From Catajapyx aquilonaris (lineage: Eukaryota), in assembly GCA_000934665.2 (NCBI GenBank), contig KZ538018.1, positions 1-64,000 of the forward strand: a stretch of DNA of 64,000 bases, in the 5' to 3' direction. A program made the translations under genes and the position numbers. This document shows, in pieces, positions 1 to 64,000 of this stretch. The notes beneath the pieces were generated by a model, which worked only from the letters and a program-made list of their open reading frames with translations, was not told the origin of the DNA and did not search any database. Every line of letters starts with the position of its first letter. Position 1 is the stretch's first letter.

Positions 1-25
1 AAAATTGGTGGCACGCTTGAAATGT

Positions 26-1504
26 TTATATGAGTGAATCGGCTGATGGCGAGCGTTTCAAGGGCTGCATCGTGGAGAAGTATGTCTTCCCGTTCGACGT
101 ACGGAAGAAGGCTTTTTGCTTGGTGTAGTGCAAGTACATGGCGACCACGAATAGGATGAGGAGCAGGCCGCCCAGTATGCTTCCCACTATGATGTACTCT
201 TGCTTGTGCGCTTCAAATCCAAGGGTTGTGCTTATGGTTACGATTGCTTGACTTGTCTTGCTCGAGCAGAAATCTCCCTTCTCGAATAATTTTCCCTTCA
301 TCTCGGGCGGGGAATTGCACAGAGTCCTGTCCGATCTGTCCAGCGCCAGCTTCGAGCTGTGGATCTTGTCTGGTATCATGCTCATCAGGCAGCTGCAGAC
401 AATTGGGTTAAAGCTGAGGTCAATAGTGGCCAAGTGTGGGAACTTGTTGAAAATGTCTATTGGAAGGGTATCGATGGATGTGTTGCTCATGCTGAGGTAT
501 CGGAGGTTCTGCAAGGATTTTGGAATGTCTGATATCAGCGACTTCTGTAGGTTTGGACTGCCTTCGAGGTCCAGGTACAATAGAGACGACATTGTAGACA
601 GTTCAGCTATGTCCTGAACACCCGTGATGTACTGCAGCTCTAAGAGCCGGAGATGGGAAAGGTTCTTCAGGAAGCGCAGGTTTTGTAGGCGATAACTGTG
701 GATATGTAGGGACTCAAGCTGGGTCAAGTTCGCTAGCTGAGCTGCATGTCGTTCGTCCAGTGTTGCGTTCCCTCCCATCTTGGCTCTCAGGGTTAGGTCG
801 GTCAGTCCTGTCAGCCAGCTGAGTGAAGCATTGACGTCAACTTCTCCAGCGCAAAGAACTCGTAACTTCGGATAGGACATAGTTGTCAGCATCAAGTCAT
901 TGCCACACAGGTTAAGAGTGGTCAAATCTGGTAGGGACATGGGCAGGTCTTGGTCATCGGACAGTTGGTTATTGGCCAAGTTCAGCTGCACCAGGCTTGA
1001 AGGCAGACCTGCTGGTATGGTTGTTAGTTGATTGCCGTGGAGGTCCAATACGCGAAGGTTTTGAATCGGATTAAACACAGCTGCCGAGATACTATCCAAT
1101 TGGTTATGATCAAGGAACAAATCCTCGAGCTGAACGTTGGTCAAAAATGTACCAGCATCAAGGGTTGTAAAATTATTCCGTGACAGCCTGAGCGACCTCA
1201 AGCCAGGCAGCGAGTGGAACGCATCCGATTTGATGACTTCAATTCCACAGTTAATGATGGTCAGCGTGTGGATTCCAGGTCCGTTCAGGTTGGCCTGGCT
1301 CAGAGTGGGCATTTCGGCATTCCATATCGTCAGAGACGTTGCGGTTGGTGGTACGTTGGCAGGGAATGTGCTGCATTGGATGTTCATTCCGTCCATGTAA
1401 TTGGTACACGAGCAAGTGTCCGGGCATGGTTTCTGGTGATGCGAGGAGTCAGAGGCTACCGCAGCGATCAGTAGTGGTATCCACGCTGCTCTCATTAACT
1501 CCAT
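26..1504 (-). CDS. Extracellular leucine-rich-repeat type-I transmembrane protein (~492 aa), intronless CDS
   Basis: ORF shows a hydrophobic signal peptide (MRAAWIPLLIAAVAS), an LRRNT cap (CPDTCSC), many LxxLxLxxN repeats, an LRRCT cap (NPIVCSC...C...C), a TM helix (YIIVGSILGGLLLILFVVAMYLHY) and a short tail ending SLI. The start is placed at ATG 1504 (alternative 1495), just after the acceptor TTTCAG at 1506-1507; the ORF-track extension to 1573 is probably intronic. Candidate 5'UTR donor GAG|GTACGT near 1954. Confidence 0.88.
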   Translation of the reverse strand: MELMRAAWIPLLIAAVASDSSHHQKPCPDTCSCTNYMDGMNIQCSTFPANVPPTATSLTIWNAEMPTLSQANLNGPGIHTLTIINCGIEVIKSDAFHSLPGLRSLRLSRNNFTTLDAGTFLTNVQLEDLFLDHNQLDSISAAVFNPIQNLRVLDLHGNQLTTIPAGLPSSLVQLNLANNQLSDDQDLPMSLPDLTTLNLCGNDLMLTTMSYPKLRVLCAGEVDVNASLSWLTGLTDLTLRAKMGGNATLDERHAAQLANLTQLESLHIHSYRLQNLRFLKNLSHLRLLELQYITGVQDIAELSTMSSLLYLDLEGSPNLQKSLISDIPKSLQNLRYLSMSNTSIDTLPIDIFNKFPHLATIDLSFNPIVCSCLMSMIPDKIHSSKLALDRSDRTLCNSPPEMKGKLFEKGDFCSSKTSQAIVTISTTLGFEAHKQEYIIVGSILGGLLLILFVVAMYLHYTKQKAFFRTSNGKTYFSTMQPLKRSPSADSLI

Positions 1505-2561
1505 TCTGAAATGTACAAAATACTGGTCTAAGTAAGCACAAAATATTACCATCAGCAAGATCTGATGCAGCACATACGATAATTTTTTAGTTTGAAATTG
1601 ACCGCACTGAACATATGTTTATTACGTACAATTGAAATGGGGAAATTTTTAGATGCATTTTTGTCACCCACAGTGGAAACTTTTTCAACGCATAAAAATT
1701 TCCCAGGGTTGAGTGATTCCTATATGTAAAGATTTTGCTATAAATGGACAGTGCAGCTGGGATGAAATGTGTGCGGCTGGTGTTACGATGCAAATGAAGT
1801 GAGATGTCACCTGCTACGTCACAGGAATTTTCTCGTTTTACAGAACTTATCAAACCATATAGAACTAGTGATCGGTCGCTAATATACTGATTTGCTGTGA
1901 ATGACTAATTTGCTCATATTTTCCAGCCGTAACGTGACAACCCAAATTACGTACCTCAAAATAAATCAAGTGTTCACCACACTTCAGTCGTAATCTCTGG
2001 CACAATATGCTGCGAACTAATTCATTATTGCCGACCACTTGTACAATAGAGCGTACCTGTGTGAGTCATGTGGGACAGAGACACAACGTTTTTGGACTTC
2101 CTACTACGTATTCACCTTGCCAGCTAACTAGATGTTCACACGTGAAGCTCCCCTCCCCACACCTTTTTCTCCCTCCCATTCGACCACAGCTCATACACGA
2201 CGACTGTTGTAGCAGCTGCAAGAATCACTTTGCATGCAGTACACTTGTGCTAACATCCCACCCGTACAATTAGCTCTGAAATGCTATGACTAGTACAAGT
2301 TAAAGGTGTTACTTTGGAGATCAGAGATGTGCGGTACAACTACCTTAGAGTGCAAAGTACGCCTCAGGTTGGAATCAATCTGTTGAAAACTGCAGGATTG
2401 AATTAAACCGGAAGCGTTTCCTGTGAGCAAACCAGCCACAGCTTGGAGGTCCACATCCTGCTTTGATTAAAAAGTCAGGAGATTGGTTGACAAATTGACA
2501 GCTCAACCTGATCTATTTTTTTTCCTTTCTAACATTTCTAACTATTCATTTCCATATTCAG

Positions 2562-5534
2562 GTTTTGGGTTCGGAGCAATGGCTCCAGCTACAACAGCAC
2601 CCACATTCGGGTTCGGGTCGACAGCACCTGCTGTTGGAACAGGTGCGTATGATGCACAAAAGAGGCTTAGTTTCTATTGTATCTACATGTATTTAGACAT
2701 GCGGAGTATCAATGGGCCCTCTGCACTTGTTGAGTTGTAGACTGCTAATTAATTGCACATTTTAGTGACATCAAAAAATTAGAAAAACGCATGTTGTTTC
2801 ATAATGATTCAGACTAACCGTTACGGCCACCTTTTGTGCCTATGCAGTATTATCACAATTTTGTAGCAAAATTGTGCGATTGCCACTGAACTAATTTTCT
2901 CTCTCCTTAAATCAGTTTGTAATTAGGAAATATTACCTTTTCGTATATGGTGTAAGATGTCAGCATATGTAGCAAGACGCATTTATTAATTTGAAAATGT
3001 AATCTCTTGTAGGATTCGGCGCAGGAACTGGCTTCGGTTTTGGTTCTAGCACCGGGTTCGGTGCCCCCGCTGCCTCGACTGCACCTTCGACATTCGGTTT
3101 CGGAGCTGCCAGCACTGCCCCTGCCACAGGATTCTCCGGGTTTGGCAGTACCCCTGCGACTATGGGAGGATTGTTTACTTCCGGATTTGGTGGGACTAGT
3201 GGTGGGTTTGGTAGCGGTGGATTCAGTGGATTTGGTGCCAAAACCACCGCTGCTGCACCCACTTTTGGATTTGGGAGTGGATTTGGAGGCACAACCACGA
3301 CTGCTCCTGCGCTTGGCGTCCAAGGGGGATTTGGATTCGGAGGATTTCAGAGTAAGTGAATTGAAATTTTGATTAATGTTTCGCTACAAGCATGTTATGC
3401 AACATTATGAAGCAAATATTGCAGCACATGACATGCTATGAAAATTTCTTGGGCTAATAATATTGGTGTCTTGCAGGTAATTTCCAATCTGGAGTTATGG
3501 GCCAGCAGCAACAGCAACAGCAGCAGCTGATGGGAGTTCCCCAGATAAGCCCAACGCAAGCCTTGTACAATGCCTTGTTCTGCTGCAGCAAGTTTGGCGA
3601 CGAGAGAGACTCACTGCTAGCCAGGTGGAACGTTCTCCAGGCTGGCTGGGGGAATGGGAAAGGTTTGTCTTCATGTTTTTCACATCGGCAGGGACGTGTG
3701 TTGCGAGTGGGCCACGATATAAAATTGAGTGTTGTTGTCAACTAGCAGAAATTGGCATGAAATTTTCACTCATTCCAATTCCGACAGATATTCAGTTGAC
3801 GACATAATTGATGTGCTCTTGATTCACTTGCATAATATGTAATGACTACAGGAAGACGGCTGACATTATGATCGCAATGGCTTAGTTCTCGTAACACTGT
3901 CTGTTTCACTTTATGCTTTAGCTGCCAATTTGCATTTTAAAATTTACATTCCTACCTGTTGTGTAGGTTACTATGCTCAGAATGCCCCTCCAGTTGACTT
4001 CACTCCGGAGAATCCTTTCTGTCGCTTCAAAGCCATTGGCTACAGCTTCCTTTGCACCAACAAAACCGAAGAGGGCCTGGTGTCTCTGACAATCAACAAA
4101 AAGGACTCTGATATCAGGTCAGCCATAAACTTCGTATTGACGTTACGGTAATACGTGTCAAATAATGTCATATTTCATGTTTTCTGCAGAAATCAAGAGA
4201 ACCAGGTCATATCAGTCCTGAATGGCACCATGGGGAACAGGCCGAACTTGGCCGTGCGGATTGAGAGTGTGAAGCCCCTGTCAGAGTGCAAGTGCCTCCT
4301 GGTCGTTTACGTAGAGGAGAGACTTCAGACTGGTGCTATTCGGCGGGTGCCTGCCTCTGAGCTTAGCAACCACCTTCTGGGCCAGGGTGTCAGAGGGCAG
4401 CTGCAGTCCCTCGGTGTGGAGGGTGTGGTTCCTAAGGTAGCCGCAACTTCGGATCAGCTCAAGGATTACATGGAGAGGCCACCAGCAGGAATAGACCCTC
4501 GTCTATGGGCACAGGCTGCACTGGACAATCCGGACCCAGAACACCTTGTGCCTGTGCCAATGGTTGGGTTTGGGGAGCTTCAGAGGCGCATGAAGTGCCA
4601 GGTGTGTAATACTACGTCTCCATGTTCATTATACAGTGTAATTTATGCAATTTACTTCTGTTAGGAGCTTGAAACTGGCCTGCATCAGGGTCGACTGGAT
4701 GTGATAGCAGATGACATTGCGGAACTTCAGCGCAGGCATACAGAGAGCCTAGCGAGAATGACGGATTGCAGGCGAAAGCAATTGAATCTGGCCCACCGAG
4801 TGCTGAAGTTCATAGCAAGGGCGGAGGCTGGAAGACGAGGCGGAACCACCCTGGGGGAGGATGAGGAGCAGCTGAGAGCACGATTGGATGCCCTGCAGGC
4901 GGAACTCAGTGTGCCCACACAGTTTAAGGGAAGACTGAACGAGTTGCTCTCGCAAGTGCAGATGCAGAGTCAGCTCACAACCGGGGCCAGAAGTGGGACA
5001 GAAAAATATGCCATGGGACGTGCCGTTCAAGATGACATCAAACAGGTAAGCATGGTCCGATCTTTGTAATTAGGATACCGTATTTGACGCCATACAAGGC
5101 ACGCTTTTTTCCCCCCAAAAAATCTCCTTGCGTCTTGTATGCCATCAAATACAGTACTTGCGATACCTAACATGTACTCTTAGAACTCGACCAACTCGCA
5201 AGATTAAGCAATTTTAATTTGTACAGATAATCAGAGTCTTTTCCTACTTTGCTTTCATGTAATCAGCCCTAAAGTTGTGCCGCAATTGGCAATTTGGTTT
5301 TTAAAATTTTACTTGGCACTTGCGCCATTTTTTGACTCGATTGGACTTCAGCTCTTATTCTATTGGGTCGTACGATTGTTTGCAACATGTTAAAACATTG
5401 TCCGTAAAAAATTATCTTTTCAGTTCCTGAAGGCCCAGCAGGAAGGCATATCTCACCTCATATCCATCATAAAGGATGATACCGAGGCCCTCAGGATTAT
5501 CGAGAGTGGCCTGAAGGAGAAGCCGCCGCACTGA
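2562..5534 (+). CDS. Nup54: Nucleoporin Nup54 (FG-repeat nucleoporin), possibly 5'-incomplete; exons 2562-2642, 3013-3351, 3477-3662, 3967-4117, 4190-4601, 4665-5045, 5424-5534
   Basis: FG/GFG repeats, then Q8, then Nup54 core motifs (FGDERDSLLARWN, ENPFCRFKAIGYS, PPAGIDPRLWAQAALDNPDP...PVPMVGFGEL, PTQFKGRLNELLSQ, QQEGISHLISIIKDD). All introns are GT-AG with consistent phases; stop TGA at 5532-5534; ATTAAA at 5571-5576. Confidence 0.93.
5078..5154. mobile_element. Tiny Tc1/mariner-pogo-type MITE in last Nup54 intron
   Basis: Imperfect TIRs CCGTATTTGACGCCATACAAG / CTTGTATGCCATCAAATACAG with TA on both sides; a fragment of the same end occurs near 10938-10953. Confidence 0.6.
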
Positions 5535-5807
5535 CATTTCCTTTTGTACTGCTTTTATTTTTTGGAAGTAATTAAAACAACAAATTTGGTTATTGGTAGG
5601 AATCATTTTGCAACCACAGTGGGAAATTGACCAGGTCTATTCTTCCAGGTGCAAAAATACCAAGTTTCAAGATACAAAAATGTACAGCATAAAACCCCCA
5701 TTCTCCCCAAAAACTTCACACAAAATCAACAAATTATTATTTTTGACACTCGGTCAAAGTCTTGCAGGTACAATTTTTTTTCTTCAGTGTCAAAATAGCA
5801 CTTGATA

Positions 5808-6930
5808 TTACCGCTTGGCAGTATTGCTCACACTAAGGTCAAGAGGCACGTCTTGTTCGCTCTCAAGTTTTTTGGCATCCCCGTACTGCGTGTCCAGTGC
5901 ACCAACCGCTGCGTACCTGAGCAATTGTTGCGCATTCAGATACCACGATGGACCCACTTGGCAGTGCAATAAAAATGCAGCTGCGTCACTGTCGGGTTTG
6001 CTTTTGGGCAACAAGTCACGCATGTAATCACACCACGAGGTAGGGGGAGGGTAGCGGTAATAACAGTTCATGTCCTGATGGATGGTTGGAGAGGCTTTGG
6101 GTTCAGGTATGTCATCTTGCGGCTCAATTTTTGGTGTTACAACATCGGAGTCGTCTTCTAGATCCAGATCGTTGATGTCATCACTGTTGTCGTGGCCGCC
6201 TTGGAAGTGCCGATAAGTCTTGATATGCTTCCGGAGCGAACTTGGGTCTGTGTACCGTTTGCTGCATCCAGCGACTTTGCAGGCGTATGGCTTCTCGACG
6301 TAATGAGTCCGGGTGTGTTTGAACCTATCGCTTGAGTTGGAGTACGCCTTCCCGCAACCATCGACCGGGCAGATGTACGGCTTCTCTCCTATGGTACAAC
6401 ATCAAAAGTTATTCAACTCAAACTCAAATAATCACTTGTACGCACCTGTATGTGACCTTGCATGTATCTTCAGATTCTCCGCCCTGCTGAAACATTTATT
6501 GCACTTCGGACACTGATGAGGCTTCTCGTTAGTATGGGTCCTGACATGCACCAGCATCTTGTACCTTGCGTTGAATCCCTTCCCGTTCCTAGTGCATCCC
6601 CGCCACTTGCAGTGGAAGAGCCCATTAGACGAAGCTCTAGCATGCATCTTATTCAGATGTCCCACAAGCGAGTCCAACAAGTCGAAAGTCATTCCGCACA
6701 AATCCCATCTGCAAATACAAATAATTTTATAAATCCATTGTACCCAACATAGCTTAATACTAATTTTAGTGCTTAATTAACTAGTATTTAAAATAATATT
6801 TTAAACTGCTTTATTTTAAATTGTCTCACCTGCAGGTCAGTTTCCGGGTACTTCCAGCAGTACTGGTGGACTCTCCTGCAGAACTGTCAGCCTCCAGGTC
6901 ATCCTCCCACTGCAGAGTTTCCTCCTGCAT
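5808..6930 (-). CDS. GLIS2: GLIS2/sugarbabe-like C2H2 zinc-finger transcription factor (314 aa); coding exons 6930-6830, 6708-6446, 6388-5808
   Basis: Five GLI-type fingers with GLIS2-diagnostic strings: CKWRGC...[72 protein letters not shown]. Spliced length is 945 nt, in frame; C-terminal PLDLS motif. Confidence 0.92.
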
Positions 6931-7380
6931 CGCGGAACCAGATCTACAACAGAAAAAGAAAGGTCAGTGTTATTTACACAACAATACGCCGTGAGATTCC
7001 TCGAAGCGTGCGGAATCACCGCAAATCGAAAAACCCTTTTTTTTCTAACAGCACAGGGTAATTAAAGGAGGCGCTTGTCATTATATTCCTGCATCGTCAT
7101 TTTATTGCATGAGGTCAGGTCGAGGTAATTGCAATCACCAACCACCACACTGCCGCCAATTGCTGGGTTTGGACTTGAACTGTTTATTGCCAGGAGACAC
7201 TAACCTGGGCCACTGGATTTTTTGACCTCTCCGCGCATTTTTTGGGAGGAGGGAGTGGACCCGGAAATGCTGGGAATGTCTGGAGTTTGGCCAACTCTTG
7301 AGGATATGAACCCGTTGCCAAAATTTGGCAACACTGCCCGGCCCGCTCCCCTCCCACTTCTGAACGTAGTACGATAAGCC

Positions 7381-7600
7381 ACTCACAGATGGCGCGCATC
7401 CTACTGCATCTCTCGAGTGGAAAGTAGGACTACATGCACGTTGGTGATGAGTCAACCTCGCGGACAAAGCCCACCAGGGCGCTATACACTCACAGATGGC
7501 GCGCATCTTCTCTCTCTGCACACTACCGCCGCTCTCAGGGGGAAAGTAGTACTACATTCACGTTGGTGATGAGTCACCGTGCGGACAAAGCCCACCAGGG
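7381..7600. repeat. Imperfect direct tandem duplication of ~100-110 bp
   Basis: ACTCACAGATGGCGCGCATC...GAAAGTAG(G/T)ACTACAT...CACGTTGGTGATGAGTCA...GCGGACAAAGCCCACCAGGG occurs at 7381-7479 and again at 7488-7600. Confidence 0.85.
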
Positions 7601-8846
7601 TTTGTCCAAACCTCTGGCAGCTATAGCGTGAAACTGTTGTGACTCTTATATTATTGGACAGGAAAAATTATAATTATTCTTCATGCACCTATAGGTGATG
7701 AGTCAACTTATGTGTAGGGACAGAGTCACGCATAGCCAATTTTACGTGATTCCCTGAATTTCATGAGAACAAAATGTGTTGCCTTGGACTTGAGGGATGT
7801 CCATAAAGCGGAAGCCGAGACCTACCACACGCTGGTCTTATCCTGTCTTGTAATCATATTCATTTTTTAAAAAAAATAAAGCATATGAACATAATCTCAC
7901 AACCAAGTTGGCAGTGGCTCACAAGAAAGATGACGACTTCAGATGCCCCTCAAGTGACAGGAAGTGCTGATAAATCAACTATCGGTGGTTAAATCGGCCT
8001 CCTACAGTGCAGCACAAAATTTCAGAGAGATTATGACAATGGTTATATTATATTAGAGAAAACACCAGAACTAATCTCCCGACGGAATGTTACAGGACGA
8101 AAACAACATTTCTCTCATACTTTTTTTCCCCCCCCCCCGATCCCCCCACGTATAACGTACCCCCAACAAGTCCTTGAGAAAACAAGTACACTAGTTCTCG
8201 TAGACACAAAGACAAACATTAAGCTTTTCGGTGAATCTGACAATGGACTCATTGTACATCAGGTAGCGGAGTCTACACTTTCTTATGTCACATTTTCTGT
8301 ACCGCATATCATCCGTTATGTAGTTATCAAAAAAAAATGCGATAACATTTAATATCGCACGGCGCGTGTCCGTATTATTGCGACATTTTGCAATATATTT
8401 TGCTGATTTGTCACCCCCCAAGTAACCTGAGCAGGCGGAAGGCTCCTTCACATGGAAAAAAAAAACGAGTACAAAGTAAGAAGCCCTCCTTGGTTGATAG
8501 CCCGGTAGCCAAGGCCCTTGACCGCCTCTTTTTGCCAAGACTCACGACCCAAGCAGACTTCCGCGGACGAGGGGTTGCAGGAGAGGACAAGCCAACGGGG
8601 GTAGGGTGGTTTAGATGGAAAGGGGAGAAGAAGAAGAAGAAGAAAAAAAAAAGTTGCTGCTGCTGCTGCTGCCAAAAGGGTGGGGTTGGGGGAAGAGAAT
8701 GGCCTTAGGAAGATACGGGGGTTCCTCATGAAGGCGCCGACTCGGTGGGTGCCTATACACACCAACAAACGCTTGACTGCCAGGCTAACATCATACAATT
8801 CCGTTGTTTCAGCCAAGGAAATGAGTAACGTAGCAGTGAAGCTCAC

Positions 8847-8900
8847 AAATGAGTAAGGTAGCAGACCTGAAGCTCTTCAGGTCTGCTACCTTACTCATTT
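8847..8900. repeat. Perfect 26-bp-arm palindrome
   Basis: AAATGAGTAAGGTAGCAGACCTGAAG-CT-CTTCAGGTCTGCTACCTTACTCATTT; a partial copy of the arm precedes it near 8819. Confidence 0.9.
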
Positions 8901-10365
8901 AACTGAGTGGTCTGCTGCCTTTTTAATTTCGAGTGGTCTGAAGCAGACCTTTTCATTTCACAGACCATTTTTTCATTACTGTTGATATCTAATGGTGCCC
9001 AATGACCAAAAGATTCTCAGGCCGTTCACTTCCTGAATTCTCAGCAAATTGTGTAGTGTGTGCACAGTTTTTTTTTTTTTGTGTGGAGGGGTGAGGTTGA
9101 GTGAAGGGAAGCATGTCCTCATGTCCTCTGATGGCCACTCTTTTCCACGGTCATGGAGACATCACACGTGCTTCTCTTTCATCTGGGTCAAATCCCCGCT
9201 CTTGTCAGTAGTTGTGTGTAGGTAGTGACAGTCTATCATTACGGAGCCATTCTGGCAGGTCAAGTGTGGCCCCCCTAGCGCCCATGACACGTCTGGATCT
9301 TACGGTAACCTTCCAACCAACTAGCCACGCACTCTTATCTCATAGTGGCCAAAGGGTGGTTCCTCGCAAAAAAAAATTGGGCAAAAAAAAATAAAATATG
9401 GCCGCGCGCTGATTCGCACTGAACCGGAAGCTCATGGCTCTTGATTCTGGCACTCAACCATGTATTAGTACATAACTGTTATTCTGTGCTTGTATTGCAA
9501 TTAAGATGACCATGTTTTGTATACGTAACGTGGGTGACTCATATGGAATTTCCATCTTCAAAAAATTTGATGCGGCCGTGTGTTTTGAGAGAGAGAGAAA
9601 AAAAAATAAGGGTTACAATTTTTTCAAGGGCACTTTTATGTTTGTAGGGTCGTCACGCACGGCTCTCACGCTACTCGACATGAAACGTGTCGTCGTGTAC
9701 TGTTTGTACCGCGGTTTTTACGCTGCTCGAGTCGCCGATGCCAAGTGCGCGCAATTGAAAATAATTACGCGCCTAAATTATAATACTGACGTCACAATAA
9801 CAATTGACAACAATTGTTTACCCCATTATCAAGTTGTCAATATGCCAGCAGTGTGCCTTGAACACATTTTTAAAATGATATATAATTAGTATCTATATGC
9901 CTAATCACAATATTTAGTGGATATCAGCAATACGATCTCCACAGCACGTGAATCATTCTAGTAAAGCGCATGTGCCGCGCTTTTTATCGCAATGAAAACA
10001 CCCCCCTGCTGAGATATGACATGTGGATGATTTTTTTTGATCATTATTACTCAGAATTGCGCATTAATTTTTTTGCACCATGCAAAAAAAAATTTAAGTT
10101 TTTACCGACCCTTTCACGGTCCTGCTACGCTCCAAAATTTAGCGCACTTTTTTTTTAAAAATTCAATGAGTGTACTGTACTACTGAAATTACCCGTATGT
10201 GATGGTATATAATGCGGACTTTTTCATCATCATCGTCGTCATCATCATCATCATTATATTATTTATTTATTTATTTCAGCCCTTGGCGCATGTGCCCCAT
10301 CGGGCTGCTTTTTTTCATTAAAAAGTGGCTCAAAAAAATCGCCCAGCGTTTTATATGCGAAAATA

Positions 10366-10906
10366 TAGTTGACTCCGGATATAACTGACTTCCAGGTAGA
10401 CTACTGCGGGAAAAGTCTGCTATAGCCAAATCGCCACTTTTACTACCAATACACAAAAGTTTTCTTCTTTCAATATGCCTATAATGCACACTACTGCATA
10501 TTATTAATGAAACTATGAACAAAAAAATTCAAAATTACCTCACCTGTAAATTATTATTATAGACAAGGACCGCAAAAATAAATCGTAATTTTCTTCCGTC
10601 TCCTTGTTGCCAAATATACCAGAAAATGTATGATTATGAGTAGCTTAGATCAGTCACAAATTGAAAATAATCCCCCCTCCAGTATAATCTACTTTCCTTA
10701 CTCCTGAGAAATGAATTTTAATAATAAAAAAACAGCATCTCTTCCTTATTCCGAGGGGCCAAAAATTGGTCTGTTATATCCGAGGTGATGATAAATAATC
10801 AGTCTGTTGTTTAAGGAGTAAAAAATACATATGGCCTTATGGTGGGACCGGTCTGTTATAACCGAAATTGTGTTATAGTCGAAGCTGTTATATCCGGAGT
10901 CAACTG
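10366..10906. mobile_element. Non-autonomous Tc1/mariner-pogo-type element (~540 bp)
   Basis: TIRs (T/C)AGTTGACTCCGGATATAAC and GTTATATCCGGAGTCAACTG with TA on both flanks; subterminal GTTATATCCG repeats; no transposase ORF. Confidence 0.72.
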
Positions 10907-11042
10907 TACTCCCTGAATATGATATTCTAAAAAAATGATGCCATCAAATACGGGGTCTAAATGTTTTTAAAATATCACTACACTTGTGCAGTATACATTG
11001 TACTTTTCCGATGAATGTATGTCCGCGCACAGTGTCTCTCAC

Positions 11043-11140
11043 CTGTGTACTGATCCAGTGTCGCAACACACTACAACATCCAATATGTCCGGTGTGTCCA
11101 GCCAGCGTACCGTCCGTCCGTCCTAGACTTCCAGAGACGA
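11043..11140 (-). other. Candidate non-coding 5'UTR exon of the GLIS2-like gene
   Basis: Strong donor CAG|GTGAGA at 11043/11042 in a GC-rich, promoter-like segment; the downstream exon has an acceptor at 6944-6945. The 5' boundary is a guess. Confidence 0.45.
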
Positions 11141-11694
11141 ACTGCCGGCTGCTAAGTGGCCTCAGGAGCCTACGAGCCAAGTGGCCAGGCGCCGCGCTTC
11201 CCTTTTTCTTTTTTCCCTCCCTTCCTTCCCCCCTCGCTCCTCAACAGCCTTCCCCCTACACCACACACCACCCGAAAAACCTGGGGGCTCCACCCCCTTT
11301 ACTGTGATGCCATTCTCCCAGGCACCCCTCCTCCTCCGGTTGTAACATCCCCTCGGGCGGCCCCACTGACGCCTTGTCACTTCCAATGCAAACTTTGGTT
11401 CCGCCACTAGGGGGGGTCCCCTTTTTCCTATAGAGAAAACACGGGGAAGTATATGGCACACCAGCGGTGGTTCAAATTAAATATGTAATGTCAGATTTGG
11501 AAGAAACCGGCAGCCCCCTTTGGTATATAACATATACACCACGCACACACACACAAAAAAAAGAAGGGGCCGCCGGCATCTCTTGGGCGACCCCCCTTGA
11601 AGGGGACCCCACTGAATACCCCCCGTGAATGTGCGGGGTTGCCACATCTGAAGTGCGTGGGCGGACAATCCTGGAGCAAAATCGTTCAGATATC

Positions 11695-11850
11695 ATACCG
11701 ACTAACTTTCTGCTTTATATGTATGTAGCGAGATATCCGCATAGTATATGAATGTTCATTTAAAGTAACATTCAGATATCTCTACTACATATAAAGTAGA
11801 AAGTTTGTCGGTATGTATGTTTGCCCGGGCTACCTAGCCCACTTTTAGAC
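11695..11850. mobile_element. Two divergently oriented copies of a Helitron-like 5'-end repeat (other copies ~15590-15657 and ~25460-25520)
   Basis: Motif ATCTCTAC(TAC)ATATAAAG(C/T)A(G/A)AAAGTTTGTCGGTATG...TACCTA(A/G)C(C/T)CA is repeated four times in the window. A TC-start AT-rich end followed by GTTTGT/GTATGT is typical of Helitron-derived elements; the family assignment is inference. Confidence 0.5.
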
Positions 11851-14089
11851 TAATAATAAGTAGCAACGGAGGGTGCTGCTAATTTGACATACCGTACCGT
11901 AATAGTAACATTGAAGTATTTAATTATATGTCGTAAATATTTATTTTTTTGTGTTGCTTGAGAGTTGAACTGCCTCTCTCCCCACATTTATGTATATGGG
12001 AACAAACAGAGAGGCGAACTAAATGAAATAAAAATATTTAATTATGATCTGTTTGGCTTGGGAATGTCCATAATGGGTGGGGATTTTTATTTTAAATGTC
12101 AATGATTTTTTAAGTGTTGAAATCATCAAGCGGGAGTTATCCTTGTGGGAAAGACCCACACACTGGAAAGACCAACTCGGCTCCTTTTGCCCATTAATAT
12201 TTCACTCCCCCAACCACCACCACCACCACCACCAGCCGCAGGATGTGACATCACCTGCAACCCACCCCCAGACTCTTTAATCTGACGGACCCAAAAGGAC
12301 GGACCATCTGCGCTCTCGGGGGGATCTCCCCCCCTAGCTATTCTTGTGAGGGGTCCGAACATTTTCGGGGAAAACACTACAAGATGGTTCGTTATACTAC
12401 GCAACGATGATTTTTCTACCACCCCCTGGTAATTTATACCGGATTTTTACCACACGCGCACGGAAGGGGGACTTCCCTCGCTTCCTATAGCCTCCGGGTC
12501 TCAATATTCACACGATGTGACAGGGAGGGTGTGTCTCAGGAAGATTGAGCGTATATATAAAAAAAGATGTATGTATAAAAGTGGGGGTGCGTAAGTGGAT
12601 GGTTATTACCCGCCCCCCAGTAAGAAAAGTGACGTCCATTCCCCCAAGGAAATATTTAGTGATGGCCATTTTCCATATATACTGTACCGAAAAAATATTT
12701 AAATGTGTGACCAGCATGCAACCCTGCCAGCTTAATTAGTGCCATAATTTCTGTGCCCTTGTCAAGTGGTGGGCTTTTTAAGAAGAAATGATTCAGACAC
12801 ATACTGAACACAAGTTTGGACCCCCCGAAAGAAAAAAGGGGGGGCCAACACCTGATGAGAATGTATGGAAAACAACAGGGCGTCAACAAGCAGTGGAGAA
12901 TTAAGTCTCTGCTATACATCACCAGCAAGCTTTCGCACGCGAATTAAGCCAACGCCCTACATCTATTAGGTTAACGAAGAGATGTCAACATGGTGAATAT
13001 TATGTCCCAAAATTAAATTTTGGTTAGACCATCATCAGTGCCGACTTTTTTTTTAATGCTTTCTCTTTGAAATGACATGAGACTAAAGATAGTTTTGTGG
13101 TAGGAGGAAGAGAGTAAAACGAGGGAAAGTGTCCCTAAAACATACACAAGAAGGCAAATGGACGGACCTCCTACATGTGAAGAGATGGAGGTCAAGCCTT
13201 TTGTGACCATGGAAATGGGGGAAAATGCTGATATGCAACCACGTCCTCACACACACACACTCCACCCATAGACATCCTCATAGGCCTTCCCTTGACTCAC
13301 TTCCCTCATCTTACTATTGTGATGTATAGTATGTGTAGGGCGGAAATCAGAAACATCATCTAACTTGGATCACACTGAAAAATAAATTTGTTTGAAAATG
13401 TTGCGTCCACAATATAGACACAATGAGCGTCACAAAGAGTTGTACTTACCTGATTGGAAAGCCACAAAACCTTCAGATTAATATTAACTGTCACACTTAC
13501 GCTTTTATTTCCACCTGAAGTCCAATCGCACTAAAAGTCCAAAATAGTGTCAGTACACTCGTTACGTGAAATGATTTACGATTCCAACTATTATCGTGCA
13601 TAATAAACCGAACAGAAAGTAGAAGAAGAAGAAGAAAAAAAAAACAGAATCAGAGCTTCACGGTTGAACGATCAACAGGCGATGAATGCCAATTATCTGC
13701 ATGTTGTTCATTGGCGAAAAAAAAATTAGTGACGATTTCCTCTGAAATCCAGTTCAAAGTAGGCACCTGTAGGGTTCCACCTTTCTAACCACCTGTTATT
13801 AAAAACAGTGTCGCAATATTTGGGGATTTACCTAAAAATTGAGGTCTGCTCCGGATCCAATTAATTCGTGCATGGTATAAGGTGATAAATTGTTTCGAAA
13901 ACATTAGATAACGGATCTGTATCCCGGATGTTGAGTGACCAAAAAACTTGGTCCGAGAGATTGGATGTCTTTTTTGGCCCCCAGTGTGTTACCACCACGC
14001 ACAAAAGGTTGCGTGCAGAGGAGCCAAGGCGAAACATACTCCCCCAATTTTTGTAACAAAGGAGGTGGAGAGTGGGGGAGGGGGGGGGG

Positions 14090-14223
14090 NNNNNNNNNNN
14101 NNNNNNNNNNNNNNNNNNNNNNNNNNNNNNNNNNNNNNNNNNNNNNNNNNNNNNNNNNNNNNNNNNNNNNNNNNNNNNNNNNNNNNNNNNNNNNNNNNNN
14201 NNNNNNNNNNNNNNNNNNNNNNN
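14090..14223. other. Assembly gap (N run)
   Basis: N run flanked by a G-run on the left and a C-run on the right. Confidence 0.98.
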
Positions 14224-14625
14224 CCCCCCCTCCATCTCTTCTTTTTGGGGAATCTACTTCCGCGCCTGGGGGAGACCACCCTCTCACCCCGCCCCTACAC
14301 TCATGGGTTCATGGGGGGGACTTCAGGGGGGGTTGCAGATGCATAGAGATTTTTTTTTGTGTGTGTATGGGGCTTGTCATTAGAGGGTGGCTTCAGCTGT
14401 GTACACTAGAGAGGCGTTACAATGCAATGGTTGCAAAGACGGATGTGCAGGAGATAATTATACGTGCTATCAGTTGTTTTTCGTAGAATTTGTAGATTTG
14501 TGGTTTTGACAATAATATAAAAAGCTACATTAGTTATTCATAATTTAGTTATTTACATCAGTTAATATTATAGTTATTAGTAATTTATTTATATATTAGC
14601 TATTAATTTATTTACACTAGCTATT

Positions 14626-14818
14626 AATAATTTATCTATTAATTACTTTATTGACAATAATTTATCTATTAATTACTTTATTACTAATAATTTATCTATT
14701 AATTACTTTATTACTAATAATTTACCTATTAATTACTTTATTACTAATAATTTACCTATTAATTACTTTATTACTAATAATTTATATATTAATTACTTTA
14801 TTGACAATAATTTATCTA
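14626..14818. repeat. AT-rich minisatellite, 30-bp unit, ~6.5 copies
   Basis: Unit AATAATTTATCTATTAATTACTTTATTACT with few variants. Confidence 0.92.
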
Positions 14819-15960
14819 CTTTATTTACTATTTAGCAATTGTTTGTTTATTTGCCAATAACAAGGAGCTGAGTTCATGAAATGACCAATTATGTTGTCAG
14901 ATTATTTTTATATGATTTCACAATTTATTTACTCGGTTTTGTTCATTATTTTTTTACAATTTTTATAAGTTACTATGTTTATTTCATTATGCTGTTTATT
15001 TTATTACAGGCGCACCTACATTTTATTTTATGAGGTACTGGTACGTAATGTTGAATGGTTAACAGGGCGCATTAATTATTATTTCCAATAAGGACTAATA
15101 GTTGAAGCTGTGCAGACAGTTTTAGCAGATAATTTTTTCCGGACTTTAGGGGGAAAATATTGTGTACCGGTACTGTGAACATACATGCATTTTTCTAAGT
15201 CTGCTGTCACTTTTGATCCCGCCTATTCTCCATCACTTGCAATGGCTTGAAATAATAGTGCGGTAAATCCATTATTGCTAAAATACAGTGGCAATAATTC
15301 GCATGCAACCTCTTCCCTCCCTCACCATCCTAACACTTATTTCTGGTTCAGTTGCTTCAGAGTGCATGCCCGGTTCAAGTAACTGGACTGGTCAAGGTTG
15401 CTGCACTAATTTCGAGCAATTCATCGTCTTGATGCAGGGTGCTTCAATTCTTAAATGTACTTAGAACAGTATTGCTGTGCATTTCCCTGCATTTCAGTTT
15501 GTCAACTGAAAATGAATGAGCGCACCTGATAATATTAATAGCTTGTGGTATTCCTCCTTCATATGTTATTTGATTGTTTGTTTGTTGGCTAGAATGGGTT
15601 AGGTAGGTGGGACAAACATACCGACAAACTTTCTTCTTTATATACGGTATGTAAGATTTATTTTTATTTTTATTTTATTTTATTTGGAATTGGCGTACAT
15701 GTGCATATGGAGTGAGGTGGCAACAGAGCAGTGAGTGGCTTGAGGGGATGTAGTGTGTGTTGGTGGGGGGTTGTAAGTTGTGGTGGTGGTGGGGCAAAAG
15801 AGGCAGCCTCCTACGGCGCCGGCCAGGCAGGCAGGCAAGGGGCGCTCCTCTGTTCTTGTGCCTAGGGGACGGCCGTTTGTGGGCGGGGTGGGCGACAGGT
15901 GGCCCGCCAGTTGGGGGTAATGGTTGTTGCTTCAGGGGGGGTTGGAGAAAGAAAAAAAAA

Positions 15961-16013
15961 NNNNNNNNNNNNNNNNNNNNNNNNNNNNNNNNNNNNNNNN
16001 NNNNNNNNNNNNN
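15961..16013. other. Assembly gap (N run)
   Basis: N run between an A-run and a C-run. Confidence 0.98.
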
Positions 16014-16270
16014 CCCCCCCCCCCCCCCCCCCCCCTAAGAGCATCACCTTCAATGGTGTGGGGCCTCCCTCGCCTTGGGTGACCAAGTACGTAGGGGGTT
16101 AATGGGACTGGACTGCCGATTATTATACATCCCGATGGTCGTGGGTTACACGAGCCAGCAGGGGACCCTTCAATGAATGACCCAAGATACAGTCAATTAC
16201 ACGGCACATCGCTCAGTCATAAAGTCGACATTAGCACTGAAACATTATATATAAAAAACTGAGTACGCAT

Positions 16271-16406
16271 TGCTGGGTATTAATGGTGTCGTACTGGTGG
16301 CGCCACGAGTCGATGTCGGAAAAAAGAACGAATCGACATTTCGATTCACTCTTTTGCCAACAACGGCTCGTGGCGCCACAAGTACAACAACATTAATGCC
16401 CCAGCA
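16271..16406. mobile_element. MITE family A copy (short)
   Basis: Long imperfect TIR TGCTGG..ATTAATGGTGTCGTACTGGTGGCGCCACGAG; same family at 19280-19532 and 21622-21830. Confidence 0.75.
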
Positions 16407-16598
16407 CTTACACATCAGTTGAAAGGTCAGGAGTTATTGGCAGTTATCGCATTTTATATTTGCACAGTTCATGTGGATCGAGCCTTGTTTTCGCAACTGT
16501 TGATAGTACCTGAATTACTTGCCGATTACGGCAATCTCTATCCGGTCAATGCGTCAAGAATTTATTAGACGTGTGCCACACTGCTCGTGGTATTTCAC

Positions 16599-16740
16599 GG
16601 CCAATTCGAAACCGAACACGTTCCGGAACCGGCCCACTATTTGGTCCACAATGGATGTCAACACAAATGTCCATAGCAAACCCAAATGAGCCCTTCAAAT
16701 AGTGAGCCCGTTCCGGAACTGGTTCGGTTTTGAGCTGTCC
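16599..16740. mobile_element. MITE-like foldback
   Basis: Arms AAACCGAAC..GTTCCGGAAC.GGC.CACTATTTG and CAAATAGTGAGCCCGTTCCGGAACTGGTTCGGTTT are reverse complements. Confidence 0.6.
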
Positions 16741-18417
16741 TGTACAGTGCAAATGCGATGCGCCCAGTATTCATAGCGAGGCCACCACGTTGGCAGCAGG
16801 AAAGCTCATTCCTCCGGTCCTCTCTAAGGCCATGTACCTTATCAATTCAGGTCCGGAGGTCCACAGGCCAAGGGGACAGAAAAATGAGAGGCATCCCACC
16901 TGGGCTCACACGCCCAAACTAATATATTCCAGAAAACTGTAGTAATTCACGCAAGGTCTTGAAAACCCAAGGGGTCACCCCCATTTTTTAAAATTTGAAA
17001 ATTAAATATTTCATCCGGAGGGGGGGGACAACACCCACGCATTCCTGTTGGGTCCTTGGCCAGCTCATGTTTTTTTTTCTTTCTTCTTTGCGCCCTACTA
17101 ACTCCGTCCCTTCCGATTCCTTCGACCATTCTCTTTGAAGGGCGGCGGATGCTTCATGCACGGGATGATGATGATTCTGTTACACCCAATCCGCGACCTT
17201 TACAAACCCAAATGGCACACAACTTCATGCGGATATGTGAAGGTCTCCCGAAGGATATGTTTCTGGGAGGAGACTATATGCAGATTTTTTGTTCAGGTCA
17301 TATTTGTTAACATTTTGGGAGAAAATATTGTGAGCAAACTATACGTTGGGGGGGCCAAAGAGCATAAGTGGGTCCGCTTGGAATAACTAGAGCAAACGAG
17401 GCGTGATTCTTGGCGTTGGATCCAGCATGTCCTTGTGTCTGGTTGTTAGTCCCCAGGAGGTCTCCCATTTTGGGACTTTCCTGTCACTCAACCACATTTT
17501 TAGGTATTTGCTGGTAAGAACATAGCATGTCCACTAGTTGCGAAACTCAGCAAAACTTCAATAGTGAATAACAATGATTTGGTCGTCCACCACCTGGACT
17601 ACTTCTTCATAATTTTCTTCTTCTGCCAAATGAGTATCAGTAAGAAGTCGGCGGAACCTTCTCACGTGATGCAGCCTGGAACAAAGTAGGGCTTATGAGG
17701 CCACTATAGCGGACTGGAAACGTTTTTCTCATTGCTAGGGCAAGAAGGACCCCGTGTGATAATCACAATGACAGCCTTGCGACTCCATAATTTCCATCAT
17801 TAAAAAAAAAATATCTTACAACTGGTCTGATCGGGTAGGCTAGTCAGCGTGCCATTTATCCATGATTCTTCCCCCCTGAACTAAATGGAAACACGCAGGT
17901 TTTTCCAGCTAACTCTTTTTCAGTGAGACCTTTTTTCCGCTCTCGACTCTTTGAGCATGTAATTGGCACGAATCCATGACAACGTTATGCGGAAGAATAC
18001 TTGAGGGGGCCACCATTTTTTTTCTTCTTCTCTCTCTCTATACCCCTTGTGATGTCCGGTCACTAGGGAGGGGAAAAAAGTAACATTTGAATTGGAGATA
18101 GGTGTGCATCTTGGCATAACCGCAGTTTCATTCGCAGACAATGCCGGTTCTTAAAAAACTACCGCTATGGCTATGAAAACTACTTACCGGTACGTAATAC
18201 ATCAGAAAATGGTACCGGTACTTGAAGTACTCGTGTATGCCCAGCAATGTGCAGCTCTTATAGTTTTCTGACAACAAATGAAGGGGTCGGGAGAAAAACA
18301 TGTTAACCGCCACTTTATTGCTGGCCATACACGAGTACGTTAATTTTTTTTAAAGCAAATTTCCATGTGAATATTATGTTCTGCCAGATTTTGGGAGATA
18401 AACATGTTAACATCCAC

Positions 18418-18700
18418 TTTATCTGGTGTTGATTTGCTGTTAGTACCACTTGAAGATCTGATATGCGGAACGATCAGATTTGACGATTGAAAAAAAATAA
18501 TTCCATGAGAATGTCCTGCCAGATTTCAGGAGGAAAAAAAAATAATGTTAACTTCCATTGGCGGTTAGCATGTTTTTCTCCCCCGAAATCTGGCAGAACA
18601 TATTCTCATGGGAAAATTTTCAAAAAAAAATCATCAAATCTGATCTTTCTGCATATCAAATCTTCAAGTGGTGCTGACAACAAATCAACACTGGATAATT
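18418..18700. repeat. Degenerate foldback with ~135-bp arms, with extra partial copies upstream (18265-18415) and near 49465-49500
   Basis: GTGTTGATTTG...ACCACTTGAAGATCTGATATGC...GATCAGATTTGA...CTGCCAGATTTC is mirrored by GAAATCTGGCAG...TCAAATCTGATC...GCATATCAAATCTTCAAGTGGT...CAAATCAACAC. Confidence 0.75.
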
Positions 18701-19279
18701 TCACCCTGCGTACTTGACATGGTAAGCGATTAATGACCATCAATACCGTGCCAATAAGCCAAAATAACCAGTCTTGCTGTCTACTTTTCAATGTTTCGCT
18801 CTATTAAGCTTCGAGTTCCATTTCCCTTCTCTTTTCTCCGTGGAAGTTTAGAAGAAGAAGGAAAAAAAAAAAAAAATCAGGCGCCGGACTGGAGACGTGG
18901 CTTCTTATCAAGAGAGGGGTGGAAAATGGAAGGCATGGGTCGATAGGTATCACCTTGAGAGGAAAAGCAGGGGGGGGGGGGGACCCTGTGTGCGACATCC
19001 TTCCAAAAAGGAAGAAGGAACATTTTGGCAATGGTGTCTCCTGAGGGGGGAAGATGAGACTGCGAGGAGACTCCGTCTGGGGGCCTGCTGCTATGGCACC
19101 GGGCACATGTCCAAAGACCTCTCCCTGTTTTGCGAGCCATATATGTGGGGGGTCCACGAGGGACGTTGCCAGGAAGGCGTCGCTCACCTCTGGCAAACTC
19201 TCTCACCGATTTTTCCCCCCCTGGACATTTTATTATTAGGAACCTACACCGGATTTAAGTCAGTCGGGCAAAGAAACCA

Positions 19280-19532
19280 ACATTAATGGTGTCGTACTGG
19301 TGGCGCCACGAGCCAATGATGGAAAAAGAGCGAATCGAAATGTGTCCTCCGGATAACCACCTTCACATCGTGCCTTTGTACTTGTATGACCACCTTCTAT
19401 GGCGCTTAAAAAGGGAAAAATATCACATCGAATTACAAATCGAAATTTGTCCTGTGGAGGTGGTCATACGGAGGGCCAATTTCGATTCGCTTTTTTGCCG
19501 CCATCGTCAACCAGCACCACAAGTACGACACC
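19280..19532. mobile_element. MITE family A copy (ends eroded)
   Basis: CATTAATGGTGTCGTACTGGTGGCGCCACGAGCC...AAAAGAGCGAATCG and the mirrored CGATTCGCTTTTT...CACCACAAGTACGACACCA. Confidence 0.7.
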
Positions 19533-21621
19533 AGAGCTTCACCTTGACTTTGATGCTAATGATATGAGTCAGTAGGTCTTTCGTGACATGAAACAATTTA
19601 TAAAAATCCGGTACAGTTCAACGCCGTTGTGCCCTTGACTGCGGAATAGTATACTACTATAGAAATAGACTTTGTATGATTGAGTGTGAGATCAATGTCC
19701 TCAGCAGGGGGTGTCTGATGTGAGAGGAAGTTTGATCGGGATAGATAATGTTGAGCAATCGAAGGCGTTGCTTGATAAAGAGTTGCATCAAATCCTTCAA
19801 TCTCCTATCTATCCACCCCCACACCCTATGCCACTATAGAGTCTACATGGGCGTCGGGGTGAAAAGTCAGTTGCTGCTCCACCCCCACCATCGAAGCAGC
19901 CTTAGGAAGAGACAATGACAAGGGAGATAATTAATCTCCTCCCATGAAGTTTGGATATAGAGAGAAAAAAAGGTGGGGGACGGTTTTGTACTGAGGGTTT
20001 TTTTTAAAGATGTAAATAGTTCGGTCATGAAGGGGCGGAGGAGAAAACATTTTTTGTATCCAGATTGTACTGACCGTAATGGTCGTGTGTGACATTGCGC
20101 CTAACCTTGAGGAGGCAACTGGCCTCTAATACAATACCGGCCGTTTTTCTTTTGTTGTGAAGATTTCGACACATTGGGTATATACACACTGCTGCGCACG
20201 AACACACCTGTTTGGTTGCATGTTCTCAAAATCCAGGAGATGATAGTAACAATGGCTCATTATTAATGCGAAAAAAATATACGAATATTGAATGTAGATG
20301 TTGTACCCCGTTAATATGCGAATCAAGAGCCGTTATATATTGTAATCTAAGCCATTTCTACATACCGAAAATGCGGAGTCGGGAAAGTTTTTTTTAGGTT
20401 GGACCTAACTTGTAATAAGCTTGAGTACCAACCGTATGTTTTGAAGCACAGCATCAATATAACACTTTCACATACGGAGAAGAGTCCAGCCCTTCACATC
20501 ATCATAGAGCAAAGTGTAGGGGCCGATAAAAATGCCCCAAGTTTGGGCGTCGGGAATGATGTGTCTCCCCCTTTTTCCCCTTCACAGATATTGGTTATGA
20601 AACGGGTCGTAAGGTCAAGTTGCCCGTCCTCTTTCTTTCGGAGTTGACCTCTCGAACTCTCAGGAGGAGATCCGCTTGTGGAATTCGGAGTTAACATATA
20701 GTTGCAGGTGGTCCCGAAACTAGGAGAAAGGTTCGACAGAAAAGGGACGACGCGGGACATATTGAAGAAGAAAAAAAATGTAATGTGGTGTATACAGGGT
20801 GGGACATAGAGTTGCATCTATAATTACAAATTATTAATTTCAAAGTTCATTTCAAAATATTTTGTTGTTCAATGATCAATTATTTATTACAATTAACAAA
20901 GATTTGTAAGTACATTTTAAGTGGAACTGATGAAGATGTGCCCGTCACAGTCGACATTGTGCAATAGCAATTTCTACAAATAATAATAATTATGATATGT
21001 AAGGACACAGCAGGTGCATCTGCCTGCATGTGTATACTACCTTGCAGTGGCTTCGTTTTCAAAAAAAAAAAAGCACACAATACACTTCGTGCGATGACCG
21101 TGCTTTGTTTCTGGCATTGTGCATGCAAGGTCCTCTCTCTATATAATATGTCTGTTGGTGTGAGGTTGACCCCATAGCTTTTGCTTGCACCGAGTGAGCG
21201 AGGCTTTGCGTGTTGGGCGATTCGCAGGGGAACTTTTATGCGAGGACATGCGGTGCCTGGTCCAAACAGCATCAACCCTAGAAGGGCAGGCCACATTGTT
21301 TCCTCCGGGTTGGCCCCCGTCTCCTTGACATGTCCGGCTTTCTCCAAGGGCTCTCCAGCAGTTGTAGGAGTCATGCGATGGTCGAACCCCAGGGTGGGAA
21401 GTAGGGGCCGGCCCAGTGTCTGGCCCCTATATACGTGATGCCTGCCTCTCTATACAAAAACCACTCTTGATGATGACGATGCCTTGACACCGATGCCGAC
21501 CCCACAATGATCCATAAACACGGCATGACCACCCCCTTTCTCCATATTTTGCAATGGCTCTTGATTCAGCCCCAGAGGTACGGTGGGTTGCGGGACTGCC
21601 AGGAGTGCAATCACAGCCCAG

Positions 21622-21830
21622 TGCTGGACATTAATGGTGCCGTACTGGTGGTGTCACGAGCCGATGCGATGGCGGCAAAAGAGCGAATCGAAAGTATCCT
21701 CCGGATGCTTCCCTATATGACCGTATGATTTATTAAATGAACGCGGTCATATACGGAGAGCAGATGTCTATTCGCTCCTTTGCCGCCACGGCTGGTGGCG
21801 CCAGCAGTACGACACCATTAATGTCCAGCA
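21622..21830. mobile_element. MITE family A copy (full length)
   Basis: TGCTGGACATTAATGGTG ... CACCATTAATGTCCAGCA termini, imperfectly palindromic throughout. Confidence 0.8.
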
Positions 21831-22179
21831 TTCATCCTGTATGAGTTATACGCTCGTGGACACATAATGTCTCGACTCAATATTCACCACGACTCACATC
21901 CCACCCGCGTGTCATAACAACTTTACAGCCACTTGCCACACCCTCGTCATGATCCGTGCGGTGTGACCACGACAATAACCTTCTTCAGTTTTCCTCCTCC
22001 TCCTCCTCCTCCACATTCAAGTCTCGGTGGACATTCCAGACGACCACAGGGTGACACGCAAGTTGGATAAGTTTACAGACATACACCTTTCCACTGAATC
22101 ATTCACTTTACAAGAAAGCGTTCAATGGGAATAATAATTTGGACACGTTTGTAATTTGAAACGAATTAAAATACAGCAC

Positions 22180-22650
22180 GTTATCATTAAAATTATTATG
22201 TGAAGTAGTTATAAAATAAATGATAAATACAGAATATAATAAATATATAGGCCTACTAAAATAAAATAGGAACATGAACCAAATAAAATCCCAACAAAAG
22301 CAACATACAGTATATTTTAATGTAAAATATTAATATAAATGTAATATACCGCAATGAAATTAATATTAGGTAATAAAGCAAATAAAATTACATAAAAATA
22401 AAATAAAAATAAATAAACGATAAAATAAAGCAAATAAAAAGCGAAATACAATAAAATACAAATATAAAATGTAAATAAATAATAAGCGCAAATCAATAAA
22501 TACAGATAAATAATAAAATGCAAATAAATAAAATACAAATTAATATTAAATATAAATCGTATCAGCATCAGCAAAATAAAATAACGACCAAGAAAGTTTG
22601 AACGCATCATTATAAACGAAATAAATAAAAAGAATATATTAAACTGAAAA
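22180..22650. repeat. A-rich low-complexity (AAAT/AAAAT) tract
   Basis: Degenerate AAATA repeats; similar tracts at 14500-15010 and 38920-39230. Confidence 0.8.
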
Positions 22651-23334
22651 ACCAAACTGCAGGAAACTTGAGAGTGTTGAACGCGTTTTAGCAAAGAGAA
22701 TTCGAGGGTATATGTACTCGTTTGGGTTGGTTGAGAGAGAGAAAAAAAAGTTACTTATTAGCCGCGGTGGAAAAGGGCAAAAGCAATATTTCATGGCTAG
22801 TCAGATACAACTTCCTATTCATTCATCACGAAAAGGGGCCTCTCCCACCCACCTCACTCCTATTCCATTTGCACTCTCGGCTACTGAACTGCAAGGGGTT
22901 GAACCTGTTTCGGGCAAGAAAACGAGTTGAAAATTTTGGCGGCGGTGCTGGCCCCCTCTCTGCTGGTCTACTAGAGGTTGTTGCCAGGGGAAATGGTTCG
23001 TTTCCACCTCCCATCACTTTTGAGAGCCCATGCGCAGGTCTGGTTTGGCACCTTCTTTTGATCATTAATTTAATACCGTTCAAAAGATTTCGCACCATTT
23101 ATGCACGGAATTTGAAGCCATTTTGGAGCTTAGCTGCACCAGAGAAGACCACGCCTTATATAGTTGAAGCCAGCATGATATATTAGTAACAGTGCATCTG
23201 TCATGTGCGGCGCTTGTACTTGTTGCGCCCGTGGCGTTTCATGAAGGCGCCTTTCTATCAAATTGGTTGCAGTAGCATTCAAAACATGACTTCATGTCAT
23301 TTGTACAGACACTGCAATTTGTTATGCAGTTCAT

Positions 23335-23725
23335 GTATAGACAAAACGGGGGGAAAAATAGCTAAAGAGGATTTTAAACCAGATTGGCGTGATTCGAGTA
23401 GACTTTTTTATCACTGGGAAGTTGACCGGAAGTTGACCATGGAACCTATTTTGGTTACGCTTAATACGAATCCGATCCTGAAATTTGTTATGCAGTATAC
23501 ATTGCATAAGTAGACAAAACGGGGGAAAAAATAGCCAAAGATGATTAAACAAGATTGGCAAATCACGTGATTCGAGTATACTTTTTTCTCATTGGGCAGT
23601 TGATCCAAAGTTGACCATGGAACCTATTTTGGTTATGCTGAATCCGAATCCCAAAACAGTTTGTCGCGCTATCTATTGCCGTTTAGAGCCTGATACCTGT
23701 CCACAGACAGACGGACGGACAGAGC
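23335..23725 (+). mobile_element. Dispersed repeat family B with internal ~173-bp tandem duplication (Helitron/Helentron-associated-like)
   Basis: AAGTTGACCATGGAACCTATTT...GAATCCGAATCC...CCTGATACCTGTCCACAGACAGACGGAC; related copies at 37535-37915 (reverse) and 56217-56365. Superfamily is inferred from the ACAG/ACGG microsatellite tail. Confidence 0.65.
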
Positions 23726-24472
23726 CGTTCGATAATCGACTTTCTTTCGAAGAGAAAAAAGTCTAAATGTGCCAAAACAATACATAAGGCCACATAGTGC
23801 GAGGTTGTATCCTTACATAAACATCCAAAATCTCACCAAATAGGTAGTAAATTATTTTTTACGCGCCTATTGCGTAAAATATGTGAAGCCTCTCCTGTAA
23901 AATAATATGGCTGTTAGTTGTTACTTTGTTGCCTGAATAACAACATATGAGCGTGGACCTCCCACGTTCAACCATCCTCATATTTTTGTTGCAGCTTGTA
24001 TGTTTCGAAATTCTGGTATACCCATCGCGGTACCCCCCCTCCTGTGTCTCATACGACTTGAAACTGCATTACTTTTTGGGCAGGCAACTCCAAGGGGGGG
24101 CCTCAGGAGGGGGGTCGCCCCACCACACATTCACATGTAAAACCCCCTGGAGATTCACTACCCCCCCTCAAACCACCAACCAAGCCAACATGCACACATG
24201 ATGGGTCAAGAAAGTTAGGGGGGGAAACCCACGGAGTTGGAGGTTGCCTTTGGGTGTCACCATTTTTGCTGTAATTGTGTAACCGGATTTTTGGGAGGGC
24301 CAATTAGGTCGCAGATGGTGCGTGCTTCTAATGTGTAGTTGGAGCAAGAAATTGACTGTTTAGGAACATGGGGTTCCTGGAAATGCAGTACTGCAGCTGT
24401 AATGAAGCAAGGAAACTTCAAAAAAAAACACAACAGCTGGCAACATTTCCACGTATGAATTTTTAACGAACG

Positions 24473-24652
24473 CAACCTAGTGCGCACCCACACTCGCGCA
24501 GCTCCATTTGTTACGATTTGGTTACGTCGCAAAAGTCGGCCATTTTGCCCCCACCCCCAAACGTAGCGTTGGAAATAACCTGTACACTCACTACGGTAGA
24601 GAGCTTACCAGCTGTCATTGATACACTTTACCGGTTGCGGATTATCCGTGCA
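24473..24652. mobile_element. MITE family C partial copy
   Basis: GTGCGCACCCACACTCGCGCAGCTCCAT...CGTCGCAAA.GTCGGCCATTTTG...GTAGCGTTGGAAATAA is shared with 49863-50097 and 63660-63735. Confidence 0.7.
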
Positions 24653-27227
24653 TCGCCAAAAAATAAAATAAAAAATAAAAATCCCCCAAAAAACTGTCAA
24701 TATGTCTCGCAAACGAAGAAATACAACATACTTTTTCTAGAAAACTAACTAAAAATTCAAAAATACAAAGTTCGGACAGACAGTCCTGTTGTATTCTTAG
24801 AAAAGATGGACTGCCACACCACCACCACCACGAGAGCCAAAACTGTTAAAAAAAGTCCAGACCGGGGGGGTTTTGCTCTAAGAAGAGTGCTGGCTGCAAA
24901 TTTGATTTGTAGTCCGGAGCATGGCAAATCAGGGAAAGAAATGTGAAAGTTATATCGACGTTTCCAGCTGAGAGAGTAAATAACCTGAAGGTTCCATTGG
25001 ACAGCAGAGGGGCATAAAGAAGAAATAAGGCGCAAGTGAAACCACCAGGGGGTCCAGAGGCTGCACCCTGTCCAAGTCCCTGTGTGTTTGCCAGCAGGGC
25101 ATTTTTTTTCTTCTTCTTCTTCTTTTTTAGTGGAGGGTTCCACACTGAGGAGCAATGGCCTAGGACCCCCCCTATGGCCCACCCTAGAATCCTCCAGAGC
25201 CCCCCTAGAGCGGAAGCAACCCAACCGAACCACACACTGGGCGACATTTGCATGTGGACGACGCCCTCCCACTGCTGCATCACAAAAGGGCGCCACCTTG
25301 CTCGCTTGCTTGCTTGCCCACGAGGGTTTTCCAGAGGTCAAATGTAGGATGGGCCATTCACGTGGAATCTAAGGTCAATTCCTTATAGTTGGTCACACAC
25401 ATATGAATACACATCGCGCTTTTCCCCCCTGAATCAGCAAGTTTCAGCTCTCTCAGCACTCTAAAAGTGAGTTAGGTAGCCTGGACATACAGAGAAACTT
25501 TTTGCTTTATATGTAGAGATTGTGTGTGTGAGCCCAGCCAGGTAGAGGCGGGTGTATATTAACGGATAACCTGCCGATTAACATACCCATTGTATGCCAA
25601 AATACCCCTGCGAGTCCAATGGGGGCTCCAACACTCCACCCCGATCCTTGAGGGCCCATCTCTGGAGGGGTGGTTGGGAGGTCGTGAACTGTAATGTGGC
25701 CACCCCCACCCTATAATATAGTGTTGGTTACACCCAATCCACAAGCCCATCCAGTTCTTTCACCCCCCCCCCNCCCCCCCCCCCCCCGCATGGTCCATTC
25801 AACAATCGGAGACACACGTGAAGAGATTGTAATTACATATGTGGAGAAAAAATTTATATTTATGTCCCATTTGTGTCGTATGTGGGAAGGCCACTGGTTG
25901 TGCACTGCTGTGTACGGTTGTGTGAAAGTAGGTCCCGAAGAAGCCAGACCTTCACCTAAGAGGCGTACTTCCTGACCTCAACCCCGCCGTAGGGGGAGAC
26001 ACACACAAAATGTACTGGTGACGATCCGGATATTTCGTGAAGATACGTCACGATATCCGGCCAGGTTCCCCCCAGTTTTCCACACCGGATGACCACAAAA
26101 AAATAGCGTGTAGGGTCATCCACTTCCGGTTGGTGTAGAGCCCAAATTGACAAAAAAAAAATCAAGGCTTGAATGGGTGTGAGTATTGGCGCCCACATTA
26201 CTCATTACTCATTCAACAAAAAGGGGGACGCCTACCAATACTCTTCTTCAGCTCTTCCTTGTATAAAAGGTCGGGTGGAGGACACCTGCAGGGGGCAAAA
26301 GGTCACTCCTGTGCCAGGGGCGTGGGGCCATACATGCCGGGGACTTTTACAGCGATTGTCCTTCTCATTTAGAAAGTGCAATAGTTTGTGCGCGCGAAAT
26401 TTACGGTGCGTTACCGATTTTAAAAAAAAGAAGGGGGTGTTGAAACACCCTGTACTTGTTAAAGAGGGAGACTCCAAATAATGCTGTGCTCTCGGTAGGA
26501 GATGAGGTGAAAGGGGAAACTTTAGCTAGAGAGAAAGAGATGGTAAGACATGACTTGTCCTTGGGAAGGCGGAATATTCGAGCGAGGAGGCCGATCGTAA
26601 ATTCGCGATGTGCCATCCAATCCCCCATAGGGGTTTTGGTATGTGAACCTTTTCCTAATAGAGATCCAAAGTGAAAGGGAAATCAAGACGTTCGGTCACT
26701 TCCGAAATGTTCACGCCGAACGGTTCATTCGTGATATTGCATTAAGCAGATCATGCGAATAAAATTGGCGAATCATATTTTTGTACTAAAGGGCATAATA
26801 TTTTTATGCATTTGGATTTTTCAGTATATTTACCATATGAAAAAAAGTGCATTAAATGCTCCATTGGGAGACTCACTAATCATGCTCTTTTAACGGTTTG
26901 CAGTTTACAGTGTACTTATGTTATTAAGTGATTGTTCTGTGTGTCCAAAGATTCTTTGGTGAGATGCAGCTCATACCCCAATTATTTCTACTCAAGTATC
27001 AAGTACTAAGCCTGTAGGAAAGGACAATCAAATCACAGATGTTTTAGAGGTATGAATTAACTTTAATTGCTACAAAAAGTCACTTGGCACTGATTGCGTC
27101 ATTATCATGTGGGGGGTTGCACGAGGGTTTGCAATAGTCCAATGGAATGTTTCTCCGTATACATCACGTACAAAGTATTTAAAGAATAGGAACTGAATAT
27201 GACAATCAGTGTCCTGAAAAAGTCTTC

Positions 27228-30200
27228 TCAATTCTCTTCAGCTTCCATATCGAGCAGACTGACTCGACTATCTCTCAACAAACTTCGTTTCTTGGGTGTC
27301 TTCAAGACAGGCACAGGTTTCGGTTCCTTTTTCCCTCTGTTGTGGACCACTTCTGCTTACAAGTGAGTGAAAATGAATTTAAGACAAGAGAACTATTAAT
27401 AGGGTAATAGATTTTTTTAAAAAAACCTCATTGCTTAGGCCTACTCTTATTCTTTTGAAGCCGCCGTTTCAGTTTTGCCTTTGCATTGGGATCAATTCGG
27501 AATGTATCTAGATTAGGTCCTATAGCCTTCTTGAACCTCTCTCTCAATGACTGCCACGTTCGATCTGGAAGGGAGAAGAGGCATATTTCAATAACATTAA
27601 ACTTTTGACATTTGGTCCAATCTTTCACTTAAGCACACTACAATAGCTTTTGAAACAAGTCAGAATCAGAGCTACGCAAGTCAAAAACTGTCTGTATAGA
27701 CAAATAAGCTGGCGGAAGGCAGCCGCCTTTGTCGTGCTTTCCGAGTAAATGTACAGTATTGCAATAGCAGTAATGTATTGCTTTATTTTTAAAAATTAAA
27801 TAAATTCCACTTACTTGAAACCACCTGCTTCTTCTCCATGAGCTTCCAAAGATCATTCCCTCCTACATTGTCACTTTGCTTGTTGTCTACTATAAAGTTG
27901 AGAATCTCTTGGTCCTCACTCTTAGTGTATGGCTTCTTCCTACGAAAACAGAGAAGAATATCAATGCAAAAGACGACAGATATTTCACTAACCCTACCAT
28001 GCAAATTTTAAAGATTTTATGTGGCACTGGATTTCAACCTAACCTGAGGACGCTGATTTCAGATCTGCTTTCCACTTTTCCTCGTAAATAAAATAATTAA
28101 CTGAATCATGCACTTGGATTATTAGGCCAATTGTTTTATTTCATATTCGATAATTATCATTGTGTGTAAGAGTAAAGGTGTGTTTACATGTGAGCGATTT
28201 GATGATGATGATTTTGATTTCGCTCTCAAATCGCTCACATGTAAACACATCTTAAGGCCATTTCACAAAAAAAAAAATCGCGCGGCAGACGGCGCGCGTT
28301 GCGGCATATTTGTCGCGGGGCATATTCTTGCCAATAATAATAATAATTGGTGGGGCACGCGTTTGCCACTTGACGCTGCCGCAAAATCTTTTTGTGTTTT
28401 GGCCTTTACAGCCACGTTTACGTGTGAGCGATTTGATCAGCGATGTCGTCGCTGAGCGATTAATCCAATAATTGTTTTGGGCAAAAGTAACAATTATGGT
28501 ATCAATCTATTTTCAGCCTAAACAATTGGATTAATTGCTCAGCGACGACTTCGTTGATCAAATCGCTCACATGTAGACATGGCTTAGCACAAAATCAATT
28601 TTCACATTATCGTTGCAAAAAAAATCGTACGCAATAAGGACACATGGTAAGCAGATCTGAAATCAACCCCCTTGGGTTCTACAGGTTACGTCACTCATCA
28701 AACCTCGAGCCACAAATCCATTGCAGGGTAGTGTAATCTGCACCCTTACCTTTCATCAAGTTCTGGTACTTCACTGTCACTGTGAACCGAGATTGTTTCA
28801 GCATCGCTAGCCACTGCATTGTCTTTGTTAGCAGTTTTTCCATTTACAGCTGGTTCGGTTGTGGGCAGTGGAGTACCGTCTCCAAAAATATCCTCCAGAA
28901 CCTTCTCAATGTCACGTGCAGGAGATGGACCTTCAGCTCCACGGCTGACTTGTGTTGATGTAGGGACGTTGTTCAAATCGGCAAATGCTTCGCTTAGGTT
29001 TGTTTCTTGAGTGTCTCGAATGGCCTCTTCTTGAGCTTCCTCTGGACATTTTACCAATTTCCTGGCATCCTCATCAGTGAATAGGTCGAGGGATTCAGCT
29101 CCAATGCCAGCATTTTTAGTGGATTCATCACATGATCGACGATCAGTTTTCGCAGTATTTTCCTCATTAGAAAGAGACTTGCCACCTTTTTTCTTGTTGG
29201 AGTCACGATTTTGAACCTCTCCATGTTTTGAGTCGCGACTTTTAACCTCTCCATCTTTTGAGTCACGATTTTTAACCTCTCCATGTTTTGAGTCCCCATT
29301 CTTCAGCGGCTTCTGCCTTTCTTGCTCAGTCTTCTCACGGCCTTCCACTCTTGCATCACTCTTATGCGACTTGCTCGAAGGCTCCCATGGACTCTTAAAT
29401 CTGCGAGAAAAATTATTTTATTTTAAATAGCGATTCACCATCTGACCTTTTAGATCCAGTAACAGCCCAGTGAAAAGAAATGTACTTATAATTCTTATAG
29501 TAAGTCACCTAAATCAGTGACATTCCCTGGTTCTCGGAGCGGAAAAATGATTTTTTTTTGCCTGCATATCCTTAACTTTGCCCCTTTTATTGCTTCAGTC
29601 AATGTTTACAACAATTAATGCTCCAGATTCTGCCTGGCCATTACAATATGTTGGAAATTCCAATATTATTCTGACATGCAAATACAGCGTACGCATAAGG
29701 GGGCCTGAAGACTTGAAGCCTACGCTTTCAGTGATGCACTGTGAAGAGACAGCTAGTAAAGACGATACATTGGCTCGCTAAAAATATTTAAAATGTTGCC
29801 AATATTGTTACAATAACGGATTATGCAAAATTATTACCCTTCCTGAATGAGCTTGATCTGCTTCTCGGAGAGCTGGAAGTTTTGAATATTGGGAATAATG
29901 TGCTTGATGTAGTGCTCCTTCATGGACTGCCACGACCGCCCCAGGCACACCTGTCGAAGCAACAAAATATCATCAAATTTCCTTCACTAGTGCAATATTA
30001 TACCATACCTTCTTGTGCTCCATTCTTTGCCACAATATGACTCCCTTCACCTTATCGTAACTCTCAGTCTTGCATATGTAGTCTAAAATGGTCAGTCTTT
30101 CTTTCTGACAGTAACTGTTGGGCAAAGAAAAAAAAAAGCATGACTCTGACCTCAGCATGTAGAGTTTAAAAGTCTAAAAACCTTACCTCCGTTTTGCCAT

Positions 30201-33200
30201 CTGTGGAGCTGTGACAGGTTTCTTTTTCTTCAGACCCATGCCTTCATCATTGCTGTTTTCCTTATCCACTCTGCAAAAACAATATGAAAAGATATTTGCA
30301 AAATTTTAAAAATAATATACATCCTCTTCTAAACATCTGTCAGCAATGTTTTTAAGACGCATGATATGAACTTACTCCATCTTAATCTGATCCCAGGTCT
30401 TCTTACGGACGAGAACCCAAATGGGCTCGTACTTGTCTCCGTAAATAGACTCTTCATTCAACCTGTAAGTACAATAAATTAGTGGCAGCCCAAAAATTTA
30501 ATTCAAAATATGCAAACCTGTATGGCAACAGATCCACAAAGTCCTCCTTGTCCATACAAGCCTGCAGAAACTCATAGCTGAACACATCTTCGTTGGTTGC
30601 GGTATACTTTTGCCCTGGAATCCCAAGTTTGATGGTGTATGGGCCAGGTTTAGACACCATCGTTCCGCCTAATTCCTGCAAGAATATGTCACTTGTGCAT
30701 AAAACGAGGCACTAAAAAAAAGCAAGCTTCAAGTTCAACTGACATGCGTTAATAAAATTAGTACTCAATAAGGCAACTTTCATTTCGGTCGAGAATATAC
30801 CTCAATCATAGTCTTGACACTCTTTCTCTCCTTGCATGGAATCATAGTGAATTCTGAAGGAACGGCTGCATCGTCACAGAAGAGCATCTGCTTAATCCTG
30901 ACACCTTCTTCGTTATCTGACTCGTACAAATTGACAGTCACATTGCTGTTCTCCTTTTTTGCTTCTTCTTCCAATAACCCAATGAAACCACTCAGCGGCC
31001 CACTTTTGCTTGATCCATAGCTTAAAATCCTCATTGGTAAGAGCTCATTAAACCATGCTTCAGCTTTCTTAGCCCTTTCATCCTCCTCCGAGCTGGACTC
31101 TTCAACCTCGGTTGTTGCGTTAAAGTTCATCATTGCTTGTGTGCTGTATGCTTCACTCTTAGCTGGTGAACTGATAAGGTCCTGGGAAAACTCAACTTCC
31201 ACATTCTCCATATCAACAACGGTAGACCCGCAAGGAGTTAAGTACACATCCTTAGAGCCTTGGGATAACACTAGTGCTGATGGTGAATCCTGCTTCCCAG
31301 TATCTTGGGAGACCCCTGAGGCTTCACACTGAGTTGGGCCTTTGTCAATGGCGTTCATGGCTTCAGAAGACATGGAATCACACAATAGGGGTTGCGATGG
31401 CATATTATCCGAGTCAGAACTGTTGCTGTCACCCAAGTCTTCCTTGAGAGCTCTTCGGCCTAAAATGACACGCATTAATTGCATGAGCAAGAGTTCATAG
31501 AAACATTAAATGCCTACGGCATGCTTGTTGTCTTACTTCTAAGTTTAACTACCAAAATAATAAACCAAAAAAATGATTTCTATAGTTCCTGCTTGACGTC
31601 AGCTACTCCCAACATTAGCCCATTCACACAGCCCCTTCTTTCCCCCAATTCTTTTCCAATTTAAATTGTCGTACCAAAGCTTGCATAGGAAAAAGAAGCG
31701 ACTCTGTGAACATCCAACCTCTATACTTTCCTACTATCAGGTGCTGTGTGAGAAAAAGGAAATAATAAATAAAACCAATCCAAACCAGACAAGTAGGTTT
31801 AATATGAAAATCTACAGTAAATTACTAAAAAAATAACTACACACTTTGCTAATTTAAAAAGAAGTTACAAGTGAGGAAAGTCGTGTGGCGCCAGGCATCT
31901 AGATTACGTGCAATTAATAGAACACGTGCATCATGCATAAAGGTGTACTACACCAAAAGCATCGATATACACTTCACAAATGACACTAAAGGTGACTTCA
32001 GGGTTCGATAAAAATAATTTCCAATCAATTGTGACAATGCTTCAGTTAAAAAACTCAAGCAATTAACAAATATTACATGCCTTTGGCAACTAGAATCGCC
32101 ACAACTTTTGTCGAGAGCGACAACGAGCTAACTAAGTTTTTTCTAAAAGCAGACTATTTTCAAGCAACTGGAGTGCATTGTAGTGTTAGTAAAAACACTT
32201 GTTCACATGCGATTCAATCCAGCAAATAAACTTGTTGTAGATATTCCAGTTGCCTGCATCCCTTTAAAATTTTGTTTACTCACATAAAAAAAAAGGCGGT
32301 TCTATGTTCATTGGGGTTCCTGGGGATTCAAAAAAAAAAGAGATAAGAAGAGACCTGAATTATGGAACACACTGTAAATAAAAATTCATTATTACAATAA
32401 CAGGCCACATTCTCAAGTTAGTGACACCCGGTGAAACCAGACAGGCCCAAAAAAATTATTTACGACGAAAAGCCTGCCATTATGATATAATTTTTACAAT
32501 AGCAAATTAAAGGCCGGTATCCACGTACGAGAATCTCGCATACGAGGAGCCACGAGGAGCCAACTGCGCATGCCCAGATTCGAGAAAAGGGGGAAAAAGT
32601 AGAAAATGTTCTACTTTTTCCCCTTTCCTCGAATTTGGGCATGAGCTGTTGGCTCCTCGCGGCTCCTCGTATGCGAGATTCTCGTACGTGGATACCGGCC
32701 TTTAACCCTTAACTACGTAGGTGGGTGAAACACCTTTAACTACGTAGGTGGAGCCTGAGAGGCTCCAACGGTATATCTAAATTTATGCTTATCAACTAAA
32801 TTGTTATATTGGACTTTTCACATGTATACAGAAAGTGCAGTTCAGATCATTAGGCTTCCGAAAACGTAAAAATCACACGCTGAATCAGCATAATTATTCC
32901 GACAGGGAAAAAATTTTAATTAAAAGGTTACATCATGTGTTTGAGCCGCTCAGACTTCACCTGAGATATAGAGCCTGAGCGGTTCCAGGAGGGACCTGTT
33001 CCTCGTTATGAATTTTTTTAAACCAAATAATAGGGACTAGAAAATTTTTTCTTTCCTTTTCATGCTTAGGAAGGTTTTTCTGACAACGTCACGGAAGGAC
33101 AGGGGAAAATAAAATTCAATGAAAAAGTTACATGCGTTTAAATAGTGCTTGGAGCCTCTCAGGCTCCACCTACGTAGTTAATGGTTAAGCAAGATGCACT

Positions 33201-33427
33201 ACATTTTTTTTTTCTCTCCTTCCAGCAATCAATTAAGCAGCACAGTTTAATTAATTTTTAAATAAATATTCCCCCCTAATAGGCTTATCAAGGGCAAAAC
33301 CCTGTCACAAAGAGAGAGTTTTTATGGTCATGCAATATGATGTGTCCCACTCCCCCCCCAACTTACGCAGCAATGAGGACACTGATGGCCTGATCTTCCC
33401 CTTCTTCTTTCCACGAGTAGCGGACAT
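27228..33427 (-). CDS. TERF2IP: Rap1/TERF2IP-like telomere protein (BRCT + two Myb domains), ~762 aa; exons 33427-33367, 31459-30801, 30675-30518, 30462-30376, 30270-30187, 30114-30009, 29950-29838, 29400-28750, 27939-27815, 27564-27445, 27352-27228 (726-aa form if exon 10 reads on to TGA at 27428)
   Basis: Rap1-type BRCT (LFCDDAAVPSEFTMIPCKERKSVKTMIEELGGTMVSKPG...VFSYEFLQACMDKEDFVDLLPYRL). Two Rap1-type Myb domains (YCQKERLTILDYI...VKGVILWQRMEHKKVCLGRSWQSMKEHYIKHI and YTKSEDQEILNFI...VGGNDLWKLMEKKQVVSNRTWQSLRERFKKAI). All junctions are GT-AG and phase-consistent; the last exon choice is uncertain. Confidence 0.85.
28054..28665. mobile_element. Nest of MITEs in Rap1-like intron 8: three palindromic elements (28175-28253, 28254-28406, 28410-28584) inside an outer 17-bp inverted repeat
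   Basis: Outer TGATTTCAGATCTGCTT / AAGCAGATCTGAAATCA. Inner TIR pairs: GTGTTTACATGTGAGCGATTT/AAATCGCTCACATGTAAACAC, AAGGCCA..CACAAAAA/TTTTTGTG..TGGCCTT, and AGCCACGTTTAC/GTAGACATGGCT. Confidence 0.75.
29200..29294 (-). repeat. Coding 30-bp tandem repeat (10-aa unit DSK[H/D]GEV[K/Q][N/S]R, ~3.2 copies)
   Basis: Directly visible in both the DNA and the translation of Rap1-like exon 8. Confidence 0.92.
32511..32701. mobile_element. Near-perfect 191-bp palindromic MITE with TTAA flanks (Kolobok-like termini AG...CT)
   Basis: AGGCCGGTATCCACGTACGAGAATCTCGCATACGAGGAGCC ... GGCTCCTCGTATGCGAGATTCTCGTACGTGGATACCGGCCT, with TTAA at 32507-32510 and 32702-32705. Confidence 0.8.
32706..33184. mobile_element. 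piggyBac-type non-autonomous element (~480 bp)
   Basis: TTAA|CCCTTAACTACGTAGGTGG ... CCACCTACGTAGTTAATGG|TTAA, plus subterminal inverted repeat GGAGCCTGAGAGGCTCCAA / TTGGAGCCTCTCAGGCTCC. Confidence 0.78.
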
Positions 33428-33530
33428 TTCTGATGGACAAAGAGATCGGACAGAAGGGGACGAAAAAAGGCGGACAAAATGTCACGAGCAAGCCAAGCGA
33501 ACAAAGCCAAACATTGAAGCGGCTTCTCTC

Positions 33531-33630
33531 CGGCGGGAAATCATTCTTTGTGACAGTTTACATGTTACAACAGATCCGAATAGACCGGGCTGTGATTGGT
33601 CAACTAGAAGTGGTCGCGTGTTCTGATTGG
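33531..33630 (-). promoter_or_regulatory. Cell-cycle-type promoter of the Rap1-like gene: E2F site and two CCAAT boxes
   Basis: TTTCCCGCC (minus strand, 33532-33540) and CCAAT at 33595-33599 and 33626-33630 (31-bp spacing), 100-200 bp upstream of the ATG. Confidence 0.6.
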
Positions 33631-34290
33631 CTTCTGAATGCAAATGGATTATGTAAACAACCAGTGCAAGGTGGCCAGATGCAAAAATAGCGGGAACAAT
33701 GACTGGGAGCGGGAATACAAAAATTAATGTAATTATCGGGTTAAACTATCAAGTAATTGACACTATTCTATCTAAATGTGAGTGTTAATTAGTGGAGAGT
33801 AAGATGGAGGCTTTTTTTGGTGGTCATTAATGTACTGCAGCATTGCTGTTAATTTTCTTCGTATTTTCCCACTTTGCTGCTGTCCCTAAAACTTGATTAC
33901 CTTCTTCCTGCGGTCGTGATTTTCAATTAATAACTAAATAACTAATGGGACAAACTATGATCTGCGATGACATGGCACTAGTGGTGGGAAAAGGCTACGT
34001 GTACAAACGTGTAATGTGCTAGGAAAGGTTCAGTACAAACAAGAGCAGTTACGAACACGAGATTTTATTTCCAATTATGTTACAAGCTCCGTACATCGAC
34101 GAGTCTTGCTTCCCAGATTTTTTGATGTTGACGGCTCTTTCGCCGCATTCAAACAATAAACCCCCCCAAAAAATTAAAAGATGTCACACCGCAATCAAAA
34201 AAAGGTTCTGCATCTGTAAAGAGTTAAGTGGTTAGCACTTCTTGTATACGTTTTTAAGTGTATGGTGTGACATACCTTGCTGTTTTTTTT

Positions 34291-34764
34291 TTAAGCAGCG
34301 CACTTGCAACTCTCGCTGCATTTGGTGCCCTTCTCGGCGCACTTGCAGTTATCGCCGCAGGTGCATCCCGCGCTGCATTTGCATCCTTTGGCAGCACATG
34401 TGCAACCCTCGCTGCACTTGTTGTCGGCGGTGCACTTGCAATCAGCCCCGCACTTGCAGGAAGCGCATCCGGATTTGCCAGGGCACCCAGAAGAGCAGCA
34501 CTGGCACGTCGGAGCGCACTTGCAGGCCCTTGGGCAAGTGCATCCCTCGCTGCACTTTTTAGCAGCAGTGCACTTGCAATCAGCACCGCACTTGCAACCA
34601 GCAGCGCATCCGCATGTCTCGAAGCACTTGCTGGCCTCGCAGCACTTGCAGCTTTCACCGCACTTGCAATCAGCAGCTGTAATTAGAGAGAAAAAATAAT
34701 TAGTTAACGAGCTCAGTGTGTACAGTAGATGTCACTTACAGTGAGGACGAGCAGTATCAGCCAT
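34291..34764 (-). CDS. Long multi-module metallothionein, 136 aa, 38 Cys; exons 34764-34740 and 34676-34291
   Basis: Spliced translation MADTARPHSADCKCGESCKCCEASKCFETCGCAAGCKCGADCKCTAAKKCSEGCTCPRACKCAPTCQCCSSGCPGKSGCASCKCGADCKCTADNKCSEGCTCAAKGCKCSAGCTCGDNCKCAEKGTKCSESCKCAA*. Also: 63-nt GTAAGT...CTAATTACAG phase-1 intron, CAACATGG start context, AATAAA at 34064-34069 (minus), no signal peptide, upstream MREs. Confidence 0.93.
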
Positions 34765-34819
34765 GTTGAGTCTAGTAGGTTTGTTGTCTCTGATGAGTCT
34801 AGTTGAAGCACAAGTTGAG

Positions 34820-35003
34820 TACTGGATGGTGTGCACAGGGCTGTACGTCCCTTTTATGCGAATGTGCCGGGTACGTGCCGTGTGAAACGTTATGACGCCG
34901 TGCGCAGCTGTGACATCACTTACTAAGGGTTTGGCTTCATGCAATGTCCAATCGCATTGCAGCCGGGCGGTGTGTACACGACGTCACACGAGTGTCGGGT
35001 GCA
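34820..35003 (-). promoter_or_regulatory. Metallothionein promoter: TATA-like CATAAAAG and three metal-response-element cores
   Basis: Minus strand: TGCACAC 34829-34835, TGCGCACGGC 34897-34906, TGCACCCG 34996-35003 (consensus TGCRCNC), near-match TTCACACGGC 34877-34886; CATAAAAG 34851-34858; Inr-like CCAGT near 34821-34825. Confidence 0.78.
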
Positions 35004-37534
35004 GAGTGTTGACTGTACTCTGGAGCATTCCAGGAGCTTATCAAGGAGAAAGATATCACGGGTTGGAACCGCAAGATCACATGGCGTTATCCGGATTACT
35101 CGAAATAATCGTCTTTGTTTAGTTCTTGACCTTCATTCCACGAATTTTCTTGTTGAGGCGTACGTACGTGATGATTTGGTGACAATGGAGACAGGCGTCG
35201 CCGAAATGTACGAGTAATGCAATGTATAAAAAATTAAGGAATGTTTGTTTGGATCGACCTTGTACAGAGAGGACCAGATGAAATTTAAACAGTGTAGGTC
35301 ATGACATTGGATCAATCAGGCCATGTGGTATTATATGCGTGAGTCATTGGCTTAAGTCGGACGTCAGTTGCACTGAATTAATTAGCTCAAAATTTCAATG
35401 ACTCAATGATACAAGTTCACGTTAATAAATAATTGTTATTTTGTTGTTCTTCTGTCATAATAATGGCGTACGTGCTCATATAGTATTTTTTTCTGTACAG
35501 TGTACGCAATAAGTTGCAGCTGGCAAATATGGGAAACATTTGCGTAGCCTTGACTGCGACGTGGCTATGCGAACAGGAGCATACTTTTTCGCAGATAAGT
35601 TGGCGCATATTTATTTTTTTCATCGAATCTCCTTTTTTTGTCACCAAAGTATGGCATCTCAAGCATCCCTCGGTTCCTTGCACAGCCTCTTTCTTACTAA
35701 AGAAGTACGACAGAAAAAATTCTTGGAATAGCTAAGGGCCCACAAAACAGCGTAAATAATGCATTGTCTTCGAGAGTGTCATACCAAGTATCGGCCACTT
35801 TCCACGAAATGAATTTATCGCTTGCACTGGCATGTACTGGTTAATTGCACAATAAGACAGTATAAAATATTTAATAAGCTCAATGCTTTTCTCGATGAAT
35901 TAATTAGGAGAAAACTGACGTCCAAAATAATTAAAATATGATAATTTATTTCATATGACATTTGATAAGCATATAATTTATATAATGTTTGATGCACATC
36001 ATCATTATCTATTTGTAAACTTTACTGCAATTTAGCACAACACTTTATGTGTATATAGATAAATAATGATATGCACATGATCAATTATAATCCTCGCAGT
36101 GCCTCGCAGTCTAATAAAAGTTTCTTGTGACATTTCGTTGGCAAATTGTCAAGTTCATGTGACATTTAGACATGTGTTACTCATTGAAGATACTAATATG
36201 AATGTGAACTTAAGTCCCCAGATTATAATTATTCACTTTGCCCGCTGATAAGGAGGGTACTGATGTGTACAGTCTGAAGACTCACTGTTTGACATTGATT
36301 TGTGTGTATTATCCATACAGTTCCGTTTTCCTTTATCGGGTTTGAAATATCGCAAAATTCCGATGAATATCTAGTTGTACTTGAGCAAAATATGAGTTAA
36401 AGTAACATTTTCAACTGCTTGTCATCACGTTTGTTGGCCCCACGTATCCTCCGATTTTATTTTTTTTTGTTATTATTTTTGCCTGGTCACGTCCGCCGGA
36501 ACATTGCATTTGGAGGCATCGGGGCAGAAGAATGCATCCTTCCGACGGTTTCTTTTTCCCCAAAGGGACACCAGCAATTTCCCATTTTGACGTAGGAAAA
36601 GTTGCCGAAATCAGGCGGAGACACTCCCTGGCTTGTTTCCACAGAGAACAGAAAAGGGGAAAAATATGTTTGCGACATGTTGCGATTTGTACAATGCAGA
36701 CTTGCCAGGAGTCGGAATGCGCCTCTAGGCCACGCCCACCTTTTTCCCGCCAATTTTAAAATCGCGATAATTAATTTATGAATGCCATTTTGGTGCTGAA
36801 AAGTGATGGAATGAACTATTTGTGTATACATGTTTTTCAACATCCAATTGGCATTAATTTTCATGACTAAAATAAAAAAGTGCATCAAATTTTCCGAATT
36901 ATTCTGCCGGAAGTGTATATTGCAGTGTGACAAGTCGAATCTCTTGCAGTGTATAGCTCATAAGAAATGGACCCTTTTCTTCGGTGACAGTCTGAATATT
37001 GCGGGGGTTGGGACCTGAGAGAAATTTGGCGACATTTTCTCTCTCTATTCCTGGCAGTGCTCCCCACAGGTTGGATCTCTTTTCTCTCTCTCTGCTACTA
37101 CTGCATCTCTGGCAGAGAAATATGATTTTCAATTTCAACTACATCTGATAAGTGACCCTTCAGGCTGGGCTCGTGATTTACGCAGTCTGATAATTCCTCT
37201 CTCTTCCCAGCCGCTCTTTTTTTTTTTTGGGGGGGGGGGGGAGTGATCCGGAGTTTGTTGGAATTTCCCCTGCAATTGTGGGATAGCCTCCCCGAAAATC
37301 AGGGAGAAGGAAATGGAAGGTGCATAATTAGAGGTAGTAAATTTAGTCGGGGGCCATCTGCCACTGCGGTGATATGCAGATATTGAGGGCGAGTGAGGGA
37401 GAAAATGTGATTTTATTCGGAGTCTGCTGGAGGATTTAAAAAAAATAATAATAAAAAAGCATGATATGTTTCAGATAACTCTACATAATATTTTAGACTT
37501 TTTCTCGCCGACAAAAAGTGTTATAGAACGACCA

Positions 37535-37915
37535 TGTCCGTCTGTGGACAGGTATCAGGGCCTAAACCGCATGAGATAGCGATATACGGTTTTCGGATTC
37601 GGATTCAGCAGACCCTAAATAGGTTTCATGGCCAACTTCCGGTGACCCGCTACTTCCGGTTTTTCCGGGTTCACTATATCCTCCAAGGTCAAGTCTACAC
37701 CGTATGAAATAACTATTATTCTTGGCAACTGAAAATGAGACTAACAACATTCAATGTCATTGTTGTCCATCGTGTCGTATCGTATATATTCAGCAAAATT
37801 GTCAGCTTCATTTCCCACTGCCCAATGATGATAAAAAAGTATACTCGAATCACGCTCGTGTTATCTGCCAATCTTGTTATCACGTGGCAGTTTACTTGAC
37901 TCTTTTTCTCCGTAC
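37535..37915 (-). mobile_element. Dispersed repeat family B copy (reverse)
   Basis: GTCCGTCTGTGGACAGGTATCAGG...GGATTCGGATTCAGCA...AAATAGGTTTCATGGCCAACTTCCGGT...AAAAAAGTATACTCGAATCACG matches the reverse complement of 23335-23725. Confidence 0.7.
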
Positions 37916-39966
37916 TTGAAACACCGTCTATTGTTCCGAGGCTTTTGAAAGTTGAATGATCATTACATGTACAGTACATTATGTACTGTATACGTTCCGT
38001 ACTGTACATACAGGCAGACGTGTGCATACGCACATGTATACATAACTATATACATAATTATGCAATGAATACATGATAACACCCACATACAGCATAATAT
38101 TATGTGTGCATTATTATGCATGTACTGCATGTATTAATTATTGTTGTTGTATTATTAAAATTTCTTGTTACTAGCCGAACAAAGTACTATAAATAGTTCC
38201 GGCCAGTGGTGAGAACTTAGAGGTAGAGTCTTTTCAAGCTTTTCCTCTGCGGCAGTTCCTCGTCTCCTGCTTTCTTTAAATTCCATATGTACTGGTACAC
38301 CGATAATACTGTATAAATATCATATTTCTACACTTATCCATCATGTGCTGTCACATTCGTAAAGAGCTTGGGCGTTACTGTAGTTCCCCTGGGAGTATTC
38401 CTCAACGACACAGTGGAAATTACATGGGGGGGGGGACTTGCTGTTCGGAGCACGAGAGGCAACAATTTTTGTGAGAAAACTCTGTTAGTTATGCATTTTG
38501 TCAGGTTATCAAAGTTATGATTATGTTGATAAGACTAATACCCGGTCCGTGAGACGGTCATGCAAGAAGTCGCGGAAATTGTCCGAGAATTCTGTACATA
38601 AAGCGTGCTTATTTTGGAATTTATTTGACGTTGTACCGCCTCAAAAAAATGCAAATAGCGGAAACAGCAGGACAATAAAAAAAAGTGGCATGACTCGTAA
38701 TGACATGTAAGGGTGATGTAGAGTCAACATAAAGTTTTCATTCACGGTGTACACCGTATCAACACGTGCCGTGTACCTGTGCATTACCTTATAGTGGAAG
38801 GCTTCATTACTTGATGAGAAATTACCTTGGCTATCTATACAGCGATAACCGAGGGCGATAATAAGTTCGGAAAAAACGCAGGTTGTCATGCCTTTCATAA
38901 AATGCTTTGAATTTAAGACTAGAGAAATTTAATTTTAATTACAATAAAATTACAAATTAAATTGAAATTGCCAAATTAATTAAATCAAAATCGCAAATTA
39001 CAAAATGAAAGGAATAAAATCAACATTAAAATTAAATTAAATTTCATAAAATAAAATAAAATAACCCAATAAAATTAATTGTAATTAAATAGTCAACAAC
39101 AAATATTATATCACCACTTAAATCAAATAAAACAAACGTTAAAATTAAATTAAAATCGAATATAATTAATAAAAAATAAACTACCAAGAAATTAAACTAT
39201 TAAAATGAAATTAATTTACATTAAATTACATATATGAAGTGTGATAACTCTGCGTCTTGTCGAACCTCCCGGAGTGAAGTTTTGCTGTCAGTGAAGCACA
39301 GGGATATTAATTTGACCATAAAATTATCCTTCCGATTTCTTCTTTCTCCTGCAGGTCGATCATTGGCTGCCTCCGCAGCATCCTGGAGGATCCGGACCAT
39401 GCAGTGTCGCAATCTGTCGGCGACGACACGCATCCGACTGGCGGCACGCTGTCGGTGCGTCGCAGACGCCCAGACCTCCCCATATCATACGGAAAGCCCC
39501 CTCCATCCACCGTCGACCAACCAACCAACCAACCGACGAACCAACCCCCGACGTCGACGACGCAGACGCGCCACGACGTTAGAAGCCATGTGGCGGGAAC
39601 AGTGTCATGCACAGCCTGAGAGGGAAAGCCGGCAGGGCTAGAGGGACTGGGCTCAACCCCCCTCGTAATTTTTGGTGGTGGTCATCCTCGTGGTCCCAAG
39701 TGGCCTGCATCAATTATTATGGCGGGGGTATAGGGGGCGAGAGTGAGAAGGGTGAGTTAAACAAGAGGAGGCCAGGTGCGTATATGAGAGGCCACTATTG
39801 ATTGGGTGCGTCGTCGTACTTCCTGGAGGACAATGTGTTTGGCATGACCTCAGTGCAGAAGGGCTGATGACCGAGGAGGAAAGAGACAGTCTGCTGATGG
39901 TACGACACACCGTGTGAAAAGGTAGGGGCTTCATCGTTTGTTCATTTCTGGGACATTCAGACACAA

Positions 39967-40068
39967 TGGGTGGAATTTTCGTCCCACTGTTAGTTACTGC
40001 TAACTTAGCAGTATGACCAGACACTGTTAAGATAGCAGTAACTAGTAGTGGGACGAAAATTTCACCCA
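39967..40068. repeat. ~100-bp imperfect palindrome (MITE-like hairpin)
   Basis: TGGGTGGAATTTTCGTCCCACTGTTAGTTACTGCTAACTTAGCAGT is mirrored by ACTGTTAAGATAGCAGTAACTAGTAGTGGGACGAAAATTTCACCCA. Confidence 0.8.
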
Positions 40069-43000
40069 CTGTCTCTTTGATGGTCAAGAGTAGATAAGCT
40101 CACATTCTGTTGAAATGAAAGGAGCACTTGTAATAATCTCAAGAACAACATGAGCTCATGAACAGGTCAATAGGATCTACTCAAGTACCCACTATGCTGC
40201 TATCATTGAGCCTCCTTAATTATTATCACTGGTTATTGATTGCAGATAGAGGCAGTAAATAAGACAAGCTACTATACTAGTCCGTGTGCAGATCTCATGC
40301 TGGGGTTTCCCTTAAATGATTATGTACACCCAAAAGTAAGAGATCGGTCCAACACCCACCCAAGCAGGGTCAAGTGTCACGTTAAGCTGTAATTAGAGAA
40401 AAAAAGAAGAAGTTAAACTCTTTTTCGCGTTTTCAGTGTGCAGCCAAATTATAACACGTCATGTCATATTGTGGGTGTCACCAAGTCTGGTCGTTGACCT
40501 TCTGCAAAAATATTTCTACACATTTTTTTTTTGTGTCATCAGTATGAGGGTGCTTTACATATTACGCGTCAATGTGTTGTGGAATTACACTAATTACTGA
40601 TGAAAATATCGTTCATGTAAGACACTCTACAATCACGTTGGAGTGTCGAAAATACTGTCTGATATAACGAAATGACGCAGTAGGAAATCCAAACCCATTA
40701 TCGTCAGAGTGTAGTAATTTTTTTTTTGTTCTCTCCGCCATTGAGCAAAGGCTTGCGATATCGCCTTGTGCAAGCTTGTTTTCGCGTGAATTTACAACCA
40801 ATCAATATCCTCTAGAGTACTCTTCTTTTTTTTCCATTCACTGTCGTTTCTGCCTGCTGGCCCTAATCGATTGAGCGTGTGCAAAATGCCTTGCGAGGAA
40901 GTGCAAAAAGGAAGCCAAAAATACTATTGGAATCCCTCCCATCTTAGCTGGATTTCAGTTGTCATAATGAGTCTGGATTGGAGGATCAGGCTTAATCAAT
41001 TAGGATTAATCGTCGAGGCGCACTAACTCGTCTGGAAGGTCCCTGTCAGAACCTGTTGATTTTCAAAACAAAAAAAGCCGCGTCTTATAAATATATAGCC
41101 TCTTTTGATATATCTTTGCCCGTCTAACAAACCGTCGCACGCTGATTGGACTTGTTCCACTTCTGTGGACATTTTGCCGTTACGATTCTTGACAGAAATA
41201 CTTTGGATTTCTCCAGCCGAACTCTCAAGAGAACGACGCGAACCATTCCTGTCACGTCCCTCTCGAAATTGCCAACTCCAATGACAATCAGAGTGACCTC
41301 CCCAGCTTCTTTTTTTTTTTGGTCCGAAAAGTTCCGAGTATTTGTTCCTCTTTTTTTTGGTCCTGTCGTTCACTTTCGTGCCTCGAGTTTTTGATTGCGA
41401 CACCTTATTTTTGTGTTTCTTTGGAATATATACGCACCGAGTGTGTCAAATGATGGCACACCCTCCAACAAAACACTTTGAAATGTCTCACTTTCCCCAA
41501 TGGTCTGAGCCACTTGAAAAGGCCTTAGGAATTCAGAATGGATTCATTCTGGTAGTCTCCGGATGATTCAATTATTGTCGGCAACTGGCGCTAATTGGTG
41601 TCTTACAGTTATTAGGAGAAGGAAGACGAGCACTTGAATTTTGGGGGGTGGAGGAATTAGGGATAAGCACTATGCGAAGGAGAGGATGCGCGTTATTGGT
41701 GGTTGCGGACTGTGTTTATCACGTTTAGGGAGGTTGGAATCTGCCATGGAAATGGTTTCACTTGGAGTAGAAATGGGCCCACTTTTTAAAATATAAATGT
41801 CTCAGGCAAACTAAAGCGGAAGGAAAGTTTTAGTCCTAAAAACTAATGGTGCCAGTTGGAAGCAGAGGATTAGTGCAACTTGCCTGAACACAAAAAGGGG
41901 TAAAAATTCAGGCCAAAATTTTGTGCATATTGTTCTGGAATTTGTCTGGACAATAATGGCGAGATAAATTTTAGGACAAATCAAGCCAAATTGAAATTGA
42001 TAGGATGCTTAAGTTTACCGACAGAAATTAAAACAGACTGATGAATGAAAATAAGCTGGCAACAAATTAGGAAACATTTTCCTCTCGAGATCATTGCGAG
42101 GGGCCTGCAGATTACAACTTGGGCCAAATGTGTCCGGTGGTCCACTAAATTATGAAACTGTGTAGTATTAGAATTGCCTACCGGGACATTATTTGTCAAT
42201 TCACTGGCGAAAATGTCATTTCCACCCCCCTTTCCTCTCCTAACGAGAAAGTGTCTCTCCGAGTAATTATTTTAATGCATTTAGCAAGGAAAGTTTAGAC
42301 GAGTCAATAACCATTTGCCACGTGCTTCACTTCGCCGAATCTGTTTTCTGCGAACGAGATTTTTTTTTAAAGTGGGGGGAGAATGGGAGAACTCTCTAGA
42401 ACTGAAAAGGGGGAAGGGAAAACTGGAGAGAAAACAGACGAAACCATTGTAATTATTGCTGCCTTAATGAGAAGAGTCATCTGCAATAGTCCTGCTGGTG
42501 TTCATATCCAATTTTCTCTTTGTCTGTACTTCCTTGTTGACAGATTTTATTCTACAAACAATTGGGCACCATTAGTGGTAATTTGCATGGAATTTACAGC
42601 TATAATATTTGCATAAATCTTCCCAGCACTTTTGACCCTTCCTAAACACGTTTAATTTGCACAAATATTGACTCACCTGGTTGGTATCAGGCTCTAACTG
42701 ATAAGTCGCAAGAAAGTAGATGCATGTCAAGAATGATGAATAGCCACACTTTTATCGCTGTGCAGCTACACCTTCGAGCGAATGAAAAGGATTAACGCCT
42801 GAGCAAAAAGAAGAGAGGCTTAAATGTTTTCCCTACCTGAATGGTATCGAGTAAAAGAGCCAGAGAGAGAGACATGTTAAATGATACAAATGGGGGGGGG
42901 GCTTCAGACTGCGTGACGGACATCGTCGTGCGATTCGAGAAGGTTCGCGTGACAATTCGCTTATTTATTATTTAAGCAAGAGACCTTCAGTCCCTGTCAG

Positions 43001-46000
43001 TCCGAAACTAACTTCTCCCACTTGGTCGCCTGTTTAATTAAGGCCTGATTTATGAGGCGGAGTGTGTCGATCCGCAAACATATTTTAGGCGTACCATTGT
43101 GGGGGTCTCCAAGGGTTTTCCGTTTATAAATGCAAACTTGCTGCTGCTGGTTGAAGGCAAAAGAGTTCAAGGGGGCGTGTGAGATGTTGGAAATACTAAG
43201 ATTGATGCGAAAGTAAACACTTCGTTTATTTAATGTATAGGCTGTGGGTTGACTTTCGAAAGTATGATTTGGTGCAGTGCTCCAAATATTTATTATTGGA
43301 AAGTAATTTGCAATATTGTACTGAATTTTGATGGTACGATATTAGTGAGAATTTGACACGTACTGCACGTGCTTAGAAGGACTGGTTACTTTCTTGTCAT
43401 GTAGACTTTGACCGATTTGCACACACAGAGTATGAAAAATGTCTCTCACGTGCCTAGGGGTTGGACCAGTGTTGAAAGAGGGCGGTTCTTTCCCACCGAC
43501 CGAAATCGAAGTGGTGGGGTAGGGGTAATCCGAGGGACGAAAGGCTTGGGACACACACGCACTGCTTGTTGTCAGCAACTATTATGTACCCCGACCATAC
43601 CTTCCCCAACCACCACTCAAATCATATGAAGTCACCTCGGAAAAGGGATGGCTTGTTCGCAAACAAAATTATAGGGTATATAGGACTGCTATAGGAACAT
43701 CTTATTTTGTGTTTGCAGTTATACAAAAGGGGGAAACAAAACTGACCAGTGTTATGGTTATGACGGAGGAAATGGAAGTCGTTTATCCTTGATGCTAAAA
43801 TAATGGTGTTCAAACACAAATATCATGGCAGCAGGTAATGCTCGAACTTGCATTAATTTTGTAATGTACGATTATGTTGTACTATACAGATTTAAGCTGT
43901 GGGCTAATTTGGTGTAATAATGGACTGTCCCTGAGAATTATTCTCATGCAGTTGCAATTAAAAATTAAGCTTACGTAAAATATATTAAATTACAAACGTC
44001 CCGGCCGGAGAGGACATGCCAGCATATTTGATAATACGTTTTGTTTGCAAACCATTATCTCTGTTATGAGATGAGAAGATCGTATGTTTGCAGGACAAAA
44101 ACATGTTTGTTTCTGTTTCCCTTGTCATAATACTGGACATTAATTTTTCATGACGTAAAAGGATTGCACGATGACCATGATGAAACAATATTGTGTCCAA
44201 CATTATTTATTTTAAATACTTTCATCACTTTTTTATTATGTAGAAATTGATTGTTGTCTTGTTCAATGCAGGATCTGAACTCTCGTGACGCTCCTCATCC
44301 ATAAATTCCAAAAAAGACAGCTTGACATGCTTCGAATTGCCTATTCTGCTACAAAGCGAACGAATCAATGTTCGATCTATCCCATCATCTCCTATTACAA
44401 CGAGAGCATTGTACGATAAATTACATTTATAGCAATTTATAGTGTAATGTGATGCATTAGCAATACAGCCGCACGCCAAACGTATGTTTAGAAGGATATT
44501 ATAGCCTGTCATCTATTTCCATCCGTTTGAAACAATGGGAAGTTTTATTGGTGTAATTCCATACCACTGTATCATAATACGATTCCCAGTAATTCAAAAG
44601 ACAAGCCACCAATTGCCTTAATGAACTTCCCTCGAACCGATGTCGTTCCAAGTGTTTTCCCCCTACCAAAAAATGACAGCTGTTTAGAGTCAGGGAATCG
44701 TGATAATATAGGTCCACCAATTTAATGCCCTGCACGGAAAAAAAGGAAAATACTGTTATAATTGAAACGTGACTTTGCAGCTGATTATTTTGTCGTTTGA
44801 GCAGCTGCACCTTTTTCTGCCGGTTATTAATGTAATGGAAGGCTCACATGGAGATTGATCACGTACACCCAATTGTGTCCACCGCAACACGAGATCATTT
44901 ATATCTCCCAAGTTTCAGACTTTCAGAGTGAAAACTTTGTGTCAGATAAGGACGTGCCAAAAACATGTAATTATCCAGCTCAAAATGCATCCGGGCATCA
45001 ATCAAATTTTTTTGAAACTCCTTGAAAAAACCCTATACATTTTTTGGGGCTTGGTTCTGGCATGGGTTTTTCACACAGGTATTGATCCCAGCGAGCGTCC
45101 TGCTTCATGACTGTCATAAAAGTTGTGCTGGGGAAGCCCCTCGGTTAGTGCTGCTACAGGACTCCCGGAAATACACAATCTCGTATTTGTGAGCCACCCC
45201 CTTAATGTCCCAAGACCCTTTCGTGCAAGCTAAACACGACCATTATCTAACAGCACACGATATACATTTTAATATTCCGATTATGGATCGCCTGTATAAT
45301 AAAAAAATTTATATAAGGTGGTACAGGGTGCTGGGGACATCCCCCCTCATATTTTTGTTCTGTTGATTTCTGGTACTGCCCCGCTCCTTTATTAGCATCA
45401 TTTTTATGTCGATTGCATGATCCGACTTGATATATTGCTGTGCGATGTAACTGTCATTCTGGTCGATTGGCAGTTAATGAAACTTGGGTTTGCTACAACG
45501 TTGCACCTCATGAACGTTCGAATAAAACTCAAAAGAAACTTGGCGGAATTAATCTCTTGGGATCGGTGATGGCATGGAAGCCGACAGAATTACAGTTAAC
45601 ATCGGAGCCATTTGGCGCAAGTCCGAAAAGCCCAACCCGCCCCCCGAAAAACTGATTTCAGCGAGCTTTTGTTTCCATGTCATTCCGGATGCGAGGCCCG
45701 CGGACATTTGGAGGCAAACAGACTGACAAGTCGTGCTCGAATGGGGCAAAATTGTGTGTCCAATATTCTCGCTTTGCTGATGCTGGACAACTCTAGAGTG
45801 GAAACTGAATTAACTGCATAATTATTTAAGCCTACTGTATTTACAGTGTCGTTCAAAATATGTCTATGTATAGAGCACACTGGATAAAATTCATCAACCT
45901 AACAGTGATTTATTCCCAAATAATTGTTCGGGATAATTGTACAGGCGCTTAGGTATACAAAATTGCAACAATATAGCCCTGCTCACCATTATTTCCCCCC

Positions 46001-49000
46001 TTCCTGTTTCCTCCCCCCGAGCCCCTAAATATCATAATCTGCTTAGATATTGGGAAACGAAACAATGCATTTGTTCCTTCATAATCCCCCAGGGAGCAAG
46101 GCCGAGCTATTAGTGCGCTTGTTTTGCTTTCTCCCCAAGAACATATATATAGGAAAGAAGACCTTCAAGTTTATATAGAAAGGAAATTTTGTCAAAGCGA
46201 GAGGAGGGACCCCCCGAAACTTCATTGAAAGCAATTTAAAGGATGGGACCTGCTCTCACGCGTGTAAGGAAGCCGTTCAAGTTATCGGAAACCTGTCCAC
46301 TTTCCCCTGCTGATATATAACCTCGATTGCACTAAAATTTTCGACTTCACTTCTCTTTATGCCCAATTTTTGTCAAAGAATAGAAAAATAATTACCGGCC
46401 GATCAATATTGGGTCTTTTACTACACACCCATTTTTCATATTCAGGAGAGAAAGCAAATTCTACGGGATATTTGTTAATAATCATTTGCAAATATAGAAT
46501 TGTCTAGGCGTGACTTTGTCCCTACACTCATCACCAACGTGCATGTAGTATTATTCCCCCTGAGAGTGGCAGTATAATGCGCGCCATCAGTTTGTGGCGT
46601 GTCGTACTACTTCAAAGTGGTGAGTGTTGCCAAATTTCATTTTTAAAGCATATGTACATTTTTGCAACTAATTTAACGCATTCTGTGCGTTGTATACAGC
46701 AGCGTGACTGCCACTCTTTAGTTTCAAAACATTAGCCTTAGGAACCGTTTTCATTTTGAGTGGGGGTGCTGCCGAGGCTCAAGTCACGCATACATCGTGG
46801 CTTCCATTTCCGAGCTGTCGAGGCGGAATCATTGAGAGGAGAAAAGGCCTCCGGTGCGTAAAAGGTTTACGATTGCGGAACGCATTCTCGAGAGGATAAT
46901 CCATATCCAAAACCGTATGGACGGGAAGGGGGGAGAGAGAGAGAGAGAGAGAGGAATAGAGGGAAAATTCTCTTGGTTTTCCGGATAGAATTACATGCCA
47001 CTCTGTGTTTGCACGCTGAGAGCAAATAGAGTATCCAAAAAAAATGTGTGCAGCCAAGTCAGGACGATTTTTTTGTGTGCAAATTTTAGCTGTAGTTTCT
47101 GCAGCATCTTTGTTCCTGTCCTTTCTCCATTTCTGTCGTCCTTATCATTCATTTGACACCCCGAAATTAATGTAGGCTTATGCACAGTCCCATGTCGGTA
47201 ATTAATCCTCGACTGTTTCGCGACTTTGGAAGCGCCTGAATGGTTTTGAATATCACGTCTCGCCCCTTTCATTTCTACATTTAAAAAAATCCTATTTCAG
47301 TTCTTTCCATTTTGACACAAGTACTTGTCGACAGAATTTTCACCAGAAAAAAAAGTTCACATCCTTCACTGTCGGGCTCGAAATATTTACTGATTTTCCT
47401 GGCTTTAAAATCGATTTCAGTGGTTGTTAAACTGTGGCGATAATAATTATTACACAACTGTTTCAGGCTATCTTGCACTTTAGCCACTAATTGCACGATT
47501 AGTAATCTATAGCAGCAGGGCGATACTGGTCGATGAGCAGTAAGTGCACTGATGTAATAAAAACACTGTCTTATATTCTAGCCAATCCCTTGGTTGGCAG
47601 CAGATTCTAAAACCAGGAAAAGAGCTGGGGGGGTTCTACAACCTCCTGCTGCTTTTATGGTGGGTAATGCAGCAGTTTGGGGAGAAAGACAAAAGTTCAA
47701 ACTCGCGGGAACCCCCAAACTGCCTGCCAGATCTCACCCCCTGAAATGGATTAATTGGAATGGGCTCTCTCACTATTGGATGGTTCCTGCGGGAGATCAG
47801 AAGATGAGCAAAAGCTGTGCCCGGGTACCAACTAAGAGCCTTAGGAAAGTGCAAGGGCCCGTCGTTTCAACAGTTTGTGCTGCCGGAGAGCAATAATAGC
47901 ATTGTTGTGGAAAATGTGGCTGATTTATAGACCAGTTGTGCCTGGTCATTATAGAACTATCATTGCAGACATTTGCTGGAAACTATTTCAACTTGTGGGC
48001 AAGTTTGCGCCCCCCCCCCCCAAAATTTAATTCTACTACCTTTCCTCATTAACTAACTTGTGCATAAATGGGAACTTTGGGATTCAAAAGGTGTTGCTCT
48101 TTCTCTCCCCCCCTTAAAAACATTTTGGCCCAGAGTCAATCAACGGGCCTTCACCATGGTTACAACAGACTCATTTGGTTTCAAGTTGGGGGTCCGGTCC
48201 TGCAATGAGTGTGCGTTGAGCCTTGTGCAATTTTAACTATTTCGGGGGGGGGGGGGGGCTCTTTCCTTCCTTTTACCACTCTCTACCCTTTCCCTCCCTT
48301 CATTATCATTTAATGACGGCTAAGTGGCACTTCATGTAGTCTACACCCACCCGTTCGTCCAAACCCTCCAGCAGTTCAGAATGTTTTTCAATACTTTGTT
48401 GGAAGAACCGCAAGTTTAGAGTTAGCGGTTTTTTGGGGGCGAGAAACTGAATAATTTTTCCGTGAACTTTGGTTGAAATGTTCATAAGTTGTGTTTAAGT
48501 GCCATTTAAAAAAAGTATAGTAATCAACAATGGCGACATCATATGCAACTAAAGACATTATGCTATAATAAACTAATAAATAAATACATACATATTATAG
48601 CAGAACTCTCTTTGTATGCAACTTACAAATCAACAAATTAATAGAGTAAAATAATCTATTAAAATAAACCTATAATGACGATGAGTTAAGCATATGCTGG
48701 ACTAACCACTACAAATGTCAGCACGAACATTTTTCATTCGTATAAAACGAGTCCTCTTAAGCTATATTCAGGCCTCTCAAATACTTCTCGCCTGTTAAAT
48801 ACCATTCATCCAACAGGTTACGAAGCATGTATACACAAGCAAAAGAAAGAGTGGAAAAAAAACCCTTACATATTTAGAGGTTATAAACGGTCACGTCAAC
48901 AGTTACTTCAGACTCACAGTTTAAGAAACGTGGCTTCAGTGATTTATGTTCTGTGGCAAGAAAGACATGCCATTTTTCTCCCTTTTGTTCGCGGATGACT

Positions 49001-49862
49001 TAAATAAACAGCTCTCTATGGACATCGTTCAGCAACAAAAAAAAGTATGAAGCCACCTTTTATAATCATAATACCATTTGTACATGTCAAAGTTTGTAAT
49101 GCGACCAAACAGTGCACTGGACCTTTAATAAGCAGCTTGACTTTTGTTTCCGCTTTTGGTTAAGACCCCTTTTGTACGTAAGGTTATTACATCTTCCCCC
49201 CACAGCCAGGAACCTTCCCAAAAACCTTCTTTTTTTTTCTCTCTCTCTCTCTCTCCCCCCAAGCAACAACCTCTACCCCTGGCTTCTCACCATTCTCCGA
49301 CGCGCCAGCTCCAAAATAGCGGAACACAGGCAGCATCTCAATGATGGGAGGGGAAAACCCAGGCAAAGATGGCTCCTCGGGATAAATTTTTTGCCCTTAG
49401 CTCTGTCAGATGCTGGAAATCCAGACAAAAATTTTTCTTAACAATCTTGTACAGTACAGAAGAAAATATGAAGGGGGGAAAAACATGTTAACCGCCAGTT
49501 AACATACCCGCGAACCCTTCATACATATGATTGACTCTGTCCATTTTTTTACCTCTATGTTTCAAGGTATAGGGGACACATGTGTGATGTATAAAGGTTA
49601 TAATATCAAGTTGATATTTCGTGCAAGTCTTGTCTCATTTCTTTGGTCTTTATAGCCCCAGGCAAAAGAATTTACGACCACGCGATGAGGGATTTGCTGG
49701 AATTGAATCAATAGATATCACCCGTTCTCTCCCCCACCTCCCAAAAGCTTAGAAGGGTGATATTTTGTACATTGTGCACAGAACTCGTAAATTGCAATCA
49801 AGGATGTCAACCCCTTCGACCATGAATATAATTATGTCATCCATTTTTTTTTAAACTAGGGA

Positions 49863-50097
49863 AACCGAGTGCGCACCCACACTCGCGCAGCTCCATAGTT
49901 CTGATAACAACGTTGCCAGAACCTTGGAAGCGTCGCAAACGTCGGCCATTTTGTCCCCCCCCCCCCATCCCAGTGTAGCGTTGGAAATAAGTGCAGCGCT
50001 TATTTACCCAGTAGAGTACACCCACTATACAGCTTACTAGCCCACTATTGATAATGCAAACCGTGCAATCTGCGCGAACTGTGGTGCGCACTCGGTT
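49863..50097. mobile_element. MITE family C full-length copy
   Basis: Perfect 15-bp TIR AACCGAGTGCGCACC / GGTGCGCACTCGGTT; interior shared with the 24473 and 63660 copies. Confidence 0.75.
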
Positions 50098-52139
50098 AAT
50101 TCGTCTATATTAGTTTTAAGTAAATATTTATAATTTATGCAGCTATCTCTCATATTACAGGTTACACAGTTAGGATAAGTTTACATCTGGCTGCATCCCA
50201 GCATTGATTCAGGTCCTATCTAATTAAGCTTGTTAGCTATCGCGAAATTTGTGTCAGCTTCAGTTGTTGACAAAAACTTTGGTGACTGGCAGGAGTTAAT
50301 GGGCAGCTCATCTGGCCATTTAGCGTATGTTTGTACTGCGCTTAGTTGGGTGGGGGGGCAGGAGGCCAAAGTCAGGGGGATAAATATGACCGGGGCTTGG
50401 ATCGTAAGTGAAAACCTGTTTCCCAATGAAAATTGCTCAAAAAATGGCGTGCTAAAAAAAACACAAACCCGTGTGTGGGGTGGGTTCCCCAGTTGCCATA
50501 ATTCCCAGCCCCAGTTTTTTTTGCATTGGAAAGTATGAGGTAATATTGAATTAGCGCGGTATTCTGCATGGTTAAATCACCGTGAAATATACGTCGCCTC
50601 ACTTGTAAACGGCGAGGGGGGGGGGGCAATACCAGGCCCCCCCGGGCTTAATTGGTTGTCTGAACTACTGTTAATTAATAAAGTGGCTCTTGAATTTCAT
50701 TAGCACGTTATTGCGCTGGCTATACACGTTTGGTAGGTAGCCTCTATGACACACTGTAATACACGCAGAAAAATTATTCCCACTAGGGACATGCAAATTG
50801 CAGCAAACTGCACTTTTGTTTTCCATCGCCCGAACAAACTGCGTGCAATTTTTTGTGTGCAAAATGTCAATTGCGTTTCGTTACTGATTGCACGTTCATA
50901 CCAAGCGACACAAGGAGTCATGTATTTTTGCGGGTTAAAAAAATTTATTGCTATTGCTCCGATGCTTTTCAGTAAACACAACAGCTGGGCTTGGTTTTAG
51001 TTCGTTGATTTGAACCCTTCGCTTTCTGGGCACCCGCGTTGTATCATTTACTGTCCCCAGATTACCGGGGCGTGTAGACATAAATTGCCTTTTTGTTAGG
51101 ACCTGCTCATCCCTACTAAAACCTACGCTATAGACCTCCCCAGGAATTATGCTCCTGGATAACATCCAATTAAACTGCCGGATTAGGTACTGGTGCTGTA
51201 TGATCTGGGTGCATAATATTAAAGGTCATTATTATTCTAGTACAGCTATAGGTTTGCCCCTGGGTCATATTCTTTTTGCAGCTCAAGAGTGGATGTTGGG
51301 TTGCATAGGCTGCAGGATGAATCCAAGGACACAACCCGGTTAATTTCCGGTCTCCATAAGTTAAAAGTGGGAACCAACTAGTGTCCAGCCGGCGTAAGAG
51401 CGTCCATTTGAGAACACATTTGTCCAAGAAAAGAATGATCAAGATGGAGTGTCTGTGAGTGGGCAAGAGAAAAGACCAAAGCTCATTTTCTCGGCTAACT
51501 TCAGTGGGGGGCTACCAAGCGTCGCTCAGCCTGCCACCGTATCTCTTTATGAGGGCATTTTACGAGCCATTTACTCCTGAAGGCAGTGGTTTTCGGCCTT
51601 TATTATAGGTCCGAGACTTACTCTCCCTCCATACATGCTTCACACCCCCACGAACTGGGCTTGATGCATCAAACTCCATTAGACCCTATATATACAGGAA
51701 GCTATACCTCGCATGCCTATGTCACCTTATCTGACTGCCAGCACTTCCCGAGAACTAATGAGGTTAACTAGCTGAAACATTCCTGTACATGTACTACCTC
51801 TCAAGTACGAACAATTTAATCTTCGTGCTGTCTGAAGCGTTTTACTGCTCACTAGTTGAATTATAGAGCGCGTAATGGTCGTGCCTTGAAACTATTTGAA
51901 CACTAACACTGTAAGCGATGCAGATTTTTTATTATTTAAAAATACTCTAGAAAAACCCTCGTTTATAGCTCGATTTTTTTCTAGGCTTGTGGCCTGCGGT
52001 GGTGGAGGACATTGTCTCCCATCTACAGTGAAGGGACATCCTATAGAATGCACTTCTGGAACCTCCCACTCTTCAAGTTTCTATGAAAATGACCTCAACA
52101 ATATGAGTAAACAGCGTGACTGACAAAAAGAACGCTGTT

Positions 52140-52287
52140 TACTGGTATTGTTGTGTGAGGGAGCCAATCGGAAGAGTCGCGGTAACAAAATGCGGTGGAC
52201 CAATCAGAAGGCTGGCTTATGCCTTCTGATTGGTCCACCGCATATTGTTACCGCGACTCTGCCGATTGGCACACAACAATACCAGTA
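52140..52287. mobile_element. Palindromic MITE-like element (~148 bp, TA ends)
   Basis: TACTGGTATTGTTGTGTG...GCCAATCGG.AGAGTCGCGGTAACAA.ATGCGGTGGACCAATCAGAAGGC is mirrored almost perfectly in the second half. Confidence 0.78.
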
Positions 52288-55200
52288 CCGACATGAATAT
52301 GATTTTAATATGATATATGTTTAATAGAGACAATAATAACTGCCATAAGTTCTAAATTGACACTATTAAGTTAAACAATTATTCTGTCACCTCAATTCCG
52401 GGCCTCAATCAGTTTTCCCGGAAACACTTCCAGTAATGCGGTTTGTCGGAGAGAAAAGTTATTTCTAGCAATGAAAATGCCTTCCGTATAAATGGAAGAA
52501 AATCATTAAAGGGGGGGGGGTGTGCTCCGAGATTTTAAAAATCTCTTGAATGGCCATTCAGCCTCTCCGCCGGATGGAGAGTAATCATGAGGAGTCCGGA
52601 CATTTTCCTCCAGTCACAGGGAATATTATTAATGCTAAGAGGAAAACCAGAAACCATTCTCCCCAAAGCTTAGTACTGGAAAATTAATCAAAATTTGAGC
52701 GTAAAATGTGGTTTAAAAAAATAATTGCAGGCGGATGTTTTATAACAAGTTTGTGGTTTCAGGTGGAGCTGATTCACATCCAGTTCGACCTGAAGGGTCA
52801 TGTTGAAGCGCACAGTCGGAGGTCACTGGTGGGAGTTTCGATATGGCTGAAGAAGTGTCGAGAATACCACGGAAGTACACGGCCCACGAGACCATACAGG
52901 TAATGTGAACAATCAATATTTTTTGCGGGAAAGATATGTCGAATTTTTTTTGGGAGGCCGAACGTATGATGAATGCTGGAAGAGTCGGAATGGATCATGA
53001 GCACCTCAGATCCTGGTTGAATGATGCATGACTCGTTCACTAACTTTTTTTCTTCCTTTTTCTAACAAGCCTGCTTGGAATTTTAAAGCCCTTTTTGAAG
53101 GTGTCATCTGACTTTTAAGCAGAGTCTGAAAGGAAGATGAGCTCTAGGATAAAAATTCAAAGCATTTTTTTTTGCAAAGAAAGGAAGAAAAATTTGTTAC
53201 CTGAACTAACGAGTAGCAGACCCTTTAAAAAATTTTAAATTAGAAAATAATTGTTTAACTATCAGGAAAATAACACTGAAGAAATTGTCCGTTTTAAGGT
53301 TAGTAGTTATTGTTTGTAGACAATTGTAAAGGGCTTGAGATCCACTGTGTTAGTGATCTAATTAGAAAAATGAAATGAATGCACGAATTTCTTGAAATGC
53401 CGGAGTAGCTTGCACGTTTAATGAGTTGAATAATTTTAACGGCAAAACACTCCTTGTAGAGAGATCCGCAATATTCTTGAGAAGCAGAGAGTAATTCTTG
53501 GGAGTTGTGCCAAGTTGGGAAGAAAAGTAAGCATTAATCTTCCAGTGTCACTTCTAAGGACATTTTCTAATCTAGCTTGTGAAAAGGGGCTGCTTGGAAG
53601 ATTGCACCCGGGGTTTTAGTGCAAGCCTTTCTTATCCAGTTAGAACATGTTTACATAATGAGTTTATTCCAAGAGGTTTAAATTCGGCCTGGAATTTCAA
53701 CTTTATTTTTTTGCCAGCCCGTATTTCCAGCCCTGAAATTTGGAGGGATCATTGAATAAGTCGATTAAAAGATTCGACTTTTAGGGCCAGCCCTCAAGAG
53801 ATTCGGCTGCTCACTTTTGGTCGGCATCACTTTGGATAGAGTCAAGAGAGGGGAAAGTCCGAAGGTTTGTCTACAGGGTGATTCAGTAGTTATATCCAGC
53901 TGGTTATGGCTATAGTGGCCCCAATGCAAGTATAAAATGTATAGGAGCGCAAATTGGGTTGAATCATGCAAGTGACCCCGAATTGAATGGTAAATTGTAT
54001 AGGGACGCAATTTGGGTTGCGTCATGCAAGGATTTGTGAAACTAACTGGTATAATGACATATACACGACGATTTGTGTTCGCGGTGTTGGTTGCCCAAAC
54101 TTTTCTAATTTTCGAGGCTTATTTTCGGTTGAAGTATTAACCACATGAGTAAAACGCATTGCAGCTTTTTCCCTCCCCAACCCTTATGCCAGGGATATCT
54201 CAGGCACGGTAAATCCTATTCCGTCTATGCCAGTGTCGACTAATGAGGCTGTCACACCATTTTTCATTTGGGACATCCCACCTACAAGATTAGCGTGTAC
54301 GACAGTGTGACTTGGGAAGTTGGCATCCTGGAGAGATTTGGTATGGCAGATTGGTTCCCTAATCCTTGTGAATACATTAAAGTAAGGAGGGGTTGGGATG
54401 GAATGAAACCAAGAGTTGGAAAGAGGGGGGTATGAAGGATTGGTGCTTCCCGGATTTAAACCGTGGGAAGTGCTGCATCTCTCCGGATAAAATTTCTGAG
54501 AGAAGGGGGGGGGGGTATAGGGAAAAGGATACCACTCTATCCTAATGGCACCCGACACTTGAAGACGCAGGATAATCTATTTGGATTTCGAAGGAAGGGA
54601 AAGTAAAAGTGTAAATTAGCAAGGGTCTGAAAACTAAATGGACTTTGGCTGCATTAGACCCCCAGCAGGAGGTATAGGAATTTGGAGACAGCAGAAAGAT
54701 TAGATTTTTTCTGCGGTGTCATCGGACTGAAAACTTGCACTCTATGTGCTGAAACCTAACCGAGGTTTAATGGCCACTTTTTTTAAATAACAAATTATAA
54801 CCCACCCATTCCCTATCCTGGAAAATTGTTATTAGGATTTAGCAACGCTGTAAAAATGGGGGATGAATCTGAGGCCTTTCACTAGTGAATATTCATGGGA
54901 TTTAAACTGGAACATTAGCAGCTGGAATCAATATCGTGCCGCTTTTGCTACAGTTAATTTTCTAGGAAATAATGGGCTCTTTCGGAGGGATATTGCCCTC
55001 CCTTTTTTATCAGTTTTAGCTGCAGTTTCAAGGGCTATTAGTGAACTATATGAGAAGGGAAGGCGGATCTTTATTTTCGACACAATGTCGACGTAAATTT
55101 CGACCCGAGGTTTCGCACCGGTAGCCGGTTCTTGTTATTTAATATTTAATGATGCATAACGAGTAGCAAAAAACTATTTGAAGAATATTGTGAGTACTCA

Positions 55201-56216
55201 AGTTTTGGAAGCGAAACGAGTCTTTTCCTCCCATTATACAAGCCCTATAGTAACTGAAATTAAAATCGACATTTTCATTCGCTACACCAACAGTTCATTT
55301 GGAATTCAGAGCAATATCTTGTGCTTGAAACTTCCCCGAAAAGGGTTCCTCTTTCTACTTCTTCACTAACGACGCTATACAACAGCGCGAAAATAGTCGC
55401 TTTTGTAAGCAAGACGCCGCCCAGAAAATAATCGGATGAACCCTCCCGAACAAAAAATTTGTACAGTGCTTGAATTCGGTGCCAGCTCTTGGCCTCTTCT
55501 AGGAGACGCAAAAAGGGACTGAAAACCCCTGCGAGATGGTAATTTAATTAGCGAGAATGGGCCACCGAATTCCAGGGGATCCGGACCATAAATGTGACGA
55601 AGCCAAATATTCAAGAAAAGTTTTTTTTTCTTCTTCTCGAAAGATCCTTTTGATGAGGTTTTTAAGACACGTGGTGGGTATTGGCAGGATTTTTTTTTTT
55701 TGCTCAAGGAAAAGATAGACTGATGATATCTGAAAGGAGAGGTGTCTTCTCTGGGCTTGGCGAGGGTGAAGTATGGAGTGACCTTTGGAAGCGACGGGAC
55801 GTGAAATCTCGATCTCAGCTGCCCAAAAGACCGTTCGTGCAAGGATGGACCGAGGGAGTTATTAAACGACGGATTATTTCCGGGGGAGTTTTTTTTTCTT
55901 TACTGAAAGACGTATTGTTGGGGATTTGCAGTAAAATATTGACTTTGGTGGTACACGTGTTGGTGGTCGATCGAAATTTGTGCATACTGATGTGATGGCT
56001 GGAAAGCTTGTAAATTGTGATGTATTTGCTGACAGAGTAAATTAGTGGTGATCAATGGGCAATGTAGTTTAAAATGAATATTTTTGTTAGGAGTACTGGA
56101 CCTGAACACGATCAGCGTGATTCGAACATACCTTTTCTCATTGCCAATGATATTATAATTGGACAACAGTGGCATAGAATGTTGTCAGTCTCCCAAGGAA
56201 CCCAAGGACACGCGTC

Positions 56217-56365
56217 AGTATAGACTTGACCTTGGCGGATAGAGTGGCTGGTCACCGGAAGTTGACCATGCAACCTATTTAGCATCATCTGAATCCGAAT
56301 CCGAAAACCGTTTGTCGATATCTCCTATGGTTTATGCCCTGATACATGTCCACGGACAGACAGCT
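56217..56365 (+). mobile_element. Dispersed repeat family B copy
   Basis: TAGACTTGACCTTGG...GGTCACCGGAAGTTGACCATGCAACCTATTT...GAATCCGAATCCGAAAACCGT...CCCTGATACATGTCCACGGACAGACAG. Confidence 0.7.
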
Positions 56366-59300
56366 GCTCTGTAAGACATTTCTTTTGTAGAGAAAAAGGG
56401 TAAAAATTGGAATCAACGTCACATGATCTAGGATGAACACTATCCTGATGAAGATCGTTCAAGTACCGGTAATAACCCCCCACATTACTGTGATTTGCTA
56501 ACGTTCCGGACATGCAACTACGCGTTAAACTAGCTTTAATACGTTTCCACCGCCAAATAAATCTGGATGAGCGTACTCATGCAGCGCCCTCTCCAAAATC
56601 CAGCCCTGAAACGCCTCCAAACTCCGCCCCTGCCTTATTAGGCCCGCCATCTCTCGGTGACAAACGTCCAGCTCGGAGATAAGCCATCCAGCCCTTAATC
56701 CGATCCCCACTCACGTTGCCCCGGATATCTTATATGGACCCTGAACTTGAGTTTTCGGGATAGTACCCATATAGCTTATACTAGAAAAGCGTGTTAGAGG
56801 AAGGTGGAAGAGGGGGGGATGTAGCAGATGCAATGTAGCAATTACTGTATCAAGCCGGAAGTGGTCCCATTCATCAAGAAAGGACCCGAGAAAGGGGGGT
56901 GGGCCATACGTTCCGGTTAGGTAAACATTGCAATCGAGCTTGCGATATGCAATTATATGAGGGGGGGCGTAAAACCCGAGGGTGGAGGGAGAGTTATGCT
57001 TCTAGCTACTTGATGGCATTCAGGTTTAATTCAGTGCCACGAGGTAATTTACGGAGGTAGGTGGTCGGTGGTCCGGTATGGTGCACGTGGAGGTGCAAAG
57101 TGGCTTGAATTGGGCTAACTTGCAAGGGAGATGAATTGGGAGAGGAATTTCTCGGGCTATGTATTATTGGTTAATTTACGACCAGTAGTAAGTTACGTTT
57201 ATGGGACTGTCCATTGTGCTAATGAGAACTGGGGTATTAATTACGTGCGTAAGTACAGTTGGATAAGGCAAACAAACACATGCATTTGTAGCTTGTAAGA
57301 AAGAGCTTCTTTAATATATCATCAATGAGTTTGTAATTAAATTTTTATTTGTTCCGCATGGAATCTGCCTGTGGGGATGGAAGACTGCACCTAAAATTCC
57401 TTACGAAATCAACAGTTTTATTACCAGGAACGAACGTGACGTAAGAATCACTTAATTTTTACGACATTCCCGGAATTGCAGGAAGCGTCACGGATTACAC
57501 GTTACTTCCCTATTTACTGTTTGGTTTTATTTAAAAAAATTGAATGAACGTCAATGAAATACAACAGCTTGGCTCTATAGGTGACAGAAGTTTACGCTTC
57601 AAAACTTATACATGAAAATTGCAAAACCTCTCGCAGGGAATTGCAGGGAGAGACGCTTGGCTGCGTATGACTGTCGAAGTGCCAAGGAAAGGGATAGGGA
57701 GAGGAAAAAGTAATAAAAGCAAGGAAAGAGCAAACATCGGGGAAAAAAGGAACAAGAGGGAGAGAGAGAGTCAAGTGCTTTGGATGAGGGAGCCCCTGAG
57801 AAGAAACAATAAAAAGAGAGGCTTGTTGGGTGGGTGATTAATGGGGAAAATGAGTACTCCGCTGGTTGGACAGGTTTATAACACTCATCAGTCTCTCTCT
57901 AATGGGTCTTTTTCGGATCCTCAAGAACTCCTCAGACGTATCGGGGAGTTTTAGGGAGCAACACTTTGCTAGTGGTTAGAAAATTTGACGATGGTGCGGA
58001 GGACATGTAACGACCTGATGTTATGTAATTGCCAATTAGTCACACCCGGATTTATTGGTGACACTTCCGTACCAAAAAAATGATCTGAGAGTACTGCATG
58101 TCGAAATCTGCGTTGTGCTGCCTTTACCTTGTCTTTTTCCCCTTGCTCCTTTTCCCCCCCTTGTTCTGAAGGGTGCGTAGAAATTCCTTGTGCGTACCTT
58201 ATCCGGAGAAGGGGAGGGTTTGGGGGGGAGAAAACCTCCGGAACCGGGCCTCACCCTTCATCAAACATTCATCCAACGATGCATGCGGATTCCCCAATTC
58301 CTCTTCCCTCGACTCCGGTTCTCCTTTTCTTTTCTCATCGTCGCTGCCTGAATTTCATATAAGAAAAGCGATGGCGCCACCCTCATGATCGTCATCATCA
58401 TCAGACATGGGTGGCCGATTCGAAGAAGAAGAAAAAAACGACGCTTCTCCTCCAGATAAAAATGCACATGCTACCAAATAGGCCATAAAGTGAGCAGGGG
58501 TTATGGCACGGAAAAACCTGGGGAATGAGTAAAAAAAATAATTAGAAAAAATAGCAACTTGGGGGAAGATATTCTACTGGTATCATACCTGTGAACTGTA
58601 AGGGAAAGATGCTAGAATTGCAGATTGCTTGGGGGGGGGGGGATGGTTGAAGTTTGGGTTCTAATGAACAAAGTCGGGAGGAAGGGAAAGAGGGGGACTA
58701 ATTAAACAAGGGATTTTAAGGGGGTAAGAAATTCGACCTGGGGTTCACCTTACTTATCAGGGGTGGGAATGAACGGGTCCTGATTTTCCGGAGCACCTCC
58801 GAAAAAGTCAAATGTCAGTGGGCCGGAATTTGCATACCAAGTGGTCCTTTTCATTGTAATTTACTAGGCACATTTTTCGGGACACGTGGCTGGATTTTTT
58901 TTGGAATTAGTTTTCAAAAGTTGAATATATAGAAACATGAATCAGTTGGAAGTATATGCAAGCATTTGAAATATTAAAATTAATATGATTTGCTGTACTT
59001 TCTACTTTCATCCAGCCTAATTTTTTTAGGTGACTTGGTAATGCTGCTCAAATTGAGCAGGTTCACTATAGCTATATACCGCGACGCGCTGTACTAAACA
59101 TCGAGTTGTAATCAGAGGCGTGTAATTTCCCTGCTATTGAACAAACCGAGCCCTGGGCAACCTCAGTCATCCGTGCAAACGGCTTCAAAATAGTGGTTTC
59201 ATACACTGCGACCAGACGACTGGGGAAATCCTTTATTCGGTTGGCAGCGATGCATTGTTTTCCACCCTCTCCATGCCATTCAGATCAATTTCCGAGCGAC

Positions 59301-62300
59301 GATTTACTCACACGTATATGGCATTCATCCACGCACCGCTAATTGACATGTCATGAAAATGTCGCGTGTACGTCAATAAAACCAGGCATTCACCCCACCC
59401 CCTCAAAAACTGGCTACTCCCCTGCCTCATGCTGTTTAGGGATTTTCAATTTTTGTTGCCAAATCAAGCGATGCCAATTCCCCACAGCCCTAGTCCTATA
59501 TATTATTCAATAAGTTGTAAGGAGAGGGGGACAAAATGACGATAACCTAATCGGATGTGCTCATTTATTTTGGCAAATAATTTAATCTGGAATGTTCACA
59601 TCACTTTGCAGTACGAGTTAGTGACTATTCATATGGGAAAGGATTCTGTCATATTATACCGTTCATCTTAGCACTAACTTAATTGGACGGTGTTATGCAA
59701 TATAAATGAGTCAACCCACATGAGAACAGCTTTGAAAAAAAAGCTTTGACTGTGAAATTAATTCAGTGTCATTTTCTGTCATTAATGGCAGAAGCTGTCA
59801 GTACGATCCGTTGGGTATATATTTGACATATTTGTGGGTTGACACATTATTGCATAACACCGTCCAATTAGTAATCAGTATAAAAGTGAAAAACCGGTGT
59901 CTTTTTCTGGCGGTGAAGCTTGATGCGGTAATTACAGAATGGTCCACTGAGAAGAAGAAAAAAAAGAACCTCTCGGGTCTGTAAAGAGCATTAAGGACTA
60001 ATACACTCACACAGTGCTTCCAACTTGTTCCCCGGAAAATCCGGGTGGCGGCAAGGTTGGGAACCAAGACTTTCTTGCCTCGGAAAACACGGTAATTGGA
60101 TTAGAGACTGACTTTTCTTCCGTCACGTGACTTCTCGTTTTACGAGACAAGAATCCCTCCAGAGAGTAAACAATTAGATATAAAAGGTGGAGGGGGTGGA
60201 GAAAGAGATGAGGTGGTGTTGGATGGGGGGAGAGGAGGCCTATATATGTATATATGGTGAAGAAGTGCAAGCCAGCTACTGGGCCAGAAAACGGAAGTGA
60301 AGAAGTTGGCCAGAGCTGAAGGAAACGGACGGATGGAGCATTTGGAGGTAGAAAAAGAAATATTTAGGTTGTCATGGCTGCGAAGCAACAACAACAACAA
60401 CAACGAAAAGGAAGAGTCTTCGGAGGCTTTTTTCCTCTCGTTGGATTAAACAAAGAGAAGAAGATCTCTGGAGCAAGAATCGGAGGGAAAGAAAACGGAG
60501 TGTTTTCGAGCGGTGACCTTTCAAGGAAAGATATTGACTTGTAAACGTATAACAGCTGGAGAGAGAGCTAAAAAAAAGGCAGTTTGGGTCAACATAAATA
60601 AAGAGAGGGCTGCTCAGGAGTGTTTCCTGCTTCCGTAGGAAATCGAATTTATTTTCCTAGCTTACCTTTTTTTCCGATTCACAAAAATTTGATGTGGAAC
60701 CACATCAAAGACAGAAAAATATTTTATGACACTAGCTGTAATTTTTCAGCTACTAAGTATGTTCTTCAAATATTAATATTTCGCATATTTTCTGAAATAA
60801 TTGCTGTACATCACGGGAACACTTTCAGGCTAATAAACTGTTGTTGACGCAAAGTTATAAATTACAATCTCGTATAGTAATAAGCTGCACAACATAGTCA
60901 TGAACTTCTAGGAATGAGAAACGTGGAGAGCTGCATGATGGGATCGTAAAAAGCAGCCTGGGAGAGTTTGCTTACTGTGCTTCCTCATTAGCAGACAACT
61001 AGAGAGAGAAAAAAAGAAGGCGGTGTAATTACGCACGTGATGTTTTGTCGCATGCCAGCGCAATTAATGGGTAGCGATGAGAAAGGGAAGATTTGGTTAT
61101 TAGAGCGTGTAAGATGCGCGATATCCCCCTGAAGGTGTGCAGGTAAAAGTTTTTTTTCACATGCAATTTAATATCGTTTTCAAGCAAGTACACCAATTAT
61201 TTAATGCAATTTTAAAGTGTTCCAAAAAATGTGAAAATCAATGTTGGAGTCAGCTTTCTTGGGTAGCTCGTGCTTCCAATTGTTGTACCGATAAATCAAA
61301 TAGGGTCAGACAGGGAAGCAGCTGGTGTTCTCTTCGAGTTCAGGAAAAAAAGCCCTGCAGGAGGGGTGGTATTTTAGAGGGGGGTCCCAAAGAAGAGCCG
61401 TATTTCACCACCCAAGGAAAAAAAAAGGAATCAGCGCTAGAACTAAAAATCAGAGAGAATTTTTTTATGCTGCATATAAGTTACATATATGATTTTTTTC
61501 CACACCCTCTCTCTTTCCCCTCCTGTCATTTCTCCCTTTTCCTTCACTACCATTTTGCTCCCTTCCCAGGGACACAAGTTGAGGACATGTCGGAAATCGA
61601 GACATTTGGAACCAAGAGGAAAAGATGCGAGATAACTGAATGAATTCAGGCCATTGTGAGTTCCTTCCGTCCTATTCGACTATTCGAGCCCACAATCTGA
61701 TACGCATATAACTTCCTAGAAAATGTTTCTTGATGACAAATATGTTTGATGTCAGCTGTCAGTATTCAACATACACCAGGTGAAATTTTTCTCCAAATAT
61801 TATTTTTCTGAAGCATATACACATAATGTCAGTGAAGGATGGAGCGCCAAAAGATCGAGTAGGAAGCAGCTGAAAATCGGGTACGCATATGCGTGTGGCA
61901 GGTCCATTCTGTAAAGTGCGTGGCAAGAGCGAGGGAGCTTTTGAGAACCGAGGGGAAAAAAAGGTCTCTTTATTGTGTTCAGAAAATGTGCCATCAGCTT
62001 CCAGAAGCCGTCAGTCGACTTTGAGAATAAGGGATAAAAGATGGAGGAACTTGTGCAAGAGGTAGGGCTTATTTTAAAGATCAATTGTTATTGTAAGACA
62101 ACAGATTGTATTGATGCTGTATAGTACAGCTCGTGTTCTGTAGTAGTTACTCTGCTAATAAATTCCAGTCAAGTTCTGAGTGTGACTCTAACAGCGACAA
62201 CAGAGTGTGGAGCCCAAACGGCCCAAAATCCTCGTTTAAACGCCCAATAATTGTCGTTTAATTAGTCATAAATATCTTTCCGGGTCTTTTGCGTTAAGGA

Positions 62301-63659
62301 ACGAGGCATATAAGGGGGCAGTAAAATTTAATACTTTACTCTCCCCGAGAATCCGGATTCGTTCTGTGGCAACAAAAACAGGGAGCTTTTTATGACGCTT
62401 GATGTAAACGGGCTGAACGGAGAAAATTAACATGTTTAAAAAAAAGGCAAAGCGACGCCTCGTTGAAGTGCAAAAAAAAACCCTTCCGGGATTTTTCGAG
62501 GATAAAAGGCGGAGGTTTATTACACCCACACCCTGGCAGAAATTAAATGCCGCTTCAACTTCTTTGTTGTGAAGAGTGTGCCGAGGAGAATATACATTTT
62601 TAGTCATTATTACTCCAGAATAAAACTGATTTTTTTTAGTACTTCAAATAATGTAATAATTGACATAGACATAGAATTTATTAGTGTTGCTGGCTGCATT
62701 TTGTTAATATTATGACAGCATGACAAATGGAAGCAGACACGACAATATTTTTGTTTAGAAAACTTATAACACACATGCTTTCATGTCTTACACATGTCAT
62801 GACATAAAAGGGCGTGCACATAATATCTTACGAGTCTAGAAAGTATATGAATTTTAAAAATATGCTAAACTTAAAAAAAAGCGAAATTTGCTTTCATCAC
62901 CAGATTAGATTTTATAACAATACATTTTCCAAGTACATAACAGAACTACGCTTGTCTTACAACTGACTCGAAATCCGAAAAATTTGGACAACGGCTCTAG
63001 TTGAAGATAAGGAGGCGGGCATAAACCCCTTGCGATAAATTCCTACAAGTTGTTTGAACGCCATGAAAAAGTAATTTCCCCAAGTTTCTCCTTTCCCCTT
63101 TGCTCGGTACGTAGTAAAACTCGGTGCAAACCTGATGGTGCGGCGCATTTCCCACCCGGATAATAATAATTAATCCGGGTTCTGGTTAGGAAGCCCTGGA
63201 GTCCCGGACACGTGGCGTGCTGTATATATAGGGGTGCTGGGGAAGAAACTAACAGAGCTAGACTAGAGAGTAGGGGTCCTCTCTCTCTCTCCCCTGATGC
63301 TGTAGCTTGCATCGTGAGGGTCTAATGGTCTCGCACGCAGACTCCCGTGGTCATTGTCGTAATGACGGGGGGCCAGCGTAACACCCCAGCCCAATTGTGA
63401 GCGGGGGTTTGTTTGGATTGGCTCATTTCACGCGCCTCGAGCAGCGGACCTACTAACATAACTTTGCCACACCACCCCAGGTGCCTCTGCCCCCGGAGGA
63501 AAACCCAAACACCGAGAGGCACAGTCTGCGTTGGGTTCAGATGGGACCCATCCCCCACTCAAATATAAGGGAAACTTTGTAATGAACGCACTTTAATTAA
63601 AACGGGCTTGCTAATGGGTACGAATAAGTGAAAGAAAAAGGTGACAAAATAGTTTTACA

Positions 63660-63735
63660 AGCGCACCGAAGTTGGCGCAGCGTGCACGGTTGGCATTAAC
63701 AATGAGCGCTACACTTATTTCCAACGCTACGTTTG
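63660..63735. mobile_element. MITE family C fragment (reverse)
   Basis: TGCACGGTT.GCATT..CAAT...GCGCT.CACTTATTTCCAACGCTAC is the reverse complement of the family C interior. Confidence 0.6.
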
Positions 63736-63884
63736 GAGGAGAACAAAATGGAGAGTAGGCTCTTGGAAGAGAGTCGACAACATGTGACGTCACGTCCTCT
63801 GTGATTGGCTGTAGTAATTATTGTGGACTGTCTACGTGTACTATGGCCTATGGGGGCCGTCATATTGCGTTTGCTAGGGAAATA

Positions 63885-63976
63885 GTGGCCGGCTGTGACG
63901 TCACGGTCGACTGCGATTGGCTGGAGTAGTATATGCCTTCTGGCTACAGTCAGTCCGTGACGTCACAGCCGGCCAC
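63885..63976. repeat. Inverted repeat with perfect 22-bp arms, each containing TGACGTCA
   Basis: GTGGCCGGCTGTGACGTCACGG (63885-63906) / CCGTGACGTCACAGCCGGCCAC (63955-63976). Confidence 0.85.
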
Positions 63977-64000
63977 ATTTTCCATGGAAACTCAAGATGG

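What the first reader, a model, noticed from the sequence alone, without database searches (positions are those of the whole stretch)
34291..34764. Hidden long modular metallothionein (136 aa, 38 Cys) built from four 7-Cys modules
Seen: the GCACTTGCA-rich block is the reverse complement of TGC-AAG-TGC (Cys-Lys-Cys). Splicing a 25-nt first exon across a 63-nt intron gives a 28% Cys protein absent from the ORF track. It holds four copies of CxC-x3-CxC-x5/6-C-x3-CxC: CKCGESCKCCEASKCFETCGC, CKCGADCKCTAAKKCSEGCTC, CKCGADCKCTADNKCSEGCTC and CTCGDNCKCAEKGTKCSESCKC. They flank a different central segment (CKCAPTCQCCSSGCPGKSGC). Established: typical crustacean and insect metallothioneins are about 40-65 aa; much longer multi-domain MTs are known from only some lineages (e.g. 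certain gastropods, tunicates, ciliates and basidiomycetes). The module spacing recalls the N-terminal part of Drosophila MtnB-type proteins. Inference: an independently elongated, high-capacity metal-binding MT that automated annotation could easily miss. I cannot confirm novelty without a search.
Basis: partly seen in the sequence, partly recalled or inferred. Interest (0 to 1): 0.9.

Follow-up and report, generated by a model that had tools for sequence, protein, structure and literature searches.

The report
Unannotated long modular metallothionein gene
This is most likely an intact two-exon animal gene for an unusually long, repeat-built metallothionein (a cysteine-rich metal-binding protein) with a metal-responsive-looking promoter, which adds another case to an already well-known pattern of metallothionein elongation by internal duplication.

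Summary
On the minus strand an ATG at 34764 opens a 25-nt coding exon. A 63-nt GTAAGT...ACAG intron (34739-34677) joins it in frame to a 386-nt exon ending at TAA 34293-34291. The product has 136 aa and 38 Cys (27.9%), 15 CxC motifs, and no I, L, V, W or Y.

Evidence that the gene is real:
- Exon 2 has no Met, so a spliced start is needed.
- The two youngest repeats differ at 9 nucleotides, 8 of them at third codon positions.
- A TATA box, a Kozak-like ATG and an AATAAA signal are present.
- Three same-strand MRE cores (TGCRCNCS) lie within 240 nt upstream of the ATG. This is the only such cluster in the 64 kb.

The protein is five imperfect tandem 7-Cys repeats, and the "central segment" is a degenerate third copy.

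No sequence homologue was found in Pfam, PDB or two billion-scale protein libraries. The repeat spacing fits no domain catalogued for molluscs, chelicerates or myriapods.

Long modular metallothioneins are well documented, and since 2026 in arthropods too. Expression and metal binding are untested, and the host organism is unidentified. This is a new member of a known kind, of moderate interest.

The parts
34996..35003 (-). Distal metal-response-element core (TGCACCCG)
   Evidence: Matches TGCRCNC and the extended TGCRCNCS pattern on the gene strand.
34899..34906 (-). Middle metal-response-element core (TGCGCACG)
   Evidence: Together with the other two cores it forms the only cluster of 3 or more same-strand cores per 250 bp in the window (7 of 6375 sliding windows, all at 34761-34821).
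34851..34858 (-). TATA-like box (CATAAAAG)
   Evidence: Read directly. It lies 87 nt upstream of the ATG. A CCAGT initiator-like site follows about 30 nt downstream. The start site itself is inferred.
34828..34835 (-). Proximal metal-response-element core (TGCACACC)
   Evidence: It lies between the TATA box and the inferred transcription start.
34740..34764 (-). Coding part of exon 1 (ATG plus 22 nt; 8 codons and the first base of codon 9)
   Evidence: The ATG context is CAACATGG (A at -3, G at +4). There is no upstream ATG in the 66 nt before it.
34677..34739 (-). Intron 1, 63 nt, phase 1
   Evidence: GTAAGT donor, TTTTTTCTCTCTAATTACAG acceptor. Left unspliced, the exon-1 frame stops after 10 codons. 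No RNA evidence.
34291..34676 (-). Exon 2 coding part, including the TAA stop (34291-34293)
   Evidence: It encodes P0001 (127 aa), which has no Met. Cys codons are 37 TGC and 1 TGT.
34597..34668 (-). Repeat 1 (8 Cys)
   Evidence: Alignment A1.
34525..34596 (-). Repeat 2 (7 Cys)
   Evidence: Its DNA is 87% identical to repeat 4 over 62 nt.
34459..34524 (-).
   Evidence: It keeps the six Cys columns that are invariant in all five copies.
34384..34458 (-). Repeat 4 (7 Cys)
34294..34383 (-). Repeat 5, with an extra N-terminal CKCSAG unit (9 Cys)
34214..34275 (-). Possible 62-nt intron in the 3' UTR
   Evidence: GTATGT donor, CTAAC branch-like site 17 nt before the TTTACAG acceptor. Inference only.
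34064..34069 (-). AATAAA polyadenylation signal
   Evidence: It lies 222 nt downstream of the stop codon.

Best explanation
This is an intact, probably metal-inducible gene for a cytosolic multi-modular metallothionein.

Inferred mechanism:
1. Transcription starts about 30 nt downstream of the TATA box. An MTF-1-type factor bound to the three MRE cores is expected to raise it when free Zn or Cd rises.
2. A 63-nt intron is removed. This joins an 8-codon N-terminal exon to a single large exon.
3. The 136-aa product consists of five imperfect tandem copies of a 21-25-residue, 7-Cys repeat. The consensus is CKCGxxCKCxxxxKCSExCxCAAx, that is [CxC]x3[CxC]x5Cx3[CxC].
4. The 38 thiolates are expected to wrap divalent metal ions in metal-thiolate clusters. 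At the usual ratio of about 3 Cys per M(II), that gives roughly 12-13 Zn/Cd per molecule. Adjacent repeats probably cooperate, because 7 Cys is fewer than the 9-12 of autonomous domains.
5. The strong excess of Lys (18) over Asn (2) suggests a Zn/Cd rather than Cu preference, by analogy with snail metallothioneins.

Shown: the ORF, the splice signals, the repeat structure, coding constraint in the Cys frame, and the promoter motifs.
Inferred: transcription, splicing, metal induction, metal binding, stoichiometry and metal preference.
For: Gene anatomy:
- The ATG exon, the canonical 63-nt intron and the exon-2 ORF are all in place.
- Exon 2 has no Met, so the spliced start is required.

Coding constraint:
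- Repeats 2 and 4 differ at 9 nt, with 8 at codon position 3 and 1 at position 2. Over 21 codons there are 6 purely synonymous codon changes and 2 replacements. Binomial P is about 0.001.

Composition:
- 38 of 136 residues are Cys, with 15 CxC and 2 CC motifs.
- There is 1 Phe, 1 His, and no I, L, V, W or Y.
- The first 25 residues contain 1 hydrophobic residue, so there is no signal peptide.

Promoter:
- Three TGCRCNCS cores lie on the gene strand at 34828-35003 (24 in the whole window, both strands).
- Poisson P for 3 or more in 250 bp is about 1.3e-4.
- It is the only place in the window with 3 or more same-strand 7-mer cores per 250 bp (7 of 6375 windows).
- A TATA box, a Kozak-like ATG context and AATAAA are present.
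- The same layout of three MRE cores, TATA, Kozak and AATAAA is described for Daphnia pulex Mtn1 (PMC2234263, passages).

Repeat architecture: (alignment A1).

Literature:
- A high K-over-N ratio is described as typical of Cd-selective snail MTs (PMC7084494, passage).
- The 7/8-Cys t-12C units of Oikopleura bind about 3 M(II) but work best next to a neighbouring domain (PMC8283569, passages).
- Elongation by tandem domain repeats is recurrent in metallothioneins (PMC12800444 Discussion; PMC13168519 section 5).
Against: - I have no RNA evidence of transcription or of the splice junction.
- There is no sequence-based membership in any metallothionein family. Pfam gave 0 families at E up to 10. 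The best PDB matches are non-significant: Littorina MT at E 2.7 and wheat Ec-1 at E 0.18. phmmer against 1.84 billion representatives gave 0 hits. The word-indexed search gave only 2 weak bacterial hits, at E 3.7e-3 and 5.9e-3.
- No orthologue was found, so there is no cross-species conservation test.
- One MRE core lies between the TATA box and the inferred start site, which is an unusual position.
- MRE 7-mer cores are common in this window (57, against about 41 expected). Loose clusters on mixed strands also occur elsewhere, for example at 7392-7523 and 47010-47081.
- Three other frames over the same stretch are also open.
Confidence: 0.75

Rival explanations
1. A real, expressed, intracellular Cys-rich protein whose main role is not metal buffering. 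Examples would be a structural, disulfide-cross-linked protein of sperm or cuticle-forming cells, or a redox buffer. On this reading the MRE cores are incidental.
For: - No homology ties the protein to any metallothionein family.
- Metagenomic look-alikes with the same CKCGADCKC-type motifs occur in quite different contexts. They include a fusion to a peroxiredoxin-like domain in L001, a bacterial protein with a hydrophobic leader in L002, and a long repeat protein with a C-terminal hydrophobic tail in L003.
Against: - The composition is that of classical metallothioneins: CxC-dominated, Lys-rich and free of aliphatic residues.
- The three same-strand extended MRE cores next to a TATA box form a cluster found nowhere else in the window.
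Confidence: 0.1
2. A silent or recently inactivated gene copy. The ORF, the splice signals and the promoter motifs persist, but the locus is not, or is no longer, expressed.
For: - No near-identical protein is present in the 5.8-billion-protein collection, which includes transcriptome-derived calls.
- No transcript evidence is available to me.
Against: - The ORF is fully intact across 136 codons.
- All signals are canonical.
- The substitution pattern between the repeats shows past purifying selection in the Cys frame.
- The host lineage seems barely sampled in the libraries. The neighbouring 492-aa LRR protein has no hit above 41% identity (that one over 16% of the query; the top hit is 28% over 59%). 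Absence from the databases therefore carries little weight.
Confidence: 0.08
3. A secreted Cys-rich repeat protein, in which exon 2 is joined to an unrecognised upstream exon that carries a signal peptide. On this reading the 25-nt ATG exon is not used.
For: The exon-1 assignment rests on sequence signals alone, with no RNA evidence.
Against: - The ATG exon sits directly under a TATA box with a good Kozak context and a perfect GTAAGT donor in the right phase.
- CxC spacing of 1 and 3 residues, without hydrophobic residues, is unlike disulfide-knotted secreted repeats.
- AlphaFold2 predicts no fold: mean pLDDT 48.1 and no residue at 70 or above. This is a single-sequence model and weak evidence.
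Confidence: 0.03

Closest known systems
Mollusc beta1 domain = arthropod D1b domain (9 Cys, [CxC]2-C-[CxC]2), and multi-domain snail MTs (Littorina, Alinda biplicata)
   Same: - The order of motifs [CxC][CxC]C[CxC][CxC] is embedded twice in the protein, at residues 36-62 and 82-109.
- The protein is Lys-rich and CxC-dominated.
- It was elongated by tandem duplication of a Cys module.
- The best, though non-significant, whole-length PDB match is Littorina littorea MT 5mn3 (E 2.7).
   Different: - The spacing here is [CxC]x3[CxC]x5Cx3[CxC]x3-4[CxC]. The catalogued spacing is [CxC]x3-6[CxC]x3Cx5[CxC]x3[CxC] (PMC7826182 Table 1; PMC13168519), so the x3 and x5 gaps around the lone Cys are swapped.
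- The unit that actually repeats has 7 Cys, not 9.
- Snail multi-domain MTs multiply the beta3 domain and end in a single beta1.
- There is no significant sequence similarity.
Spider MT3L (five imperfect repeats of a 7-Cys D3 sequence), PMC13168519
   Same: - It has five imperfect tandem repeats of a 7-Cys unit, and one repeat has lost a Cys.
- It is a long form with high expected capacity.
- The authors also question whether a 7-Cys repeat is an autonomous domain.
   Different: - The D3 pattern is Cx3[CxC]x2[CxCC]x4C and is rich in CC doublets. The sequences seen in the supplement are not alignable with this protein.
- MT3 is reported only from spiders.
Millipede MT1L and horseshoe-crab MT1 (tandem D1a repeats), PMC12800444 and PMC13168519
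   Same: - MT1L forms are longer than 130 aa and consist of about four imperfect tandem Cys-domain repeats.
- They have the same overall size class and the same mode of origin.
   Different: - Their repeat is D1a, [CxC]4-C, with 9 Cys.
- They carry a 30-37-residue N-terminal region with a CC motif. This protein has an 11-residue Cys-free N-terminus and a different repeat.
Oikopleura dioica OdiMT2 (six t-12C/12C repeat units), PMC8283569
   Same: - It is a multi-modular metallothionein made by internal tandem duplication.
- It contains 7/8-Cys units that bind about 3 M(II) and depend on neighbouring units.
   Different: - It is 399 aa with 123 Cys, and its repeat unit is a pair of unlike domains.
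- It comes from another phylum, and no motif was shared in the tunicate supplement (0 of 6 motif words).
Daphnia pulex Mtn1 gene (PMC2234263)
   Same: The gene anatomy is similar: a short first coding exon, small introns, three exact MRE cores, a TATA box, a Kozak context and AATAAA.
   Different: - It encodes 59 aa with 18 Cys.
- It has two coding-region introns.
- Its Cys pattern is different, with CC motifs at the domain ends (PMC12800444 Discussion).

Membership tests
Metallothionein (functional superfamily) | Very high Cys content arranged in CxC, CC or CxxC motifs | tested here: met
   38 of 136 residues are Cys (27.9%), with 15 CxC and 2 CC motifs.
Metallothionein (functional superfamily) | Few or no aromatic or His residues, no hydrophobic core, no signal peptide | tested here: met
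   1 Phe, 1 His, and no I, L, V, W or Y. The first 25 residues contain 1 hydrophobic residue. These are the hallmarks used for Daphnia MT in PMC2234263.
Metallothionein (functional superfamily) | Low molecular weight (classically about 60 aa) | tested here: not met
   The protein is 136 aa. That places it in the class of 'large' or multi-modular MTs, which the field accepts as metallothioneins.
Metallothionein (functional superfamily) | Forms metal-thiolate clusters with Zn, Cd or Cu | not testable with these tools
   This needs recombinant expression with ESI-MS/ICP-AES.
Metallothionein (functional superfamily) | Metal-responsive transcription through MRE/MTF-1 (typical of animal MTs, not strictly defining) | tested here: inconclusive
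   Three same-strand TGCRCNCS cores plus a TATA box lie upstream, a cluster unique in the window. Induction itself is untested.
Any sequence-defined MT family (Pfam Metallothio_* models; solved MT structures) | Significant profile or sequence match | tested here: not met
   Pfam gave 0 families at E up to 10. The best PDB matches were E 2.7, 0.18 and none. HMMER's composition correction works against Cys-rich matches, so this result is weak evidence against kinship.
Mollusc beta1 / arthropod D1b domain | Nine Cys arranged as [CxC]x3-6[CxC]x3Cx5[CxC]x3[CxC] | tested here: not met
   The motif order is present, but the spacing is x3, x5, x3, x3-4, and the repeating unit has 7 Cys (compared).
Arthropod D1a / mollusc beta2 domain | [CxC]4-C | tested here: not met
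   Every run of CxC motifs is interrupted by a lone Cys after two CxC. The one exception is residues 100-128, which give [CxC]4 followed by x6 and a C, with different spacing.
Spider MT3 (D3 repeat) | Cx3[CxC]x2[CxCC]x4C repeats | tested here: not met
   Pattern comparison, and the sequences seen.
   There is no CxCxC motif and no terminal CC. The pattern is as quoted in PMC12800444.
Malacostracan and branchiopod crustacean MTs | N-terminal CC-initiated domain patterns (CCxn[CxC]..., CCxnCxnCxn[CxC]...) | tested here: not met
   The first Cys motif here is CxC at residues 12-14, with no leading CC. The patterns are as quoted in PMC12800444.

The most novel reading that the evidence does not exclude
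This could be a previously undescribed metallothionein type. Its 7-Cys repeat, [CxC]x3[CxC]x5Cx3[CxC], would have arisen and expanded five-fold independently of the alpha, beta1-3, D1a, D1b and D3 domains. The host would be an animal lineage, possibly a non-insect arthropod, that is almost absent from sequence databases. That would give a further independent origin of high-capacity (about 12-13 M(II)) metallothioneins. It would also give a natural test of whether sub-domain-sized 7-Cys units can build cooperative clusters.
Probability: 0.4. Interest if true: 0.45.

Novelty: new member of a known kind. Interest (0 to 1): 0.33.

Why it matters
If expression and metal binding are confirmed, this adds one more independent case of metallothionein enlargement by tandem repetition of a small Cys module. 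The repeat spacing is not in the catalogues I could read.

Such cases bear on two questions:
- How domain-repeat proteins evolve.
- How small a metallothionein module can be and still function.

It also shows a practical point. Short first exons and Met-free, low-complexity main exons let gene callers miss metallothionein genes. HMM-based searches (Pfam, phmmer) gave no significant match for this protein.

It does not open a new kind of biology.

Tried and rejected
- Whole-genome search: no genome is held for this window.
- RNA evidence: no RNA holder was listed for 34040-34860, so read laying could not be used.
- Homology searches:
  - Pfam gave 0 families.
  - PDB phmmer on the whole protein and on two halves gave only non-significant rows.
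  - The word-indexed search of 5.8 billion proteins gave 2 weak bacterial hits among 76 candidates.
  - phmmer against 1.84 billion representatives gave 0 hits.
  - The ESM Atlas top score was 0.77, which is uninformative.
- Metagenome scan: 8 of 67 pattern matches passed tblastn. The three I inspected (L001-L003) are unrelated Cys-rich proteins that share only CKCGADCKC-like low-complexity words, so I rejected them as homologues. L004-L008 were not inspected.
- Structure: the single-sequence AlphaFold2 model had mean pLDDT 48.1 and pTM 0.23. It is too poor for a fold search, which was not run.
- Identifying the organism:
  - The LRR neighbour gave no hit above 41% identity (that one over 16% of the query; the top hit is 28% over 59%).
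  - The Nup54 exon gave Limulus 53%, Mya 47% and Priapulus 38% as the only named hits among 12.
  - The Atlas search on Nup54 was uninformative.
  - Rfam and tRNA scans were empty.
  - The organism remains unidentified beyond 'animal, probably protostome'.
- Earlier-findings index: nothing for this genome, this sequence or its relatives. The 8 notes on 'metallothionein' concern prokaryotic or viral peptides.
- Literature word searches for six peptide motifs of this protein found 0 papers. A search for '136 amino acids' / '38 cysteine' found nothing relevant.
- Supplement searches: only generic 6-9-residue motifs are shared with opilionid, millipede and mollusc MTs. Nothing was shared in the tunicate file.

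Full report
**1. The observation**

Reading the minus strand of 33900-35200 and listing stop-to-stop ORFs confirms a 146-codon open frame at 34291..34731.

P0001 has no methionine. An ATG at 34764 (context CAACATGG) opens a different frame that would stop after 10 codons. It is followed at 34739 by a perfect GTAAGT donor. Sixty-three nucleotides further on, a T-rich tract and ACAG (34677) restore the Cys frame as a phase-1 junction.

The spliced CDS is 411 nt and encodes 136 aa:
- 38 Cys (27.9%), 20 Ala, 18 Lys, 14 Gly and 12 Ser.
- One Phe, one His, and no Ile, Leu, Val, Trp or Tyr.
- 15 CxC and 2 CC motifs.

It is the only Cys-dense frame in the window that matters here. A six-frame scan for at least 7 Cys per 30 residues returned six groups. 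Five are isolated low-density stretches, and the sixth (reported at 34257) covers this locus.

**2. Is it a gene rather than an open low-complexity frame?**

Four of the six frames are open across this stretch, so openness alone means little. Three things single out the Cys frame.

First, it is the only frame served by a start exon and canonical splice signals.

Second, the two most similar repeats (residues 36-56 and 82-102) are 87% identical over 62 nt. They differ at 9 nucleotides, 8 at codon position 3 and 1 at position 2 of the Cys frame. Over 21 codons that is 6 purely synonymous codon changes against 2 replacements. The binomial P is about 0.001. This is the signature of purifying selection on that frame after the duplication. 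The older repeat 1 differs from both at 20 positions spread over all codon positions, so only the young pair is informative.

Third, the flanks look like a promoter and a 3' end:
- CATAAAAG at 34858-34851.
- A CCAGT initiator-like site about 30 nt downstream of it.
- No upstream ATG in the 66-nt leader.
- AATAAA at 34069-34064.
- A possible second, 62-nt intron in the 3' UTR (34275-34214: GTATGT, a CTAAC branch-like site, TTTACAG). This last feature is inference only.

**3. Metal-response elements**

The 7-mer MRE core TGCRCNC occurs 57 times in the window on both strands, against 41.2 ± 6.6 in shuffles. Single matches therefore mean little.

Three lie on the gene strand at 34829-35003, within 240 nt upstream of the ATG. 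All three also satisfy the 8-mer TGCRCNCS: TGCACACC, TGCGCACG and TGCACCCG. There are 24 such 8-mers in the window.

In a sliding scan of 250-bp windows at 10-bp steps, 7 of 6375 windows hold three or more same-strand cores. All seven are at 34761-34821, which is this promoter. The Poisson estimate is P about 1.6e-3 for the 7-mer and 1.3e-4 for the 8-mer.

The consensus and its use come from the papers, not from my memory:
- PMC2234263 describes Daphnia pulex Mtn1 with three exact TGCRCNCS cores, a TATA box, a Kozak context and AATAAA (passages).
- The bioRxiv preprint 10.1101/2020.06.25.172213 uses TGCRCNCG as support for a new Drosophila MT (passages).

One caveat: the proximal core lies between the TATA box and the inferred start site. 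Mixed-strand clusters also exist elsewhere in the window (7392-7523, 47010-47081).

**4. Architecture**

I aligned five consecutive stretches of the protein (alignment A1). This gives a 21-25-residue repeat with consensus CKCGxxCKCxxxxKCSExCxCAAx and six Cys columns invariant in all five copies.

It keeps six columns, adds a CC doublet and has lost one Cys of the terminal CxC. The last copy is preceded by an extra CKCSAG unit, and the first also has a CC doublet.

The repeat pattern is [CxC]x3[CxC]x5-6Cx3[CxC], with 7 Cys. Seven Cys is below the 9-12 of autonomous metallothionein domains. The following are relevant comparisons:
- In Oikopleura, 7/8-Cys t-12C units bind about three divalent ions but give heterogeneous species unless flanked by a full domain (PMC8283569, passages).
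- The authors of the spider MT3 work raise the same doubt for their 7-Cys D3 repeat (PMC13168519, section 5).
- Snail 9-Cys domains bind 3 Cd each (PMC7084494, abstract).

By that arithmetic, 38 Cys would hold roughly 12-13 divalent ions, probably in clusters that span adjacent repeats. This is inference.

Lys 18 against Asn 2 resembles the K-over-N excess described as typical of Cd-selective snail MTs (PMC7084494, passage). That is also inference by analogy.

**5. Homology**

None was found:
- Pfam: 0 families at E up to 10.
- PDB: the best whole-length row that is an MT is Littorina littorea MT 5mn3 at E 2.7. The N-terminal 72 residues give wheat Ec-1 at E 0.18. The C-terminal 55 residues give nothing.
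- The 5.8-billion-protein word-indexed search gave two weak bacterial proteins (E 3.7e-3 and 5.9e-3) out of 76 candidates, and no copy of the protein itself.
- phmmer against 1.84 billion representatives gave 0 hits.
- The Atlas gave nothing above 0.77.
- A metagenome scan returned 8 loci. The three I read share only CKCGADCKC-type words. They are a repeat region fused to a peroxiredoxin-like C-terminus, a bacterial protein with a hydrophobic leader, and a roughly 300-residue repeat protein with a hydrophobic tail.

HMMER's composition correction penalises Cys-rich matches, so these blanks are weak evidence against distant kinship. They are good evidence that no near-identical protein is on record.

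A single-sequence AlphaFold2 model is unstructured, with mean pLDDT 48.1. That is what one expects of an apo-metallothionein, but it is not diagnostic.

**6. Comparison with catalogued Cys patterns**

- PMC7826182 Table 1 gives the mollusc domains: alpha [CxC]2-C-[CxC]3-C, beta1 [CxC]x3-6[CxC]x3Cx5[CxC]x3[CxC], beta2 [CxC]4-C, and beta3 C-C-[CxC]3-C.
- PMC13168519 and PMC12800444 define the arthropod domains D1a (the same pattern as beta2) and D1b (the same as beta1), the spider D3 repeat (Cx3[CxC]x2[CxCC]x4C), and the Drosophila, malacostracan and branchiopod patterns.

The motif order of beta1/D1b is embedded twice in this protein, at residues 36-62 and 82-109. The gaps around the lone Cys are swapped (x5 then x3, instead of x3 then x5), and the unit that actually repeats has 7 Cys.

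Motif-word searches of the supplements gave only short generic motifs:
- Chelicerate catalogue (474 MTs): 'CKCGADCKC' occurs twice and 'CKCGESCKC' once, in opilionid MT1s.
- Myriapod catalogue: 'GADCKC' occurs 9 times.
- Mollusc catalogue: 'CKCGADCKC' 4 times, 'CKCGESCKC' once, 'KCSESCKC' once.
- Tunicate catalogue: none of the 6 words.

Crustacean and hexapod catalogues were not available to me, so a match there cannot be excluded.

**7. Organism**

It is unidentified. The neighbours are animal genes:
- A 492-aa LRR transmembrane protein at 29-1504 (-).
- Nup54 exons at about 4.15-5.07 kb (+) (Pfam PF13874).
- A GLIS-like C2H2 zinc-finger exon at 5811-6401 (-).

The LRR protein has no hit above 41% identity (that one over 16% of the query; the top hit, Photinus pyralis, is 28% over 59%), and several of its named hits are insect proteins. 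The Nup54 exon gives Limulus polyphemus 53%, Mya arenaria 47% and Priapulus caudatus 38% as the only named hits among 12.

An arthropod or other protostome is plausible, but it is not shown. If the host were an insect, 136 aa would be more than twice the 62-aa average of the longest insect MT clade (preprint 10.1101/2020.06.25.172213, passage).

**8. Verdict**

It is supported by the gene anatomy, the coding constraint, the composition and a locally unique MRE cluster. It lacks any expression, conservation or metal-binding evidence.

Long multi-modular metallothioneins made by tandem repetition are a well-described, recurrent phenomenon in gastropods, bivalves, tunicates, fungi and ciliates. 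Since 2025-26 they have also been described in horseshoe crabs, spiders and millipedes. This is therefore a new member of a known kind with an uncatalogued repeat spacing. It is useful to specialists in metallothionein evolution but not surprising in kind.

Noticed in passing
window 29-1504 (-): A single-exon ORF encodes a 492-aa LRR protein with a hydrophobic leader and a C-terminal transmembrane stretch. Its best database hit is only 28% identical over 59% of the query (Photinus pyralis), and no hit exceeds 41% identity. The host lineage therefore seems very poorly represented in protein databases.
   Followed up: partly
window 4152-5069 (+): Two Nup54 exons in the same frame are separated by what looks like a roughly 60-nt intron containing a stop codon. 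This is the same small intron size as in the metallothionein gene.
   Followed up: partly
window 5811-6401 (-): An exon encodes GLIS-like C2H2 zinc fingers (PF00096). The GC-rich stretch with three MRE-like 7-mers at 7392-7523 lies about 1 kb upstream of it on its strand, and may be its CpG-type promoter region.
   Followed up: no
window 14090-14223, 15961-16013, 25773: Assembly gaps: N runs of 134, 53 and 1 bases.
   Followed up: yes
L001 152-640 (+): A metagenome contig has one open frame (stop to stop, start codon not determined) that holds a Cys-rich CKCG-type repeat region followed by a peroxiredoxin-like sequence (...VVLFFYPLDFTFVCPTEI...). This is a possible natural metallothionein-peroxiredoxin fusion.
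   Followed up: no
L003 469-1359 (+): A metagenome contig has an open frame of 296 residues, the first roughly 210 of which are tandem 28-29-residue Cys-rich repeats (CCAGGPCKCG..CKCGDNCSCCPKNKVS), followed by a Lys-rich stretch and a hydrophobic C-terminal tail. It looks like a large, membrane-anchored, metallothionein-like protein.
   Followed up: no
window 47010-47081: Three MRE-like 7-mer cores on mixed strands lie within 72 bp, next to a (GA)n tract. No Cys-rich ORF is nearby. This is probably chance.
   Followed up: partly
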